Source of the DNA: a virus | Reading direction: 5' to 3' (one strand) | Length of the DNA: 64,000 nt | Virus record (IMG/VR): IMGVR_UViG_3300033153_008203 | Location: 32,001-96,000 of that record | Position numbers and translations under genes: made by a program | The notes under the pieces: model-generated | What the model was told of the DNA's origin: nothing | Seen by the model: only the letters and a program-made list of their open reading frames with translations | The model's database searches: none | In this document: piece by piece, positions 1-64,000 of the stretch | Numbering within the stretch: position 1 is the first letter of the stretch | Layout: each line of letters begins with the position of its first letter

Positions 1-2
1 AG

Positions 3-614
3 AATCAACTTGCATTATTTGATAGGAAGTTAGAGCTTGACGATTTTGAGGTAGATCGTACTGACAGGCCTACAAAAGCAGACAGAGATAGGTATGAGAC
101 AGAGGCACTAGGATTCTATTTGTTTGATAATCCGCTTAGAGACCATGTTGAGCTTATAAATCAGAGCACAACCCACTCTATATATCAGGTAAAAAACAAT
201 GAAGTATCAAAGGAGGACAAAAATAGTGTAGTTGTAGCAGGATACATAGGCTCAGTTAAGAAGTTAAAACGTAGGAGTGATGGTGCACCAATGGCATTCT
301 TAGAACTAAGCGATGGCCTTAATACCGTAGAAATATGTATATTTACTAGGGAATACAAAAAGCTTGAACATGTTGCAGTCAAGAATGAACTCGTAATGTT
401 TCAAGGTCAGTTCAAAGAGTCTGAAGAAGGCGGACAAGTTGTAGCAAAAGGAGCCACTCTTTTGGATAGTCTACCAAAGCTTAAAGATGACGAAGGATTC
501 TTTTATTTTACCACTGAGAGTGGACATAAAATACTATTAGAAGCTAAAGAGAAGATAGGATTTTTACATAAATTAACACAAACATTTAACAATTGCACAG
601 AAGGGAGAAAATAA
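3..614 (+). CDS. dnaE: DNA polymerase III alpha subunit, C-terminal part (OB-fold); 5' end outside the window
   Basis: Frame is open from base 3 (NQLALFD...YETEALGFYLFDNPL, matching DnaE E-E-LGFY-S-HPL), followed by OB-fold VAGYIGSVKK...MAFLELSDG...VEICIF. Confidence 0.88.
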   Translation, partial: NQLALFDRKLELDDFEVDRTDRPTKADRDRYETEALGFYLFDNPLRDHVELINQSTTHSIYQVKNNEVSKEDKNSVVVAGYIGSVKKLKRRSDGAPMAFLELSDGLNTVEICIFTREYKKLEHVAVKNELVMFQGQFKESEEGGQVVAKGATLLDSLPKLKDDEGFFYFTTESGHKILLEAKEKIGFLHKLTQTFNNCTEGRK

Positions 615-622
615 TAGGGAAA

Positions 623-826
623 ATGAAGATAGTATCTGATGGTACGCCTGTAGGTACATATATTTATGATGAGAATGGCAACATAATGAGCAATGTTTTT
701 CGTGTAGAGCTTGACTTTGAAGTAGACGACATAGTTGTTGATGCAAAACTTACTGTTAGAGATATAGAATTAGAGTTAAATCTTGATAAAGAAAATGTAA
801 CTATAGAGAAAGAGGAGAGAAAATAA
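623..826 (+). CDS. Hypothetical phage protein
   Basis: ATG at 623 after AGGGA; stop overlaps the next start (TAATG). Confidence 0.6.
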   Translation: MKIVSDGTPVGTYIYDENGNIMSNVFRVELDFEVDDIVVDAKLTVRDIELELNLDKENVTIEKEERK

Positions 827-2055
827 TGGCAAGAAATGATTGGAGCTTAGAAGAGATTGGATTGCTTATAGATAATTTCACTAAGCAAAAAGATGAGATT
901 GGAAAAATATTGCTAGAGAATGGATTCGATAGAACTATGGAAGCAATAAAAACTAAAAAAAGGGATCTCAAAAGACGTGGAGAAGTAGCTGGATCTAGAG
1001 ATGAGCGAGAGCCAGATGGTATGGAGCCAATAGGTTCTCTAGGTGTAGAGGCTGTTGAGTACGTAGGTGGCAAAGAAGAAAATGAAGGCGCTAGTGGGAG
1101 GGTTGCACCGGGATCAGGTGGAGCAGGATTTTTTCCATCGGCAACAAAAAGAGATATTTACGGAAATTATAAATCCATGATGGAGGAACTTATAGCAGAA
1201 ACTAGAGCTTCTAGTGTGGTTGTAGCTGATGGTTCACCTGTTGAGAGTGAAAATGAATCGCTTGTAATTATGTTAAGCGATTTACATATTGGCAAAAATA
1301 TCAAGGACGAATGTGGTGTTGAACGATACAATGTTGAAATCGCTCTTGAAAGAATAGAACAAATTGGCACCGGAATCAAGAGAGTCATAGGACATGTGAA
1401 AAAAGGTGCAAGGGTTGATGAAGTAGTCGTATGCATGATAGGTGACATGCTAGAAGGCGGAGGAGATATATATAAAACGCAAGCCCATCATCTAGATGAC
1501 CATGTTGCAGGCCAGCTAAAAGCAGCTACAAGATCGCTATGGAAATTAATCACAGATCTTGCAGACATAGAAGGGATTGAAAAAGTTCGTGTGGCTACAG
1601 TGCGCGGTAATCATGGCAGATTATCTGACTTTACTCACGAAGACAGTAATATAGATAACTTGCTTTATGATAACTTGGAATTCGCTGCAACATTACATGG
1701 TGATGAAAAAATTTCAGTTACTACTAAGTATGCACCTTATCATATTGTGACTGTAAAAGGCCATAGGCTACTATTAAGGCATGAAGCACCACTAACTTGT
1801 GATACATCTGCTGCTAGAGCTAAACTTGGTGGTTGGTGTGAAATTCATGGCCCAATTTCAGCAATTTTGTCAGGCCATTATCACCATACTCAGATCTCAA
1901 CTTATGGTGACAAGTATATTTTGAGAAACTCTAGTCTCTGTGGACCGGACGATTTGAGCGAGAAAATGGGGGTTCATGCTAAACCTGAACAAATAGTTTT
2001 TGGAATATCCCAAAAAAGAATGCCTACATATATTTATCCAGTTACACTTGCATAG
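826..2055 (+). CDS. Calcineurin-like metallophosphoesterase with N-terminal Myb/HTH-like segment
   Basis: Motifs SDLHIG, GDMLEG, RGNHG, LRH, SGHYHH; N-terminus WSLEEIGLL; RBS GAGGAG. Confidence 0.85.
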   Translation: MARNDWSLEEIGLLIDNFTKQKDEIGKILLENGFDRTMEAIKTKKRDLKRRGEVAGSRDEREPDGMEPIGSLGVEAVEYVGGKEENEGASGRVAPGSGGAGFFPSATKRDIYGNYKSMMEELIAETRASSVVVADGSPVESENESLVIMLSDLHIGKNIKDECGVERYNVEIALERIEQIGTGIKRVIGHVKKGARVDEVVVCMIGDMLEGGGDIYKTQAHHLDDHVAGQLKAATRSLWKLITDLADIEGIEKVRVATVRGNHGRLSDFTHEDSNIDNLLYDNLEFAATLHGDEKISVTTKYAPYHIVTVKGHRLLLRHEAPLTCDTSAARAKLGGWCEIHGPISAILSGHYHHTQISTYGDKYILRNSSLCGPDDLSEKMGVHAKPEQIVFGISQKRMPTYIYPVTLA

Positions 2056-3006
2056 AAATCTCGAATTCTTCTAGTATGATTAGCGCAGACGCTTCAATAG
2101 ATGAAAGGAACCACTCTGTACGTCCATCACCACTTTTTGGACTTGTACTTTTTCTTTGAAGCGTTTGTGCATTTTTATTTCTAAAGCTGATGCTAAACCA
2201 TATGTAGTTGAGACAACTTTAATGACACTCGTCAATCCAAACTGATTTTTAATCTTCTTGATACGCTTGTCTAAATTAGTGCTGATACCTATCTTTACGA
2301 TACCTAAAGAAGCATTGGCTACAAGATAAATATCGCATGGTGTCGTATCGTTATTTTGCCTAAGCCTTGCATAGTGTTCTCTTAGGCTATACTTGTCTTC
2401 TCAGAAGCTCTTAGTTGTATATCTGGATTAGCAGCCAATGTGGCCTTAGTTTTTCTGACAATCCGTTCTATTAGGCCAGGAGTTGTACACTTAGTTTCTA
2501 CAGATTTCTTGGCTCTATTCTTTGCTATATCAGGATTTGCTCTAAGTGTTTGACTATTCTTTTTACCACCTTCTATTCTGATATTTGGATTTACTGTTAA
2601 AGTCTTTATAAGTTTTTTATTAATCTCTACTTGTATATGAGGATTGTCTGCCATTGTTTTTTTACGCTTAATGACAGCTTCTTTTTTTATAGAAGGATCG
2701 TTTTTGCAAGTTTCAGAATGTTTAGCACCTCTTTGCTTGCATAGTTCTGGATTATTATTGGCACATGCAATAGAACAGAATATCTGATAGCCTCTAGTCA
2801 TACTGAGAAGTATAGCTGGATCTCCACAAGTTGGACAATAAATAATATCAGGATTAATATATTTAACATAGTAATCAGTGACACTTGTATTGTGAATTTT
2901 ATTCACATGTATCCCCAGTCCATGTGAATTTTTAAACTCTCGGTCACACAGCCGACATTTAGTAAGATTGTCTTTTTGATTTTTCTTTTGAGGTAGGTAT
3001 TGGCAT
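2042..3006 (-). pseudogene. Frameshifted GIY-YIG (T5orf172-like) homing endonuclease with C2H2 zinc finger and 18-aa repeats
   Basis: AGGAG RBS and ATG at 3006. After a shift: CRLCDREFKNSHGLGIHVNKIH, then CPTC/CSIAC and seven 18-aa repeats. After a shift near 2385: DIYLV...VKIGIS...KR...LE..MH. After a third shift: GRTEWF, then TAA at 2042. Three frameshifts in total. Confidence 0.75.
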
Positions 3007-3110
3007 GATTGTCTCCTAGTGTATAATAAGATTTAAGAGGGACAGCAGAATCCCTTATGGGCTCCGTTCTGTTTCCTGTCTGCGTCAACAGATAGGATTA
3101 TCTCTCATTT

Positions 3111-3123
3111 CTATAATATTAAA
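3111..3123 (-). promoter_or_regulatory. Candidate phage-specific (late) promoter motif TTTAATATTATAG
   Basis: Identical 13-mer at 31694-31706 and 11/13 copy at 12289-12301; each is intergenic and upstream of a - strand gene. Confidence 0.4.
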
Positions 3124-3181
3124 CGATCTATGTCTATTATAAGCTGATTTAATTTAAAAAGAACTCCCGCCAAAATAATGC

Positions 3182-3210
3182 TTGACAAAACAGAGATTCC
3201 TCGCTATACT
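3182..3210 (+). promoter_or_regulatory. sigma70-type promoter P1
   Basis: TTGACA-17 bp-TATACT. Confidence 0.85.
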
Positions 3211-3265
3211 ATATAAATAATCACCAAGCAATCACATATAAAAAAACAATAACTTAAGATTTTAC

Positions 3266-3294
3266 TTGACAAAAACGAAATTCCTCGCTATAAT
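3266..3294 (+). promoter_or_regulatory. sigma70-type promoter P2 (perfect consensus)
   Basis: TTGACA-17 bp-TATAAT; spacer nearly identical to P1 (shared ATTCCTCGC). Confidence 0.9.
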
Positions 3295-3327
3295 ATAAAA
3301 ACAATCAAACGAAACCAAACAAGGAGA

Positions 3328-3585
3328 ATGAACATGGCATTTGCAAAGAAAGGAAAAGCACGGATAGAAAAAATAGTTGGATCATTTCAAAAACATATTG
3401 ATGAACTTGCACTAGGCGTTCAGGAGGTACAAGATGAGATCTCTGGTAATGAGGGTACGCTCACCAGAGCAAGGCAAGTATTTGAGGCGTTAGAGACAAA
3501 CACTAGAGATAAAAACGGGGTGCTTGAGGATAGCAAAGACCAAGCGAATAAGATCAAGACAAACATAGAAGCACTTCTTAAGTAG
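3328..3585 (+). CDS. Hypothetical coiled-coil protein
   Basis: AAGGAG RBS, first ORF after P1/P2, heptad pattern; start may be 3334. Confidence 0.7.
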   Translation: MNMAFAKKGKARIEKIVGSFQKHIDELALGVQEVQDEISGNEGTLTRARQVFEALETNTRDKNGVLEDSKDQANKIKTNIEALLK

Positions 3586-3593
3586 GAGGATAT

Positions 3594-4013
3594 ATGACAA
3601 AAGTGATCGATTTTAAGACAGGACAAACAATAGAAGAGGAGACAGAAGAAATGGAAAAGAAAAAACCAACAATGAAAGAAATGGAAGCAAGGGTTAAGCA
3701 ATTAGAAACAATAGTTGGTCAATTCCAAGGGGCATTACAGGGCATAAATGGTGAGCTTTTCCAGAACAACGCAAACGCAATTTCGTTGTTTCGTGCTCTC
3801 GAAGAGAAAGGCATAATCGGAGAAGACGACATCAAGGAATCATGGCAGAAGCACATCGTGGAACCATACGAGCAAGGACAAGAAGGTGAAGGAGAAGCAG
3901 CAAACGACACTATTCGTGGACGGAGCAAAGACGCAGTACACCTTGATGAGGCAAACTATAACGACACTGCAACAGAGCCTGTAACAACAGATGAAGAGTC
4001 CCATGAAGGATAA
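3594..4013 (+). CDS. Hypothetical acidic protein
   Basis: AGGAGG RBS; 139-aa ORF in operon. Confidence 0.7.
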   Translation: MTKVIDFKTGQTIEEETEEMEKKKPTMKEMEARVKQLETIVGQFQGALQGINGELFQNNANAISLFRALEEKGIIGEDDIKESWQKHIVEPYEQGQEGEGEAANDTIRGRSKDAVHLDEANYNDTATEPVTTDEESHEG

Positions 4014-4176
4014 AGATCCTATCATAAGCAATAAAGGGTTTTGCGATGAAGATTGTCCATTTTATCATCTTCGTTTTGAAGACCTTGGAAGCACATGCAC
4101 TAGAGACAACAAAAACATTGAACACGATAGTAGCTGTAATGGCGCATGGATACCACACTGTAAGACAGAGGCGTAA
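3991..4176 (+). CDS. Small Cys-rich hypothetical protein
   Basis: CDEDCPFY...C...C...HC; fills the gap before the primase; start may be 4003. Confidence 0.5.
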   Translation: MKSPMKDKDPIISNKGFCDEDCPFYHLRFEDLGSTCTRDNKNIEHDSSCNGAWIPHCKTEA

Positions 4177-4179
4177 ACT

Positions 4180-6642
4180 ATGAATAGAGAACTGTTTCGT
4201 GAAGCAATCGAAAAAATAAGAGTACATCTACCCGAGTACCTTGAAGAGCAAGGCATAGACCCTAACTTCAACTTTACATGTATTCATCCTGACCACAATG
4301 ATGGCAATCCATCAATGGGATTACCAGGAGAGAAGGTAAACTTCAACTGTCTTGGCTGCGGAGCAACTGGAGATATATTTACAGCAGCACATTACCTTGA
4401 AGACAAACCTCTACTTGGACCTGAATGGATAATAGAAAATGTAAAGTATCTGGGCGACAAATACGGGATAGAGATGCCTGAGTACGATCTATCCGAAACA
4501 GATCTCTATGAAATAGACACATACAAGGCATACAAGTTAGCATCAGACTACATCGCCAGCAGAGAGAACGGTAACTATGAGCTCTTCGATAAAGAAATGG
4601 AAAGGCGAAAATGGAACCCTGAATTGCTGACTGAGTTACTTATTGGAACTGTATCTCATAACAAGTATAAAGAGTACATGAAGTCTCTTGGATTCACAGT
4701 AAAATTCTTAGGAGAAATAGATCTTATAAGAAAAGACCTCTTCAATGATGATCATATGGTATTTACCGTGTGTGATGAGTATGGAAGGCCATGTGGATTT
4801 GCAGCAAGAAATCTTACTTATGTTAAAGGTGATAAAAGTAGTGGAATAAAATATGTTAACCAAAAGACAACTGGCGCCAAATGCAATATTTATAAAAAAG
4901 GATCTAGGCTCTATGGTTTTCATCGTGCAACCAAAAACTCTCCACCCCTGTATATATTTGAAGGCTATGCAGATGTTATCACAGCCATACATAATGGCAT
5001 CAAAAACACTTGTTGCATCGGCGGCACAGCTTTTACAACAGACCATGTGATAGCTCTCAAAGAAGCTAAGCAGTACGATATAGTTCTGGCACTAGACTCT
5101 GATGAAGCAGGACAAAATAAAACACAGAAGATTCTAGATGAAAAGCTAGCCGGTCATAGAGATATGAAGATAAGGCTTATCAATTTTCCAGAAGGACAAG
5201 ATCCTGATGACTTCATAAGAGACAATGGAGCATCAGAATTCCACGAGCTAACAAAGTATGATGCCTTTGCGTGGAGGCTTGAAAGGTATGACGACTTAGT
5301 AGAAGACCCTCAAGATATATGTGACCAGATGATTCCTTTTATTGTCAATGAACCTAATCATTGCACTAAAGAGATCATGGTCAATACGCTTAGTATGCAC
5401 ACAGGGGTCAGCAACAAGTCCATACAGAACGAGCTTAACAGGCTTGACAATGTTCATGATGCAGAGCTACAACAAGAGAAAAGTCTTATAATCGACAAGA
5501 TGAATAAGGAACTCAGGCGTGATCCTGATAATGCAGCACACATCATGAGTATGGCGCTCAACAATATCGACAATGTTAGTAAGGTATACAACCTAGATAA
5601 CTTTAGTAAGGAAAGCTGGACAGAAACTATCAGGTCTAATAAAGAGAAAGAGGAAACAGAAAGCGACCAAGACCCTGGGTTTAAACTAGACGGCTTACCA
5701 TTACTTGAAAAAGTATTAAAAGGTAACTGGAGAGAGGATGTCTTCTTATGTATAGGCGGTAGCCCTAACACAGGCAAGACAGCAATCATGGCATCACTAG
5801 CATATAACATAGCAGCATACAATGATGATGTTTGCGTTATCTTTCATACGATAGATGACAGTGCAGGGCAGTTTCTACCAAGGCTTGTATGTATAGCTAA
5901 TGATGACCCTACTCTAGAAATTAACCATGTAATGAATCCTGTGTATTATAAGCGTCCTGATCTGCTTGATAAAAGAAGCTTTGGATATCAGAAAATAGAT
6001 CAGCTTGCACAAGATGGAAAGCTTATAGTTAAGGATGCGTCAGCAGGTGGGTCATTAGCATATGGAGAAAGCCTTGTTAAGTATTATCAGGACAAGTATC
6101 CTAATAGGCAGATAGTGTATTTTCTTGACAACTTTCATAAGCTTAACGAAGCATCTGGTATGAGTGAGAAGGACGAGAGGTTAAAAATTAAATCATTCTC
6201 TCATTATGTTAAAAATAATATCGCCGTCAAATACCATATACCTGTGATAGCTACAGTTGAGTACACTAAACTTGAGCCCACAAAGAGACCTACTAACAAC
6301 AACGTTGCTGAGTCTGTCTCGATAGAGTACGACTGTAACCTCATGTGTCACCTATACAATGATATGCATGCACAGGGAGCAGCAGCAAAACTGTACCATA
6401 GAACAATAGTAGATGGAGAAGAAGTAAGGCTACCAAGGATAGAAATGAGTATAGGAAAGAATAAGATCACGTCCTTTAAAGACAAGATGTATTTCGATTT
6501 TTATCCTGCAAGCTCCATGTATAGGTGCTGTGACAGAAGCGTTGCTGAAGATGAATTAAGCAGTGCAGAGCAAGTATCACGACAGAGTTTCGATAATTCA
6601 AAACGAGCCACTCCTGGTGGCAGAATGGTAGGAGTAAAATAA
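4180..6642 (+). CDS. dnaG: DNA primase (CHC2 zinc finger + TOPRIM) fused to DnaB-like helicase
   Basis: CIHPDH...CLGC zinc finger, GFAAR, KYVN, FEGYADV, LDSDEAG, DPDDFI; helicase Walker A GGSPNTGKT, Walker B FLDNFH, ESVSIEYDCN. Confidence 0.92.
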   Translation: MNRELFREAIEKIRVHLPEYLEEQGIDPNFNFTCIHPDHNDGNPSMGLPGEKVNFNCLGCGATGDIFTAAHYLEDKPLLGPEWIIENVKYLGDKYGIEMPEYDLSETDLYEIDTYKAYKLASDYIASRENGNYELFDKEMERRKWNPELLTELLIGTVSHNKYKEYMKSLGFTVKFLGEIDLIRKDLFNDDHMVFTVCDEYGRPCGFAARNLTYVKGDKSSGIKYVNQKTTGAKCNIYKKGSRLYGFHRATKNSPPLYIFEGYADVITAIHNGIKNTCCIGGTAFTTDHVIALKEAKQYDIVLALDSDEAGQNKTQKILDEKLAGHRDMKIRLINFPEGQDPDDFIRDNGASEFHELTKYDAFAWRLERYDDLVEDPQDICDQMIPFIVNEPNHCTKEIMVNTLSMHTGVSNKSIQNELNRLDNVHDAELQQEKSLIIDKMNKELRRDPDNAAHIMSMALNNIDNVSKVYNLDNFSKESWTETIRSNKEKEETESDQDPGFKLDGLPLLEKVLKGNWREDVFLCIGGSPNTGKTAIMASLAYNIAAYNDDVCVIFHTIDDSAGQFLPRLVCIANDDPTLEINHVMNPVYYKRPDLLDKRSFGYQKIDQLAQDGKLIVKDASAGGSLAYGESLVKYYQDKYPNRQIVYFLDNFHKLNEASGMSEKDERLKIKSFSHYVKNNIAVKYHIPVIATVEYTKLEPTKRPTNNNVAESVSIEYDCNLMCHLYNDMHAQGAAAKLYHRTIVDGEEVRLPRIEMSIGKNKITSFKDKMYFDFYPASSMYRCCDRSVAEDELSSAEQVSRQSFDNSKRATPGGRMVGVK

Positions 6643-6854
6643 TGCCGATATTCGAATTTTCTTGTACGAAGTGCGGATTTGTTACCGAAAAGATAGTCCA
6701 ACTTAATAGTGCAAACGAAGAAGAGTATACCACAGTAGTAGAACCGTGCCCTAACTGTGACAATAATACGTTTAATAAGATTATGAGTAGTTCAAGTTTT
6801 CGCTTAGAAGGCGGAGGATGGGCATCTCAGGGCTATCAGAAAAAGAAAAGCTAA
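6642..6854 (+). CDS. FmdB-family zinc-ribbon protein
   Basis: MPIFEFSCTKCG...CPNC...FRLEGGGW signature. Confidence 0.85.
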   Translation: MPIFEFSCTKCGFVTEKIVQLNSANEEEYTTVVEPCPNCDNNTFNKIMSSSSFRLEGGGWASQGYQKKKS

Positions 6855-6904
6855 TATTTCGGCGGGAACATTTTTAAAAAAATAAAGCAACAAAGGAGGA
6901 CTAA

Positions 6905-7660
6905 ATGATTGGCGAGATAAGACTTGGATTTCATGTAGATGGGATAGGATGGTACAGAGACTGCAGTGAACTAATATATAAGATAGATTCAAACTCTAAC
7001 CTTAAGTGCTTTAAGGAAGGAGAGATAATTGAAATGGATGAGTCACTATTTAAAATAGAATCTATTGAGCTTGCCTTTATACCGTATCCAGGCAGGAAAA
7101 ACTTTGAGAGACAGAAGCCTATAAAGCTTGTCTATGTATCTAAGGCTAGTGTTCTTACAGGAGATACTAAGATAAGAAATGCTGTTAAGCTAGAAGACAT
7201 AGAGCCTGCAAAAGAATTAAATATCAAAGAAGAAAATATTAAGGTGGATAAAGGGTACGATAAGAAAGAGTTTAACGAAGAGTTCAGTCACGTTGTTAAA
7301 CCAGAGAAGCCAAAGAAGAAATCAAAGAGGAGGACCAAGAAAGATGAAGCACCAACAAGGAAAACATCAACAAAGAAAGCTAAGACTGAAAAGAAAGCCG
7401 CGTCCGAACCTGAAGTTTCAAAAAAGTTTCAGAAAACTAAAGTGGAAAGAAAGAAGCGAACTACTGGAAGAGCTAAGAGTGTCAAGATAGTTCCAGCTGA
7501 GCCTATTAAAAAAGCTACTAAGGCCATGGCAAAGGTCAATGCAAAAAGTAAGGCTGAGGACAGCCCTAGTGTCTCTAAGAAGCACTCTAGGAGGAAGAGA
7601 TGTCCAGGTTGTAAGGGATTATTTAAGAGTTTAGGGAGGCATAAATGCAAGACGAAGTAA
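6905..7660 (+). CDS. Protein with Lys-rich histone-H1-like tail and C-terminal zinc finger
   Basis: AAGGAGG RBS; K/A/T/R-rich C-terminal half; CPGC...H-C at the end. Confidence 0.7.
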   Translation: MIGEIRLGFHVDGIGWYRDCSELIYKIDSNSNLKCFKEGEIIEMDESLFKIESIELAFIPYPGRKNFERQKPIKLVYVSKASVLTGDTKIRNAVKLEDIEPAKELNIKEENIKVDKGYDKKEFNEEFSHVVKPEKPKKKSKRRTKKDEAPTRKTSTKKAKTEKKAASEPEVSKKFQKTKVERKKRTTGRAKSVKIVPAEPIKKATKAMAKVNAKSKAEDSPSVSKKHSRRKRCPGCKGLFKSLGRHKCKTK

Positions 7661-7887
7661 GGAAAGCTACAAAATACAAAGTAGTATTAGAGAGAGAAGA
7701 TGGAGAACCACTTGACAAGCTTACGACTTGTATTGAATTGACGTTTTGTTCAGATGAGTACCTCACTAAAGAGTACTTGCAGAACATGAGAGAAGGACTT
7801 AGAACTATTATAGATAGCGAATCATATCGTTATACTTCAAAAAAGGAACAGGAACTCTATGAAAAACTACACAAGAAAACAGATTAG
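7645..7887 (+). CDS. Hypothetical protein
   Basis: GGGAGG RBS; overlaps both neighbours. Confidence 0.6.
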   Translation: MQDEVRKATKYKVVLEREDGEPLDKLTTCIELTFCSDEYLTKEYLQNMREGLRTIIDSESYRYTSKKEQELYEKLHKKTD

Positions 7888-8617
7888 CACAGACGATATA
7901 GATGCTTACTCTATGTGTCCTAAGTTCTATGAGCTTAGCCAAGATAAAGTCGAGACCGTAGATGAAGACGATGACACTATCTTTAATACTTACATCAAAG
8001 AAACAATACTACAAATGCATATCATGGAGTTAAGCACAGGACACAAGACAGAATTTCATTCTGTAAAGATTTTTTTTGACAAGGTGTTTTGGAAGTCTTT
8101 TACTGATGATATCTTGGTAACTAAAGCGTTAGAGTATTCAGAACGTGGACTAGATATTCTTCATAAGTATCACAGTACTGTGTACTCTATGTCAAGAAAT
8201 AAGATAGTTGCGGTTAAAGCACCATATGATTACACACTCAACTCAGAGAAGATAGCTGTACCAGCAGAACTAGAAGTTATATCTGTTGACAAGGAGAATG
8301 ATGTGGTGTATCTTATGGTTTTTACGGATAAAGAAAGTGTTGCCGCGATTAGAGAAGATGCGATTACATCGGCATGCAACATGGTAAAAATGTCTGCAAT
8401 CTTTAAAGAAACACCTAGCAATCATACTGTAAAAGCCACATTCTATAATGCTGAAAAAAATATAGGGTGTACTTTTGATGTTACAAATGATATGGTTAAC
8501 GAAATAGATAGACAAGTAAAGTATCTTGCTCAAGGTATACATAATAAGGTCTACTATAAGTCTAAGACTGACATGTGTAATGAATGCAAATATATAAAAG
8601 AATGTGATAAGGAGTAA
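7859..8617 (+). CDS. Cas4/PD-(D/E)XK-fold protein, probably catalytically degenerate
   Basis: YSMCPKFY and C-terminal CNECKYIKEC give the 4-Cys pattern; no D/ExK at the expected positions (ELEVI...LMVFT). Confidence 0.65.
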   Translation: MKNYTRKQISTDDIDAYSMCPKFYELSQDKVETVDEDDDTIFNTYIKETILQMHIMELSTGHKTEFHSVKIFFDKVFWKSFTDDILVTKALEYSERGLDILHKYHSTVYSMSRNKIVAVKAPYDYTLNSEKIAVPAELEVISVDKENDVVYLMVFTDKESVAAIREDAITSACNMVKMSAIFKETPSNHTVKATFYNAEKNIGCTFDVTNDMVNEIDRQVKYLAQGIHNKVYYKSKTDMCNECKYIKECDKE

Positions 8618-8620
8618 ATA

Positions 8621-9181
8621 ATGGTTTTATCTGATAGACAAATAACACAAAGATGTAGAGAAGAAAGCATGATTTATCCATTTGAAGTTGGACAAGTCAA
8701 AAGGAATGGCAGCAAAGATATTATTAGTTATGGTACATCTAGCTTTGGATATGATGCACGTATAGCCAATGAGTTTAAGATTTTTACTAATGTAAATCAT
8801 TCTGTTGTAGACCCAAAGAACTTTGATGAAGGCTCATATGTAGACGTTATTGGAGAGGAAGTAATAATCCCGCCAAATTCTTTTCTTCTTGGAAGGACTA
8901 TAGAGTATTTTAAGATCCCTAGAGACATTCTTACCATATGTCTTGGGAAAAGCACGTATGCTAGGTGTGGTCTTATAGTAAATGTAACTCCACTTGAGCC
9001 TGAGTGGGAAGGCCATGTTACAATAGAGATATCAAACACAACTCCGTTGCCTGCCAAGATATATGCAAATGAAGGGATCTGTCAGTTCCTATTCTTGAAG
9101 GGAGAACTCTGTACTACATCGTATGCAGATAGAAGAGGAAAATATCAAGGCCAAACAGGCGTAACTTTACCTAAAACATAA
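8621..9181 (+). CDS. dcd: dCTP deaminase
   Basis: [38 protein letters not shown]. Confidence 0.96.
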
Positions 9182-9194
9182 GGAGATAAAAGAT

Positions 9195-9767
9195 ATGACA
9201 TGTATAGTAGGATACGTTGATGGAAATGATATTTATATGGGTGGAGATAGGGCAGGAGTTGGTGGTTATAGTTTAAGGGTTAGAGATGACACTAAAGTGT
9301 TTAGAACTGATGACTTTGTCTTTGGTTACACAAGCTCTTTTAGGATGGGACAGCTTATAAGGTTTAAGTTTAAGCCACCTAAGCATCATCCTGATATTGA
9401 GAACTTTGAATATATGTGCACCTCTTTTATAGACACACTTAGGGATTGTCTTAAAGATGGAGGCTATGCTAAAAACTCTAATAACGTAGAGACAGGCGGC
9501 ACATTTTTGGTAGGTTATAAGGGAACCATCTATCAGATATGCAATGACTTTCAGGTCTCAATCCAGTCTACTAATTTTGATGCTTGTGGTTGTGGTGAAG
9601 AGTATGCGATGGGGGCTATGAATATTTTATATAAGGATAAGAAAATGTCCCCGCAAGAAAAAGTAGAAACAGCATTGAAGTCAGCAGAAAGTTTTTCAGC
9701 AGGAGTAAGAGGCCCGTTTGATGTCATAAAGCTTGAAGGAGAAAAGGATGCTAAAAATAAAAAATAA
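9195..9767 (+). CDS. HslV/proteasome-like Ntn peptidase
   Basis: N-terminal MTCIVG (Thr nucleophile), GGD, KVF, CGCG..YAMG, SAGV. Confidence 0.8.
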   Translation: MTCIVGYVDGNDIYMGGDRAGVGGYSLRVRDDTKVFRTDDFVFGYTSSFRMGQLIRFKFKPPKHHPDIENFEYMCTSFIDTLRDCLKDGGYAKNSNNVETGGTFLVGYKGTIYQICNDFQVSIQSTNFDACGCGEEYAMGAMNILYKDKKMSPQEKVETALKSAESFSAGVRGPFDVIKLEGEKDAKNKK

Positions 9768-9888
9768 AAAAGGAGAGACAATAGCTACACTAGAAGACGA
9801 AGATGAAGCACCACAGTTCATCAAAGATAAGAAAGACAAAGATGAGGACACAGACGATGAGAGAAAAGACGAAGACGAAGAGGTATAA
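9748..9888 (+). CDS. Small acidic hypothetical protein (46 aa, below the ORF-track cutoff)
   Basis: MLKIKNKKGETIATLEDEDEAPQF...DEDEEV, preceded by AAGGAG. Confidence 0.45.
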   Translation: MLKIKNKKGETIATLEDEDEAPQFIKDKKDKDEDTDDERKDEDEEV

Positions 9889-10066
9889 AGTTTCACTTTC
9901 AATAGAAACGATCAAAGTGTTAAAAGAAGTTATGGAAGATCATCTTAAAGAAGAACCTAAAAGCAAATGGACTAAAGATTATCATAGAACTATCTCAAAC
10001 CTTAATACAGTAATCAATAAACATAATAAGGAGACAAAAGAAAATGGACATGAATCAAAGAATTAA
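9803..10066 (+). CDS. Hypothetical basic protein (true start probably about 9857)
   Basis: ORF in operon; RYKVSLSIETIKVL is ribbon-helix-helix-like. Confidence 0.5.
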   Translation: MKHHSSSKIRKTKMRTQTMREKTKTKRYKVSLSIETIKVLKEVMEDHLKEEPKSKWTKDYHRTISNLNTVINKHNKETKENGHESKN

Positions 10067-10337
10067 AGACAACTCAAAAAATATGAAATGTGTATGCGGT
10101 AACGCCTGGCTACAGGAGATTAGTGTTGCACAGTTCAATGGAGACATGGTAGTTGCACTTGGACAGAAGCTACAGAGATTATCTGAGACATTTATAGCAT
10201 ATTACTGCCCAAGGTGTGGAGACTTCACAATGCCTAAGGTTCATCTGACTACTCAAGATGGTATTAGAAAAGAGTATGACGAAATGTATGATGAGCTTGC
10301 AGCGCCTATGCCGGTGCCGGAAGAAACAGAGAAGTAA
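10044..10337 (+). CDS. Zinc-ribbon hypothetical protein
   Basis: CVCG...CPRCG; AAGGAG RBS. Confidence 0.7.
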   Translation: MDMNQRIKDNSKNMKCVCGNAWLQEISVAQFNGDMVVALGQKLQRLSETFIAYYCPRCGDFTMPKVHLTTQDGIRKEYDEMYDELAAPMPVPEETEK

Positions 10338-10371
10338 GGTGGCACTTGTTAGACTAGAGGAGGAGTATAGT

Positions 10372-10641
10372 ATGGAAAGCGTATTTGAAAAATGGAAAGA
10401 AACGATAAAAACTATAAGTCCTACTCCTTCTACTTGGACTACAATTGGTACGTCTGCGACTGGAGAAGTTTATATCGAGCCTTATGTTTCTTCTGAGTTT
10501 ATTTCCATGTCAATGGTAGTTGACGAAAAATGGATTGGAACTATTGTTAAAGATGAGCCAGAGCCAATTAAACCAGCTAAGCCTATTAAAAGGTACAGTA
10601 AAAGAGAATTTAAAAAGAAGCTGAAGGAACTCTGTGGCTAA
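10372..10641 (+). CDS. Hypothetical protein
   Basis: GAGGAGGAG RBS before ATG 10372. Confidence 0.55.
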   Translation: MESVFEKWKETIKTISPTPSTWTTIGTSATGEVYIEPYVSSEFISMSMVVDEKWIGTIVKDEPEPIKPAKPIKRYSKREFKKKLKELCG

Positions 10642-11167
10642 AGCATCTAGATTTAGGTATAGTTATAGAAGCAATGCTAGCAAGTTACACAAGGCAGTTG
10701 GGGAGGTCCTTAGGACCGACCCGCTGCTGAAGTGTTACAAGGCCTACCAAGAATATCCTGTCAATAGGATTAACCCAGATTATCCAAATGGCTCACATAA
10801 GTTCGATTGGTGTATCCCTGACTTAAAATGCGTGATTGAAGCACATGGACAACAACATTATGCGCAAAATTCTTTCTTCCATAAAACAGAGGCTGACTTT
10901 ATCGAACAACAAAGAAGAGACAGAGAGAAGAAAGCTGCTGCTGAAGAAGCAGGTTGGACTTATGTCGAGGTTAGATATGATGAAGAATTGGATCCAAGCA
11001 TATTAGTTGACCTTGCTATTAAAAATAGTGCGCCAATTAAAAAGAAAGAGAAGAGTCCTGGGATGTCTGATGACCAAAAGGCTTGGGCCAGGCTCAAACG
11101 CAAGGAAGCAAGCAAGAGTAAAAAAGAGTATATTAAAAAGCTCAAACATAGTAAGTCCTCTGATTAG
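10634..11167 (+). CDS. Vsr/DUF559-like PD-(D/E)XK endonuclease
   Basis: QEYP...FDW...VIEAHGQQHY...RDREK...GWTYVEV pattern. Confidence 0.8.
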   Translation: MAKASRFRYSYRSNASKLHKAVGEVLRTDPLLKCYKAYQEYPVNRINPDYPNGSHKFDWCIPDLKCVIEAHGQQHYAQNSFFHKTEADFIEQQRRDREKKAAAEEAGWTYVEVRYDEELDPSILVDLAIKNSAPIKKKEKSPGMSDDQKAWARLKRKEASKSKKEYIKKLKHSKSSD

Positions 11168-11553
11168 GTTAGTTTAAATTCGGCTGAATAAATGATTAGC
11201 TCTGTGTATGACTCTGGTACTTTTTGTCCACCTATGCTACACCTGTGCTGAGATATATATTTATAGCTATCATCAGGTATGACTTCTATCTCAACTAGAC
11301 TATCACATATTAGTTTGTTAGCACATATGTAGTTGTCTGGATCTCTTCTACGGTTGTCTTTAAAATGAGAGATAGTTTCTACTATTAATGGATAATCTGA
11401 CTCTTTTATAATAGGGACGCTTTGCTTATTGATTTGAAAATATCCCCGCCAAACCTTCTTATGCTTGTCTCGTTTTGACCAGTGGTTCTGGCTATACCAT
11501 TCGTTCAAAGAGCAGCTTACCATCGGGATCTTTAGTCTAAATAATTCTTTCAT
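11164..11553 (-). CDS. rusA: RusA-family Holliday junction resolvase
   Basis: SLNEWY, RRRDPDNY..ANKLICDSL...IPDDS. Confidence 0.82.
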   Translation of the reverse strand: MKELFRLKIPMVSCSLNEWYSQNHWSKRDKHKKVWRGYFQINKQSVPIIKESDYPLIVETISHFKDNRRRDPDNYICANKLICDSLVEIEVIPDDSYKYISQHRCSIGGQKVPESYTELIIYSAEFKLT

Positions 11554-12287
11554 CGTATAACTCCTGGCGCGAACCTGTTTCCCTTGTTAAGGTTTTCTTT
11601 AACCGTGATAATTTGTAAGTTGTTTTCCACGTGTAATCCACTCGCCAACGAAGCTCTTAATGGGATTATGTGGTCTACCACAAATGTTTCCGTACACCCT
11701 GATGTTTTGGCTGCAAGATTAATCTCTTCGCAATCCTTGTAGATCTCTCTAATTGCGTCTAGATTAGCCCAGGATACTGTACGCTGAAGCTTAGCAGCAC
11801 GTCTTTTTGCAGTCTGATACTTAACCTTGCCTAAATTGTTCTTCACCCATTGTCTTCTGTTTTTTCTACACTTATCAAGATTGTCAACTCTCCATTGTTT
11901 AGCTCTATCAGACTCTTGCTCTAAATTGTCAAGCCTATATTGTCTTTGGTAAGCTCTAAGTGACTCTCTATTATTGCTTCTGTAAATAGCTCTAAGTTCT
12001 AGTGTCGCTTCTTTATTGTTGTGTCTATCCTCTCTTGATACAGTATTGAGCCTGTCTTTGTTTTTGTCTCTAAAGCCTTTTCTTTGTAAGCTAATCGCAT
12101 CACTATTGTTTTGCCTATATTCTTTACTATTAGCGGCTAGTCTTTCTTTATTCTTAGCGTAATAGTTACTCATACACTTTTTGCAATATGTTTGTCTATT
12201 GTCTTTAGTGTTTTTGTTTTTTCCGAACATGTCTAGTAGCTTAAATTCTCCACATGGCCCAGTACATTTCTTAGTTGATGTTTTCAT
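11550..12287 (-). CDS. HNH homing endonuclease (intact) with zinc finger and 15-aa helical repeats
   Basis: CTGPC...CKKC; about seven 15-aa N-x repeats; VDHIIPL...GLHVENNLQII...NLNKGN. Confidence 0.88.
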   Translation of the reverse strand: MKTSTKKCTGPCGEFKLLDMFGKNKNTKDNRQTYCKKCMSNYYAKNKERLAANSKEYRQNNSDAISLQRKGFRDKNKDRLNTVSREDRHNNKEATLELRAIYRSNNRESLRAYQRQYRLDNLEQESDRAKQWRVDNLDKCRKNRRQWVKNNLGKVKYQTAKRRAAKLQRTVSWANLDAIREIYKDCEEINLAAKTSGCTETFVVDHIIPLRASLASGLHVENNLQIITVKENLNKGNRFAPGVIR

Positions 12288-12313
12288 ATTATAGTATTAA
12301 ACAAGTACTAAAC

Positions 12314-13099
12314 TTATCTTCCTTCTAATATCTTTATTTTTCTAAATATCTTTTCCATGTGTACTGTTATTGTGTCTTTGCTGCGCCCTAGGCGTTTAGC
12401 TATTACAGTAATCCCTTCTCCTTTTGTGAAGTAAAGATATATTAGGAATCTTTGATATGGGGTAAGCTTTTTAAAAATCCACTTATCGCAGTGAATCACC
12501 CAGCAAAGCGATATGTCATCTGGATGAATCTTCTTGTCATCTAACAAGTCGCTTATGCTTTTGCTTTGCTGCTCAAAAAATAATGTGTTTTGTGACACTA
12601 GTTCTATAGCTACATCAGATTCTATAGCTTCTCCTTCATATTCAAGCTCTTCAATATGAAACAAAGGATCACGACTCAATCTACACAAATAGTTTCTCAG
12701 TTTCCAGCGAAAATATCTTGTAGCATAACGCATAAAGTTTATGCCTTCTCTCTTCTCATACTTGTCTAGCAACACTATGAAGATAACTACGTATTCATTA
12801 AAAAGATCTGAGTGATCATAAGCGAACAGAGTTGCAGCGATGTTTGCCTTGACTTCACTAAAGCTCTTCTTTGAACCGTCCTTAGTACTGACAAACAGTC
12901 TTAAGAACTCCTGAGCATCACGGTTGTCGTAAGCATTCTCTTTGCTTCCCTTAGTTAGCTTAACATACTTAAGAAGATAAGGAGTAAAAATATCTATGAG
13001 AAGAGAAAGAGCGGCAGGTTTTTTAGGCCCACCACTCTGATATGTTGCTACAATATCGTCTATCTCTTCTAGAGTATAGTCTGTCTTTTTAGATGCCAT
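12314..13099 (-). CDS. Phage-encoded sigma70-family sigma factor-like protein
   Basis: Region 2-like DLFNE...LLDKYE...INFMRYATRYFRWKLRNY; region 4 LTPYQRFLIYLYF..GEGITVIAKRLGRSKDTI. Confidence 0.75.
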   Translation of the reverse strand: MASKKTDYTLEEIDDIVATYQSGGPKKPAALSLLIDIFTPYLLKYVKLTKGSKENAYDNRDAQEFLRLFVSTKDGSKKSFSEVKANIAATLFAYDHSDLFNEYVVIFIVLLDKYEKREGINFMRYATRYFRWKLRNYLCRLSRDPLFHIEELEYEGEAIESDVAIELVSQNTLFFEQQSKSISDLLDDKKIHPDDISLCWVIHCDKWIFKKLTPYQRFLIYLYFTKGEGITVIAKRLGRSKDTITVHMEKIFRKIKILEGR

Positions 13100-13964
13100 C
13101 GTCTTTATCACAGTGTTCCCTGTACGAACAATACGCACAAGCCCAGTCTCCTATAGGATATTTCTCTGGGTTACGCTTGTAGTTCTCGTACTTGGTCTTG
13201 GCTACCTCACCACGTGCCTGTTGTATTTCAACTTGCTCTGGCGTATAGGTCTTAACAAAATCAGATGGAGGAAGCTGCTTCTTGTCTATATAGTCTTGAG
13301 CTAACCTATACCTGTCATGTATGTCTTCTACCGCGAATGCTTTAAAAAGTGTTCCGTCGATTCTTGGATAGTGTCTACCATCATCTTCAACAAGCTCAAT
13401 TATGAATTGCTTACGTTCTTTATTCTCAAGATTGAAGTAGAGCAACACTCCTTTTTTAACTTGATCCCTAAACTCATACAAATAGAGCATCAACTGTAGT
13501 AAGTGTGCCGGCTTAGCCTTTCCTTTAGTAGACTTGTTTCCAGCTACCTCTTTCCAGCTGTAGTAGCCCGCAGTGGTCTTGAGCTCTACTATAACAAGTT
13601 CTTTTGTAGCTGGGTCTTCTACGAGAACGTCTATTTCCCCTGAAAGCTTAATGTCGGTGTTAAAAAACTTTTGGCTATTTGCTCTCCAAATTCCTGCTTG
13701 TTTACACTGCTCAATGTACCAGTCTTCAAATATATTGCCGCAGGCAAACGTATAAAAAGTCCTAGTATTAAAAGGCTCTGGTGTAGCACCAGTACAGCGA
13801 TAATACATAGCTCTGATGCAGGCTCCTTTTATCATGTCTTCGTCATAACCAGTGTGGTGATACATAACGGAGGCCTGCGAGGGATACATGTTTGATCTAT
13901 TTCTATAGCTTTTAAGAATAGATTCTTTGCCAACATGATTGTCTATTAGTTTCATTAAATCCAT
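13089..13964 (-). CDS. Cas4-like/RecB-family exonuclease
   Basis: YPSQAS, GACIRAMYY, SGEIDVL, IVELKT, QLMLY, CAYCSYREHC. Confidence 0.85.
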   Translation of the reverse strand: MDLMKLIDNHVGKESILKSYRNRSNMYPSQASVMYHHTGYDEDMIKGACIRAMYYRCTGATPEPFNTRTFYTFACGNIFEDWYIEQCKQAGIWRANSQKFFNTDIKLSGEIDVLVEDPATKELVIVELKTTAGYYSWKEVAGNKSTKGKAKPAHLLQLMLYLYEFRDQVKKGVLLYFNLENKERKQFIIELVEDDGRHYPRIDGTLFKAFAVEDIHDRYRLAQDYIDKKQLPPSDFVKTYTPEQVEIQQARGEVAKTKYENYKRNPEKYPIGDWACAYCSYREHCDKDDGI

Positions 13965-13975
13965 ATGTATCCTCC

Positions 13976-14170
13976 TTATAGTGCGTCTTGAATTATTTGG
14001 ACTGTAGCTTCAAGCTGTGTCACCCTTGCTTCAAGAGTCTCTATCTCTTGTTGCTTCAATAGGCTTAGCTGCTTAAGCTGCTTCTTGCTTGCCAAATTAA
14101 CTATGATTGTTTGAAGTTGAGAAACGGCTTCTTCTAGAGCGTCTAGTCTCTGATCGTCTGTTAGTGACAT
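13976..14170 (-). CDS. Small coiled-coil protein
   Basis: Heptad pattern; translationally coupled. Confidence 0.65.
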   Translation of the reverse strand: MSLTDDQRLDALEEAVSQLQTIIVNLASKKQLKQLSLLKQQEIETLEARVTQLEATVQIIQDAL

Positions 14171-14385
14171 TAGATGCTTTCTCCTTCAGCAGTAGTTTCA
14201 ACTAACGCCTTAAGAGCAGAGATAGCTCCTGCCTTTATAGTAATTCTCTTTTCTATGTCCTTCATTGTCTCATAGCACTGCTTATATTCGTCTCTCAAAG
14301 CGCCTATGTCTTCTGCATACTTCTGTATCTCTGACGAGATTGTATCGCTACTTATTTGTTCTATTTTTTCTTTCTTTTTTGCCAT
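14170..14385 (-). CDS. Small coiled-coil protein
   Basis: AAAGGAG RBS; heptad pattern. Confidence 0.7.
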   Translation of the reverse strand: MAKKKEKIEQISSDTISSEIQKYAEDIGALRDEYKQCYETMKDIEKRITIKAGAISALKALVETTAEGESI

Positions 14386-14421
14386 GTTTATTTCTCCTTT
14401 GTTATTTGTTTTTATATATAA

Positions 14422-14450
14422 ATTATATCATAAGTTTTGTTTTTTGGAAG
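14422..14450 (-). promoter_or_regulatory. Extended -10 sigma70-type promoter for the 14385-11164 genes
   Basis: Minus strand CTTCCAAAAAACAAAACTTA-TGA-TATAAT; the downstream ATATAAAAACAA leader resembles that of P2. Confidence 0.55.
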
Positions 14451-15237
14451 GCCCTACAACTGGCAACATTTGCTCATATTTCAAATCGTTTAATGGAATA
14501 TTTTCCGGTGCTCCTGGGCCAGGATGTACCTGCTCTATCTTGTTTTTGTTGAGCTGATTTTGAGTTCTAAATTCAGTAAGCATTGTTTGAAAACCATCTC
14601 CTAAAGACCTTACTTCTTCTTTAAGTTTTTCAACGCAATAATCATACAATTCAATATCTACACTATTGGCCTCTTTTACAATACTAATAATGTCACTGTC
14701 AATGTCATCAGCCTTAATCGTATTATGCGAAGGGTTTTCTATTACGTAATAAGGAATGCTCCATGCTAATTTTTTTCTTATTAACAATATTGACTCGTCA
14801 AACATCTCTGTAATCCCTACAACAGAGAAGCTATTATTTAAGTTATGGATTGCTAGATCGATATCGACTGTTCCGCCTGACAACATTTTTGTTTGAAGGT
14901 TACTGCCTTGTTCACGAGTAGTTAGAGACTTAAGCCATTCCATATCTTGCTTGCCTGTTCTTGCTGTATGCCTATATGTTGAGAGCACTCTCTCGATTGG
15001 GTCTCTAAGCATCGTAATATAGGCACATGGACCTTTAATGTATTCGTGCATTCCGAAATACTGATGACCAGAAATAACTTCAACACTATTAAGAGTATCT
15101 ATTCCGTATATATCTACAAAGCCGCTATTATTATGTAATCCTTCTATCTGAAGCTTTCTTTCGAGACCATATTCTCGATCTATGATCATCCTTAATGTTG
15201 TACCAGCAGTCTTTGGTATGTGTAGGTTTATCAGCAT
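14428..15237 (-). CDS. Sulfotransferase (family 2-like)
   Basis: 5'-PSB loop LHIPKTAGTT, SGH, 3'-PB LRDPIERVLSTY, VGITE, N..DIELY; true start probably ATG 15237. Confidence 0.87.
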   Translation of the reverse strand: MLINLHIPKTAGTTLRMIIDREYGLERKLQIEGLHNNSGFVDIYGIDTLNSVEVISGHQYFGMHEYIKGPCAYITMLRDPIERVLSTYRHTARTGKQDMEWLKSLTTREQGSNLQTKMLSGGTVDIDLAIHNLNNSFSVVGITEMFDESILLIRKKLAWSIPYYVIENPSHNTIKADDIDSDIISIVKEANSVDIELYDYCVEKLKEEVRSLGDGFQTMLTEFRTQNQLNKNKIEQVHPGPGAPENIPLNDLKYEQMLPVVGPSKKQNL

Positions 15238-15247
15238 GCCAGTCTTT

Positions 15248-15838
15248 CTACTTCTTCGTAAAGTAGCACTGATATTTCGCGCTAACTGTAATCTCTTCTG
15301 GTTTATCACTTAAGAATTCCTCCAAAGACTTTTTAATACCAGGACAACCTTCCCACTCATAGTCGTCAAACACTATGATTCCACCTTTAACCATCTTTTG
15401 ATAAAAGTATTCCAGAACATCTACATTACATTGGTATAAATCTACATCAGAATGAACAAGGCTAAATTTTTCGCTAACCATTTCATCTACAGTTTCTGGA
15501 AACATCCCTTGATAGAATCTAGCATTACTACACTCATCCAGTGCACTCTTAACGCCATCTAACGATGTATCATTGAAGTCTCCCTCTTTGTGCATATCAA
15601 TTGAAGGATCATCTTTTGCAGGCATCCCTTGAAACGTATCAAACAAATGCACAAGCTTGTCTGGACAAGACAACGATAACAGCTTTGCTGTACCACCCTT
15701 GTATACTCCTATTTCAGCAATGTCACCGTCTAGTTTATTGGCTTTTTGTACTAGCTTAAATAGCGCTTCACACCTGTCCTTAGATACTAGTGTAAGCCCG
15801 CTCATTTTCTCATGTATTTGTTCAAACTTTTTTGACAT
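15248..15838 (-). CDS. TylF/MycF/NovP-family sugar O-methyltransferase
   Basis: GDIAEIGVYKGG, FDTFQGMP, GMFPET, HSDVDLYQ, GGIIVFDDY. Confidence 0.9.
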   Translation of the reverse strand: MSKKFEQIHEKMSGLTLVSKDRCEALFKLVQKANKLDGDIAEIGVYKGGTAKLLSLSCPDKLVHLFDTFQGMPAKDDPSIDMHKEGDFNDTSLDGVKSALDECSNARFYQGMFPETVDEMVSEKFSLVHSDVDLYQCNVDVLEYFYQKMVKGGIIVFDDYEWEGCPGIKKSLEEFLSDKPEEITVSAKYQCYFTKK

Positions 15839-16422
15839 TATATTACTCCTTTAAGTACAAGCTCATCCTTGACTCTATTAAAATCTTGCTCTATGTTATC
15901 TGTTTTCCAGAAAAAGAAAGCTCCTTTACCGTAATCCTTTTGATGCCATTCAGGACAAACCACCTTAGCATATCCAGGAAGATCTTCAGGTAACCATCCA
16001 CTCTTATGTGTATCTGGATCACTATAATCTTGAGACACCATGAGATCACCAAGAGGAGTAAAGAGTATCATCTTACATATAGATAGACTATCCATTCTTC
16101 TTAATAATTTTTGTCCATCTTCCTTGTTGAAATGCTCTATAGCATCCATAGCAAAACACATGTCATACATCCGCTTGCTTACTGCCTCGTGATCTCCCAA
16201 TACATCGGTCACATAGAATTCTCCTACATCTGAAGTAACGCCTCTATCGTCATCTATTATATCTACAAAAACCTTACTAGCAAAATCTAAATGCCTAGTG
16301 AATGGAGCGTGGCAACAACATAGATCTATCATACTAAGACTAGACGTATTGTCTCCAACTATAGCCTTTAGTATGCTACTATATGTGTCTCCTGTTCCTT
16401 GTCCATGTACGATTATTTCCAT
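15838..16422 (-). CDS. Class I SAM-dependent methyltransferase-like protein
   Basis: MIDLCC, FVDI, YDMCFAMDAIEHF, LFTPLG, HKSGW. Confidence 0.7.
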   Translation of the reverse strand: MEIIVHGQGTGDTYSSILKAIVGDNTSSLSMIDLCCCHAPFTRHLDFASKVFVDIIDDDRGVTSDVGEFYVTDVLGDHEAVSKRMYDMCFAMDAIEHFNKEDGQKLLRRMDSLSICKMILFTPLGDLMVSQDYSDPDTHKSGWLPEDLPGYAKVVCPEWHQKDYGKGAFFFWKTDNIEQDFNRVKDELVLKGVI

Positions 16423-17198
16423 TATTTTCTGAGCCTCTCTACTAAATTGTGAGCCACTTTTGGATGAGGAATAGTAAGCTCTATAGTATCCTCTATGTCC
16501 TTGCATTTCCATGGACTAAACTCTTCGTTATTCTCTTTCATTGCAACAACCCTATGATCAGGGGTGCTATCTGGACCATGAAACCATGACTGCATATCTA
16601 TTACCTTATCAACAAAAATTTTCTTGTCTCTTACCATGCCATAATGAAAGATCTTAATCTTATCTGTATGATCTTTATTGCAACTTGGTAGCTGAATTGA
16701 TTCTGCATCACTATACGTATTATATTGAGTTTTTGCTAATCTCATTACTGCATCACTACATGGCTTAGTATTATTTACTATATCAAATCGTATATACCTA
16801 TCGACATCACCGTAAAAATTATATCTTCTACACATGTATCCTTCTGGTCCCTTATGATTTATGAGTCGCCTAATATGATCGTAACTTTCTTCATGTAACA
16901 CTTCATCAGCCTGTAGCATAAAATGCCAATCAGTTTTTAAATTACTCTTTACCTTATTGGCTAGAATAGAAAGCCTTTCATAATTATTAGCACACTCCCA
17001 GTCAAGACCCTCTATAACAGTTATGTTAGAGTGTTCTCTAGCAAGCTTTCTTAAAATGTCTAACGTACCATCAGTACTCTGTGCATCTCCAACTACAACC
17101 TCATCACATACTGGTACAAGGCTCAGTATTGCCTCTTCTATACAGTAGTCAAGCTCAATTGCATTACGTATAAAAATAGATCCGCCCAAACTATTCAT
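16422..17198 (-). CDS. Glycosyltransferase family 2
   Basis: CDEVVVGDAQSTDGT, WHFMLQADE (DxD-like), IFHYG. Confidence 0.87.
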   Translation of the reverse strand: MNSLGGSIFIRNAIELDYCIEEAILSLVPVCDEVVVGDAQSTDGTLDILRKLAREHSNITVIEGLDWECANNYERLSILANKVKSNLKTDWHFMLQADEVLHEESYDHIRRLINHKGPEGYMCRRYNFYGDVDRYIRFDIVNNTKPCSDAVMRLAKTQYNTYSDAESIQLPSCNKDHTDKIKIFHYGMVRDKKIFVDKVIDMQSWFHGPDSTPDHRVVAMKENNEEFSPWKCKDIEDTIELTIPHPKVAHNLVERLRK

Positions 17199-19920
17199 GT
17201 AAAGCCTCCACAACCTTCTCGTACATCATATCAACAGTAACATTCTCTATGCACTGTTCTCCGTCAGCTCTGATACATGCGCCTGTTGCATTTTTGTCTC
17301 CTTTTTTCCAATGATGACAGCCTATACATACAAGGTCTTTTACATTGACTCCTATAACATTGTCATTTACGATCCTGTACTCAGGGTTTATGCACCCAAA
17401 AAATACTACGCTAGGAACATTCTGGCTTTGTGCAATATGAAAAGGAGAGGAGTCTATTCCGATAAAACATCTTGCCTTTTTTATCACACTACCAGTTTGA
17501 GCAAAACTAGTCTTACCTCTTAAATCAATATCGCATGTGATACTAGGAGTTCCATCAGTGCCTATCAAAACTACACTGTACCCTAAAGACTTTACTTTTT
17601 TCGCTAGCTCATCAAATCTGTCTTGTCTCCAATTACGTCCAGCCCAAGCTGTTGGGCCAGTATGAAAGACAACATAGTCTCCGCTTACATCAACATTATA
17701 GTTTTCGGTACTGAAGCTTATATCTCCAAGTTCTTCTTTTTTAAGATCACATGAATCAGCGTAAGCATCAAGAACGTGTATTTCTTGTATGTTTTCATAT
17801 GAGTCATCTAAGTCATAAAATATGTCGTACTTGTCTCTATTGATACTTGTAACACACTTATGTACATGCTTGTTCTCTGCTAATATTTCTGCACATTTTG
17901 TTATTACCGTTATATTGCTAAGTGGATACTTGTTCTTAAGGCCTTCTATAACAGGGGTAGCTAGAAGAACATCTCCTATGGCGCCTAATCTTTGAACGCC
18001 AATCTTGTATTTGAATGTCCTGTTTTTTAGATAATGTTTCCATCTGTCTAGAAAGTAGTCTCTATTTTTTGCCTGATATCCTCTAAGATCTTCCTTGATA
18101 GTTGACGATGTCTTCTCTCTGTGATGCACTATTGGTACATCTATTGTTGCAATATTCCATCCTTGCTCTCTAAGCCTTAGAGATAGATCGCTATCTTCTT
18201 GGTATGCAAAATGGAGATTCTTTTCGTCAAACAGGCCATATTCATCATATATTTTTCTTGGCATTACCATACATGATGCTTCTACATACTCTGTAGCATG
18301 TCCATGTGTTCCACATCCATCATTGCTTATCGCTGTACACGTGTCGCTCACACCTATTTGAGCAAGTGTTTCGTCAGACTTAAGCTTGTCAATCATGGTC
18401 TTTGCCCAATCTTTGCACAACGTCATATCATCATTAAGCAGACAAATGTATTCGCCTTTGGCTTTTTTTGCTATCACATTATTAGGCTCTAAAAAACCAG
18501 AATTCTTTTTATCTTTAATTAGCTTTATACTTTTATTCTTCATGCATAGATCATCAAGATATGCTGACACTGCACTGCCTTCAACCCTAGCATTCTGATA
18601 GATTATTAGCTCAAAATCTATTGTATATTTTAATACATCATGAATAGTGTTTCGTAAGTAACCAAGGTTGTCCATTGTTACCATCAAAATAGACAGATTG
18701 CATTTTGTTTTCTTGGCTTTTTTTGTAATCCTTCTAACAGGAAAAACCTCATTCTTAGAAAAATCTAAAAACTTGTCTTTTCTGCTATATGTTATGCCAT
18801 AAAAGTAGTCTATATTCTTAAGCTTAGACATGTCATTACTAGTTCCTACATTCCATTCGTCAAGCATGAATAGCGTAGCGTTAAATACATCGTCTATCTC
18901 TAAGGCTTTCATACAATAGTAGTGGTTCTTACATGCCTTATACCAACATGGAGCGCAAGCAAGATCTTTTTGCCATACTGCTATACAGTTCTTAAACCAA
19001 TTAATTCTTGACTGAGGATGAGTAGACCCAAAGATAGAAACTATTTTACAATCTAGTGCTCCTGCCAAATGAAGAAGGCCTGAGTCATGAGCTATAACTA
19101 AGTCAGACTGTTCCATTAAAGCAGCGATGCTTCTTATATTGTACTCGCTTATATTAATACAGTTTACAAGAGAGCTCCATCTATCCTTGTATTCACCTAC
19201 ATTGAAATCATGTATCAAAAATACTAGAGAATTATCATGCTCGTGCATCTCCTTGATAAACTCTATCATTGTATCTCTTGGCCAGTTTCTTCTGTCTGCA
19301 AAACTTCCTGGCTGTATAACTATGAATCTGCTTTTTCTAACTTTCTTGTGATCGTCTAACCAATCCTTTGCCCACTTACGCTCGTCTTCCTCTACAGCGT
19401 ACACGCATTTACCATCGTCTATGTCTATACCTACATAGTTGCCCCACATTGTTTGTCTATCTTTTGGTGCACCTAGTATGTATTCGTCTCTTACTCCTAT
19501 AGCTGTTAGGTCTGCATATATGTCGAATGCTTCTTTCTTAATCTGTTGATAAGGAACTAGTTCGTCTATGTAAGGATTGTTTTGTAATACGTCAAAAAGT
19601 ACCCCGCCAGAATATTCCTTAGTAGTACCATAAGTGATATGACAATCAGGATACTTTTCCTTAAGTGCCTTAAATGTTGGAGTCACCATAAGAGCGTCAC
19701 CAAGCCCACCAAGAGTTCTAACAAGCGCAAACCTTGGAGGTCTGCCATGCATAAGACCATCTATCTTACTAAGCACACTAGAATTTCTAGGTCCTTTAGC
19801 ATCTTTTGCTTTTTGGTTTGCTTCTATAGCTGCATTAAGTCTTTGTGTTTTAATGTCTTGTCTTCTCCTGTCTCCATGACCAGTAAGCATTACTCCACCA
19901 TGAAATTTTCCTTTTGCCAT
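17191..19920 (-). CDS. Tri-domain glycosyltransferase GT9-GT2-GT9
   Basis: GT9 no. 1 RTLGGLGDALM...HDSGLLHLAGA..IFGST; central GT2 NSGF...LLNDD...EDSDLSLR; GT9 no. 2 RLGAIGDVLLATP...IDSSPFHIA. Confidence 0.9.
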   Translation of the reverse strand: MAKGKFHGGVMLTGHGDRRRQDIKTQRLNAAIEANQKAKDAKGPRNSSVLSKIDGLMHGRPPRFALVRTLGGLGDALMVTPTFKALKEKYPDCHITYGTTKEYSGGVLFDVLQNNPYIDELVPYQQIKKEAFDIYADLTAIGVRDEYILGAPKDRQTMWGNYVGIDIDDGKCVYAVEEDERKWAKDWLDDHKKVRKSRFIVIQPGSFADRRNWPRDTMIEFIKEMHEHDNSLVFLIHDFNVGEYKDRWSSLVNCINISEYNIRSIAALMEQSDLVIAHDSGLLHLAGALDCKIVSIFGSTHPQSRINWFKNCIAVWQKDLACAPCWYKACKNHYYCMKALEIDDVFNATLFMLDEWNVGTSNDMSKLKNIDYFYGITYSRKDKFLDFSKNEVFPVRRITKKAKKTKCNLSILMVTMDNLGYLRNTIHDVLKYTIDFELIIYQNARVEGSAVSAYLDDLCMKNKSIKLIKDKKNSGFLEPNNVIAKKAKGEYICLLNDDMTLCKDWAKTMIDKLKSDETLAQIGVSDTCTAISNDGCGTHGHATEYVEASCMVMPRKIYDEYGLFDEKNLHFAYQEDSDLSLRLREQGWNIATIDVPIVHHREKTSSTIKEDLRGYQAKNRDYFLDRWKHYLKNRTFKYKIGVQRLGAIGDVLLATPVIEGLKNKYPLSNITVITKCAEILAENKHVHKCVTSINRDKYDIFYDLDDSYENIQEIHVLDAYADSCDLKKEELGDISFSTENYNVDVSGDYVVFHTGPTAWAGRNWRQDRFDELAKKVKSLGYSVVLIGTDGTPSITCDIDLRGKTSFAQTGSVIKKARCFIGIDSSPFHIAQSQNVPSVVFFGCINPEYRIVNDNVIGVNVKDLVCIGCHHWKKGDKNATGACIRADGEQCIENVTVDMMYEKVVEALHE

Positions 19921-19922
19921 TC

Positions 19923-20909
19923 TTATTCTTCCTCAGCTAAAGACGCACATATAAGAAGCCCGTTGGCAACTGCAGTAAGAGGATCGTTAGCATGTTTTAC
20001 CTCAGACACTTCAACAGGAAGAGGATTTCTCTCCAGTGATTCTCTAAACTTGCCTATAAAGTTGCCTGCCAAGGATGTTCCGCCTGACACCACAATAGGA
20101 ACAGGATTCTTAAAGCTAGGTAAGTCATCGGACTTGGATAGCCTACCAGCTATATTCTTAATAACATAATCTATTAGGTTTCCATAATATATGGAGATCG
20201 CTTCTTGTATTCTTCCTTCAGGACTAAGTAGATCAATACCTTTTTCTTTCTCGGTCTGAACCTTACTTGCTGTAAGATCAAGTGCAGTGGCAACGCTCTG
20301 ATCTATCCAGTCTCCTGATCTTGCTATTGAGAACTGAACTGCAGGAACACCCATGATTCCAACTGATACGTTAATCATACCTGCGCCACAACTGATTGCT
20401 ATACCAGTAAGTCCATCGTCCAAGAGTTCTGAGTAGGCAATAGCTTCAGCTTCATTAAGAGAGCATGGCTCGTACCCAAGATCAGAAAGAATCTTATTGA
20501 ATACGTTCTCGTGATATATGATGTCAAAGTTCTCGTCTACAGGCGCAGCCGGCACTGAGTAGTAACACTTTTCTCCTTTTTTAGAGGCCTTACCTATGGC
20601 CTTTTCAATAATGATTTTTATAACAGGAAATGCATCTTTTTCTTTCGGAGAGATTACACCTTTACTCATTGGTCTCTGAGCATTTGCGTTAAACATATTG
20701 GCAAACTCAACTGCTTCGTTACCTATCACAAGGAGCTTCCCATCCTTAGCAAGAAAATTAGCTTTAACTTGCTTTAGCATCTTTTGCCTGAAAGGATTGT
20801 CTTCTATTTCAAAGAACGAATCCCGGATACTTGTAAATTCCGTGTTCCCATCTTTATCTAGACGTCCTCCTACGATAAAGCCTGTTCCGATATCTAATGA
20901 TTTTCCCAT
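19923..20909 (-). CDS. Actin-fold ATPase (volactin-like)
   Basis: Phosphate-1 LDIGTG, RPMSKG, SVPAAP, connect-1 LNEAEAIAY, phosphate-2 ISCGAGMINV, GDWID, adenosine VSGGTS, DPLTAVANG. Confidence 0.87.
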   Translation of the reverse strand: MGKSLDIGTGFIVGGRLDKDGNTEFTSIRDSFFEIEDNPFRQKMLKQVKANFLAKDGKLLVIGNEAVEFANMFNANAQRPMSKGVISPKEKDAFPVIKIIIEKAIGKASKKGEKCYYSVPAAPVDENFDIIYHENVFNKILSDLGYEPCSLNEAEAIAYSELLDDGLTGIAISCGAGMINVSVGIMGVPAVQFSIARSGDWIDQSVATALDLTASKVQTEKEKGIDLLSPEGRIQEAISIYYGNLIDYVIKNIAGRLSKSDDLPSFKNPVPIVVSGGTSLAGNFIGKFRESLERNPLPVEVSEVKHANDPLTAVANGLLICASLAEEE

Positions 20910-21307
20910 TACGTGTCTCCCTTTATTTTTTTAAGTTTATTCATTTTTTCTTTAATGCTTTCGCCTTTAGTTGATTCTATATTATCTAAATTGACAGAGA
21001 AATCCTCTGACTCAGTAGGATCTACGAAGCTCGATTCAAGTTCTATTGTATCAGAGTCTACAGGTTGTGGAACCCCTGCGTTACTCACTACTATTTGTTG
21101 TTGTGGGATATTTTTCGATATTTCTTGAGCCATCTCTTTAGCCATTGCTTTGGCCATCTCAAGCATGTCTTCTTTGGTGAAGCCTTCTGATTTCTTGGGA
21201 GATTTTTTGTGTGTGATTGTTGGCATGATTGGCCTACCTTTTGACGCAGGCCTATTAGAGCATACTACGCCACCTTTTAGATATACTTTCGGATATGATG
21301 TATTCAT
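20909..21307 (-). CDS. Hypothetical protein coupled to the actin gene (putative adaptor)
   Basis: Stop overlaps the actin ATG; central helix, acidic linker and amphipathic basic C-terminal helix. Confidence 0.65.
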   Translation of the reverse strand: MNTSYPKVYLKGGVVCSNRPASKGRPIMPTITHKKSPKKSEGFTKEDMLEMAKAMAKEMAQEISKNIPQQQIVVSNAGVPQPVDSDTIELESSFVDPTESEDFSVNLDNIESTKGESIKEKMNKLKKIKGDT

Positions 21308-21313
21308 GTTTCA

Positions 21314-21639
21314 TTACTGTTGTAAGCGTCTAGATGCGTTCCAAGTAGGCTCCCCAGTTAACCCTACCGACCCAGTCTTTGATCCTTGAATCCATGGCCT
21401 TAATACTTGATGCCAACTTAATGTACCAGAGGAAGCATCGTATAAGTTCATCCAAAATGGGAGGTTATTGGAGTTGACCCTTCAAGTGACGTTAAGTCAA
21501 CTTTTATTAACCCTGTCTGAGAACCAAATCTAGCAGCTACAGTTGAAGCGACACCAAAATTCCAAGTAGGAACATTAGAATAAAGATAAGTATCTTCAAT
21601 AACACCACCGTCAACGCCATCTTCAATAGTTACTTCCAT
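21314..21639 (-). pseudogene. Frameshifted, truncated DNRLRE-like paralog of 26053-26733
   Basis: IEDTYLYSNVPTWNFG matches LEDNYLASNVPTWNLG; after TGA at 21448 another frame continues MNLYDASSGTLSWHQVLRPWIQG, matching WYKVLRDWGEG. Confidence 0.6.
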
Positions 21640-21992
21640 TAAGCTATTGTATCTCCAGATATAACAACTAATTGAGGATCTATTTCATGAACATAGCTAT
21701 CGCTAGCTCTATATATTTGAACAGATAAGTAATATGTTCCGTATGTTAAGTTTTCTCCTGCTATAGCAGCCTCTTGAGCAGTAGAGCTCAGAACAAGATT
21801 AACTGTTCCTCCATCCACTTCTGCATCTGCTACAACGCTAGCTATAATAGGTACTGCTTGAGTACCTAATGTTCTTGACGGCTTATCATATAGTCCAGCA
21901 GTAGCTGTGAAACCGTCTAATGAAAATGGAGCAGTAACCGTTACTACTGGTGTCCAAGTATTTCCTAATCTAAAATTTAGTTGTGTTGCCAT
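21639..21992 (-). CDS. Putative accessory virion protein (Ig-like beta-sandwich)
   Basis: Beta-rich, GTYYLSVQI; coupled in operon. Confidence 0.55.
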   Translation of the reverse strand: MATQLNFRLGNTWTPVVTVTAPFSLDGFTATAGLYDKPSRTLGTQAVPIIASVVADAEVDGGTVNLVLSSTAQEAAIAGENLTYGTYYLSVQIYRASDSYVHEIDPQLVVISGDTIA

Positions 21993-21997
21993 AATAA

Positions 21998-22159
21998 TTA
22001 CTCCGGATCACAAGTTATAGTGTATGTTATTTCGTCTGACTCTATGACAACTGTAATGGCTGGACTGTCAGCAAAAGTAGTTTCAATCTCACCATCAACA
22101 GGAACAACTTGTCCTGCTGTGCCACTACCGCCTATTCCTACTGGAAAAAGATTTGCCAT
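21998..22159 (-). CDS. Small hypothetical protein (MANLFPVG...)
   Basis: TAATG coupling to the upstream stop. Confidence 0.5.
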   Translation of the reverse strand: MANLFPVGIGGSGTAGQVVPVDGEIETTFADSPAITVVIESDEITYTITCDPE

Positions 22160-22761
22160 TATGCTCTTATCCTGCTTATTGGATTGTCTACATTTGGAGC
22201 CAGATCCCATCTTGCTATCTCAGTATCATCAGTGTCTTTTAGTATCAACTGAGTACCTTCTATGGTATAGTTACCTATTCCTGCAACAGATGCTTCTTTA
22301 GATAGGTCTCCTACAACCTCTAGAGAGTGCTTTGTTCTGTCGAATAGCTGAGCTCCATCTTTATTCTTCATCTCATTTAAGTTGCCTAGTACCGTATTTG
22401 TACTATAAGCTGATGACGATGGAACATAAACTGCCCCGGAAAAATAGTGTGCCTCAAAATCATTGCCGGGAGCATTTGTCCCACCGTTATTCATGTACAC
22501 ATTATATATCTCTGCTGTCACATCTATATGAGTAATATCAAGAGCGTATACTCCAGGAAGATTAGTAGCATCTACTTCATTTATAGTAACATCATTGTAT
22601 CCACCTTGCCACCCGTCTAAAGAATCATTGAGCCACTCATCTGTAGATTTTTTCTGTACTGCAATAGCAGGTGTCTCTCCAGTTTGGCCAACATTATTTT
22701 TAAATATCTCAAAATACAAGGTTACAGTGTCTCCCATACCGTGCTTAAAATATGTTTGCAT
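22159..22761 (-). CDS. Putative accessory virion protein
   Basis: Acidic, beta-rich (EVDATNLPGVY); late-gene context. Confidence 0.6.
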   Translation of the reverse strand: MQTYFKHGMGDTVTLYFEIFKNNVGQTGETPAIAVQKKSTDEWLNDSLDGWQGGYNDVTINEVDATNLPGVYALDITHIDVTAEIYNVYMNNGGTNAPGNDFEAHYFSGAVYVPSSSAYSTNTVLGNLNEMKNKDGAQLFDRTKHSLEVVGDLSKEASVAGIGNYTIEGTQLILKDTDDTEIARWDLAPNVDNPISRIRA

Positions 22762-24155
22762 TATCCATTCACCTCTACTGGTTCATATAGCCAATAAGTA
22801 CGTATACTTAATGCAGATGCAGATGAAGCACCTATATCTGCAAAATTACAAATAGGCTTATATCGTCTATCACAATAAAATAATTGAGCATCGCTCTGTA
22901 TAAACTTTGTAGTTAAACTTGTATCATTGTGAAAAACATGACGAATTATATCATCTTGTATTTGATCAGTTTCGAAATCAATAGTATGAATTAACAATTC
23001 ACTCGAACCAGCACTTTCATCAGTCTTTACCTCTATTTTAGTTAGCAATGCAGGGCAAGCACAATATATTACAAAGTAACATGATCTTTCTGCATCTGTC
23101 ATTATATCTGAGCCATTGACACTGAAGCAACTAGCAGAATTATATTTTTGAGTTGCACTACCATATATTTTACATTCACCGCTAGTAGGATTTTTAATAT
23201 GGATTCCATAATAATTACCGACAGTCAATTGATTGCCATACTCATGCGAACCATAATGCATATGATAAATGCCAATTCTCTTCGTAAGACCTAAAGCAGT
23301 ATACAGTGATGTATTACCATTATCAAGAGTTAACACAGTTCCTTCTACAGTAATATTGTCACTGTTAACAGGAGCAGTTAGTCCGAAATCTATTAATTCG
23401 ATTTCAATCTCTCCCGCAGAGCCATGTAATTCTATATCATCTAAATAGAATGTGTGGAGCGCTGAAGTACAACTAATCATTTCAAACTGTACATACCTTA
23501 TATTACTCCAATCCATATTAGCAAAATTAGAAAAATCAAAGAAACTTAAATCTTGTTCGAACCACTGACTAGGTGGTTGATTAAATACTAGACTAGCTAC
23601 ATTCGCTGAATTATCTATTATATTTATTTGCCATATACAAGTTAAATCTACATCATTCCATATCCAAAAGTTTATATTTGCATATGGTGACCAATCCACG
23701 CCACCAGCACCTAAATCTCGTGTTACTGTATCTCCTGGTGATTGGTTTTTTCTACATTGAATAGCCATAGATTGTGAACCACTGTGAACTGTAGAGGTAT
23801 CTAGAGTAACAAAAGTATTTGTTGGATCAGAAGCTACCCATTCTGTTTCCAATTCTGACGTATCTGCATAACCTTCGAAATCTTCTGAAATATCCTCACT
23901 ACCACTTCCTTGTAAAGTTAAGTGAATGTCATGTAAGTTATTAGTAGATGCCTTGAAGACTTGACATACTGTGTCTCCAGTGGTTGTCAAAGTATGCGTA
24001 ATTTCACTCTTGTCGACCATATTCTCATTAGGAATGTGTGGAGATATATCAAACTCTAAATTAACACCTCTAGAAGTTATAATTTTATTAGTAAAGTCCA
24101 ATAACTGCTTAGATTTTCTAGAATCAATTACTTCTTGTGTACCATATATTGCCAT
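22761..24155 (-). CDS. Putative virion protein with carbohydrate-binding (CBM11-like) domain
   Basis: EDFEGY, DWSPYANINFWI, MDWSNIRYVQF, FYLDDIEL. Confidence 0.6.
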   Translation of the reverse strand: MAIYGTQEVIDSRKSKQLLDFTNKIITSRGVNLEFDISPHIPNENMVDKSEITHTLTTTGDTVCQVFKASTNNLHDIHLTLQGSGSEDISEDFEGYADTSELETEWVASDPTNTFVTLDTSTVHSGSQSMAIQCRKNQSPGDTVTRDLGAGGVDWSPYANINFWIWNDVDLTCIWQINIIDNSANVASLVFNQPPSQWFEQDLSFFDFSNFANMDWSNIRYVQFEMISCTSALHTFYLDDIELHGSAGEIEIELIDFGLTAPVNSDNITVEGTVLTLDNGNTSLYTALGLTKRIGIYHMHYGSHEYGNQLTVGNYYGIHIKNPTSGECKIYGSATQKYNSASCFSVNGSDIMTDAERSCYFVIYCACPALLTKIEVKTDESAGSSELLIHTIDFETDQIQDDIIRHVFHNDTSLTTKFIQSDAQLFYCDRRYKPICNFADIGASSASALSIRTYWLYEPVEVNG

Positions 24156-24165
24156 TTTAAATTCC

Positions 24166-24954
24166 TTAGTTAAGTTTTAGATATCCATTCCAAGAAGCAG
24201 AAACATATGAACCAACAAAATCTGACCATGCTGTTACCTTTATTAATGACAACTCTGGTATTTTATATGGTTCTGGAAAAGTATTAGAATAATTCGAATC
24301 TTGTAAAAAACAATCATCAATAAAAATAAATGCTCCTGGATATTCTGTATGGAATTTTATACCATCATGAGATGTAGAACGAATACGTATTTCGACAGGT
24401 TTACCGCCAACACTATTTGCTCTCCAAGAAGTTAGATACAGTGTATGGCCTTTTGGGACCATTCTCATAGTATTTAGTGCCATATTCCCACCAGTCGATA
24501 TCTCTTGATAAATCTTAGTAGAATCACTAGTTCTGTATATAGTTATATTTCCAACTGCTACACCATTACTACCAACAACCGCAGTATGCATGTTCTGAAT
24601 AAATCTTACATTAGGATCTGAAAGATTAACTGGAGTAAGACCAGCCATCGTAACTACTTCAGTTTGTGAATCACCATTGGCATCCAAATAATCAACACTT
24701 AAAGTATTAACACCTGTTCCGGCATTAGTGTCATTACCATCATCAGATACAACACTAATTTGCTCTCCTGCTTCTGGTGGTACTGGAAGTTTTGCATTTA
24801 TTCCAGTCCATATATCACTACCTTGTGGAACAATACTAATGCTTCTTCGTGAAGAATAGCCAGCAAACGGTATTCGATCATCTACTAAGCCTTCAGCTAT
24901 AGCGTTTCCTAATGGTATATTCTTTACTTCATCTACAATATTTATTGCGCCCAT
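24166..24954 (-). CDS. Putative accessory virion beta-sandwich protein
   Basis: SDDGNDTNAGTGVNTL..YLD...EVVTMAGLTPV pattern, recalled from phage structural proteins. Confidence 0.6.
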   Translation of the reverse strand: MGAINIVDEVKNIPLGNAIAEGLVDDRIPFAGYSSRRSISIVPQGSDIWTGINAKLPVPPEAGEQISVVSDDGNDTNAGTGVNTLSVDYLDANGDSQTEVVTMAGLTPVNLSDPNVRFIQNMHTAVVGSNGVAVGNITIYRTSDSTKIYQEISTGGNMALNTMRMVPKGHTLYLTSWRANSVGGKPVEIRIRSTSHDGIKFHTEYPGAFIFIDDCFLQDSNYSNTFPEPYKIPELSLIKVTAWSDFVGSYVSASWNGYLKLN

Positions 24955-24958
24955 AATA

Positions 24959-26053
24959 TTATCCTATTTTATTTCCAGTTTCTTTTAAGCTGTGCTGACC
25001 TGTATCGAATCCCGTGCCTTTTATCTCGTCTAAAGATGCTTCAATTGCCAAGGTGTCAAGCTCTATATCTATACTGTCGATGGTATCTTGTATTGACTTG
25101 AGAGTTTCATCAGTCCAACCAGCACCCTTTATCTCATCAAAAATATCTTTTAATGCAGACAATCCATATGCTGTGTCCTCTAAAAGGATATTAGTATTTT
25201 GTATACCAACGTTATCAGCAGGTATATACAGTTGTTCTAGATGACCAAAGAATATTGAATCTATCCACAACTCATGAGTTGGCCACGATGTAGGTTCGTG
25301 AGTAATACGAATTCTTGCAGTATATGGAGCGCCGCCAGCAGAATAGTAGTCTGCTACAGTCCCAGGAATATTAAAGTCAACAACGATATCCTCATTTGAA
25401 TTAGGAATATCTCTAGCACCAGCTCTGATATTGTCCCACTGAGCTAAAGTATAGTTCCAGATTAATACTTCAACTTGATGACCAGCAGAGCCTAAATATC
25501 TACCTATAAAGTGGAAAGAAGGATGCAATTCATCAATGTTTTGAAAATCGAAATCTATTATAAAACTACCATCTTCTGCAAATTTCATATACTGCTGATT
25601 GACAGTCTCAATGTCTGAAATCGTACCTTCTATTACAGAAGAGTCTTGCACAATATCATACGCATGAGGATAGTGACCCATTATATAAGGAGCTGATGCA
25701 AGTCTAGTCTTTATAATCACCATAAGCTCTTGTAATGTTTCGGTTGAAAAGCCTCCGCCCATAATAGTGTCTAATGTAGCTTCTTTGGCTACTGTACTAT
25801 TTAGTGCTATGTCTCCGTCTGCTATACCAAAGATCCCTATTGCAAAATTGTCAGGAGTAGTTGTCTCTTTAATGTAGAAATCAGTATCTTCAGTTATGTT
25901 TGGATTTGTAAGCCTATAAAAACCATTTCCGCGCTCTACTAATGTCATGCCTGTTTGAGACACGTCTGTATTGTCTGATATCTTCTTACACCAATCGATA
26001 GTGAGATCTCCAAATACTAATCCAGTACTTGTTAGATTTATTATTGCTTCCAT
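24959..26053 (-). CDS. Putative accessory virion protein
   Basis: Acidic; repeated I-GxG(F/W)xxETL segments. Confidence 0.6.
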   Translation of the reverse strand: MEAIINLTSTGLVFGDLTIDWCKKISDNTDVSQTGMTLVERGNGFYRLTNPNITEDTDFYIKETTTPDNFAIGIFGIADGDIALNSTVAKEATLDTIMGGGFSTETLQELMVIIKTRLASAPYIMGHYPHAYDIVQDSSVIEGTISDIETVNQQYMKFAEDGSFIIDFDFQNIDELHPSFHFIGRYLGSAGHQVEVLIWNYTLAQWDNIRAGARDIPNSNEDIVVDFNIPGTVADYYSAGGAPYTARIRITHEPTSWPTHELWIDSIFFGHLEQLYIPADNVGIQNTNILLEDTAYGLSALKDIFDEIKGAGWTDETLKSIQDTIDSIDIELDTLAIEASLDEIKGTGFDTGQHSLKETGNKIG

Positions 26054-26733
26054 CAATATATTCTCCTAGATCGCTGTGGCGAATTTATGCTAGCTATTTT
26101 TCTATTTCCATAATACGAATTTGAGTTCCATCCTGGTGCTGCTTCCGTATATTCCATATAAAAATAAGGTTTATTTCCGGCTACTGTTTGAGAAGATCTC
26201 CATGCTATCCTCGATGGATTCTCAGGCCTTAACAAGAGTCCAAAGTTAGTTGATGAGTTGTCAATCCAATCTTGAGTTAGCGTATTAGTTACAACTAGAT
26301 GTTGGTCTGAGGTTACCCCTGTTATAGAGACCGTTCCATCTGCAACCGATTCCCTGTCTGGGTCTGCCCCTTCTGTACCTTCACAACCTGCGGTATCCCA
26401 TAAAACGGAAGGTCTTATCGCAAAATCCCAATCCGAAGCACCTACTTCTGGCCCGTCTATCTCACTACCTTCACCCCAATCGCGGAGAACTTTATACCAA
26501 GCTGCACTCATAGGTACTGTGGTTGCAGAATGCACATCAACCCCAAAATGTGCTGTGGTTACGGTGACATCTGAATAAGCAGTCAGTATTATTTTAAATA
26601 TCGCATTGTATCTAGTACCGTCTACACTAATTGGTGAGACTTCAGGCCTACCTCCTAGATTCCATGTTGGCACGTTACTGGCTAAGTAGTTGTCTTCTAG
26701 TATTCCACTATCGTCATCAATCGTTACATTCAT
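26053..26733 (-). CDS. DNRLRE/disaggregatase-like domain protein
   Basis: EDNYLASNVPTWNLGG...VLRDWGEG...WDTAG...QDWIDNSSTNFGLLL...NKPYFYMEY. Confidence 0.7.
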   Translation of the reverse strand: MNVTIDDDSGILEDNYLASNVPTWNLGGRPEVSPISVDGTRYNAIFKIILTAYSDVTVTTAHFGVDVHSATTVPMSAAWYKVLRDWGEGSEIDGPEVGASDWDFAIRPSVLWDTAGCEGTEGADPDRESVADGTVSITGVTSDQHLVVTNTLTQDWIDNSSTNFGLLLRPENPSRIAWRSSQTVAGNKPYFYMEYTEAAPGWNSNSYYGNRKIASINSPQRSRRIY

Positions 26734-27407
26734 TACATCCTTACAGGCGCTGCAGCTGCTCTAAGCCAGGCTTCGTCAACCACCTTTTTAAATGTTTGAA
26801 GTCCACCAACAACCTCAGTCAATACTAAAGTAACAAGACTCTCTTCCTCATTAGCATCTGTAGCAGGATTGACTCTCATTGTAATAGATTTTAAATCGTT
26901 ACCCATTGCTACTATGGCACCTTCTTGCTGAATATAGGTATAGTCCTGACCATATGTTTTGATTGAAAAGGTATACTCAAAAGGAGCTGTTGAAGGATCG
27001 CTAATTATAATGTTTATAGCTACGCCTTTATATGTAGGAGTATGCTCAATCTCTACTCCATTATCGCTAGTGAATTTAGGTTTACCATTAGATACATCAG
27101 GTAATGCACTGTCTCCACCAAGATATTTAAAGCTAATCCCTTTGTTATCTTTGTATTTTATCTTACATAGATGCTTGTTGGTTTCACCGGAATCTGTAAA
27201 TCTAAGCTCACCATATCTACCACGATTCACCTGATGAGTTGTCACTCCATCAACGACAGAATCTATGCTCATATCACAAGGGACGAACGATCCGTCTTCC
27301 TGTATATCGTTCAGACCATTTTGAAAGGTAGTGCCTATAATAGGTTTGCCATTCTGGAACCTACCAGTTGAACTTTCATTAATATCCCAATCCTTATGCT
27401 TAATCAT
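26733..27407 (-). CDS. Hypothetical protein resembling the region that precedes DNRLRE domains
   Basis: Ends VDEAWLRAAAAPVR; TAATG-coupled to the DNRLRE gene. Confidence 0.6.
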   Translation of the reverse strand: MIKHKDWDINESSTGRFQNGKPIIGTTFQNGLNDIQEDGSFVPCDMSIDSVVDGVTTHQVNRGRYGELRFTDSGETNKHLCKIKYKDNKGISFKYLGGDSALPDVSNGKPKFTSDNGVEIEHTPTYKGVAINIIISDPSTAPFEYTFSIKTYGQDYTYIQQEGAIVAMGNDLKSITMRVNPATDANEEESLVTLVLTEVVGGLQTFKKVVDEAWLRAAAAPVRM

Positions 27408-28047
27408 TATACGTACCTCATACTAGTGTTATTTTTTAAATCTCCTCGTAGCTTTGCCGCTAGTTGTGTCCTAGAGGTACCTAAAAGCTTTGCTGCATCT
27501 GCTATACTATTAAAAACTCTACTTCCAGCTACACAGATCACTTTGATTGACTTTGCATTATTTTTTTTCATTTCTTGCTTAGACTTATCCGTGTGCTTTA
27601 TCCCAAGTTTAGCAAGACTATCATTCTTCCTGTGTTCATCAGTGTGTTTTATCCCAAGCTTAGCCTCGCTCATTTTCTTCTTTGATTCATCGCTATGCTT
27701 CCTTCCAGCTATAGCAATACTTAGCTTATGTTTAGGCTCGTTGGATAGCTTGCCTGACCTATCATATGTTCCTATTAATTTGCAGTTCAAGCCTTTGTCT
27801 TCTATTACACTATGTAGATCTTGATAGAAACGTTCTCTTTCGTTTAGAGATGTTCGCTACACAGTTCTATTATTTCAAGCATGTGATTTTCTACGCCATG
27901 TTTTTTAAATGACCTATACAATCTAGTCTGCTCTTTGCAATCTAACCGCACATACTTTTTAAATCTTTTCTCTATATTTACAGACTGGCCAATATACACT
28001 CGTCCTGACGGACTCGTTATCTTGTATATTCCTTGCTTCTTATTCAT
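27407..28047 (-). pseudogene. Frameshifted GIY-YIG homing endonuclease with NUMOD3 repeats and C-terminal NUMOD1-like HTH
   Basis: GIYKITSPSGRVYIGQS...R; the shifted frame near 27846 gives LNERERFYQD...GLNC, continuous with HSDESKKKMS-type repeats. Confidence 0.85.
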
Positions 28048-28053
28048 AGGTCC

Positions 28054-28467
28054 TTATAACAATAATAACAGTGTTAATAGTATACTGGCGCCTGCACTCT
28101 TGAAGTCAATCTTCCACCAAGGAAGCTCACCACAATCAACTGAATCTTCAACACAAGTTGAATACTTTTTTTTCCAGGCTCCTGCTTGCTTATCTTTTAT
28201 CTTAAAGTTATCATCGCACTTATCGTATTGCACAGAAAAATTGTCAGCTCTTTGTTTTTCTATTTCTAGTATATTGCTAAGAACTATGATCTTCTTGTTC
28301 TTAGTGATAATATTGTCTCTGCAAGCGCTAAACTCTGCGATAAGCTCTTTTGATTTTTCTATGTTTAGCTTTACTTTACTGTTACTTGCCATCGACGATG
28401 ATGTCGTCGCAAATATCAAAGCCAATATCACTAAACCCTTTACAAGCCTCTTCGACAGTCTTAACAT
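28054..28467 (-). CDS. Spanin-position protein (Rz1-like location) with signal peptide and C-terminal hydrophobic tail
   Basis: Overlaps the 3' end of the i-spanin candidate; no lipobox Cys; coiled coil; ends AGASILLTLLLLL. Confidence 0.5.
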   Translation of the reverse strand: MLRLSKRLVKGLVILALIFATTSSSMASNSKVKLNIEKSKELIAEFSACRDNIITKNKKIIVLSNILEIEKQRADNFSVQYDKCDDNFKIKDKQAGAWKKKYSTCVEDSVDCGELPWWKIDFKSAGASILLTLLLLL

Positions 28468-28822
28468 ATTCTAGCATCTCCATATAGTCTTTTGATTCTA
28501 CATCTCCACCACTGTTTAAAGCATCGTATGCTGTCCATAGGTCTTGAAGTTTTTTATCTAACTCTTTGTTATCTTTTTTTAATCTATTTATCCAGTCAAG
28601 ATTATCTTCAAGCTTTGGTTTATCTTTCTCTATTCGTAAAGCATCTTCAGAAAGCGTTAAAGCAGCCTCTAAACGATTAGACTTACCTCTATAGTGATTG
28701 GCTGACCAAGAAGTTGTTGCTATTCCAAGAATACAAAAGATAATAACAATGTCTTTCTTAGATAGGTTTAAATTCTTTAGAAAACCTGTTATATTATTAA
28801 CTATCGCTACGATATCAAACAT
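28382..28822 (-). CDS. Putative inner-membrane spanin (Rz-like)
   Basis: N-terminal TM IVIIFCILGIATTSW, coiled coil, two C-terminal Cys; follows the holin candidate. Confidence 0.55.
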   Translation of the reverse strand: MFDIVAIVNNITGFLKNLNLSKKDIVIIFCILGIATTSWSANHYRGKSNRLEAALTLSEDALRIEKDKPKLEDNLDWINRLKKDNKELDKKLQDLWTAYDALNSGGDVESKDYMEMLEYVKTVEEACKGFSDIGFDICDDIIVDGK

Positions 28823-28825
28823 TGT

Positions 28826-29059
28826 TTATTCCTTGTCTTTCCATGCTTTTATAAGCTCTATAAACATTGGAATCTTTTTCCAACCATTATATAGCAATAA
28901 AAAACCAAGTGCATAAAGATGGAGTATCTTAATATCTTCTCCAATCCACCATGTGTGTACAGCAGGGATAAGAGTTAACCACAGAGTTACTCTGCCGATA
29001 CTCATATTTTTATTCTTACCTTCACAAAATAACGTATTAGGCTTCCAGAAAATTGCCAT
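28826..29059 (-). CDS. Putative holin (2 TM)
   Basis: GGAGGG RBS; SIGRVTLWLTLIP and ILHLYALGFLLLY hydrophobic segments; charged C-terminus. Confidence 0.6.
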   Translation of the reverse strand: MAIFWKPNTLFCEGKNKNMSIGRVTLWLTLIPAVHTWWIGEDIKILHLYALGFLLLYNGWKKIPMFIELIKAWKDKE

Positions 29060-29701
29060 CTTGCCCTCCAAGTCCAGGATTAAATTTATTACCTTTACTA
29101 TTGTTTTCTGTTTTAGTGATGATTTGCAGATTCGTATGTACATGAAAACCAGAAACCAGCTTACCTTGTAGTGGCACTATATGATCAACAACAAATTTCT
29201 CAGTACAGCCTGCAACTTTAGGGCTAGGTTGATTTCCTCACAGTCACAATAGATTTCTTTTATTTTGTCTATATCTGCCCATAACGGCATAGCATTTAGT
29301 TTTGCTGCTTGATATTTTCTGACCAAAGCATTTACTTTTCCCTTATTGTTTTGCCTATACTGTTTGCCATACTCTAATATTCTACGCTTATTCTTTACAT
29401 AGTATTCTGCAGAGTCATTAGGGTCCCTTTCATCATGATATTTTTTAAAACGCTCCTCATTGCTTTCTCTATATCTTTTACTGTATTCTAAAAAATATTC
29501 TCTATTATTTTTGCGATACTCTATGTAATAATCTTTATGTTTGTTTCTATAGGCCTTATTCTTTATTCTCATACATGCTTTGCATTCTGTTGCAATTCTT
29601 TTTTCATTCTTGCGACCTTTCCTAATATAGAATTCTTTCAATGCTAATTCAGGCCCATCTGTGTGTACACATTCATCTTTGTTCTTGCATACCTTAGTCA
29701 T
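29037..29701 (-). pseudogene. Frameshifted HNH homing endonuclease, paralog of 11550-12287
   Basis: After CEEINLA, a 1-nt loss near 29221 moves KVAGCTEKFVVDHIVPL...FHVHTNLQII..ENNSKGNKF out of frame. Confidence 0.87.
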
Positions 29702-30176
29702 TTTTAAATCCTATATCATCCATAAACTTGCATACAGGAAACGATGACCCTGGATCTACTTTACGATTTGGACAGAGTTCGCTGTGAGTGTTAATCGATT
29801 TTATCTCATGCCTATCACACAATCCTTTAACTAGCTCAACTCCAGCATTATATTGAGCTTTTCCTAAGTATGGTTCTTTAATTCTTTCTACGAATGTCCC
29901 ATATGTGTGTAGCCCTGCTACTAAGAATTCTACGCCTATACTGTTCATATTATGACCTTTGCAATGCCAAGCTACCTGATCATCTTCTCTACACTTGATA
30001 ATTACTCCTGTAGGGGTTATAAGATAATGTGCTGATAGACCTATTTTTTTAAGAAATTCCGGCGCATAATAATCGTTGCCTTCTGTATCTATAAATTCAC
30101 CCATACTGTGTATCACTATTAAGGAAGGCGTCTGTTTTCCTCCCCCATTGTCTGATGGTATATTTGCTACTCTCAT
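29694..30176 (-). CDS. Endolysin, N-acetylmuramoyl-L-alanine amidase (Amidase_2)
   Basis: IVIHS, SAHYLI, AWHC, NSIGVE, THSEL, KVDPG; no cell-wall-binding domain. Confidence 0.9.
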   Translation of the reverse strand: MRVANIPSDNGGGKQTPSLIVIHSMGEFIDTEGNDYYAPEFLKKIGLSAHYLITPTGVIIKCREDDQVAWHCKGHNMNSIGVEFLVAGLHTYGTFVERIKEPYLGKAQYNAGVELVKGLCDRHEIKSINTHSELCPNRKVDPGSSFPVCKFMDDIGFKND

Positions 30177-30184
30177 ACTGTCTC

Positions 30185-30541
30185 CTAATGATTGTAATAT
30201 ACTTCGCCGATAACTGCTAAGAACTGTGCTGAATTAATCGGCTTACTTATAACCATTATATTATGTTCTATGAAAGTCTGAAGCCCTCTACTGTCACTAT
30301 AAGAAATAATTATCGTAGTTTTTGGCGAGCACTTTTCTATCTTCTGAACCAAGTCTAAGCTATTCATGAATGGTAAACGACTATCTAATAAAATAGCATC
30401 AGGACTTTCATTTTCTATACGACTACAAACATCGGTTGACTTTAGCTCTTCCACTTTTGCATCGCTATACTCTTCATTAATCAAATTCTTTTCGTAATTT
30501 GAATAGAAGCTACTGGCATCTGTCACCCATATCGTACACAT
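30185..30541 (-). CDS. Stand-alone response-regulator receiver (CheY-like) protein
   Basis: PDAILLD53-SRLPFMNSLDLVQKI, TTIIIS, ISK100P. Confidence 0.78.
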   Translation of the reverse strand: MCTIWVTDASSFYSNYEKNLINEEYSDAKVEELKSTDVCSRIENESPDAILLDSRLPFMNSLDLVQKIEKCSPKTTIIISYSDSRGLQTFIEHNIMVISKPINSAQFLAVIGEVYYNH

Positions 30542-30542
30542 A

Positions 30543-30977
30543 TTAGAATCTCCATCCTACTAGCGCTGCGAAGAATCTTAGTAATGCCATTCCAGGATCA
30601 GATCCGGATAGCACTAGTACTATAAGAACCAGTATGATCCCAGCAAGCATTAGCTGCGCAGATAGTATCTTATTGTTTCCTACAAATTTAAAGAATCCAT
30701 CATTGCTTTTGTAGTCATCAAAATCTTTTATGTGGTTTTCAAGCTTCGTTGGTATACCACTCAATTCTTCTTCAAACTCTTTTAGTTTGACAGAGAACTC
30801 AGTAAACTCGCTGACTATACCTTGTAACTGCAAAAGCACGTCCCTAAACTCTTTGCTATGGACACCATACTTTACATATATATCCTGTATGCTATCATGA
30901 AGCTCTTTAAGCTTTACGTCATGAGCCTGTATCCATACTTCTACAGCAGCAACTCTACCACTTATATCATCTGCCAT
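30543..30977 (-). CDS. Coiled-coil membrane protein (holin/antiholin-like)
   Basis: N-terminal coiled coil, C-terminal TM LMLAGIILVLIVLVL; AAAGGAG RBS; lysis context. Confidence 0.55.
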   Translation of the reverse strand: MADDISGRVAAVEVWIQAHDVKLKELHDSIQDIYVKYGVHSKEFRDVLLQLQGIVSEFTEFSVKLKEFEEELSGIPTKLENHIKDFDDYKSNDGFFKFVGNNKILSAQLMLAGIILVLIVLVLSGSDPGMALLRFFAALVGWRF

Positions 30978-31012
30978 AGCGTCATATCTCCTTTATCCAT
31001 TTATTAGTTAAA

Positions 31013-31336
31013 TTACGTTACAAATATATCAACATCTACATCTGTGCCAGTAATCTTTATACTAGCTACAGGGATCTTGTAGACTGAAAACGAAAATGTT
31101 TCAGATGCAGCGACAGGTATGCCCATCATTGATCCATGAACATCTTTTAAATGATTAAGGTAAATGGTTATTGGAGACGTATCATTGTTGGTAATGATTC
31201 CTGTTTTAGCAGGCCTACCAAAATCTATCTCAAAATTAACAGACACTTCTGTCGCGTCAGTCAAGTCGTTATAATACTGAGACATCTGTGTAGAAGGTAC
31301 CTTCCTATCTATTGGTTGTGTATATAGGGTTGCCAT
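31013..31336 (-). CDS. Small beta-sandwich protein, paralog of 31357-31680
   Basis: Shared IDR.VP, QYY, GR.AKTG, YLN, TFSF, IKIT, VDIFVT. Confidence 0.75.
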   Translation of the reverse strand: MATLYTQPIDRKVPSTQMSQYYNDLTDATEVSVNFEIDFGRPAKTGIITNNDTSPITIYLNHLKDVHGSMMGIPVAASETFSFSVYKIPVASIKITGTDVDVDIFVT

Positions 31337-31356
31337 ACTTAATATCCTCTATTCTA

Positions 31357-31680
31357 TTATGTTACAAAAATATCAACGTTTACAGTACTTCCACTTGTTA
31401 TCTTGATCTCGCTTACATTCATTTCATATATAGTAAAAGAGAATGTTCCGCCAACATCAACAGGTACTGGTATCATTGTTCCTAGAATGTCTCTTGAGTA
31501 GTTAAGGTAAACAGATAATGCTCCTGTACCATTATTTACAACAAGCCCAGTCTTAGCAGCTCTACCAAGATCCTCATTAAAATCAACAGTTATCTCTGAA
31601 GCATGAGATATTCCATCGTAATACTGATACCTATATGTAGGTGGAACTGCTCTATCTATCTTTAGTGAATGCGAAGCCAT
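31357..31680 (-). CDS. Small beta-sandwich protein, paralog of 31013-31336
   Basis: Same shared blocks; TAAGGAG RBS. Confidence 0.75.
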   Translation of the reverse strand: MASHSLKIDRAVPPTYRYQYYDGISHASEITVDFNEDLGRAAKTGLVVNNGTGALSVYLNYSRDILGTMIPVPVDVGGTFSFTIYEMNVSEIKITSGSTVNVDIFVT

Positions 31681-31693
31681 GTCTATCTCCTTA

Positions 31694-31706
31694 CTATAAT
31701 ATTAAA
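31694..31706 (-). promoter_or_regulatory. Candidate phage late promoter motif upstream of the lysis/accessory operon
   Basis: TTTAATATTATAG directly 5' of the RBS of 31680; identical to 3111-3123. Confidence 0.4.
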
Positions 31707-31733
31707 AATCTTTTTTAAGCGTTTGCCTAGTTA

Positions 31734-32711
31734 TTATGGGCGATACGGAGAACCAAACGAAATACCAAATCTATAGACTCTTAGGTCTTCTTGTGTAGCG
31801 TCTATAAAAGATATATCAGTACCATTAAGTGCTGCCAAAGCTGGCGTGGATATTGATGCTATACTTAAACCGCTTCCTTCTTGAGTCCAATCACTTCCAT
31901 CAAACCTATAAACTCTAAGATTATCTGCTGTACTGTCAATAAAAGCTACATCGGTACTATTTAATGCAGCTAATGCTGGACTCGTTGTTCCTGATATACT
32001 TAAACTGTTTCCAATCTTATTCCAATCACTTCCATCAAACCTGTATGTCTCAAGATCCTCTTGTATGCAGGCAATATCAGTACTACTCAATGCTGTTAGT
32101 GCTGGTATTGTTGCTCCTGTTATTATAAGATCATTTCCAACCTGGGACCACGTACTACCGTTAAATCTATATACTCTTAACTCTTGATTGCTATCATCTA
32201 TAAATGCTACATCCGTTTCGCTAATAGTAGCTAATGCTGGATTTCCTATCGGAGTTACACTTAATCCACTCCCAACCAAACTCCATGTACTACCTCCAAA
32301 CCTATATACTCTTAAGCTTTCCAAAATAGTATCTACAAAAACCACATCGGTACTATTAAGTGCGCATATTGCTGGATACCCTATCCCTGAAAGCGTAAAA
32401 GCGCTCCCAACAAGAGCCCAAGTATTTCCGTCAAACCTGTAGGTTCTTAGCTCGTCATTATTAGAATCAACATAAGCTACATCTGTTCCATTGAGTGCAG
32501 CTATTGCCGATAATGACGTGCCAGTAATGTTAAAATCTGTCCCTATCTGAGCAGGAGAAGTCCATGTTATCGAAGATGAACCTGCACCAACAGTTGCACC
32601 TGCTTCAATACCATCAAGCTTTATTTTGTCTGCTGCAGCTAATGTCTCAGTGTCTAAAGTAATCGCTCCAAATTTTGGAGTTCCAGTACTTGTTAAGTCT
32701 TGTGTTGCCAT
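31734..32711 (-). CDS. Fibre-tip/receptor-binding protein with six ~46-aa beta-propeller repeats
   Basis: Repeat PALAALNSTDVAFID...LRVYRFDGS.W...G..L; fibre-like N-terminus DKIKLDGIEAGA. Confidence 0.75.
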   Translation of the reverse strand: MATQDLTSTGTPKFGAITLDTETLAAADKIKLDGIEAGATVGAGSSSITWTSPAQIGTDFNITGTSLSAIAALNGTDVAYVDSNNDELRTYRFDGNTWALVGSAFTLSGIGYPAICALNSTDVVFVDTILESLRVYRFGGSTWSLVGSGLSVTPIGNPALATISETDVAFIDDSNQELRVYRFNGSTWSQVGNDLIITGATIPALTALSSTDIACIQEDLETYRFDGSDWNKIGNSLSISGTTSPALAALNSTDVAFIDSTADNLRVYRFDGSDWTQEGSGLSIASISTPALAALNGTDISFIDATQEDLRVYRFGISFGSPYRP

Positions 32712-32722
32712 TTTATATCTCC

Positions 32723-34549
32723 TTATGCAGCTGCTATTGTTGTTACTGTTCCAGAAGAACCAACATACTTTAAAGCACCATTTTCTACGTACATTATCCC
32801 TCCACTTGTTGGAGCAGAAGGAGCTGACGTTACATTTGACAATTGCATATTGTCATTGTCCCCAGTAAACAAGCCTTCTACTTTTACATTAATTTCATGA
32901 AGCACCATCTCTACGGTTCCTTCAGTGAACTCATCGTAAAAGTCTTCTACTTCAATGTCTGTTGCATAGTGCTCACCAGTAGTGGGTTGAACTGGTCCAC
33001 CACTAAGTATTTCTGTGTAGCCAGCTTTATGAGCATCGAATGTCGTAATTAAGTTATAGTCTGCTAAAGCACTCTCTAAAGCAAACACTTCAGAATGCCT
33101 TTCATTTCCATGTATTGATGCTGTACGAGCATTAGTTAGTCTGTAATCACCTTCTGAAATATAGTTACCATGATCATAGCCTTCAAGAGTATCTAATGCA
33201 GTATCTATTGCTGCATGAGTTCTTGTTCCTGCTACTCCAGTAAGATCAGAGTGATTCTTAGTTGCTAAGTCAGCAAGATCTGATCCTGTCGTGTTTAAAT
33301 TATCCCAGTCAAGCTCTTCTGCACTAGCATTTATCTCAGTCATAAGAGCAGCTGCAGTTATCTGTGCAGCAGTAACACTATGAGGGTTGCTTGAATTGGC
33401 TTCATGAGCATCAAAGCCTACCTCTAGATCGTCTATTGCTTGGTCTAGTTTGGCAAGCGCTTGTGTTACGGAATCAGATACGGCGGTTAAATATCTAAGT
33501 GTAGTTCCTTCAGGTGCGAAGTCTGCATAAGGAGGTACTGCGTCTGATGCATCTATGCCCAGAACTGACCTTATATTTGAAAGGTCGTCCCCGCCCAAAT
33601 CAGCAATATCAAGTCCATGAGGATTAACATCTGATGCTGTACCGCCACCAACATTGTTTATGTGTCCGTCTAACGTTACTGGTGCACCACCGTATGGCTC
33701 ACCTGCATCCTCAGTCCATGTACCTGTGCCTTTCAGTAGCCTAATAATAGTTCTAACTACATTTAGATCGCCAAGTATATTGATTGGATCATTACCTATA
33801 GTAAATGTGTCTATAGCACCATCACCAGACTTAGCCAGTTTAGTCTGAAGTATATCAGCACTAGCGTTAACATCAGCATTAACTATATCGTGAACCAAAG
33901 ATATATCAGTAGTCCATGTTCCGCCATGCATTGCAAGAATACTTGTTAGAGCGTCATTTACACTGGCACCTGTTCCACCAACACCAAAATGAGATATTCC
34001 GTCACCATCTAATACGCTTGCTGTACCATACAAATCTTTAGCTAACTGGTTTACATTGTACTCATTAGTTTGAGATCTAGAAAGAATACTAATGCCAGTA
34101 AAAGAATAATCTTCGTCAAATAGTTCTAGGCCAATAGCGCGTTTCTGATCATGAGTCAATACTCCAGCTGCATCAGATATCAGTGCAGCCAAGTCATTGT
34201 AGTTCGATTCGACTTCGTCTTTTATTGAGTCTATCGTTTCTTTAACTGTTAATGGCCTACTATATGTTGTGCTCCAAAGCTCACCATTATCACTTGTACT
34301 TGTAGCATTACTGTCTGTGTAAAGCTGTGTTCCATCGAGCCCATTTAAGAATGCGTCTACATTGACATCGTCTGTGCCATCTGGTACGGCAGCCAAAAGA
34401 GGATGCAACTTGCTATTCCATTCAGAAGTTATTGCTGCAAGATCAGTAGCTATCTCGTCGATTGTATCATTCCAAGAATCAGATGTTCTTGGCCCACGAT
34501 ATGCAACGTTTCTCTTTATAAGTGAAAGCGCTAATTGGTTTATAGACAA
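32723..34549 (-). CDS. Tail fibre-like virion protein
   Basis: RGPRTSDSWN N-terminus, repeated NPH (NPHGL, NPHSVTAAQ), C-terminal GGIMYVENGALKYVGSSGTVT. Confidence 0.7.
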   Translation of the reverse strand: MSINQLALSLIKRNVAYRGPRTSDSWNDTIDEIATDLAAITSEWNSKLHPLLAAVPDGTDDVNVDAFLNGLDGTQLYTDSNATSTSDNGELWSTTYSRPLTVKETIDSIKDEVESNYNDLAALISDAAGVLTHDQKRAIGLELFDEDYSFTGISILSRSQTNEYNVNQLAKDLYGTASVLDGDGISHFGVGGTGASVNDALTSILAMHGGTWTTDISLVHDIVNADVNASADILQTKLAKSGDGAIDTFTIGNDPINILGDLNVVRTIIRLLKGTGTWTEDAGEPYGGAPVTLDGHINNVGGGTASDVNPHGLDIADLGGDDLSNIRSVLGIDASDAVPPYADFAPEGTTLRYLTAVSDSVTQALAKLDQAIDDLEVGFDAHEANSSNPHSVTAAQITAAALMTEINASAEELDWDNLNTTGSDLADLATKNHSDLTGVAGTRTHAAIDTALDTLEGYDHGNYISEGDYRLTNARTASIHGNERHSEVFALESALADYNLITTFDAHKAGYTEILSGGPVQPTTGEHYATDIEVEDFYDEFTEGTVEMVLHEINVKVEGLFTGDNDNMQLSNVTSAPSAPTSGGIMYVENGALKYVGSSGTVTTIAAA

Positions 34550-34561
34550 AATAACCTCCTG

Positions 34562-36589
34562 TTAATTTCCAACTTTAATTCTGTATCCTGTGAATATAGG
34601 ACTTACGTCTTGATTTTCTGTTTTTAATATTACCTTAAGCCTTATAGAATCTACGCTACTCGAAATCATTCTACTAGTAATATAAAAGGATTCGTCTTGA
34701 AAATCGGATACATTATTGTCATATTTCACAAAAAACTTAAGGATATTACTATTATTTATAATAGAATATCTTGTATAATCATCGCTTAAAACGTTATAGT
34801 TAAAATCAAATAACGTTGAATACTTCATCATGTACGATGCGTACAAATCAACTCCTGAATACACCTCTGTTCCTGAGTATGATGTTGCTCCTGCATAGTC
34901 AAAGCTCTCTATTATTAGCTTATGATTATACGGATAAAGCGTGTCCACTTGTGTGAAGTCTTCTTCTGTTTCAGGATCAAATGCGCTAGGAAGAATCTTC
35001 CAATTCGATTTATGAGTTTTAAATTTATGGGCGCCACCACCTATAAATACTGTTCCTGTTACTCTCTGTGCGTCAAGTTCTGCAACGGTATCGCCAAGCT
35101 CTATGTATATGCCGGCCTCATTATCTATATTTATATATGTTGTATAGAACGTCTCATCAAATTGCCACCCACTTACTATACCTCTTGTAAGGACAGGGTC
35201 ATCATTTTGGCCTACATCTCTCCATATCTTTATATATTCATATGGAGACTCTTGAGTGCTAACATCAATAGTATAATCAAGTAGCCTATCATTATTGTTT
35301 TTATATGTATATTGCGTGCTAAGATCCAGCTTAACATCCGTTCCTGACTCTACATCAGAGCTACCACCAAGCTTAAGAATTTTCGGATAAGGAGAGCTGA
35401 CTTGATTCAAAGGAGATATCCCTGACCATGTTTGCATATCATCAGATGAGACTAGGTACTCTATCTCTGTTCCTTCTGGCAAAATCTCACATACCTCACA
35501 TGAGATAATGTTAAAATTCTTTTTCACTGGAGGAGTAACGTCAGTATCATATACAGATAGTTCTTCTGTTATAAGTTCTCCAGACATAGCAGAATAAGAT
35601 CTTGAAAAGAACGAGATATTTTTTGCTCCAAACTCATATACGTATGATGTCCCGTCCTCATAGTCGTGGCCATTCTTTGTCATTATAAACTTAATATATT
35701 TTGCATCTATAGACTGGAAATCAAAAAAACCTGTTGATATTACGCTTTGAGGATTGTTTATTGTCTCAACATTAAACCAGTTATAATCGTCTATTGAATA
35801 TTGTGCCTGTAAATCTATTGTTGAACTAGTATCAGATGAATGCGATACAAACTCTATCCTATTAATAGAGATTGGCTCATCTGATATCTTTACTTTAAGC
35901 TCAACGTCAACATGTTTGTCATATGTTCCCATGAACACTCTATGTTGCCATACGTTAGATGCATCTTTAAACGCATTTAACACAGACAATCCTGGCATAA
36001 CACTATAGCTTAACAGACTCTCTCTAGTTATAGGATTAAATACTACATCCTCAGCAAATAGAGAGTTCAGATTTACCATTTGTTTTGATATAGGATCAAC
36101 TGGTAATGCAACTGTATGATTGTCTAAATTTATTTCAACGGAACTATTGACGATATCTAGTGCATTGGCATCATCTAAATGATCCTCAAGCATATCAAAA
36201 TATCCAGCAGTATCTTTCTTTAAAAGAAGAAGAGAATTAAGGCTAGCCTTAAGCTGCTGTGTCTTTCTTGATAAGTCTATAAGCTTTAATTTCCATCTTT
36301 CAAAATTGCCAGCCCTTGTCTCTGCAATCATAAGAATAGCATCATATGCATCTTCTAGATCCATGTGTATCTGATCAATAGCAGTATTGTATGCAGATGA
36401 GCTAGACTCTGATCTTTCTTGGACTGTAGCACTCTCAAGATTAAAGTTCTTATCAGTTATACTAACCTCTTCTAATAGTATGGCTAATTCTTCCAACACT
36501 TCCGATGCACTGATATCAATCCCTTGCTGCAAGTTAGTCTTGATTATGTTCTCTAGGCTTTTATTTATTTTTATATCAATTAGTGACAT
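34562..36589 (-). CDS. Virion structural protein (helical N-terminus + discoidin/galactose-binding-like domain)
   Basis: Architecture shared with the 36597 and 39673 ORFs; AKYIKFIMTK, YEFGAKNI. Confidence 0.65.
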   Translation of the reverse strand: MSLIDIKINKSLENIIKTNLQQGIDISASEVLEELAILLEEVSITDKNFNLESATVQERSESSSSAYNTAIDQIHMDLEDAYDAILMIAETRAGNFERWKLKLIDLSRKTQQLKASLNSLLLLKKDTAGYFDMLEDHLDDANALDIVNSSVEINLDNHTVALPVDPISKQMVNLNSLFAEDVVFNPITRESLLSYSVMPGLSVLNAFKDASNVWQHRVFMGTYDKHVDVELKVKISDEPISINRIEFVSHSSDTSSTIDLQAQYSIDDYNWFNVETINNPQSVISTGFFDFQSIDAKYIKFIMTKNGHDYEDGTSYVYEFGAKNISFFSRSYSAMSGELITEELSVYDTDVTPPVKKNFNIISCEVCEILPEGTEIEYLVSSDDMQTWSGISPLNQVSSPYPKILKLGGSSDVESGTDVKLDLSTQYTYKNNNDRLLDYTIDVSTQESPYEYIKIWRDVGQNDDPVLTRGIVSGWQFDETFYTTYINIDNEAGIYIELGDTVAELDAQRVTGTVFIGGGAHKFKTHKSNWKILPSAFDPETEEDFTQVDTLYPYNHKLIIESFDYAGATSYSGTEVYSGVDLYASYMMKYSTLFDFNYNVLSDDYTRYSIINNSNILKFFVKYDNNVSDFQDESFYITSRMISSSVDSIRLKVILKTENQDVSPIFTGYRIKVGN

Positions 36590-36596
36590 ATAATTC

Positions 36597-39500
36597 CTAT
36601 ATAATATTGTCTTTATCTATTATTGAAATTGCATACCCATCTACATACGGAGTGTAGTATGGCTCTAGTTCCGCTAGAGAACCTTCTTCTTTATCTACGT
36701 AGTTATACAGAACTTTTAGTATGAACTTAAATGAAGTCTCTCTAGTCTTAGATATTGTTTCTATTACCTCGTTATCGCTAACTACTACAGAGTTTCGCTC
36801 TGCATCATAGTAATAGTTCTCGTCACTTATTATTCTAGAGATATTGTATGCTACCTCATAATTAGAAAACTCATAGTCTATAATAGTGCTCTGATATATG
36901 TCTTCGTATGAGTAAAGAATGCCATTTTTATAGTCTACAGAATATTTCCCGCTCATATCAAATGTTGTTTCAGAGTAATAGTATGACACTGTTATACTAT
37001 TAGGCACAATATCATAAACGTATACTTGAGCATTCTCATAATCTATAGAGTATTCTCCTGTTGCATCTGGTGTCTCAGGGTAGGTCAACTCTTTTGTCGG
37101 ATCAAAAATAGCATGATTCGAAAAAAATGGCCTAGGATCAGAAGACAATTCAATACCGGTAGTAGAGAAAGCTTTAAACTGAAAATTCGAATTGAGACTA
37201 CCGCTACTAGGGACATCTTCATCAGATGCTTGTATTAAATTAGTAAGCTCAGCTATTCCATCTACATACGCTACTTCAGTAGTCAGTTTTCCGTTAGGAT
37301 TATTGACTTCATGAATCTCTTCTTTAATGGCTATGCTACCTGGCTCAACATAGCTGTTAGCCAACTGTACCGTCTTAACATCTTGATCAATAGTTTCACC
37401 TGAAACTAGCGCAGTCGTATACGAGTCAGTAGCAATCTGTATCTGGTTTTTAAGTCCAGCACCATCAACAGAAGAATAGAATTCCCACTCATTATTGTCA
37501 AGCTTCGTTCTTGGCGTATACAAATATGAAATACTTGATGACGCAACATCATCAGCAGGCTTATGTGAATACATTATACCATCTCTATAGTTTATAGAGT
37601 AGTCCCCTTGATCTACTATTTCTGACTGACCATCAATATATGTCTTCTTTGTCTGGAATGTCGTAGAAGATTCATCTATAAACTCAAACGCTGAATCAAC
37701 AGTTATATTATTGTTCTTAAGCCTGTGTATTGTGGCTCCTTTTTTTAATAACTCTCCGCTAACACTTTTTTCTTCGCCTATCTTGTATATAGCGAAGTTC
37801 GCTTTGTCTGCATCAGCATCAAAATTTATTTTAGATATCCTGTCCTTCTCTATCCATATTCTTTCTGGCTTAAAATTTATTTCTATTCTGCTACCGGATA
37901 TAGGAACTGCGCCTTTTGTGCCATCGCCAAACCTAAGCAGGCCTAACTCGTAGTCTATTGTATAGTCTGTATCAGTACTAGTAGAAGATTCAAAGTCTGC
38001 TTCCCTATTCCAAATGCTTCCTCCAACCCATATCTGCTCAGTATTTCTTTCAAAGTTGCTCCATGGTAAAGAGAATTGCTGAGACGCCTCACCTGATGAT
38101 ACTCCTATCGTCTTCTTTCTTGAGTCGTTTCCAACAGAACCATATATAGGGTCTAACACCAATATTGCACTTGGTATTGGAGACTCTGAAAGCGTCATTA
38201 ATAGTGGAGCCTTATCTGATACATTGAATGTCTCTGCAAGCTCTTTAGTTGTGCTAGACAAAACAGAAGACACTGATGAGAACTCCTTATCATTTCTCTT
38301 CAAATTAATCTTATATCTTATAAAGTCTACAGGTGCACTAGTATTAATAGAGTCTTCATCTACTGTATTGAAGTTCAGTATTTCAGATTTTCCAGCCACC
38401 TGTATATTTCTTGGCTGTATCTCATGCCATGTAATTCCGTCATCTGGAGATATAAAGTGAGTCACAGTTGCAAGCGCTGCCTCTTTTTCTTTGACTTCAC
38501 TAGATTGTAATGACACTTTTTTTATCTCGCTTGGAGCATAGAATCTTTTTGAAACTATTTCACTCTCTTTCTCATATGTGCTACTGTATATCTCTATGTC
38601 CTTTATTCCTATCGCATATCTTATCTTTGTGCCAGAAGAAGTTTCTATAGGATAATAGTCGTACTGTCTAAGCACGATATGCAAGTACTTTATACTTCTT
38701 GGAAAGAACGAGAATACACCTTTACCCTTGTGCTTAGAAGACTTAGAAGACAACTCAAACTCATCTTCCTTTTTTTCATGAAGAAAATCTAACGCAAACT
38801 TTGATGTCTCTATTGCTGTCCAAGTTGAACCATCAATAGATGTTTCTATAACCTCTATCTTAACAGGATTTTTTGTACCAAAATTATTTGGATCTATTAT
38901 GATATTATTTACTGCGCTTATTTCTTCTAGCTCAAGAACTATGTCTAATGTTACAGGCTCATTACGAGGAGTACTTTCATTAGTGACTGCCTCATATTCA
39001 AACCAGGTATCAGGATTAGAGTCTAATATCTTGTTTATATTGTCATTTGTATTAGCATCAATCTGATGATTGTTTCCAGGAGTCCCATTGCTTGCCTCAT
39101 TTATCATTACCTTAGAGACTCGTCTGATAGGAGAGTCTTCATTATTCTTTGCTAATGTTATAGCTCCTGCAGAACCATTTAGACTTGCTTTAGTCGCATT
39201 CAAAAACGATATATCGCTTTCTATTTTTGACACATCATTGAAACTGTCAGCATAATATGTTATTCCTGCTGCCACACTATCGGTATATATACCGTAATCC
39301 AGTAGCATTGAATTGATTTGCCTTGCCTCTTTAGCTATTCTATCAGACTCTGACACAATATAATTGAATGACGACACTATGCTTTGCTCAAGATCATCTA
39401 CGCTTTCAAACAAGATCTCAAGGTTAGCAAGAATATTTGTTAGGTTCTCATTGTAAAGATCTACATCTGGTAGTGCTCCTGCAAGAACATGTTTCTTTTT

Positions 39501-39683
39501 GCCTATAGGCCTGCCTAAACTTTTGTTAAATTCAGACAACATTGATGATGCATCTAATAGCGCATCTTCTACAGAAAAGAATTTTCCGGATTGCTGGGCA
39601 TTATTTATCCTATCTGACACAGTATTTAACTGTATATCAAATAATTTTGATGGCTGTATTCTTGTATCTTTATTAAGCTCCAT
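36597..39683 (-). CDS. Large baseplate-associated virion protein
   Basis: ILDSNPDTWFE discoidin-like domain, LRFGDGTKGAVP, repeated YSIDY..G modules. Confidence 0.7.
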   Translation of the reverse strand: MELNKDTRIQPSKLFDIQLNTVSDRINNAQQSGKFFSVEDALLDASSMLSEFNKSLGRPIGKKKHVLAGALPDVDLYNENLTNILANLEILFESVDDLEQSIVSSFNYIVSESDRIAKEARQINSMLLDYGIYTDSVAAGITYYADSFNDVSKIESDISFLNATKASLNGSAGAITLAKNNEDSPIRRVSKVMINEASNGTPGNNHQIDANTNDNINKILDSNPDTWFEYEAVTNESTPRNEPVTLDIVLELEEISAVNNIIIDPNNFGTKNPVKIEVIETSIDGSTWTAIETSKFALDFLHEKKEDEFELSSKSSKHKGKGVFSFFPRSIKYLHIVLRQYDYYPIETSSGTKIRYAIGIKDIEIYSSTYEKESEIVSKRFYAPSEIKKVSLQSSEVKEKEAALATVTHFISPDDGITWHEIQPRNIQVAGKSEILNFNTVDEDSINTSAPVDFIRYKINLKRNDKEFSSVSSVLSSTTKELAETFNVSDKAPLLMTLSESPIPSAILVLDPIYGSVGNDSRKKTIGVSSGEASQQFSLPWSNFERNTEQIWVGGSIWNREADFESSTSTDTDYTIDYELGLLRFGDGTKGAVPISGSRIEINFKPERIWIEKDRISKINFDADADKANFAIYKIGEEKSVSGELLKKGATIHRLKNNNITVDSAFEFIDESSTTFQTKKTYIDGQSEIVDQGDYSINYRDGIMYSHKPADDVASSSISYLYTPRTKLDNNEWEFYSSVDGAGLKNQIQIATDSYTTALVSGETIDQDVKTVQLANSYVEPGSIAIKEEIHEVNNPNGKLTTEVAYVDGIAELTNLIQASDEDVPSSGSLNSNFQFKAFSTTGIELSSDPRPFFSNHAIFDPTKELTYPETPDATGEYSIDYENAQVYVYDIVPNSITVSYYYSETTFDMSGKYSVDYKNGILYSYEDIYQSTIIDYEFSNYEVAYNISRIISDENYYYDAERNSVVVSDNEVIETISKTRETSFKFILKVLYNYVDKEEGSLAELEPYYTPYVDGYAISIIDKDNII

Positions 39684-41589
39684 TTGCAAACCTCGTCTCA
39701 TCTTTTAATGCAACAAGCATCTTATACTCATCTACAGATGGTGTCACATTTGAATCAAGAACATTTCTTCTCATTAGCGCTACAAGATAGATCTCTGATC
39801 TGGCTACAGAAAAAGCTGGCCTATCTAAAGTAAACTCTATCATATTATTATTATCCATAAAGATAGTTGCCGCGCTATTAATATATATCTCTCTTTTTGG
39901 CTCATACGATATAGTATATGTTGCAGAAACATCAAACACTACACCATTAGGAGGGTAGTGCAAAAACGTTATCTTAGTACCGTTCTCATTAATCTCATAT
40001 ATATCAGATACTGATGCATCCTCTCCTTCTACTCTTCCAGTTAAAGCTGTTTGATTCTCACTAAAATACACTAAGACTGAAGCTGTCTTTGCACGAAATC
40101 TCAAGATTGCTTCTCTGGATTCCTTATTAATAACCAGATATTCTTTTCTGATTGTAGAAGTTGTATTCGGCAATATATTAAACGTTTCTGTATCTATGAG
40201 AATGTCCGATGAATCATAGTTTTGTTTTCTAATAGAATACTCTACGCTTCCTTTAGGCAATATCGATGTGCCTGAATCTATGTATGTATACTCTTCGTTT
40301 GTATCTAGTGCCATAAGCACCGGTGTATCAACCTTCAAAGGCTTAGATACATATATCCCAGTATCAGTATACATTGCATTTCCAATTCTAATATTATCTA
40401 GGCCTATAATATAGGCGTATCCAGACACTTGAACTTGCTCGGCTTCGCCAGGTATATTAAGCAACTCTATAATTGGTTGATTTGGATCTTGATTATATAG
40501 AGCAGATGACAATGTTGTAACATCTATCTCAGCATCTCTAACCTTAACATCATACAGTGTTGATGCATCACTTGTGTAATATGTTGTTTCTACATGTGTT
40601 TTTTGAAGCAACCCGATTATAATTTTTCTAGCTGTGATCTTAGAAAAAGATATTCTTTTGTGCTCGTCAATAAGTATAGGATCAGATGTTCCGCTGATTT
40701 CAACTAGCTCATCATTGCTATTTATATAGGAGATGTAGCTAATATAGAAATCGTTGTACAGGATCGGATCTAGCTCTATGTGTGATACCTCTCTTAATCC
40801 ATCCATCGTAACTGTTAATTCAACGCTTGCTCCTTCCGGTATGACTTTGTCTGCCATTATGGATGTTGCCCAATATGTTTCTGTCTCGTTGTCTGAAACA
40901 TTGCTTAACTTAAACTCAGGAAAATCAACGTTAAAATATTGCGCATCTGAATTTGTCGTATACTCTATGTCTACATTGGTTATCACATAGTTTTCAGATC
41001 TCTCATATGGTAGAGTCATTGCTTTTGATATTACGTCCACTGCAGCATCATAGTTTTGACCAAGAACAGTCTTAGACCTTCTCTCGTAAAAAAGCTCTGC
41101 TGCGACTTTGCCTTCTGATCTTGCTAGTCTAAGCTCATCCTGGTTAGAGAAATCATTGTACTGAACCACAGAAAATCCTAGACCACTGTTAGCAAGAACC
41201 TCATTCTTTCTTATGTCAACTGTAAGTGATCTTATTGACAAGTCGATATCTTTTATTAGCTTGTCTCTTATTATTGCTCTATGGGCATTTGCTGTATCTG
41301 CTATCAAAGATATTTCATTAAGCAACGTATCTATGTCATCAGAGAATCTATCAAGCATGAAATTAAAAGATTCTGAATCTATTGTCTCTCCCTTGTCTCC
41401 AAGGAATAGCTTTGAAATCGGAATAGGCTTTCCTTGTGACAGTATAGTTGTTAGCTCTTGCAGCTTAGCCCTATACTCTTCAACAGTCTTGATAGCGCCA
41501 CTATTACGTAACTCATTAAGCACAGACATTATCTGCTTGCCTTGTATTGCTGGGATACTCTGTATAAAACTATCTAGATATTTTGACAT
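39673..41589 (-). CDS. Virion structural protein (paralogous architecture)
   Basis: Helical N-terminus, VSDNETETYW domain, C-terminal TPSVDEY. Confidence 0.65.
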   Translation of the reverse strand: MSKYLDSFIQSIPAIQGKQIMSVLNELRNSGAIKTVEEYRAKLQELTTILSQGKPIPISKLFLGDKGETIDSESFNFMLDRFSDDIDTLLNEISLIADTANAHRAIIRDKLIKDIDLSIRSLTVDIRKNEVLANSGLGFSVVQYNDFSNQDELRLARSEGKVAAELFYERRSKTVLGQNYDAAVDVISKAMTLPYERSENYVITNVDIEYTTNSDAQYFNVDFPEFKLSNVSDNETETYWATSIMADKVIPEGASVELTVTMDGLREVSHIELDPILYNDFYISYISYINSNDELVEISGTSDPILIDEHKRISFSKITARKIIIGLLQKTHVETTYYTSDASTLYDVKVRDAEIDVTTLSSALYNQDPNQPIIELLNIPGEAEQVQVSGYAYIIGLDNIRIGNAMYTDTGIYVSKPLKVDTPVLMALDTNEEYTYIDSGTSILPKGSVEYSIRKQNYDSSDILIDTETFNILPNTTSTIRKEYLVINKESREAILRFRAKTASVLVYFSENQTALTGRVEGEDASVSDIYEINENGTKITFLHYPPNGVVFDVSATYTISYEPKREIYINSAATIFMDNNNMIEFTLDRPAFSVARSEIYLVALMRRNVLDSNVTPSVDEYKMLVALKDETRFANGA

Positions 41590-41592
41590 AAT

Positions 41593-42537
41593 TTATATCT
41601 TATATGTTAGTGCTGTTGCAAACTGCCTAGTATATGCAGACAAGTCTGTGTACGTTAGTTCAGATGGAGCTACTATTTTAAATTTAACGGAAATAGATTG
41701 GTTTATAAGCATCTCTCCATTAAGTTGATCTGGCTCATGGCCTCCAACTACAGAGTCAATTGTTACTGGTATTGCATGTGTCTTATCACTGCCTTGAAGA
41801 CTTTTAAACTTTGTCCATGCAGACCTAGTTGACACAGATGAAATAATTGCTGTATTTTCTTCGTCATCAGAAACAGTATCTGCCGGCAAAAACTCTCCAG
41901 TTGGATCACTAACTATTATACTATTGTCTTCAACTTTTACTATGATTGACACTGCATAGCTTGGAGAACCTATAATGGTTGATCCTTCAGAAAATGCAGA
42001 CGCATCATCAACAGCCAAAACAGTATACTCGTCTGAAAATACTCCAAGATAATTCTGGTTTACGTAGACTCCTGCATCAGTTACGGATGACACTACAGCT
42101 GTGCCTGTGCCACCATTAGATACTGTCTCACCATCTTGAAAGGTTCCAGAAATTACAGTAACACATAGTGTTACATCGTCTGTGTCTATTGCAGATAGAG
42201 TTGCTGTTGCTCCAGAGGTTACTCCAGTTACCGTGTCATCAATGTTAAAATTAGCGATAATATTAACATGCAAAGATACGATAGAATCACTTCCCCATTC
42301 TAAAAGTTCTGCTAAATCTTTTTCTCTTGTAGATCCGCCAGTATACGAAGAATCATACTTTGCCGTATAAAAACCTACATTATATATCTTAGATGTGTTT
42401 GTATGCCTGATAAACAGTTGCGTCTCTAAAGACTCTGCTGTAGGACTTATGCCTTCACCAGCTACTTCCTCGTATACCACATCATCAGAAATCTGATATC
42501 CATTATGTGTATCCGACCATATAATTTCTACTGCCAT
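41593..42537 (-). CDS. Virion protein with F..G.TV.G..SGATA repeats
   Basis: Four copies: FNIDDTVTG, FQDGETVS, FSEGSTIIG, FLPADTVS. Confidence 0.6.
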   Translation of the reverse strand: MAVEIIWSDTHNGYQISDDVVYEEVAGEGISPTAESLETQLFIRHTNTSKIYNVGFYTAKYDSSYTGGSTREKDLAELLEWGSDSIVSLHVNIIANFNIDDTVTGVTSGATATLSAIDTDDVTLCVTVISGTFQDGETVSNGGTGTAVVSSVTDAGVYVNQNYLGVFSDEYTVLAVDDASAFSEGSTIIGSPSYAVSIIVKVEDNSIIVSDPTGEFLPADTVSDDEENTAIISSVSTRSAWTKFKSLQGSDKTHAIPVTIDSVVGGHEPDQLNGEMLINQSISVKFKIVAPSELTYTDLSAYTRQFATALTYKI

Positions 42538-42546
42538 ACTATCTCC

Positions 42547-44652
42547 TTATGCAAATGGAATTGCGCTCCACGTTTCTGATTTAGGATATGCCACACTACC
42601 ATTTGTCGCTGTGACATAAACATAATAAGTTCTATTGTTTATAAGAGAATCTACAGTATAACTCTCTGCTGAGATAGGACTAACATTGTGCTTAGTAAAT
42701 GTGCCGTTACGTGAGCTACCAACATATACATCATATGTATAGCTTGCTCCTAAATCACTCCACGATAAGTCTATAACCGTATCTCCTGGTATAAATGATA
42801 ACACATCTACCACATTTCCATAGTACCTCACAGCGACATATGTTCCTAGAGCTACATGTCTTTCTGCTATTTTTTGAACTTCTTCTTTTTCAAATGCTCC
42901 ACCATAATCAGTTAGTATTGTATGTGGCAGCTTTACAAGAACCATTGAACTAGTGTTGTGAGGTTGTCCATCCCAATGTCCAATGTCCTCAAACCATTTT
43001 ATCTCTGGATGATCTTCAGCAGCGTGCTCTATATCGTAATCTTCTCTCAATCCTCCGCCTTTCAATCTAATATCTACAGAAGAGAGATCGTCATTTTTAT
43101 ATGCATCTGTCGTACTTACTTCTCCAAGAAGAAGATAATGCGTAGATTGAGTGTCTTCTCCAGCAGTAGTGTATCTCTCTATGAAGTTATCAGTTCCTTT
43201 ATCATAGTCTAATATTCCTTCTATGGATGTAGCAAGATCTATGTTCCCGTCTCCACCTCTTTGGCTGCAATAAACTATTTTTCCAATATCATCTACCTTA
43301 ACGTAATACAGCGCTCTTTCTCTATCTGGATTTGTAGGACCCTCTGGAATAATATAAAACATATACTTATAGTCAGAAGAGCCAAAGTTGCTAATCGGAT
43401 TAATATTTAAACTAGTCATTGCATAACTGTCTTCTGTATAGTAATATGTAGCTATTACTTTGTAACTAAACTTAAGCTGAGCGTTTAGTTTTATAAAGCC
43501 GCCCTTCTCATCAAAGCTATGTATAAGAGCATTGTCCCACTCTACATTATGCGCACCTTCAGAGTCCATAAATTGGGCCCCATCTTTTGATGCTATGGTT
43601 GACGTAGCATAGATTATATTATCATTTTCATCTTTTACTACTATGTCTACGTGTAGACTTTCACCTGAATGTATCCTTAAATTATTATCTGGCGTCTTAA
43701 TTACTCCACCTACAAGTATGTCGCACTCTTGCTCTGCTACGAATCTATATGGCTCATAAGGACTGAACAACTGATCAGAAAACTCTGGAACATTATACCT
43801 ATATAAGGTTCCGCCTATGTTTTTTATGAAGTCTCCATTTGCTGCTCTTACAAACCATATTCTATCTAATGCTTCAGCCTTCGGATACAATAAACTAATC
43901 GCTGATCCAGATTCATACTTTATAGCATAGCTTGCAGTTCCTGGTAGCGTTAAAGAGTATCCGCCGGTTGTGTCGTAGTTTAGTATGTATTTTTTTACAC
44001 CTGGTTTTAGGTTTCCAAAAGTATCTATATCATCAAACCCAGCTTCACTATATATCTCTTCTGAATTAAGCATTACGTCAACACTTGTAGAGTCGTCTAG
44101 AATATATCTAGCATAGTATAACTCTAGCTCACCTGACACTTCATCATACGTATTCCTTAAGTTAGTATATAAAGAGTCTAAGCTTAGGTCTTTTGAAAAT
44201 AAATTAGCATTTACCGGGACATAATTCTTGTCTAAAATATCACAGTCAACTACTTCTGAACCGTTATATGACCCTGGAACCTTGTGTACAAAGTACAACG
44301 GTTCTGCTGGCTTTGTTGGGTTAGAGTCAGTAAAAATATCAGAGACAAGAAACATCGTAGATATAATGTCGTCATATGTTGGACCTGAAAACACGATGTT
44401 TAATGTTGATATTGATCTTGATAAAGAGTTCTCGCTCATAAGATAGCTCTTATCTATAATAGATATATTATCTGCGATATCTTTTGCAGGTATATACAAG
44501 TACGATATCGGTATATCTGAGCCATCAATATTATTACTGACCCTTATATCAGATATATCTTTCCTTATGAGTTGACGAGTATCTATATCGTCAATCCTTT
44601 CTATTCCAGAGATATCAAATGAACTATTAAGTGTAGATATATTTATATGCAT
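42547..44652 (-). CDS. Baseplate-associated protein with C-terminal fibronectin type III domain
   Basis: DIRLKGGGL, GHWDG; FN3 IDLSW...YDVY...L.N.RTYYVYVTATN. Confidence 0.7.
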   Translation of the reverse strand: MHINISTLNSSFDISGIERIDDIDTRQLIRKDISDIRVSNNIDGSDIPISYLYIPAKDIADNISIIDKSYLMSENSLSRSISTLNIVFSGPTYDDIISTMFLVSDIFTDSNPTKPAEPLYFVHKVPGSYNGSEVVDCDILDKNYVPVNANLFSKDLSLDSLYTNLRNTYDEVSGELELYYARYILDDSTSVDVMLNSEEIYSEAGFDDIDTFGNLKPGVKKYILNYDTTGGYSLTLPGTASYAIKYESGSAISLLYPKAEALDRIWFVRAANGDFIKNIGGTLYRYNVPEFSDQLFSPYEPYRFVAEQECDILVGGVIKTPDNNLRIHSGESLHVDIVVKDENDNIIYATSTIASKDGAQFMDSEGAHNVEWDNALIHSFDEKGGFIKLNAQLKFSYKVIATYYYTEDSYAMTSLNINPISNFGSSDYKYMFYIIPEGPTNPDRERALYYVKVDDIGKIVYCSQRGGDGNIDLATSIEGILDYDKGTDNFIERYTTAGEDTQSTHYLLLGEVSTTDAYKNDDLSSVDIRLKGGGLREDYDIEHAAEDHPEIKWFEDIGHWDGQPHNTSSMVLVKLPHTILTDYGGAFEKEEVQKIAERHVALGTYVAVRYYGNVVDVLSFIPGDTVIDLSWSDLGASYTYDVYVGSSRNGTFTKHNVSPISAESYTVDSLINNRTYYVYVTATNGSVAYPKSETWSAIPFA

Positions 44653-44673
44653 TATATATGTTCCGTATTCTTA

Positions 44674-47073
44674 TTATAGTAAGATAGTCTTGTATAGTCC
44701 TTCCCCACCATCTCCTCCACCATAGTCTCCTGACACAGGAGTAGAAGTGCCGCCAGCTCCACCAGTAACATCTATTGTCGATCCTGCAGTGTCAATGCTA
44801 TTCCCTATCAACACTACGCCTCCACCTCCACCTGCACCTGTTCCACCTACTTGTGAAGATGCATCTCTTCCATCCTCACCACTTACATCGATACTTCCTT
44901 CTATTATAATATTGCTAGCTTTTATTAGTACGAGTGCACCGCCTCTTTCACCCCAGTAAAAAGATGAAGCCTTAGATGCATTACCGCCTCCTCCAGCTCC
45001 ACCTATAAAATGCAAAAATGGGTCGTCCTGAAATAGGTTTTGAGTTCCTATCGAAAAAGTATCGCCAGGATTTCCATTTCCACTAGTACTTCTATTGCCG
45101 CCACTAACCGTATCACTTGTAGTGTAGTCGGGGCTCGCATAATCTAATATATTAATAGTGGAGGATGCTCCAGAAGAGCCATTATTAATTCCACCTTGTG
45201 TCCTTCCTGCACCACCACCAGATCCACCAAGTTGGCCATAAGCAGCACCTTGAGTGTTGCTATAGCCTCCTCGTGATCCTACTCCAGACCCATCAATAGA
45301 ACCTCCTGATTTAAGCCAAAATGTGCCACGACATAGAATAACTATAAAACCATATGTGCCTTTTCCGCTTGGATGATTAACAATATCATTAGGCACGGTT
45401 ATACTTCCTCCGCTTTCTATTGTTAAGTTGTTATACATAGCCCAACCACCAAAACTCTGTGCGGATGAAATTGTAGTGTTAGCCACACCATGACCTAACC
45501 AGTAAGTCATCTTATAGTCATAGTATTGGTTTGACGAAGTTGTTGAATGACTGTGGAGCGATGTTGTACCTGCTCCAACCAGCTCATTTAGTTGGTCCCC
45601 TGTTGCTGTTATAACTGTGCCGCTATTAAGACTTTTATTTGTTAACGTCTGAGTATCACTAGTTCCAACTATTGTTCCTGATGGTGCATGCTGACCATCT
45701 AATGTATCTGCATCTAAACCATTACCAGACCCGGTATTCAATACTGCATTAGGAAACTTATCGCCAGCACTAAGAGGATAAAGGTTTCCATCCGTTGCTA
45801 CTGATGATGCAGGGATATCGCTTGTACCATCATTTGCGTCGGTTACATATTGTGCCTGCTTACCAGTCAATGCATCTGGAATAGAGTTAAGACCAAGTGT
45901 CTCATATACTGTATCACCTGAATCTCTGAAGACTATCTCACCAGAAAGAGCCTTAATCATTATGTCTGGACCACCAGCATCATATATAAGAGGCTCTACC
46001 AATGTTTTGTTTTGAAGTGTCTGTTCGTCATCTACACCAACTATGGCGCTAATCACTCCGTGTGCAACAGCCGCATCTGATCCAAGTAAATCAGTATGAC
46101 TTAAGAATTCGCTTAGATTATCATTGTGCTTGTGAGACATTAGATAGTTTCTCAAGTACTCTAGTGTCTTAGAGACTCTAGTTCCTGCACAGATAACAGA
46201 ATACCTGTTTGGCTCTGATGCAGATATTGCTAGATCTACGCCTTCGACATAGAATGTTGCCAATGATGATCCTGGCGCTCCTATCTTCTTAAACGTCAGA
46301 CCTTCAATTATACTGTTTGCTCTTTGTCCTCCGCCTCCAACATGATCCCATACATATATGTACCCTGCTGGAATCTCTGCATTATCTAAAAGAGAATCAA
46401 GTTCTCCTGGAATTAATAGTTGTTGTCCATAATTTTTACTTGGCCCATCTCCGTTAACAGTTGGCAATGTTATCTGGCTACCATCACCACTAACAATTAC
46501 TGTACATCTTACTGTTTGTGCTGGGTCTGGCATTACATTGTATGTGGCACCTGAATAAGAATCTGCGACAGTCGTATAGTCGTAGGATGCTGTATGATCT
46601 GAGCCTGTAAGAGAGAACGTATGGACTAATCCATTTGCCTCTATAAAATAATCCCCGGTAGCGACTACGAGACCTAATGTAGTTACAAGCGTATCAAATA
46701 CTCCAGTAGGATTAGCGAATACAATTTCAGCTTTTACAGCAGGATTGTCTGGAGCATTATTCAAAGCAAATATCTTTTTACCTTCTGGTACTGCTTCACC
46801 GGTAACAGATAGCTCATTGCCACCTAAAGAGTTAGGATTAAGACTAGACATGCTCCCTATTGCTCTTGCTATATTAGCAATGTGATTTGGATCAGAATCT
46901 AATGGTCCTCCAGTTTCAGAGCTTTGATTCCATACGTCTCCAATTGCTCTTTCAATAACATTCATGGCATTGGCAACCTGATCAAACGAGCTCTCTATTT
47001 TATTTGATGTTGGAGATTCACCGTCCTCAAACGTTATGTTTATCGGTGTCAACTCTTTTAATTTATCTGACAT
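44674..47073 (-). CDS. Tail fibre protein with Gly-rich C-terminal domain
   Basis: GSGNGLDADTLDGQH, QTL.NK repeats, GGSGGGAG and GAGGGGG segments. Confidence 0.75.
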   Translation of the reverse strand: MSDKLKELTPINITFEDGESPTSNKIESSFDQVANAMNVIERAIGDVWNQSSETGGPLDSDPNHIANIARAIGSMSSLNPNSLGGNELSVTGEAVPEGKKIFALNNAPDNPAVKAEIVFANPTGVFDTLVTTLGLVVATGDYFIEANGLVHTFSLTGSDHTASYDYTTVADSYSGATYNVMPDPAQTVRCTVIVSGDGSQITLPTVNGDGPSKNYGQQLLIPGELDSLLDNAEIPAGYIYVWDHVGGGGQRANSIIEGLTFKKIGAPGSSLATFYVEGVDLAISASEPNRYSVICAGTRVSKTLEYLRNYLMSHKHNDNLSEFLSHTDLLGSDAAVAHGVISAIVGVDDEQTLQNKTLVEPLIYDAGGPDIMIKALSGEIVFRDSGDTVYETLGLNSIPDALTGKQAQYVTDANDGTSDIPASSVATDGNLYPLSAGDKFPNAVLNTGSGNGLDADTLDGQHAPSGTIVGTSDTQTLTNKSLNSGTVITATGDQLNELVGAGTTSLHSHSTTSSNQYYDYKMTYWLGHGVANTTISSAQSFGGWAMYNNLTIESGGSITVPNDIVNHPSGKGTYGFIVILCRGTFWLKSGGSIDGSGVGSRGGYSNTQGAAYGQLGGSGGGAGRTQGGINNGSSGASSTINILDYASPDYTTSDTVSGGNRSTSGNGNPGDTFSIGTQNLFQDDPFLHFIGGAGGGGNASKASSFYWGERGGALVLIKASNIIIEGSIDVSGEDGRDASSQVGGTGAGGGGGVVLIGNSIDTAGSTIDVTGGAGGTSTPVSGDYGGGDGGEGLYKTILL

Positions 47074-47083
47074 TATTTTCTCC

Positions 47084-49087
47084 TTACACGTTTATGTAGA
47101 ATTGACTTCCTATCTGAGAACTCTCAATAGGATTGATAGTCAAGAACGTTCCAGTTCCTATGCTTGATGCAGCAAATGTATGCTCATCAGCCAACCTAAA
47201 ACCATAATACACATAGTTGTTCAAATGATCTACAAATGTTCCTGTTAAGTGTAGAGGCATCTGAACTTTAATTCCAACAGGTATTGCTTGTACCGTTGAC
47301 CTGTGCAATTCATTCTTACCTGTTATACTTATATCAATAAGTTTTCCAGTAGTGACCCTATATCCTAGGACATCTCCTCCAATTGGATCTAATTCAACAG
47401 GATACGTCAATGTATCGCCTGCAACTGTTGTTGGTCTTAAAGGAATATTCCCGCCAGTCTTAAAGTAATACTCATGCAACGGGTTATCTAATGCAGCTCT
47501 CGGGCTTCCAGCCTCTAGCCAATCTTGATACTTGTTTGGATCAACTGCATCGGGATCATAAGTGTAAACCATTACAAGCCTAGTACCACCTATTCCTGAG
47601 TCTTGCGTTTTTATTTGAAACAAGCTTACGTCTTCAGAACCAACAACACCATATACAGACTCGTCAAGAAACAGCTGCTTCTGATCTCCTGACAAGTTAG
47701 TAGTCTCCTGACTAACAGAATCCAAAGATGAGGATGACCCAGCAATTGCATATGCGTATCCATTAAAATCTGTTATTGAAGTAACAGGTCCGCTCTGTCC
47801 ATTTAGATTGCCGAAGTCTCCAGATGCAATATCAAATGTTATCTCCACATCTGATATAGGCTGATTACTTATATTGAAAGCTCTAGCAGTTATCGTTGCA
47901 TAATCTCCGCCTATATACATTGGACCGTATAGCCCTACACCTAATGACGGCTTATTAACTGTTACCTCTATTCTTGCTAAAAAGTTGTCTCGCTCTGATA
48001 GCAACAGGAACCCTCTATTAGTTCCAAGCCTTAATGGGTTAACATCTATATCAGAAAGCTTATCATCAGAACTAGATACAGGCTCGTACTCTATTCTTGC
48101 CGTCTTTTCATACGTTATGTATATCTTGCTTAAAAGAGGAGGAATAGCTCCATAATTATCTTCATCTCCGAAAAAGACGAAACCAGTATCGTAGTCAAGT
48201 TCAACTGACTTTTCACCAGGTGCCACATCCTCTATATTGCTAACTACTGTCCACTCTTCAAAGCTGTTATCAGATGTATTCAATACGTATATTTTTGCGC
48301 TATCCTTATTTAAAGGAAACAGCCCTGTTGTAAATATTAAATCTGGCTTTTCAGAACTTTCACCTATCAGTTCACATGACAAAACATCATCAAGAGTTGG
48401 GCTTCCAGAAGATGTTCCAACCCTTTCAATAAAGATCTTATTAAAGATAAACTTACTGTTGTCTCTGTCTATAATAAACTCGTTCTTTAATGTGTCTACA
48501 TTTGCCCATATAATGTCGCCATTTGAGTCTTCAGTTGACAACACTTCTCCATCTTGGATCAGCCCAGAAAAAGTATTCCTTTGTCTGATTCTCGTATCAA
48601 TTGAATGTATTCCTTCTACATCGCTTCTCATGTATACGTTTGCAGATACAGGTATAAAATCTTTTAGCTTAAGCTCATAGTTGTACACGTTTACGGTATT
48701 GCCATTTACATCTTCTGATTCTGACAACTTATCATTAATAGACTCGTGACTATACAAGTACCTTTCATTGTAATGCCTATAATAGTGTCCGTGATGGATT
48801 AACGGATTCCATTCGTAATTATTATTTACTCTTCTAAGCTCAACTCCATTGAACTTTAAGTCATCTCCATGGCCTATTCCAGACTGGAATCTGTCATAGT
48901 TGATTCCTCCTCTAGATGGATCCCATAGAACAGGAAAATAAGATGCCGCTTTTTCTTCGTCTCCACTAGGCCACACTCTTTCGTCCCAGTTGAATCCGCC
49001 TATTTCGCTTATATCAGCATACGGTGACAACTTTCCAGAATTAACTATAACCTGTCTTGTGTCAATGGTGATTGATCCTATTGCCAT
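47084..49087 (-). CDS. Baseplate-associated protein with Ig-like (Big_1) domain
   Basis: DYDTGFVFFGD; ATITARAFNISNQPISDVEITF...TDFNGYA. Confidence 0.65.
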   Translation of the reverse strand: MAIGSITIDTRQVIVNSGKLSPYADISEIGGFNWDERVWPSGDEEKAASYFPVLWDPSRGGINYDRFQSGIGHGDDLKFNGVELRRVNNNYEWNPLIHHGHYYRHYNERYLYSHESINDKLSESEDVNGNTVNVYNYELKLKDFIPVSANVYMRSDVEGIHSIDTRIRQRNTFSGLIQDGEVLSTEDSNGDIIWANVDTLKNEFIIDRDNSKFIFNKIFIERVGTSSGSPTLDDVLSCELIGESSEKPDLIFTTGLFPLNKDSAKIYVLNTSDNSFEEWTVVSNIEDVAPGEKSVELDYDTGFVFFGDEDNYGAIPPLLSKIYITYEKTARIEYEPVSSSDDKLSDIDVNPLRLGTNRGFLLLSERDNFLARIEVTVNKPSLGVGLYGPMYIGGDYATITARAFNISNQPISDVEITFDIASGDFGNLNGQSGPVTSITDFNGYAYAIAGSSSSLDSVSQETTNLSGDQKQLFLDESVYGVVGSEDVSLFQIKTQDSGIGGTRLVMVYTYDPDAVDPNKYQDWLEAGSPRAALDNPLHEYYFKTGGNIPLRPTTVAGDTLTYPVELDPIGGDVLGYRVTTGKLIDISITGKNELHRSTVQAIPVGIKVQMPLHLTGTFVDHLNNYVYYGFRLADEHTFAASSIGTGTFLTINPIESSQIGSQFYINV

Positions 49088-49971
49088 TATTTACCCCAGT
49101 ATAAACCTTTCTTTTTCATTGATTCTCTGACCAAGTCAATATAGTCTGAGCTAGGCAGACTTCCATATTGTGTTCCATCAGGCGCTATATATTGATCTAA
49201 AAACCTGTCTTGCATAACAGGATCATTTACGTCTTTTATGATGGTTGTACTAGCTCTAAGAGTAAACGGTATGTCAATATACTTGTAGCTTATTGCTCCA
49301 CTTCCAGAAGGGACTGACTTAACCGATACCTTTCCAGTAGCATAGTTTATATAGTAATCTCCTGGCTCCATTAAAGAGATGTTAGGGGACACTACCTTTC
49401 TGTAGAATACGCTAATGTCTGAGAAGCTAACAGTTCCTTCTATGATATTAGAGTACTGCAAATAGAATGTATTTGACGATGGTATGTCCTCGCTAAATAC
49501 TTCTACACTACTATCCTGATGTGTCAAGACCAATGACTCCTCATATGCTTTCGTGTAATCTAACAGTGTTGCACTAAAGTATGTGCTAGCATTGATTGCA
49601 GTAACAACATCAGACAAGGTTCTCTGATACGTACTAGCATTCTTATTATACAATTCAATAGTCACATCAACAACCCCTGTTAAATAGTCTTCATATAACA
49701 CTAGTGTTGCATGATCTACTTCTATCATAGGCACGTACCCTTCTGACACAGGAGTAGAATTAGTTATTGTTATTGCATCATATATGCTTAAGCCTAGTTC
49801 TCTGCTTATGCCATTCAGCAATCCAGAATAAGATGAGTTTGATTTATTTACTCCTACATCAAGCAGTCTTTGTTTGTATATTTTATTCGGCTCTCCTTTA
49901 AGTCTTGGAAGCCCTAACAAAACGCCATGCTCATCTAAGCTATTAAATATATTTTTTACTTTTTGTTCCAT
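49087..49971 (-). CDS. Baseplate wedge-like protein
   Basis: LDEHGVLLGLPRLKGE..YKQRL (gpI/wedge-like). Confidence 0.65.
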   Translation of the reverse strand: MEQKVKNIFNSLDEHGVLLGLPRLKGEPNKIYKQRLLDVGVNKSNSSYSGLLNGISRELGLSIYDAITITNSTPVSEGYVPMIEVDHATLVLYEDYLTGVVDVTIELYNKNASTYQRTLSDVVTAINASTYFSATLLDYTKAYEESLVLTHQDSSVEVFSEDIPSSNTFYLQYSNIIEGTVSFSDISVFYRKVVSPNISLMEPGDYYINYATGKVSVKSVPSGSGAISYKYIDIPFTLRASTTIIKDVNDPVMQDRFLDQYIAPDGTQYGSLPSSDYIDLVRESMKKKGLYWGK

Positions 49972-51602
49972 TAGTATGCCACGTCTATAGAGAAGTACTC
50001 TTCTCTTGTGTATAGTATTTTGCTTTCTATGTCTAGCATAGCTGTATCATAGTGTAGGTAAACTTTATGAACCACATCAGATGAGCTTGAGTCAAGGATG
50101 CACAGCTCATAATCAGAGTTAAACGCTATGCCTGTAACATTCGAGATACCATGTTCTAATTCTACTAACGGAGAGATCGTCCTTATAACAAGAATTCTTT
50201 TGTCAACGTCTACAGACCCATCAAGATATTCTATGCTTAGAGTCCACACATACTCTCCTGTGTCTGCAATCGTGTAGTCAAGTGCTCTGTGATAGAAGTT
50301 GTTTGGATCTGAGGTTTCATAAGGATTCTTATTCCATCCACTGTAGTCTCCGTCTATTATATATGCTTGCTCTACAAAGCTTCCACCACTATATACGAAT
50401 GTTGCTCTGCTTCCATCAGGCTTTTCTAGATCCCACTTATACTTGATTATACGTTTAGTATTCCTTTGCCTTTCTGGCTTCAGTTCTACTGTATCTCCTT
50501 CTAATGCATACTCATTGTTTATGAATATGTATACTTCTGAGTCTGATGTTTTACCAGCAAGCTTACTATGGTCTATTGCAACTTGCCTTGTATCATAAGC
50601 GATTATCTTTGTATCAGTTAATACGAAGTATCTTGTTGCATCAGGTTGAATTGCTATATCAAGTATACCAGTTATGTCTGACTCTAATGAGTCTAGTAGC
50701 TTAACTTTATTAACTTCATGTTTAGTATCTATCCCTACTAATAGGTCTTGAACCGTACTTGCAGTAACTACTTTATATTTTATAAATGATTTTCCGCCAA
50801 CTTCCTCATAACTAAGATATAGTGTTTTATCGGTATTAAACTCATCAATATATCTTTCGCTATCATATTGGTAATCGTCGTAGTTAAAGTTTATTGCATC
50901 TACTTTTATCGTTGCTGAACTTGGCCCAATATTAACCGTATGTATAGTTGATATTGTTCTCCACTCTTTAAGCGTAATTACTGTAGAATTGTATACAAAT
51001 GGAATAATCTCTGTATCGTAAGTGCCTCTTCTGTTAGTTCCAGAAATCTTTATGTATCCTTGTTCTTTAGTATCAACATGAGAAAACTCTGTTCCATCTT
51101 GAATCGTAACAAAAAGATATCCTGGCTCATAGATATCGTTAAAAGAAGAAAACTCTTCTACTCCTATCTCAGACTCGCTCAACACGGTCTGGTAATTCAG
51201 AGTAACAGGATCAACTGTGAGTCTTGTTGGGACCGCATCATACCAGAAATCCTCTATTGAGTTTGTATCAGATATGTCTACTTGTGTCTGTGAATCTCCT
51301 TCGTTGATTACCACATTTATGGCTGGTTGCAAAAGCTTTGGGATTCTAAAATCAGAGTTATCATATTGAAACTCAAATCCTTGTCCTAATCTAGTCTCAT
51401 ATAAAACATCGACTTCTGAAAGACTAACTGTATTAATAAATCTGCCTCTCAGCGCTATGCCTGCCTTTTTTATTATATCGTCAAATTCAGATGCAGGTGC
51501 ACCCATCAGCTGCTGAAAAAGGCTCTGCTTATCTTGCCTTGCGCGTGACCACGATGGCATATAGTTTGCAAACTTTTGTGTTATGTGTGAGTAGTAACTC
51601 AA
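49971..51602 (-). CDS. Baseplate wedge-associated protein
   Basis: YMPSW N-terminus; directly follows baseplate J; start codon uncertain (TTG). Confidence 0.6.
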   Translation of the reverse strand: MSYYSHITQKFANYMPSWSRARQDKQSLFQQLMGAPASEFDDIIKKAGIALRGRFINTVSLSEVDVLYETRLGQGFEFQYDNSDFRIPKLLQPAINVVINEGDSQTQVDISDTNSIEDFWYDAVPTRLTVDPVTLNYQTVLSESEIGVEEFSSFNDIYEPGYLFVTIQDGTEFSHVDTKEQGYIKISGTNRRGTYDTEIIPFVYNSTVITLKEWRTISTIHTVNIGPSSATIKVDAINFNYDDYQYDSERYIDEFNTDKTLYLSYEEVGGKSFIKYKVVTASTVQDLLVGIDTKHEVNKVKLLDSLESDITGILDIAIQPDATRYFVLTDTKIIAYDTRQVAIDHSKLAGKTSDSEVYIFINNEYALEGDTVELKPERQRNTKRIIKYKWDLEKPDGSRATFVYSGGSFVEQAYIIDGDYSGWNKNPYETSDPNNFYHRALDYTIADTGEYVWTLSIEYLDGSVDVDKRILVIRTISPLVELEHGISNVTGIAFNSDYELCILDSSSSDVVHKVYLHYDTAMLDIESKILYTREEYFSIDVAY

Positions 51603-52832
51603 TTATACACTCCTAACAGTAATGGGTGACTGGATCGATTGTTCTACTATTACTCTTTCATCAGAGAATGCTATATAGTCACTGATTAGCGTTTGTCTTG
51701 TTCTGTTATCTGCTATTCTAGAGTCCCTATATATAAACAAGCTATCAAAAGGCTTGCCTGTTCTTCCTATGTTTTTAATTTCTTCGCTTATATTAAGTAT
51801 TCTACTGACAAGTTCCTGATTAACAAACTCTTCGCCTATATCTAAATTATTAATATATGAAATTATCTCGTCTTCGACTAGCGCTTCAATGGCAGTTTTC
51901 TGGTCAGCTGTTATTGCAGAACGATAATTTATAGAGACTGACACTTCCATACCTACGTATTTTGGGGCACGTACCACTGCACTATTCCCGAGAGACTTCA
52001 CTCTATCAATAATCTCCTGAACTTTATCAAGTAGTGCACTTGAAACAGTAGGGTAGATAGACTTAACATATACAGAAAAGCTACCTGAACCCCTATCATA
52101 AGGTACAACAGATACGTCTGCAACCCCTGCAACTCCAAGTGCTGCTAGTGTTATCGCTGTTAGATTTGCAGTTTCTGATCCTACTACAGCATTGCTTATT
52201 CTATATCTATAGTTTGTGTCTATCTCTCTATCAGTTCCTCCTGCAATACCACTAACATTTGTTACCTTAAGTGCGTCATTTTGATATCCTGTATACCCTG
52301 TAAAGTTATGAGTATTAATTGCGCCGGCACCAACTGACGCCCTAGATCCTGCGCTCCTACTTATAGCTGACGCATATACCTCAGTTGCTGTTGTGCCAAG
52401 CTCTACATCTTCATAGGTAATGTACTCTATTGTTGTAGTAATTCCTGCTATTGTAGACTCTGCTGCAAGCACTGTTCCCTTAGAGACTATTACCGGTACT
52501 CCACCAGTTATGTCGCCAAACGTTCCAGATATCACATAGAACTTTATGTTACCGTGTGATGCATCTGTATTTGCCTTTTGCGCTTCTTTTCTAACAACCC
52601 CAACCAGTTCACCGATTAAGTCTAGATTGTCTCCAGATGCAGTACGCACAAATGCTTCAGCAATCTCAAGATCGAAACTTTCAGCAAGTCTGCCATGCTC
52701 ATTTGCCATGAGCTCAAGTATTGCTCTAGCTTTTCCACCAGGAGTTGTTTGAGTTATACCTGTAGTGTTGTTTAATATGTCTAATGAATTTTGGAGCGCA
52801 GTGTCTGCGTTATGGTAATTTGATATTGGCAT
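51603..52832 (-). CDS. Baseplate J-like wedge protein
   Basis: TASGDNLDLIG, GGTDREIDTNYRYRI, GVAGVADV, RGSGSFSVYV. Confidence 0.9.
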   Translation of the reverse strand: MPISNYHNADTALQNSLDILNNTTGITQTTPGGKARAILELMANEHGRLAESFDLEIAEAFVRTASGDNLDLIGELVGVVRKEAQKANTDASHGNIKFYVISGTFGDITGGVPVIVSKGTVLAAESTIAGITTTIEYITYEDVELGTTATEVYASAISRSAGSRASVGAGAINTHNFTGYTGYQNDALKVTNVSGIAGGTDREIDTNYRYRISNAVVGSETANLTAITLAALGVAGVADVSVVPYDRGSGSFSVYVKSIYPTVSSALLDKVQEIIDRVKSLGNSAVVRAPKYVGMEVSVSINYRSAITADQKTAIEALVEDEIISYINNLDIGEEFVNQELVSRILNISEEIKNIGRTGKPFDSLFIYRDSRIADNRTRQTLISDYIAFSDERVIVEQSIQSPITVRSV

Positions 52833-52840
52833 CTGTTCTC

Positions 52841-53278
52841 CTAGTATACTGTAAGCTTATGATTGTCTATGTCGAGTAACAATGTAACCTGAACTTCGCT
52901 TGTGTATCCGTTCTCTGGAGTTGCATCAACATTGATCTCTAAAATGTACATTAATGCATCTTTTGCTACTGGAACATACTTAATATTAACATCTTCTGCA
53001 CTAAGAAAGGCCCCTATAGTTAGGGCAGTCTTTATCTTTTCTTTTCCTATTTCTGCTGTTTCTCTTGTATTTGGTTCACCAATGATCTCGCTTAATCCTG
53101 CTCCAATCCAGCTATACATTGACCAATCTTGTAAGTCGCTTTTTACTCTATTGTATATTTCTTGCTTAAAAGATAATAGCAAATCAGATTCTGTAGAAGC
53201 TATGTCTCCAGTATTATCTAATGCAAAATCTCCAGCGCTATTAAAAAACAGGTCTATGTCGTCTTTTATTTGTGGCAT
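52841..53278 (-). CDS. gp25-like baseplate/sheath-initiator protein
   Basis: GDFAL..GDIA...QEI..R...IGAGLSEIIGEPN. Confidence 0.78.
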   Translation of the reverse strand: MPQIKDDIDLFFNSAGDFALDNTGDIASTESDLLLSFKQEIYNRVKSDLQDWSMYSWIGAGLSEIIGEPNTRETAEIGKEKIKTALTIGAFLSAEDVNIKYVPVAKDALMYILEINVDATPENGYTSEVQVTLLLDIDNHKLTVY

Positions 53279-53287
53279 AATTTCTCC

Positions 53288-53611
53288 TTATATTAGTAAC
53301 GTAGAAAGTTGCGCAACCATAAATGTTATGTTTGCAACTCCATTAAGCGGTTGAGAACTGCTCAACACTGGCATTGGAGTAATTATAGTAGATGGAAGAG
53401 TACTTACAATAGAATCATTAAACGTCCACATTCCTGCTATTCTTATATCTGATGGTGAACATACAAAACTATGCTTACCTCCATGATATGTTCCATCTGG
53501 AGTCATCACAATAAAATTTTCTTTTGAGCCTTGCATAGACGCAGACTCCTCTGCTACTGTCATTCCAGCTTGTGCATCCATACTTGCTTTCCATACTTTT
53601 TTTCTAGCCAT
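53288..53611 (-). CDS. Putative spike-associated protein
   Basis: Lies between the OB-fold ORF and gp25; LPSTIITPMP. Confidence 0.5.
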   Translation of the reverse strand: MARKKVWKASMDAQAGMTVAEESASMQGSKENFIVMTPDGTYHGGKHSFVCSPSDIRIAGMWTFNDSIVSTLPSTIITPMPVLSSSQPLNGVANITFMVAQLSTLLI

Positions 53612-53612
53612 A

Positions 53613-54035
53613 CTAATCTCCTGGGGGAAAAACTACAAATGATGTTTGTCCTATTTCTGTTGCTCCAGCTGCTGCTCCAGCTGGACGATCATTCTTATCT
53701 TCTGTAATCATGTAGGCCTTACCAAGCCACGGCTTATACCTATATACTATTTCTACTCTATCGCCTTCTTGTGGTTCACCAAATCTTAATGCGATATCTA
53801 ATGGATCATCACCAAGATATATCCATGTGTTCTCGTCTCCTATTAGGCCAGAGTGTCCTGGATCTGCTGACTTCCCTTCGTATCTTACTTGCACAAGTGG
53901 TTGAGTCCAGTTCCCTTTTTTGTCTGTGAATATTTTGCTTATTCTTCCAAAGACTCTCTTTTCTTGAACAAGAAGACCTGTGCTTCCTGATTGCAGCTTT
54001 AATCTTTTTTCATTTCCTAGTTTGCCTTTATTCAT
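53613..54035 (-). CDS. Putative baseplate spike N-terminal OB-fold protein
   Basis: GRISKI...VQVR...WI...PQEGDRVEIVY. Confidence 0.6.
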   Translation of the reverse strand: MNKGKLGNEKRLKLQSGSTGLLVQEKRVFGRISKIFTDKKGNWTQPLVQVRYEGKSADPGHSGLIGDENTWIYLGDDPLDIALRFGEPQEGDRVEIVYRYKPWLGKAYMITEDKNDRPAGAAAGATEIGQTSFVVFPPGD

Positions 54036-54037
54036 AT

Positions 54038-57000
54038 TTACTCCAATACCTCACTAAAGACTTCTGCTAGCCCTTCTTTTACATCTTCCCATGCATCTTC
54101 GACATCATCGAAAGCCTCACCGAACCTATCGCTATACGCCGACCACAACGTATTGTGTTTGAATCCTTCTATGCCAGCTACAAATGGAACCTTATTAACA
54201 ACAAGAGGCTTAATAATAATTGGCTGGCGCTCTTGAGTTTCTTTGATATAAACTGATCCAATCCCATATAACACAAATGCACCAACTGCGAAGATGCCAC
54301 GCTTGCCTACAGTTTTGTAAGCCACACCCAAGAGCCCCTTAAATCCTCCTCTAAGCTTTAGTGAAGCACCGCCTTTTGCTTTAAAATCAGTGACCTTGTT
54401 TAATAATGTAGACCCTGTTGCCGTAATCTTTGTTTTGGCACCAACTTTAGCTGCACCATATGCGTCCACTGTAGCCGTGCCTAGTCCTACTGACCTAATA
54501 TAGTCTCTTCCCTGCCAATACTTAATTAAACCGGTCTCAGCCAAATCAACTACTTTACCTTTACCGTATAACGAGTATATGTATCCAGTTTTTGCTGCAC
54601 TCTTTATTTTGTCTCCAGCAATTAGTCCTTTTAGAATACCTGTTTCAGTTGCGCCTTTTACTGCCTTTTCCACTACGCCTTTTGGTGTTGTACCTAACAC
54701 TGCTCCTATTACATGGGGTGCAGCCTTTACACCTGCAAACCTTAATTTTGACCAAAGAGCACCAGCTCCTAAGTACTTCAGATAGTTTATCTCTCCCATT
54801 GCTTGTTGCAATGCCATAGTTGCATACTCATTTCCACTAACACAAAGATCTGGAATTATCTCTGTTATAAATCCAGTCTCACTAGAGAAATGATGAACAA
54901 CTTGCTCTACTTCTACAGGACCATACATATCAGCTATGTCGTCAAAAACATGACACACATCATATGGTTTAATCTTTGGATTTCCTAGTACGGTAATGCT
55001 TCCAGTATACACGTCTTTTAGATGTCTTAGAAGTAATCCTTGTGCATATCTAGTAGCCATAAACTCTCCTTCACAGTTTGGCTGCTGAGAGAACAGTAGG
55101 TTTACATTCTCATCTCTAAGATCTTTATCAACTTTAAGAGTTTTCGTATTACCTGTCTTATAGTTAACGTTACCATACTCATCTATCTCTTTTACATCAT
55201 CGACATATTGCACAGTTACTGCATTATAAACGTCTGCATTTACCTTTATATCGTTTGATATGATATTAATCTTATCCGCCAAATAAAAATGCTTTCTGAA
55301 TGGAGTAAATCTGTCTCTAACTATACTTTTTCTTATATTGACAGCACTCTCATCTAGCTCTACTGGAATACCTGATATACCATCTCTCCTTCTGTTTTGA
55401 TTAAGCAGTGTTATTGCTGTACTATGTCCAGGCACTTCTTTCCTAAGCGGAGAATTCTTTTGATACTCTTCTATTGTCTCAGGCCTACTCCAATGTCCCA
55501 TATCTGGTACACCAAAAAACATCGACATCCTGTCGCCATATATTGTAGGCGAAGCAATCCATCCTGGATGTCTAAGCTCCATCTCCTTAAAGATGTCCCA
55601 TATGGTAGTATGAAATATCTTGTAGTCAAGATTAACATATCTTTCTACCATTCCGGTAGCAAATCCATGCATAAAAAGACCTGCAGTTACAACTCCACCT
55701 GTAGCCGCTCCAGCAGTAATTTTAGCAGATGCTACTAGTAGACCGCCATCCCAAAATGCTGTCTTAAATCCTTGTTTAATGCCTTCTGCTATGTTTAGAT
55801 CCCAAGCAGATCCTCCCCAATCAAAGAAATTGCTATCAGTTAAATACAACTCTATACTTGGAGGAAAAATATTATCATCTCTTGGATCTAGATTTGGACC
55901 ATACAACGAGTTTCCTGCTGACGCTATCTCTTCTTTACCTGTAAGAATAATATTAGCAATAGCTGTTTTCTTTCTAGTTCCAAAATGAACAACTTCTGGA
56001 GATTGCATTATCTTAGCAAGCAATCCACCTGTTATTTTCTCAGGTTCTTTTTTTATTTCTTCAGGCTCTTCTACTCCCTTTATCTGACTAACAAGCTCTG
56101 TTGCATAACTCTGACATACAATTGTAACTGCATGTGTTCCTCCAACCTCTACTATCTGTCCATTAAAAACAGTCTCCAATTTTCTCGGGTCATTAGAGTA
56201 TCCTAGTCTTACCTGTATTTTTTGTCCAGGTCTAAGTATTAATGCATCTATTGGATTCTCTGATAAAGACTCTTTGTCTGTTCCTCTTGTCTCATAGAAC
56301 TTGTCATCATCACCAGCATTATATTTTGCAACACTAGTTAGTTTTTGATTCAAGTTAGACATTGTCAATATGCACAAGTCTGCAGGAACTTTTCTGCTCC
56401 TGATTATTTTAATATCATGTACAGCATTATACCCAAAAAAGTCATCAAAGCTTAATCTTGGAATCAAATGAAACTCTTCGTCTTCATCTTCTTCAATAAA
56501 GTATACCTTGTATGTTGGATAAGCCCTGTTCATTGTAAAGATTTCATCGTCATGCGCTTGATCAACTAGTGTGTCAAGCATACCTTTTAGTCCAGTTTGA
56601 CTAAAATCATGAGACTTTACAAACTTTTCATTTATTTTAAAGTAGTCTGTCTTTGTACTGTTGCCGTACTCCTCTGGTCTCTCATGACCATTTGTAGCTG
56701 ATTCTCCAGACCAAACATCTGCTGGTCTCCATTCTTTCTGTACTGTCTCCATTTTCATTGCTATCTCTAATGACTCTTCAGCATACTGCTTAGTATCATT
56801 AAGTAGCTCATTAAAATACTCAGTGTGATTGTCTTCGCTCCAGAAATAATAGTCTGGATCGGTGTCTATAGGCTCATTTGTTATTGTAGTTGGCAAATTC
56901 AAGTCTCTATAACACTCAGTTAAAGACTGTGTTCTGAGCTTGTTTATTTCTTTATCTACACTCTTAAATTGATCTAACTGAAAAATCCCGTTTCCAAACA

Positions 57001-59152
57001 TACTCCAAAATTCATTAGATAATTTCTCATATATCTTTGCAGGTATTGCAATATTAATAGAGTCATCTGGTTCATAGTCCATAGCAGCTACACCTGCGCC
57101 TGCTGCACCTGGTTTTCTTTTTGCAACTATTTTTGGTTTCTTAGAGCTTATCAGATCTTTTACTTTTTTATCAAGGCCATAGATGCTACCCATATTATCA
57201 ACATAACCGCTATGCACATCTTCGTTAGCAATGTAGTCGTTTAATATGTCTACTACATTGTTTATGTGCGACTCAAGAACAGGACTATAGTCTTTTATGT
57301 GTGGACCGTACTTACTCTTTACACCTTGTGTTCTAGTGCCTGGGCTAAAAGTTGCTTGGGCGCCTTCTACTACAATATCTGCCCAGGACTTTTTAGTGCC
57401 TCCATAATCAGCGTAGGCTTCTTGCCCAATAAATTTGCTCATTGTCCCATGCTCAAGATACCTGTCTATCAACGAGAATGCCTTAGTTTTTATCTGCTTA
57501 TTGACCATAACATCTTCTCTAGAGAATCCTTCAGTAAACCACGGATCATACTGTGCAACACTAAAAACAAATATGTCCATATCTGGATTTCCAGGAACTG
57601 TTGATGATTCAGTATTATCTGTTAAACAATGCTCTAAACCAAAAAGTCTCGTAATCGGATTTACTATTGTGAGAACATTGTTATCTCTTATTCTTTTAAA
57701 TTCGTTCTCATTATTATGTGCTGTGTTAAGCGCCAACTTTATATTGTCTATTTGGTCGTTTCTTAATCCTTCTAATGCAAATATTGCTTTAGTATGTTTG
57801 CCACCCATATACTGAGTAGTAGGGTATTCATGTCCGACTATAGGGATAGAAGTAATATTGTGCGTCAATGACACATTAACACTGGTAACTGCAAGCCTAT
57901 CATTGCCTTGAACTATCGTCTGTGATGCCTGTATCTTCCATATGTTTCGTGCATTTGTAGGTAAGTAACCAGTGGACCTTTTCTGTTTAAGAAAATCAGT
58001 ATACACTCTCATGTAGTCTTCATTGTCAAGCGCATTTTTCTTGTCGCTTATTAGTGATCCAATAGAATGGTTTTCCCTGATTATCTCTTCTACGTTCTTT
58101 TTACCAAGCTCTCCTGTGTAGCTAAAGTGCCATGGTCTATCTTTGTTTGGAGTAAAACTATTATCTTGTGCTATTGCAACAAATGACTTATATCTTTTGT
58201 CATTATAGTACTTACTCTTAAGTTCTGTTATCCCAGTAGCGCTGCCAATAGAGTGTAATATCAAATCAAATGCTAATCCAGCCATATGCTCATTCATAAT
58301 AGCTTTATCTTCTGTCTCATCTGTATAAAAATCTATTCCGCCGGCAGGAATAAACATATTTGAAACAGGCATCCCTACTCCATACTTCCTTTTATAAAGC
58401 CTAGCAAGATGCTTAAAGGTACCAGTGGCATTTCTATGCATCTTTGAGCTAGGACCAATAATTCTAGTGTCGCTAGTATTAGAAGAGAACAATGTCTTTC
58501 CTATCTCTGCTACTTCACTTTCTGATAAGTGTCCAGCTGTTGGTGGCGTATCTCTCATGTAAGTATTATACGCTAGAGTTAAATCATTGTTTGCAGCAGT
58601 AATAGTTGGGATAGCATTTAGCACTCTTTGGAATCCCTTTTGATACAAGTTAGATTGAGTTGGGTCTATAACCTTTTGATACTTGTTTTTCTCATCAATT
58701 CTTGGTCCAGTAAGCTCATTTTTAAAAGAGAAGTCAGGAGAATAAGGAAGATAATTAAACAATGTCATATCAAAATTCGCGAACAACGATTCAGGTAGAT
58801 CAGGCACCGTATAAACACTAAGGTTACTAAGTGTTACAGCAAGATTAGATGACTCTGTTACTTCTGATAATGCTGCATTGGATATATATCTACTGCTAAT
58901 ATGAGCAAATGGCGACACCTTAAAGTGCGCTATCAAATGTCTTAGTTTATTGTTGATCTCATTTGTATTTGGAAACGCCATTTCTGCAGACACTACAAAT
59001 ATAGATCTGCCTGAACGAGCCCCTGTCGGAGTACTCTGTCTAAGGACATGATTGTACGCATTCATATTTCTCTTATGAAGCTGTATTCTAGTTGTATTTG
59101 CAGTCAGATCAAGACCGTTTAATACGAAATCATATGTTGGATTATCAGCCAT
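54038..59152 (-). CDS. Giant baseplate hub protein with embedded M15-like peptidoglycan peptidase domain
   Basis: EHMAGLAFD...RPWHFSY; hub motifs GQKIQVRLGY...VFNGQI and GSITVLGNPKIKPYD...VEQVVHHFS..GFITEI. Confidence 0.72.
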   Translation of the reverse strand: MADNPTYDFVLNGLDLTANTTRIQLHKRNMNAYNHVLRQSTPTGARSGRSIFVVSAEMAFPNTNEINNKLRHLIAHFKVSPFAHISSRYISNAALSEVTESSNLAVTLSNLSVYTVPDLPESLFANFDMTLFNYLPYSPDFSFKNELTGPRIDEKNKYQKVIDPTQSNLYQKGFQRVLNAIPTITAANNDLTLAYNTYMRDTPPTAGHLSESEVAEIGKTLFSSNTSDTRIIGPSSKMHRNATGTFKHLARLYKRKYGVGMPVSNMFIPAGGIDFYTDETEDKAIMNEHMAGLAFDLILHSIGSATGITELKSKYYNDKRYKSFVAIAQDNSFTPNKDRPWHFSYTGELGKKNVEEIIRENHSIGSLISDKKNALDNEDYMRVYTDFLKQKRSTGYLPTNARNIWKIQASQTIVQGNDRLAVTSVNVSLTHNITSIPIVGHEYPTTQYMGGKHTKAIFALEGLRNDQIDNIKLALNTAHNNENEFKRIRDNNVLTIVNPITRLFGLEHCLTDNTESSTVPGNPDMDIFVFSVAQYDPWFTEGFSREDVMVNKQIKTKAFSLIDRYLEHGTMSKFIGQEAYADYGGTKKSWADIVVEGAQATFSPGTRTQGVKSKYGPHIKDYSPVLESHINNVVDILNDYIANEDVHSGYVDNMGSIYGLDKKVKDLISSKKPKIVAKRKPGAAGAGVAAMDYEPDDSINIAIPAKIYEKLSNEFWSMFGNGIFQLDQFKSVDKEINKLRTQSLTECYRDLNLPTTITNEPIDTDPDYYFWSEDNHTEYFNELLNDTKQYAEESLEIAMKMETVQKEWRPADVWSGESATNGHERPEEYGNSTKTDYFKINEKFVKSHDFSQTGLKGMLDTLVDQAHDDEIFTMNRAYPTYKVYFIEEDEDEEFHLIPRLSFDDFFGYNAVHDIKIIRSRKVPADLCILTMSNLNQKLTSVAKYNAGDDDKFYETRGTDKESLSENPIDALILRPGQKIQVRLGYSNDPRKLETVFNGQIVEVGGTHAVTIVCQSYATELVSQIKGVEEPEEIKKEPEKITGGLLAKIMQSPEVVHFGTRKKTAIANIILTGKEEIASAGNSLYGPNLDPRDDNIFPPSIELYLTDSNFFDWGGSAWDLNIAEGIKQGFKTAFWDGGLLVASAKITAGAATGGVVTAGLFMHGFATGMVERYVNLDYKIFHTTIWDIFKEMELRHPGWIASPTIYGDRMSMFFGVPDMGHWSRPETIEEYQKNSPLRKEVPGHSTAITLLNQNRRRDGISGIPVELDESAVNIRKSIVRDRFTPFRKHFYLADKINIISNDIKVNADVYNAVTVQYVDDVKEIDEYGNVNYKTGNTKTLKVDKDLRDENVNLLFSQQPNCEGEFMATRYAQGLLLRHLKDVYTGSITVLGNPKIKPYDVCHVFDDIADMYGPVEVEQVVHHFSSETGFITEIIPDLCVSGNEYATMALQQAMGEINYLKYLGAGALWSKLRFAGVKAAPHVIGAVLGTTPKGVVEKAVKGATETGILKGLIAGDKIKSAAKTGYIYSLYGKGKVVDLAETGLIKYWQGRDYIRSVGLGTATVDAYGAAKVGAKTKITATGSTLLNKVTDFKAKGGASLKLRGGFKGLLGVAYKTVGKRGIFAVGAFVLYGIGSVYIKETQERQPIIIKPLVVNKVPFVAGIEGFKHNTLWSAYSDRFGEAFDDVEDAWEDVKEGLAEVFSEVLE

Positions 59153-59154
59153 TC

Positions 59155-62100
59155 TTAGCCCTCTATTAGTCTATCTATCATTTCAGCGGTTATTGTCCTT
59201 GAATTGTCATTTATATTAACGTTAACATTAGAAGGCATTTTCATTCTTTCCATTATTTTTTGGCTTATCTCATTATAGTCTACATTTGCAGATTCCCTAC
59301 CCCTAATTCTTACAACGCTTGACATAGGAGTTGTGTTTTGATCTACCATTGCCTTTGGCGTATGCTGCATAGCTTGTGGTGAACCTACTTGTCCAGCCTT
59401 TAATTGGCCTCCCTGTATACTCTCTGGATGTATATACTTAGGCTTAGCCTGAAAATTTAAGTCAGGTATAACCATCTCTCCTGCTGATCCTCGTGGAGGT
59501 CTTGATGGTGGTGCCATAATATTATGTCCGCCAAAAGGAGTCTCTTCTCTAGATTTTGCACCAAGATAAAAAAGTCCTCCCGCCAAAGCAGTTGCTGCTG
59601 CAACCATTGCTGTTCCTTTACCCATACCAGCAAATTGACCTTTCATCATAGTCTTCACATTAGCAGTAAGAGTTTCTACAGCAGAATATCCAGTTGCTCC
59701 TGATTTCATTGACAAAATAGGATCAGGCATCATAGCACCATGCATTGATCCGCCTGCTGCGTCTGCAGTTCTCAAGACTCGCATCGGATCACTTGCAAGC
59801 CTTAGTGCTGCTGCAGTAGTTGGTCCTTTGCGACCAATGTGCATAAATGCCTTTAGGTCTTCAGCTTTTACTGCTGAACCTTTCCTTGCCTTTAAAGATC
59901 TAGTAACTATTTCCTCGACATCTATTCCTTGTTCAGCAAGCTTACTCAAATCAAATCTTTTGCCTACCGCTTCAGATATTTGGCCTGCACCTTCTATTAT
60001 GCCTTCAGGACTCCTGGCACCACGAATAGCTTTCATTATTCTTTGCGACTCTCCAATCATTGCTTTAGCTTCTGCTGGAGTCATGTGCTTTGCAGATATG
60101 ATTTCCTGAGGAACATTTTCATACAATTGCTGTGCACCTGCTATTATTTTTTTATCTCCAGATGCAGCAGCGCTTTCAAGTATGTCTTCAAATGCAACAT
60201 CTAATGCTCCTATTTCAGATGTAACTGCCATCTTTAACTGTTCTCCTAGCTGACTGAATTCAACTGCTGCGGCACCAGATACAGCTCCTCGTTTTGCTCT
60301 ACTGAATATCGCTGCTGATTTTGCAAAGTCATCAAAGGTAGCAGTAAGCGTTTTGTGCTTTAGCATTTTTCTAGCAGTTTCTTGTTCCCTTTTATTCATG
60401 ACTGTTGTGACTATTACATTATCTCCATCATAGTCTCCTCTCAGCACTTTCATGACAGACTCGCTAGCTTCAAGCTGATGACCAAGTTCGTCAAGCTTAG
60501 AATCGTATCTTAGTCTAATTGGAAACGCACCTGTCTTACCTGTTATTGGATGTCTAGCTACTAAACCTTCAACAGCTTCTCCTCTTAAAAAGGCTTCACG
60601 CTGAGACTTTACAAATGCCTTATCGGTTGAGTCTGCCCACATCTTTTCCATAATATTGCGGCTTGCTTTAACCTCTGCTTCTCTTTCAATCCATCTTCCT
60701 GCTTCAGCAGAAGGAAATGGCCCTATGAATCCTGTAGCCTGACTCTGAACTCTCGTGTAAACAAAACCAGGAGTCTTGGCTTTACCTGCCGTAGCTCTAG
60801 CATATTGCGTAGAAAGCTCAATATCAAGATTCTTCATTGCAGCAGTAACGTCTTTCGCTGATTCCTTAGTCATTACAGCAGAAAGAAGTTCTGAGTATCT
60901 TTTAAGTGTTGATAGAGCCTCTCTTTTGCCAGCTTCACCAGGACGCGTTCCCATTCCAGTTACTTCAGTTATTGACGGCAAATACATATGCTTCTTAAGA
61001 CCGTATGTCTTTTGTTGCTCTTCTGTAAACTTTAGCAGCGTGCCTTCTTGACTCCATATTGTCTTGTCACTGGTTCGCCTAAGCATTGATCTATCAAGCT
61101 CCTGTGCACCAGCAAACTGTTGCTCTGTTAGCAGCTTAGAAAGGTTAGCGTCTCCAGCTACAGACAGCATTGCTTTTCTTAGTTCTGTTACAGCTCCGTA
61201 TGACTTGCCCAGTCTTCTTTGGCCTACAATCTCTGCGACTCCTTCTCCTGTAGGTCCTCCTAAACCGGCCTTCCATATTGCTCTTGTCTCAAATGATCCT
61301 TTTACCATCTCATGAGCACCAAGCTCTCCACCTGGAACAACCTGAGCTATACCAAATGCAAATGGGTTCCTTTTAATATATTCTAGTTCTTTTTCACTGA
61401 AATCTATAGCTCCAGACAGTATTGCACTGGATTCTTCTTTTATCTCTTTAGCATATGTGCCAAATACCATTCCAAACTCAACACCAGTTAAGCCATGCTT
61501 TCTTGACAATGCTAATAGCTTACGCTCAACACCATATGCTTGGCCTTGTACGTCAGAAAGATACTGTAATGGATCATCAGTAAACGCATTATTAACACCA
61601 GCTTGACTAAGGATATGTCTTAGCCCTGTTGTCATTTGATATTTTCTGGCTCTAGGATCTTTAAATAGTGCCTCATAATGCGTAAAAGCTTCTGGCTTAA
61701 TTCCTGTTCCTGAAACTTTTTGTGCATACTTAGCTAACATACTTGACTCTTGAGGCCTCAATACACTTTTTACTCCACCTTCTCCAAATACTTTTTGGGC
61801 TACGCCTCCTCTTACTTGTCTTTCTATCTCTACTGTTACGTAATCGGTGCCTGATGCCTTTTTTACACTCTTTATTATGTCTGTAATATCGTCACCAACG
61901 GTTTGAGATATTAGCTCATCTAAGTCTGATGTCTTTCCACCATATACAACCTCTCCTGCTGCAGTTGTTGTCTTTAGCAGCTCACGTCCCATACCTAGTC
62001 GTGCTCCTGCTGCCAACCTAACAGGTTTCCCTGTTGCTTGTGCTTCGACTATTTCTGGTGCCAAAGGAAGAATTCCAGAGCTCTCTAATATACGATACTT

Positions 62101-63588
62101 ACGTGTTGACTGAGTATTAAGCATTTCTGTAATCGTATCTGAAACTGCTATCTCTCCTTCTCTAACGCCAAGGTCCATCATGTCAGGCATATACAGCATT
62201 GGCATATTAAGGTCTCTTATATTGGCCATCTGTATTGCAGCTTCAGCTGTTACTGTCTTTCTTATTCCTCTTGCCTTCTCAAACATTCTTACACTCTGTA
62301 CTGCATCACTAGTAAGAGTTGTTTCAGGCCTTATAATATGAAGAGGTTTTCGCGCCCAACGTGTCTCTTCTCCAAAAGGAACAAGCTTAGTCAAATCTAC
62401 ACCACGCTGAAACGGATAGAACTGTCTACCACCTTCGGTTCTTATTATCTCTCCTTTTGGGCTATAGAATATGCCCGGTCTTGCTACTTGTTTCTCTATC
62501 CATGCTGGCAAATCTTCTGGAGCCATATCTTTTGGCAACTCTATATTGACTCTACTTGAACGCATTGTTTCCCAAACTCCAGAGACTCCAGTTTCAGGAC
62601 CAGCAGGCATAGCTTGAGGAAAAAAGTCCCCATACAGTTTTCTCATGTCTTTTAGATTGTCTTTTCCTTCCGCCTTAAAATGATGTAATCCAGCATCCCA
62701 CTTAGCAAGCAACCCATTCTTATTGACAAGGTCTTCTATAATGAACTCTCCAAAGTTTAATAATCTTCCCTTGGCTCCTTGACGCTCAAGAGTATCTACC
62801 TCTCCAAATATGTTAGATGCGAGAGAACTTACGGGCACACTAGAGGTCAATGGTATCTGCATTGTACGTCTTGCCCTATCAGCTCCAGTTGCCTTGCTTA
62901 TTCCGAACTGCATGACTGGTGCACCTGCGATCTCTTTAATACTAAAACCAGTGCTTACATCAAACTTATCAGGAAAGTTTTTACCTACAAGCTCTGAAAC
63001 TCTAGCATGTAGCTTAGTTGCATGTCCTTTGTGTGTGCTTCTATTAGTAATATCTAATACTTCTTCAGGTGCAAAGCTATATTCGGTTGTTAGTCTCTTA
63101 ACGTCTAAGTCGTCAACCATTGCAACTTGAGACCTTACATTCTTCATCAAAGATGTCCTTCCCATTCTTTGGGAAAGATTCTCAAGCTTCTGAACAAGTT
63201 CTCCAGAACCAACTGATGGAAGCCCATCAACCTCTAGCAACCCTTCGTTTCTCATTAGGTCTTGTACATCTGCAACACCTAAATGCCTAAAGGTCTGCAT
63301 TAAAGCATTACGAGTAGCATGCTCTAACTTGAAGCGCATATTCCTATCCCCTTTATTCTGAATCCTAATCAAGTCCTGAAGAATCTGCTGATTTACAGTC
63401 GTAGCTTTTACAAATGGCTCTTTGCTTCTAGGGTTAATCATGTTCTGAAGTCCCAGTCTGCCTTGACGAGACTTAAGCCTATATGGGTCTAAAGAATCTT
63501 CTACTGTCTTAAAGTTATACACGCCCTTAACATCACGAAGATGTTGCTTGAGACTTCTATTCTGTTTTTTTATCTTATTGTCTGACAT
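59155..63588 (-). CDS. Putative single-chain two-barrel (double-psi beta-barrel) RNA polymerase, probably virion-associated
   Basis: beta-like GVREGEIAVSD and KVFGEGGVKSV; beta'-like GKAKTPG, ARHPIT and GDYDGD; C-terminal hydrophobic helix; TAATG start at 63588. Confidence 0.75.
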   Translation of the reverse strand: MSDNKIKKQNRSLKQHLRDVKGVYNFKTVEDSLDPYRLKSRQGRLGLQNMINPRSKEPFVKATTVNQQILQDLIRIQNKGDRNMRFKLEHATRNALMQTFRHLGVADVQDLMRNEGLLEVDGLPSVGSGELVQKLENLSQRMGRTSLMKNVRSQVAMVDDLDVKRLTTEYSFAPEEVLDITNRSTHKGHATKLHARVSELVGKNFPDKFDVSTGFSIKEIAGAPVMQFGISKATGADRARRTMQIPLTSSVPVSSLASNIFGEVDTLERQGAKGRLLNFGEFIIEDLVNKNGLLAKWDAGLHHFKAEGKDNLKDMRKLYGDFFPQAMPAGPETGVSGVWETMRSSRVNIELPKDMAPEDLPAWIEKQVARPGIFYSPKGEIIRTEGGRQFYPFQRGVDLTKLVPFGEETRWARKPLHIIRPETTLTSDAVQSVRMFEKARGIRKTVTAEAAIQMANIRDLNMPMLYMPDMMDLGVREGEIAVSDTITEMLNTQSTRKYRILESSGILPLAPEIVEAQATGKPVRLAAGARLGMGRELLKTTTAAGEVVYGGKTSDLDELISQTVGDDITDIIKSVKKASGTDYVTVEIERQVRGGVAQKVFGEGGVKSVLRPQESSMLAKYAQKVSGTGIKPEAFTHYEALFKDPRARKYQMTTGLRHILSQAGVNNAFTDDPLQYLSDVQGQAYGVERKLLALSRKHGLTGVEFGMVFGTYAKEIKEESSAILSGAIDFSEKELEYIKRNPFAFGIAQVVPGGELGAHEMVKGSFETRAIWKAGLGGPTGEGVAEIVGQRRLGKSYGAVTELRKAMLSVAGDANLSKLLTEQQFAGAQELDRSMLRRTSDKTIWSQEGTLLKFTEEQQKTYGLKKHMYLPSITEVTGMGTRPGEAGKREALSTLKRYSELLSAVMTKESAKDVTAAMKNLDIELSTQYARATAGKAKTPGFVYTRVQSQATGFIGPFPSAEAGRWIEREAEVKASRNIMEKMWADSTDKAFVKSQREAFLRGEAVEGLVARHPITGKTGAFPIRLRYDSKLDELGHQLEASESVMKVLRGDYDGDNVIVTTVMNKREQETARKMLKHKTLTATFDDFAKSAAIFSRAKRGAVSGAAAVEFSQLGEQLKMAVTSEIGALDVAFEDILESAAASGDKKIIAGAQQLYENVPQEIISAKHMTPAEAKAMIGESQRIMKAIRGARSPEGIIEGAGQISEAVGKRFDLSKLAEQGIDVEEIVTRSLKARKGSAVKAEDLKAFMHIGRKGPTTAAALRLASDPMRVLRTADAAGGSMHGAMMPDPILSMKSGATGYSAVETLTANVKTMMKGQFAGMGKGTAMVAAATALAGGLFYLGAKSREETPFGGHNIMAPPSRPPRGSAGEMVIPDLNFQAKPKYIHPESIQGGQLKAGQVGSPQAMQHTPKAMVDQNTTPMSSVVRIRGRESANVDYNEISQKIMERMKMPSNVNVNINDNSRTITAEMIDRLIEG

Positions 63589-63998
63589 TAAATCCAACCT
63601 TCCTTAACAGCGTTCTCGAATCCAACCTGCAATGAATCCCTTGTTATATCAAGATCTATTATGTTTTGCGGGTCCTTCTTTAGAAACTTATCTACAGTAA
63701 TATTAACGTCTTCGACCCCGTAACTAGCTAAGATATCATGTAAAGCTGCTCTCATATCACCTGCTGACATATCACCTTCCATATGTGTGACCTGCTCGAT
63801 TGCATCTTCATCTATGTATGGTTTGTATGGAAGAGTCTTTTCTCTTGACTCCCAAAGATTAAAGTCATGCACATCTTTTCCTTCATTCTTTACCACAACA
63901 AACTTAATATCCTCTAAGTCTGTCTGTGGATGAAACCCTACGAAATCATTCCTAGGCAATGGATGACTTTTAAAGTAGTCTTCCAGCAATCTCTCACG
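63588..63998 (-). CDS. C-terminus of a large virion/tape-measure-region protein; 5' end outside the window
   Basis: Frame is open to the window edge; translationally coupled to the RNAP-like gene. Confidence 0.6.
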   Translation of the reverse strand, partial: RERLLEDYFKSHPLPRNDFVGFHPQTDLEDIKFVVVKNEGKDVHDFNLWESREKTLPYKPYIDEDAIEQVTHMEGDMSAGDMRAALHDILASYGVEDVNITVDKFLKKDPQNIIDLDITRDSLQVGFENAVKEGWI

Positions 63999-64000
63999 TT

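Follow-up and report, generated by a model that had tools for sequence, protein, structure and literature searches.

A phage volactin and its conserved, predicted cleft-docking partner: a putative two-gene cytoskeletal module

What cytoskeletal filaments do phages encode, and what do such filaments bind? The phage cytoskeletons known before are the tubulin PhuZ and one prophage actin, AlpC. PhuZ is the tubulin spindle of nucleus-forming jumbo phages, for which no adaptor of the tail-docking kind is known. It is a phage-encoded cytoskeletal polymer used during infection (reviews PMC8314001, PMC7950403). In prophage CGP3, the adaptor gene alpA precedes the actin gene alpC and the two are co-transcribed; AlpA binds phage DNA at its own promoter, and alpAC is expressed early and tied to DNA replication (PMC4446434). 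Volactin entered the literature as recently as 2023-24, as a filament that acts in the cell shape of haloarchaea: in Haloferax volcanii, VolA (HVO_2015) forms dynamic filaments in vivo and has a role in cell shape and the rod-to-disk transition, and the volactin paper left its binding factors unknown (PMC10869688). A DUF7139 gene adjoins the haloarchaeal volactin gene (PMC12126565). Here, volactin appears as half of a conserved two-gene module in large phages, found on hundreds of viral contigs and joined to a short putative adaptor tail whose binding is directly testable. The module offers a handle on what volactin filaments bind, on how large phages organize infection without a phage nucleus, and on the origin of this actin family.

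The stretch of DNA analyzed, hereafter the window, is 64,000 nucleotides long and comprises bases 32001-96000 of a linear, 145,069-bp IMG/VR virus record with a CheckV completeness of about 75%. From ~11.2 kb to the end of the window, almost every gene lies on the minus strand, in a block that encodes a baseplate wedge, several "virion structural" proteins, and tail-fibre-like proteins. Cultured-phage matches of the baseplate protein are only remote and partial, to Moorella and Bacillus 0305phi8-36-type myophages. Given this structural block and these matches, the source is a large, contractile-tailed phage, probably a bacterial one. Tubulin, tyrosine integrase, and ParA were not found in the 145-kb record, an absence that counts weakly because the record is ~75% complete. 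The features of the locus are as follows.

19923..20909, minus strand: volactin-family actin-like ATPase gene, 328 aa (from the ORF, the PF25216 match, and the AF2 model)
20909..21307, minus strand: gene of the partner, a putative adaptor, 132 aa (from the ORF, 18 relatives, and the charge layout)
20912..21052, minus strand: C-terminal domain of the partner (residues 86-132), conserved and predicted to dock (from the tail HMM and conservation)
20917..20923, minus strand: AAGGGAG box of Shine-Dalgarno type, in the terminal part of the partner gene and 7 nt before the actin ATG
21308..21447, minus strand: non-coding gap of 140 nt, 5' of the partner gene, adjoining a truncated gene remnant

Both ORFs of the pair sit inside the co-directional structural block, a position that suggests late rather than early expression. 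After the stop codon of the actin gene come 2 nt and then the start of a gene for a 909-aa GT9/GT2 glycosyltransferase fusion. On the other side, the 140-nt gap may be the site of a start signal, with no signal detected there; a promoter and terminator scan across 14-27 kb returned nothing better than shuffles, and a minus-strand terminator was not found. The adjoining remnant, a 63-aa ORF at 21448-21639 on the minus strand, is the truncated N-terminal piece of a ~200-aa gene family. A full paralogue lies at window positions 26053-26733, and the remnant is 48-52% identical to the first 52-63 residues of two full copies (663-1271 and 1268-1873) in L002, the closest relative of the locus that was compared at the DNA level. 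The junction gains and loses cassettes.

The phage actin and its family

Is the 328-aa protein a volactin or an actin of another kind? The Pfam family Volactin (PF25216) matches it at E 3.7e-74 and 250.5 bits, against a cut-off of 35, over profile positions 1-321 of 321; a genome search gave the same result, and Volactin is the sole Pfam family reported for the actin at E 0.01 or better. NCBIfam returned only MamK, sub-threshold at 31 bits vs. a cut-off of 400. PHROGs gave no match for the actin or its partner, and no chain was detectable when PDB sequences were searched with the actin. Our scan of one genome per species yielded 299 volactin loci, and the chromosomal volactins of haloarchaea—several Haloferax species included—are 39-42% identical to the phage actin over its full length. 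Across a 71-sequence alignment, the phage actin keeps 31 of 31 invariant residues, among them D6, G8, T9, E153, S173, G175, G177, G276, and G277; the phosphate-1 motif DxGT, Glu153, the phosphate-2 GxG, and the adenosine-motif GG are thereby all present. Volactin aligns with an MreB at E 6e-7 over 247 columns (hhalign), and in the MreB alignment Ser173 stands where MreB and actin have the canonical phosphate-2 Asp. This serine is the state of the whole family, haloarchaeal volactins included, and is therefore no mark of a degenerate phage copy.

The AF2 model of the actin reaches a pLDDT of 94.3 and a pTM of 0.91. Its best fold matches in the PDB—MreB, MamK, BeeR, crenactin, and actin—are all filament formers, with TM-scores of ~0.6-0.7 at 15-18% sequence identity. 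Compared with L002, the gene has a dN/dS of 0.03, at saturated dS. The phage protein thus belongs with the volactins, has a confident actin fold, and is under purifying selection. A preliminary description of this DNA had placed the gene with volactin rather than with MreB, ParM, or FtsA on the strength of four signature strings; all four (FANMFN..RPMSKG, YSVPAAPVD, FSIARSGDWID, and AISIYYGNLIDYVI) are present in the translation, and the Pfam score, the tree, and the distance of MamK below its cut-off bear the placement out. The further claim that every ATPase motif is intact needs one amendment: The invariant nucleotide-site residues are kept, but the canonical phosphate-2 Asp is, family-wide, a serine.

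The closest kin of the phage actin are 14 clusters at 84-100% identity, all of 327-328 aa and on contigs of up to 189 kb; beyond them, identity falls to about 50%. In a quick maximum-likelihood tree rooted with two MreBs, these 14 clusters form one clade (SH-aLRT 99), the sister of which (SH-aLRT 96) is a group with Planctomycetota chromosomal copies, a set scattered across MAGs of unrelated phyla, and Halobacteria. IMG/VR lineages branch below both, under a root that is unsure because the outgroup branch is very long. As the earlier description had anticipated, the window actin groups with haloarchaeal volactins and away from MreB; all 108 volactin-family rows fall on one side of the tree and the 2 MreB rows on the other (SH-aLRT 100). 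Recent capture from a host was considered and rejected: The highest identity to any sequence outside the window clade is about 50-51%, and, as the phage sequences also form a clade of their own, we see no recent host copy.

How widespread are volactins among viruses? An alignment-based scan confirmed at least 566 IMG/VR contigs that encode one, some of them 0.3-0.46 Mb long, and HMMER, run in full against 1.84 billion representatives, gave 338 clusters at E 1e-30 or better. Among GenBank phages, volactin was found only in two uncultured huge phages. Our literature search, a 2026 jumbo-phage review included, returned no description of phage volactins; the actin family is so far unreported from phages, and an adaptor-docked phage volactin system appears in no paper that we found.

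The family varies in architecture. Many volactins are 430-450 aa long (the long forms, P0015-P0086) and carry a conserved N-terminal extension of ~110 aa with the pattern ..G.RV.DAS.L....DPRR..GKK...PPP...LNK.FKKEF; a conserved Met after this extension, just ahead of the actin core, hints at two start sites. The IMG/VR contig of locus L104 (295,848 bp) is the same size as the longest contig of the long form P0026, so the long form comes at least partly from huge phages, and an "Altiarchaeales" MAG contig among the long forms may be a mis-binned phage. That the extension might be a fused partner was rejected, as hhalign of the partner against the extension alignments gave E 0.32; at L015, a long-form locus, a separate partner is encoded upstream all the same, and it ends DKLRRLRKLKGNK. 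A search for fused partner forms of 577-2000 aa found none, which is weak evidence. P0139-P0141 have a full actin core behind about 340 extra residues. In several ~700-aa representatives (P0147, P0160, P0181, P0202, P0205, and others), the actin is matched in two separated stretches (e.g., residues 2-176, followed by a more C-terminal portion); this split would be explained if the actin gene held an insertion, for instance an intein.

Volactins also occur in cellular assemblies. Planctomycetota MAGs (L020, L026-L032, and L036-L051) hold chromosomal volactin cores of 41-43% identity, some on Mb-scale contigs; each core closes an ORF that is 340-614 residues longer at its N-terminus, the DNA has 59-67% GC, and the extensions may be real protein or no more than open frames. 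A near-identical volactin lineage (L016, L017, L018, L021, L023, L030, L035, and L048) carries the MAG labels Omnitrophota, Elusimicrobia, Bacteroidetes, Victivallis, Nitrospinae, and Scalindua, and its upstream partner has 160-200 aa and ends ..EKEKSD.DK.V.L.K.I.KKG+K. The scatter of this lineage over phyla suggests a mobile element or mis-binned phage.

The partner gene and its pairing with the actin gene

How firmly is the upstream gene tied to the actin gene? The TAA stop of the partner and the ATG of the actin overlap by one base (TAATG at 20907-20911), and this overlap, together with the AAGGGAG box, fits translational coupling as far as the letters can tell. In L002, whose actin is 88% identical, four unrelated genes totaling 2.1 kb split the partner from the actin; thus, strict coupling is not required. 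The inserted L002 genes are two ~200-aa paralogues of the window gene at 26053-26733 and, at L002 1929-2772, a GIY-YIG-type endonuclease gene and an 84-aa ORF. The segment has the appearance of a mobile insertion, one that breaks the module in two.

Co-occurrence across phage lineages was assessed with an HMM of the partner tail. It was trained on the C-terminal 55 residues of 14 ORFs that precede the actin gene in other phage lineages, with the window and L002 excluded. Run against the 503 six-frame ORFs of the window, it recovered the partner only (E 1.1e-4; next best 0.65). An ORF ends just before the actin gene in 73 of 80 further IMG/VR loci, and 49 of these 73 immediately upstream ORFs score at least 15 bits vs. 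3 of 1074 other ORFs from the same loci; many of the remaining upstream ORFs end in a visibly related variant, DDAASALKALRK.... The upstream ORF, which had been put forward as a putative adaptor, is a conserved and co-occurring partner.

Ahead of this tail, the N-terminal part differs by lineage: one transmembrane helix in proteins of about 105-125 aa, a coiled coil of 250-330 aa with an N-terminal GGPRD motif, or, in the window lineage, a short basic form. A constant tail with lineage-specific N-terminal parts looks like an adaptor with a constant handle. Gene neighbors differ between lineages as well. One group of loci (L003-L010, L025, and L038), for example, has a ClpP protease gene before the pair and a gene for a CspA-like cold-shock protein after it, in the order ClpP, coiled-coil partner, volactin, CspA-like protein, and its coiled-coil partner bears the N-terminal motif YNK..GGPRD.Q.RQ. 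Downstream of its actin gene, L002 has a homologue of the window gene at 14172-13097, and the glycan block of the window (14172-19923) is absent. With that cassette missing from L002 and the neighbors differing elsewhere, nothing beyond the two genes is conserved as a unit, and the suggestion that the filaments may position the adjacent glycosylation enzymes is not supported.

The partner protein has 18 relatives at 52-100% identity; their N-terminal halves vary, in contrast to a nearly invariant stretch of ~47 residues at the C-terminus. The consensus of this tail (residues 86-132) is D.IE.ES.F.DP...NLDNIE..G..I..K..KLK..KG, and the dN/dS of the partner is 0.10. For 7 of the 18 relatives, the longest contig has the same size as that of a volactin relative (2,245 and 3,996 bp among them), which suggests, short of proof, that the two share contigs. 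Charge is unevenly distributed, with a net +8 over residues 1-44, -10 over 84-116, and +4 over 117-132. A Met/Ala/Lys-rich helix is predicted at residues 45-65 and a basic terminal helix at 118-129, in line with the acidic linker and C-terminal helix noted earlier from the sequence. Modeled alone by AF2, the partner is mostly disordered apart from these two helices (pLDDT 65, pTM 0.21), and this low-confidence model was used for secondary structure only. No Pfam family scores above its cut-off; the nearest, DUF5832, was set aside at 21 bits (cut-off 26.7). Pfam, PHROGs, NCBIfam, and the AF2 model revealed no recognizable DNA-, membrane-, or virion-binding domain in the N-terminal part. The sequence has no long hydrophobic stretch, and tblastn of the partner against GenBank phages gave no match.

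Predicted docking and possible roles of the module

Does the partner bind the actin? A complex model of the two proteins, of the kind proposed in the preliminary description, predicts that it docks, with a score of 0.78 vs. 0.17 for the best of three controls. Solved complexes attained this mark in 58 of 80 cases and mismatched pairs in 2 of 110, a calibration that is rough because our own alignments were used. The model runs agree in at least 76% of contacts, with a partner pLDDT of at least 62. The predicted actin interface covers partner residues 102-129, and the tightest modeled contacts are those of partner residues 117-128 with actin residues 159-167 and 316-324. The MreB alignment assigns these actin segments to the helix that follows the catalytic Glu and to the C-terminal helix, both of which border the hydrophobic cleft that separates the halves of the actin fold. 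WH2 motifs bind in this cleft on actin, and the ParR tail does so on ParM; in the model, the tail helix of the partner lies in it too. Because ParM-ParR and actin-WH2 complexes have been solved, the score may partly reflect likeness to them. Actins also use the inter-domain cleft for longitudinal contacts within filaments, and conservation of the cleft alone is therefore no argument for adaptor binding.

We favor the reading that the pair is a two-gene phage cytoskeletal module, made of volactin filaments and a dedicated cleft-docking partner and acting late, and we give it a probability of roughly 0.58. By analogy with its characterized archaeal relative, the 328-aa volactin would most likely polymerize with ATP. 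The partner would be largely disordered, its conserved basic C-terminal helix and the preceding acidic stretch docking, in the model, into a cleft built from actin helix 153-167 and the C-terminal helix 313-327. Its N-terminal part—the basic 44 residues and the amphipathic helix—would tie the filament, or the end of it, to something else, for which DNA, membrane, and a component of the particle are candidates. Both proteins would be made together through the one-base overlap, within the long structural gene block, and the filaments would then probably act in the later part of infection. Polymerization, timing, and cargo are the parts of this scheme that we infer.

Since the cleft serves longitudinal contacts, a ligand placed there could cap or sequester rather than tether. 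The partner might then be an assembly regulator instead of a cargo adaptor—a protein that sequesters monomers, caps an end, or nucleates filaments after the manner of thymosin/WH2 proteins, or of ParR at the end of a ParM filament. A small, mostly disordered protein without a cargo-binding domain, whose predicted site is this very cleft and whose synthesis would be roughly coupled to that of the actin by the one-base overlap, suits such a role. However, the same tail is carried elsewhere by a transmembrane helix or a long coiled coil, which is more like an anchor or tether than a sequestering peptide, and the conserved basic N-terminal segment with helix 45-65 suggests a second binding function; we regard a purely regulatory partner as unlikely, if worth keeping in mind.

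Could the module instead reshape the host, with filaments that alter cell shape, size, or division during infection? The only characterized family member acts in cell shape (PMC10869688), and Planctomycetota have chromosomal members on Mb-scale contigs. But the phage clade stands apart, without a recent host copy and at no more than about 50-51% identity to other sequences, and a phage-specific partner takes the place of the CdpA-like DUF7139 membrane protein that accompanies haloarchaeal volactin. Host reshaping is, on balance, improbable.

A role in segregating the phage genome, as ParMRC does for plasmids, would presuppose a plasmid-like carrier or pseudolysogenic state and a partner N-terminus that binds a centromere. 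The adaptor-plus-actin logic, with a tail helix modeled in the cleft as in ParR-ParM, is what such a system would have; the N-terminal 44 residues of the partner are basic (net +8), and AlpA-AlpC provides a precedent that binds phage DNA. The surroundings speak differently: Positions 19800-22100 hold only short two-copy chance repeats in place of an iteron or centromere-like array, Pfam reports neither ParM nor any other DNA-binding family for either protein, and the pair sits among structural genes. In other lineages, moreover, the N-terminus of the partner is a membrane helix and not a DNA binder, and—a weak point, given ~75% completeness—integrase and ParA were not found in the 145-kb record. 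Segregation thus appears quite improbable. We give very little credence to a non-polymerizing, enzymatic or chaperone-like ATPase with an unrelated small protein upstream, for although Ser173 replaces the canonical phosphate-2 Asp, that serine recurs in the aligned haloarchaeal volactins, a group that includes the filament-forming Haloferax protein, the best folds are filament formers rather than Hsp70s or sugar kinases, and the partner co-occurs far above background.

Beyond the two-gene module as such, a wider and tentative proposal, possible but doubtful, is that volactin with a tail-docking adaptor is chiefly a virus-borne cytoskeleton, that the haloarchaeal and planctomycete copies are its cellular offshoots or its source, and that it serves a late step here. 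Behind this proposal are the 566 or more IMG/VR contigs, reaching 0.46 Mb, and the deepest position of phage-linked lineages in the MreB-rooted tree. If it is true, filaments tethered via the basic N-terminus of the partner would organize DNA packaging or particle assembly, and would give this myophage of roughly 190 kb an actin-based equivalent of the PhuZ spindle.

Comparison with known systems

How does the module relate to the systems described so far? With H. volcanii volactin it shares the family PF25216, ~40% identity to Haloferax orthologues, the invariant residues including Ser173, and a gene order in which volactin comes right after a partner gene. Unlike the Haloferax gene, it is phage-borne, probably in a bacterial virus, and its partner is a 132-aa protein predicted to be soluble and disordered, whereas the neighbor of Haloferax volactin, HVO_2016, is a four-transmembrane, CdpA-like DUF7139 protein of roughly 300 aa. 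The upstream genes of haloarchaeal loci (Haloferax and Natronomonas) match PF23600, the CdpA-like DUF7139 family, at 125-145 bits, and Pfam finds no DUF7139/PF23600 domain in the window partner. For the phage volactin, a primary role in cell shape is unlikely. Several DUF7139 neighbors (L053, L062, L063, and L090) end in DDQ.AAL.EL+.Q...(acidic)...LVDR.+G.F, and the DUF7139 tail DDQTAALAELRKQ resembles, by eye only, DDAASALKALRK, a variant of the tail in phage partners; haloarchaeal DUF7139 tails received no significant score from the tail HMM (best 7.9 bits). Should this tail be the volactin handle, it would name a volactin-binding factor in Haloferax.

MreB, MamK, and BeeR are the closest solved folds, but at TM-scores of ~0.6-0.7 their sequences are only 15-18% identical to the phage actin. 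PhuZ is a tubulin rather than an actin, and this phage's 145-kb record contains no tubulin that we could find.

AlpA-AlpC offers the nearest genetic parallel, a phage-borne actin preceded by an adaptor gene; in the window, a one-base overlap and an internal Shine-Dalgarno-like box are added. AlpC belongs to a different actin family from volactin, and the Volactin HMM found no match in a C. glutamicum control genome, the strain of which is uncertain. Furthermore, alpAC is early, whereas the window pair lies in a structural block, with no evident DNA-binding domain or site. ParM-ParR-parC, too, pairs an actin-like protein with an adaptor, and the C-terminal helix of ParR binds the cleft; for the partner this placement is a prediction, from a score that may partly reflect likeness to solved complexes. 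It differs in that the window actin is not of the ParM family, the gene order is reversed, and the pair has neither a ribbon-helix-helix domain nor parC-like repeats. By analogy, the phage module would work like the adaptor-plus-actin systems AlpA-AlpC and ParR-ParM while being a member of neither family.

Follow-up and report, generated by a model that had tools for sequence, protein, structure and literature searches.

A candidate single-chain two-barrel RNA polymerase in the tape-measure slot of a contractile-tailed phage related to 0305phi8-36

Does a gene in the tape-measure slot of a phage tail module encode an RNA polymerase (RNAP)? The question is raised by a long reading frame in the window, a stretch of 64,000 nucleotides from the IMG/VR virus record IMGVR_UViG_3300033153_008203, which a sequence-only reading had taken for a single-chain two-barrel RNAP that is probably packaged and injected. 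The frame gave a stop-free translation (Table 1), and residues are numbered here from its TTG at 63597. As homologues begin at M4, the ATG at 63588 is the real start. It is preceded by a AAGGAAGG Shine-Dalgarno sequence and overlaps the stop of the upstream gene as TAATG, and the junction with the hub gene reads TAA-ga-ATG, so that the translational coupling proposed between a large virion protein and the baseplate hub was confirmed on both sides.

The source phage is an uncultured, contractile-tailed myovirus related to Bacillus phage 0305phi8-36. Its tail genes run in the order sheath, tube paralogues, small genes, gp145-like giant, RNAP candidate, hub, three small genes and wedge, and the candidate, placed after the tail chaperones and the giant and before the hub, occupies the tape-measure slot. 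The same order was found in four contexts, the source phage and three distant relatives. The upstream neighbour is split by a LAGLIDADG intein (aa ~497–870), a region that its phmmer alignment to gp145 passes over (E 3.8e-52), and it also matched ME3 gp35 (E 2e-74). The downstream neighbour was identified by matches to phrog_20474 (E 7.6e-62) and phrog_4930 (baseplate hub) and by synteny with 0305phi8-36. Of the wider gene content claimed for this phage, DnaE was present, but a sigma factor could not be confirmed in the contig, which is ~75% complete: Sigma70_r2 had no match and Sigma70_r4 had a sub-threshold match only, in one 274-aa ORF. No candidate promoter set for the RNAP candidate was identified. 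0305phi8-36 has a YonO-like RNAP of its own, gp99 (PMC7824862), which makes an RNAP in such a myophage less unexpected than had been stated. The PF05183 profile detected gp99 at E 1.1e-20 and matched neither the candidate nor anything else in the source contig.

Table 1. Positions of the candidate gene, its parts and its neighbours in the window
Feature	Residues	Position	Strand	Remark
Longer ORF form	1480 aa	59155..63597	minus	From upstream TTG at 63597
RNAP candidate gene	1477 aa	59155..63588	minus	From ATG at 63588
Beta/Rpb2-like half	240–767 (model 1–528)	61297..62880	minus	VIA-align to second-largest subunits
LGVREGEIAVSD	476–487	62137..62172	minus	Strand start, beta-like barrel region; family consensus EGExxxS
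KVFGEGGVKSV	602–612	61762..61794	minus	Near-invariant lysines K602, K610
Beta'/Rpb1-like half	816–1292 (model 577–1053)	59722..61152	minus	VIA-align to largest subunits
AGKAKTPGFVYTRV	937–950		minus	Holds VYTRVQS, first strand of catalytic barrel
Catalytic double-psi beta-barrel (DPBB)	942–1094	60316..60774	minus	First strand VYTRVQS from AGKAKTPGFVYTRV
ARHPIT	1014–1019		minus	Contains R1015-H1016-P1017
R1015-H1016-P1017	1015–1017	60547..60555	minus	[RK]xP element preceding metal loop in two-barrel RNAPs
GDYDGD	1054–1059	60421..60438	minus	Encloses Asp triad
D1055-Y-D1057-G-D1059	1055–1059	60421..60435	minus	Candidate Mg-binding triad
I1167-S-A-K1170-H1171	1167–1171	60085..60099	minus	After two long helices; family consensus PISGKH
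C-terminal tape-measure-type module	1298–1479	59161..59706	minus	Profile homology to gp146
Ala/Gly-rich hydrophobic segment	1326–1347	59557..59622	minus	Within C-terminal module
Downstream neighbour	1704 aa	54038..59152	minus	Baseplate hub / cell-wall hydrolase giant; counterpart of 0305phi8-36 gp147
Upstream neighbour, 3' end	1789 aa	63588..64000 (contig 95588–100957)	minus	Orthologue of 0305phi8-36 virion protein gp145

Profile searches of Pfam, PHROG and the PDB with the candidate returned no match to a known RNAP. Its family has 82 representatives, all of them unannotated metagenomic proteins and nearly all of 1430–1640 aa (median 1480 aa), a tight clustering of lengths that would be expected for an enzyme. 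As sequence searches link the family to no known RNAP, homology rests on predicted structure and short motifs. An AF2 model of aa 240–1300 (model residue 1 being aa 240), built with a 75-sequence alignment, was a globular mixed alpha/beta structure and not a long helix (pLDDT 86.5, pTM 0.85). Foldseek gave 98 matches in the PDB at E<=1e-3, headed by RNAP beta' chains and with beta chains, vaccinia Rpo132 and the AR9 nvRNAP also among the leaders; after re-alignment, 968 of 994 Foldseek matches were RNAP chains with Z of at least 8. VIA-align of the model recovered both RNAP halves in the order that had been claimed, beta-like and then beta'-like. The former aligned to second-largest subunits at Z 13–15 over 390–410 residues (8wat_p, Z 14.9, 409 aligned, rmsd 4.7; 4c2m_B, Z 14.1, 408 aligned; AR9 nvRNAP 7s00_C, Z 13.4; phiKZ nvRNAP 7ogp_C, Z 13.3) and the latter to largest subunits (7ob9_A, Z 11.4, 369 aligned; 9mu7_A and 2pmz_A, both Z 11.3; 6edt_D, Z 9.6), while model residues 703–855 matched isolated DPBB domains (7dww_A, Z 8.1, rmsd 2.0; 7dbo_B, Z 8.0; VAT-N 1cz5_A, Z 7.7). 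Matches over the whole span were obtained with QDE-1 (7y7p_A, Z 11.3, 473 aligned), ZmRDR2 (Z 9.2) and two phage RNAPs considered below, so the structure prediction and fold search proposed earlier as a check against RpoB/RpoC, QDE-1 and phage RNAPs were positive, with a whole-chain match to two-barrel enzymes. In BFVD the top-ranked fold match carries the annotation 'minor tail protein' (E 2.8e-10, TMq 0.43), and crAss-like proteins were among the weaker ones.

All five motifs quoted in the sequence-only reading were present in the translation, and conservation was counted in an alignment of 75 full-length relatives at ~17% identity (mean column identity 19%). The homologue alignment, also proposed as a check, came out in favour: D1055, D1057 and D1059 were each kept in 75/75, in a loop that the model places just before a barrel strand, and the two lysines K602 and K610 in 73/75 and 71/75 (Arg in three further relatives). 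R1015 and P1017 were likewise invariant (75/75 each; H1016, 69/75). With 37 aa between this element and the triad in the candidate, and 35–89 in the family, the relatives satisfy the [RK]xPx{20,100}DxDxD filter for two-barrel RNAPs (PMC10770324 Supplementary Data 4). Several details of the claimed resemblance did not hold across the family. The Gly of DxDGD is unconserved (G 25/75, A 33/75), and the beta-like K-x7-K spacing occurred in only 4/75, K-x5-K being found in 48/75; on sequence grounds, both might be counted against an RNAP. The family's conserved Arg in AGKAKTPGFVYTRV (63/75) is a Tyr in the candidate, and the EGE of LGVREGEIAVSD, which may be equivalent to beta NFEDS, was only moderately conserved (E480 43/75, G481 56/75, E482 43/75). 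K602 and K610, with F604 (69/75) between them, sit on a beta-hairpin of the model (strands 363–366 and 370–377) and are candidates for the second barrel's basic pair. A further motif of PISGKH type was near-invariant (I1167 73/75, K1170 74/75, H1171 68/75) and lies inside the stretch aligned to largest RNAP subunits; K1170-H1171 could be a trigger-loop-like basic pair.

The last ~150–180 residues have a different affinity, and tape-measure homology was limited to them. The family profile over aa 1290–1480 matched aa 2377–2519 of 0305phi8-36 gp146 (E 1.5e-10), and BLASTP aligned aa 1424–1476 with gp146 2474–2523 (E 0.009). Besides the Ala/Gly-rich segment, which falls under the Kyte-Doolittle 1.6 transmembrane threshold, this module contains a linker rich in Pro and Gln and, at its end, a conserved piece that includes D1464. 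gp146 is a hypothetical tape measure of 2537 aa and a virion protein by mass spectrometry. Like the candidate, it is encoded after the gp145-like giant and before the hub, and the two share a homologous C-terminal ~150 aa, but gp146 lacks DxDxD and the searches detected no similarity between it and the polymerase body. The tape-measure-type piece at the C-terminus suggests that the phage probably carries its RNAP in the tail and injects it.

The idea of a tape-measure-linked two-barrel RNAP has precedent in gp96 of Thermus phage P23-45 (also P74-26, G20c and TSP4; PDB 8H2M/8H2N), a tape-measure-fused virion enzyme that transcribes pre-early genes (Chaban et al., 2024; PMC10770324). The two proteins share single-chain two-barrel features with R/KxP...DxDxD, tape-measure gene position with tape-measure sequence joined on the C-terminal side, and a lack of sequence similarity to cellular RNAPs, and their structures match over both halves (8h2m_A, Z 8.9, 304 aligned, rmsd 3.9). 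However, no sequence homology between them was detectable, and gp96 is a 5002-aa protein with a long tape and metallopeptidase and membrane domains from a thermophilic, non-contractile-tailed siphovirus, whereas the candidate has 1480 aa, only a ~180-aa tape-measure-type end and a contractile-tailed host phage; its beta-like half is closer to cellular second-largest subunits (Z 14–15) than to gp96. P23-45 gp64/P74-26 gp62 is also a phage single-chain two-barrel RNAP and matched the whole chain (8f5m_A, Z 10.9, 354 aligned, rmsd 4.2, model residues 97–1013), but is a non-virion protein of ~590 aa from an early-gene locus, with neither tail context nor tape-measure module. The QDE-1/RDR/YonO-like group (PF05183) has the same arrangement of a beta-like and then a beta'-like barrel in one chain, and QDE-1 shares the DbDGD-type triad (DYDGD in both), although YonO and gp99 lie outside tail modules. 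The multisubunit RNAPs of cells and jumbo phages (beta/beta', Rpb2/Rpb1; phiKZ, AR9) supplied the closest structural matches to each half. The virion RNAPs of phiKZ and AR9 follow an injection strategy like that proposed here, but multisubunit enzymes comprise several subunits, are head-packaged and are recognizable by sequence, whereas the candidate is one chain, encoded among tail genes, with no similarity to them in sequence. [quoted passage not shown] It differs in its QDE-1-like subclass, its size (2180 aa) and its podovirus-like phage, and has no sequence similarity to the candidate; 6VR4 was not among the PDB matches listed, which has no bearing either way.

An ordinary tape measure protein with RNAP-like motifs by chance would account for the slot, for the annotation of the positional counterpart in 0305phi8-36 as a tape measure, and for the C-terminal hydrophobic segment and homology to gp146. 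This is very improbable, being contradicted by the AF2 fold, which is confidently globular alpha/beta over aa 240–1300 and not an extended helix, by the VIA-align and Foldseek matches to RNAP chains, and by motif conservation at such low identity in a family of near-constant length. Another possibility is that a structural tail or ejection protein has kept or exapted the two-barrel fold for a task other than DNA-templated transcription. It might work as a polymerase of primase-like or RNA-templated type, as a DNA polymerase resembling PolD, or as a clamp on nucleic acid that helps to draw DNA in. The RNA-dependent QDE-1 and RDR2 are two-barrel enzymes with a whole-chain match, the DNA polymerase PolD is also two-barrel (PMC10770324), sequence cannot tell template or product, and the DxDGD Gly and lysine spacing depart from cellular RNAPs. 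However, the residue classes required for nucleotidyl transfer are all invariant in this highly divergent family, which speaks for catalysis. The closest structural matches are subunits of DNA-dependent RNAPs over ~400 residues, beyond the barrels, and the characterized phage analogues gp96, gp66 and YonO are all DNA-dependent RNAPs (PMC10770324, PMC5467207); we therefore regard exaptation as improbable.

Somewhat less improbable, but still unlikely, is a genuine two-barrel RNAP that is expressed from the late tail operon and left unpackaged, working inside infected cells as a polymerase of the non-virion type, e.g. for late genes or the next round, with its C-terminal module put to another use such as membrane or replisome anchoring. 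The YonO-like gp99 of 0305phi8-36 is not flagged as a virion protein, packaging is for this family a deduction, and a folded 1480-aa globule fits a tail tube poorly; the misfit between the tail-tube lumen and a folded globular enzyme of ~120 kDa is counted against tail packaging. Yet a polymerase made only late, by a gene amid the tail operon, can take part in early transcription only if the particle brings it along. Distant relatives strictly conserve the gene's place after the tail chaperones and before the hub, the gene is translationally coupled at both junctions, and the C-terminal module is common to a tape measure proven to be in the virion.

The earlier observation was thus real, and its interpretation as a single-chain two-barrel RNAP, modelled here as a very diverged one-chain relative of cellular RNAP, is largely supported. 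From the fold, motif conservation, gene position and C-terminal homology observed in this analysis, we consider it likely that the protein is such an enzyme, joined to an anchor of tape-measure type, and that it is packaged in the tail for injection. We infer catalysis and template type as follows: the beta/Rpb2-like half would supply K602 and K610, the beta'/Rpb1-like half R1015-x-P1017, the Mg-binding Asp triad and K1170-H1171, and together they would form one active centre polymerizing NTPs on a DNA template. The enzyme would be made with the tail chaperones, the gp145-like giant and the hub from one late operon, and its tape-measure-type C-terminus, its slot and the shared operon make incorporation into the tail most likely, presumably with the C-terminal end fixed at the hub or tube lumen or close by; the slot conserved in four contexts and the gp146-homologous C-terminus support packaging. 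Sheath contraction would then expel the polymerase, whose transcription of the first genes on the entering DNA would not depend on the host enzyme. If this is true, the phage starts its own transcription with a tail-delivered RNAP.

The product of the first gene in the table below (hereafter the candidate protein; 1477 aa from its ATG, with residues numbered from a TTG upstream) very probably adopts an active two-barrel nucleotide polymerase fold, as judged from its modelled structure. No polymerase was recognized in it by Pfam, PHROGs or PDB profile searches, and the PDB sequence set, with 8H2M and 8H2N among its entries, gave no RNAP chain with profiles of either 6 or 75 sequences, only chance-level matches (Sec15; calmodulin-like). 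One Pfam line, GH127, was taken as spurious (E 0.0075; 15.8 bits against a cut-off of 24.9 bits). An AlphaFold2 model of aa 240-1300, made with an alignment of 75 sequences (pLDDT 86.5, pTM 0.85, 955 of 1061 residues at pLDDT of at least 70; model residue 1 is aa 240), is a compact, mixed alpha/beta, multi-domain structure that gave 98 Foldseek matches in the PDB at E<=1e-3, headed by bacterial beta', vaccinia Rpo132 and Rpo147 and the AR9 non-virion RNAP. A VIA-align search, which is independent of Foldseek, matched model residues 1-528 to second-largest subunits at Z 13-15 (Pol I A135, Z 14.1 with 408 aligned; ASFV, 13.5; AR9, 13.4; phiKZ, 13.3), residues 577-1053 to largest subunits (Z 9.6-11.4) and residues 703-855 to isolated double-psi beta-barrels (Z about 8, rmsd 2.0-2.5). 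On re-alignment, 968 of 994 top Foldseek chains had Z of at least 8, and the matches listed, the best 50 re-aligned chains, were second-largest RNAP subunits only. Single alignments spanning both halves were obtained with QDE-1 (Z 11.3, 473 aligned), P74-26 gp62 (Z 10.9), maize RDR2 (Z 9.2) and gp96 of Thermus phage P23-45 (Z 8.9 and 8.5); since these single-chain enzymes match across both halves, the halves are predicted to be packed as they are in those enzymes. The sequence-only reading had proposed a hidden two-barrel RNAP in this gene, and the model agrees with it in having a beta-like barrel first and a beta'-like barrel second.

The DxDxD triad of two-barrel RNAPs binds Mg, and two basic residues are contributed by the other barrel (PMC7824862). 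In the model, the catalytic barrel opens with the strand VYTRVQS, RHP lies at a strand end and the Asp triad in the loop ahead of the next strand; K602 and K610 lie on a beta-hairpin within the beta-like half and would face the triad. Two long helices (model residues 877-907 and 910-928) follow the barrel and precede a near-invariant I-S-[GA]-K-H, all within the stretch aligned to largest subunits; the bridge helix and trigger-loop base of a two-barrel RNAP may lie here. Both the two-barrel fold, as predicted, and the family reading are supported.

A word-indexed homology search returned only seven relatives, and an exhaustive search with a profile, covering 1.84 billion cluster representatives, returned 82, of which 33 were at E<=1e-10; each of the 82 stands for a cluster at 50% identity, and nearly all are 1430-1640 aa long. 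Across an alignment of 75 full-length members, column identity averages 19%. G535, Q654, P874, R1015, P1017, D1055, D1057 and D1059 are invariant in this alignment, and the columns conserved in at least 90% include K602, F604, K610, K646, E770, R772, H1016, I1167, K1170, H1171 and D1464. Every full-length member has a single DxDxD at the same relative position. Two-barrel RNAPs have been defined by [RK]xP lying 20-100 residues ahead of DxDxD (PMC10770324, Supplementary Data 4), an arrangement that the candidate protein shares: R1015-H-P1017 is followed after 37 aa by D1055-Y-D-G-D1059, with the Arg, the Pro and all three Asp present in 75/75. The conserved residues are no coincidence of one sequence and appear to be functional. 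The observation made by the sequence-only reading is confirmed, all five motifs that it quoted being present (aa 476-487, 602-612, 937-950, 1014-1019 and 1054-1059), and both of the lysines it had singled out are conserved (K602 in 73/75; K610 in 71/75, with Arg in three more). The resemblance it saw to the K-x7-K spacing of beta did not survive the alignment, where that spacing occurs in only 4/75 sequences and K-x5-K is the commonest (48/75). Other motifs held in part: the Gly of DxDGD is found in only 25/75, the EGE motif is present in the candidate protein with moderate conservation across the family, and the RG[RK]V strand is recognizable at aa 937-950 with the family's Arg replaced by Tyr in the candidate protein. 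Without exception, the family members whose annotations were looked up are unnamed or 'hypothetical'. No cultured member of this sequence family was found in searches of GenBank phages and whole genomes: GenBank phages gave no match by megablast or tblastn with the candidate protein and a consensus-like member as queries, the family profile found nothing at E<=10 in the genomes of Bacillus phage 0305phi8-36, Moorella phage MTATph1 and Acinetobacter phage vB_AbaM_ME3 (ME3), and a locus search with the close homologue set found no relatives among IMG/VR or GTDB genomes. A profile of the N-terminal 240 aa gave zero matches, not even to the candidate protein; as its own profile misses it, this region is too variable for sequence modelling.

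Features discussed in the text (contig, the whole IMG/VR record; window and contig coordinates as indicated)
Feature	Location	Strand	Remarks
Candidate ORF	window 59155..63597	minus	1480 open codons counted from TTG
Tail gene order, part 1		minus	major capsid protein; sheath (642 aa); three tube paralogues; 149-aa and 204-aa genes
Tail gene order, part 2		minus	1789-aa giant; candidate gene; 1704-aa hub/hydrolase giant; three small genes; baseplate wedge
Three consecutive tail-tube paralogues (249/241/212 aa)	contig 102148-104332	minus	3' of sheath gene; all phrog_9206
Upstream 1789-aa giant	contig 95588-100957, including window 63588-64000	minus	orthologue of 0305phi8-36 gp145, ME3 gp35 and MTATph1 CDS0026
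274-aa ORF, read as sigma-like	window 12314-13138	minus	HTH_38 25.7 bits, Sigma70_r4 18.6 bits; C-terminal HTH, sub-threshold
GTTTAATAYTATA copies	window 3123, 12301, 31706	minus	
GTTTAATAYTATA copy	contig 24059	minus	
GTTTAATAYTATA copy	contig 30526	plus	
0305phi8-36 gp99	NC_009760.1 208026-211682		adjoins right terminal repeat; PF05183 E 1.1e-20
ME3 gp36 (1603 aa, 'hypothetical')	KU935715.1 33172-37983		occupies tape-measure slot
Second ME3 protein (BFVD A0A172Q0S6, 798 aa)	KU935715.1 224453-226849	minus	fold match to polymerase model, E 1.9e-7

The gene lies in the tail module of a phage that is a distant relative of 0305phi8-36; its sheath is 32% identical to ORF139 of that phage, and the contig (145,069 bp) is estimated to be 75% complete. 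All close homologues begin at the fourth codon of the ORF, which makes ATG 63588 the true start, as the sequence-only reading had it. This ATG overlaps the upstream stop as TAATG and is preceded by the Shine-Dalgarno sequence AAGGAAGG, and the ATG of the next gene follows the candidate stop by two bases, junctions that bear out the translational coupling that had been claimed. The order of the tail genes (see table) is identical in three family members at about 17% identity and is alike in 0305phi8-36, where chaperones gp143 and gp144 are followed by gp145 (a virion protein), gp146 and gp147 (hub/endolysin). Because the order is the same and the upstream giant is the orthologue of gp145 (E 3.8e-52), the candidate gene is the positional counterpart of gp146, a 'hypothetical tape measure protein' found in virions by mass spectrometry. 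It thus stands in the tape-measure position, after the tail tube, chaperone-sized genes and the gp145-like giant and before the hub. Within the upstream giant, a LAGLIDADG homing-endonuclease intein occupies about aa 497-870 (C...HN|S), exactly the stretch that the gp145 homology skips; the giant gave no usable ESM Atlas match. An N-terminal hydrophobic helix is found at its aa 48-66, and the contig of a distant relative (P0063) has intein-type Pfam matches in both the upstream-giant gene and the hub gene. The phrog_9206 family of the tube paralogues is labelled 'major head protein' and corresponds to the 0305phi8-36 tail tube.

The candidate protein is best regarded as a putative polymerase body that ends in a C-terminal module of tape-measure type, since a family profile of the last 190 residues matches the extreme C-terminus of gp146 (E 1.5e-10). 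An Ala/Gly-rich hydrophobic segment, a Pro/Gln-rich linker and a conserved terminal piece with the near-invariant D1464 make up this module, which accounts for the only ~190 residues after the polymerase. gp146 itself lacks DxDxD and shows no similarity to the polymerase body, and the C-terminal profile did not match ME3 gp36 or MTATph1 CDS0027. In function and architecture the nearest precedent is P23-45 gp96, a two-barrel RNAP fused to a tape measure that is present in virions and transcribes the pre-early genes (PMC10770324). Both proteins combine polymerase and tape-measure sequence in one polypeptide encoded at the tape-measure gene position. However, gp96 is a siphovirus protein of 5002 aa that has a long tape as well as peptidase and membrane domains, whereas the candidate protein comes from a contractile-tailed phage and lacks these: no peptidase or other Pfam domain was found in it and no membrane segment above a Kyte-Doolittle threshold of 1.6. 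The two have no sequence relation and their similarity is structural only; gp96 is, moreover, described as a flat, clamp-less enzyme and differs from the candidate protein in this respect. Nor is the candidate protein a member of the YonO/RdRP family PF05183. 0305phi8-36 does encode such a YonO-like enzyme, gp99 (RSP...DTDGD), which is not flagged as a virion protein (PMC7824862). The two phages show opposite arrangements, 0305phi8-36 having gp99 and a polymerase-free tape measure and the source contig, at 75% completeness, carrying its polymerase in the tape-measure slot and lacking a PF05183 gene.

We propose that the C-terminal module would assemble the enzyme into the tail, that tail contraction would expel it and that the expelled enzyme would then transcribe the first genes of the entering DNA. 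Packaging and function of this kind are plausible, and a polymerase made late from the middle of a tail operon would have little other use early in infection; on balance we lean towards delivery in the virion. A further possibility, which we consider unlikely, is that an RNAP has replaced the tape-measure gene in this myovirus lineage, the enzyme itself acting as the tape measure: it would be kept in the tail tube in an unfolded or extended state, held by its C-terminus, threaded out on contraction and refolded at the membrane to transcribe the incoming DNA. If so, the near-constant family length would reflect a fixed tail length plus enzyme constraints, and ME3 gp36 would be a testable cultured member of a wider group. 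No extended alpha-helical tape-measure body was found, residues 240-1300 being predicted as compact alpha/beta and family lengths being near-constant.

As to transcription by other means, the sequence-only reading had listed both DnaE and a sigma factor among the products of this phage. DnaE was found; the sigma factor was not upheld, there being no match to Sigma70_r2 in the contig and only sub-threshold matches in the 274-aa ORF. Scanning the 145-kb contig by regex and profile for a second polymerase gave only chance regex matches in unrelated ORFs, and PF05183 had no match in the contig at E<=1. The 13-mer GTTTAATAYTATA occurs as five exact copies in the contig, on both strands and always 4-16 bases 5' of an ATG. 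It may act as a promoter read by a transcription factor or polymerase of the phage's own, five copies being too few to judge.

Outside the sequence family, ME3 gp36 is probably a very distant counterpart. In its own family (n=11), R1174-E-P1176 is followed after 40 aa by D1217-x-D-x-D1221 (REP...DHDQD in gp36) and K632-x6-K639 stands in a KxFSVGSK context, both invariant. Profile-profile alignment (hhalign) of the two families is weak and runs collinearly along the beta-like barrel (probability 68.6%, E 4.6e-5), pairing RRPxQxxR, EGE and KxFGxxK each with its counterpart. The BFVD entry A0A172Q021_2, a half-length piece of an ME3 protein, matches the AF2 model (E 6.2e-8) and is probably part of gp36, half of which its 802 residues fit. 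AF2 modelling of the gp36 family from its 11 sequences gave a poor model (pLDDT 61.8, pTM 0.39) whose VIA-align matches were helical hairpins at Z<8, which is no evidence against relatedness. ME3 is in culture, and its gp36 makes the idea testable at the bench. The second ME3 protein with a fold match lacks DxDxD and is not similar to 0305phi8-36 gp99. Other BFVD matches to the model included a 'minor tail protein' of uncultured Siphoviridae sp. ctnpt50 (E 2.8e-10, TMq 0.43, 1165 aligned columns) and two proteins of Microcystis phages, one from Ma-LMM01 annotated 'PLD phosphodiesterase domain-containing protein' and one from MaMV-DC that is uncharacterised; all three may be two-barrel polymerases that have gone unrecognised. 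ME3 and the Microcystis phages are absent from a 2024 survey of viral two-barrel RNAPs, and full-text literature searches turned up no account of a myovirus RNAP encoded in the tail module.

To our knowledge, injected, tail-linked cellular-type RNAPs are proven only in the siphovirus P23-45 and its close relatives. The candidate protein would place a second, sequence-unrelated version of such an enzyme in contractile-tailed phages, in a family of 82 clusters that no annotation pipeline recognises. It poses the physical puzzle of how a contractile tail would store and deliver an enzyme of ~160 kDa, and either the gp145-like giant or the candidate protein may set tail length. Cellular-type RNAP cores can, it would seem, retain about ten residues and yet diverge past the reach of every sequence search, which matters for surveys of RNAP evolution, and host-independent early transcription may be much commoner in large myoviruses than their genome annotations suggest.
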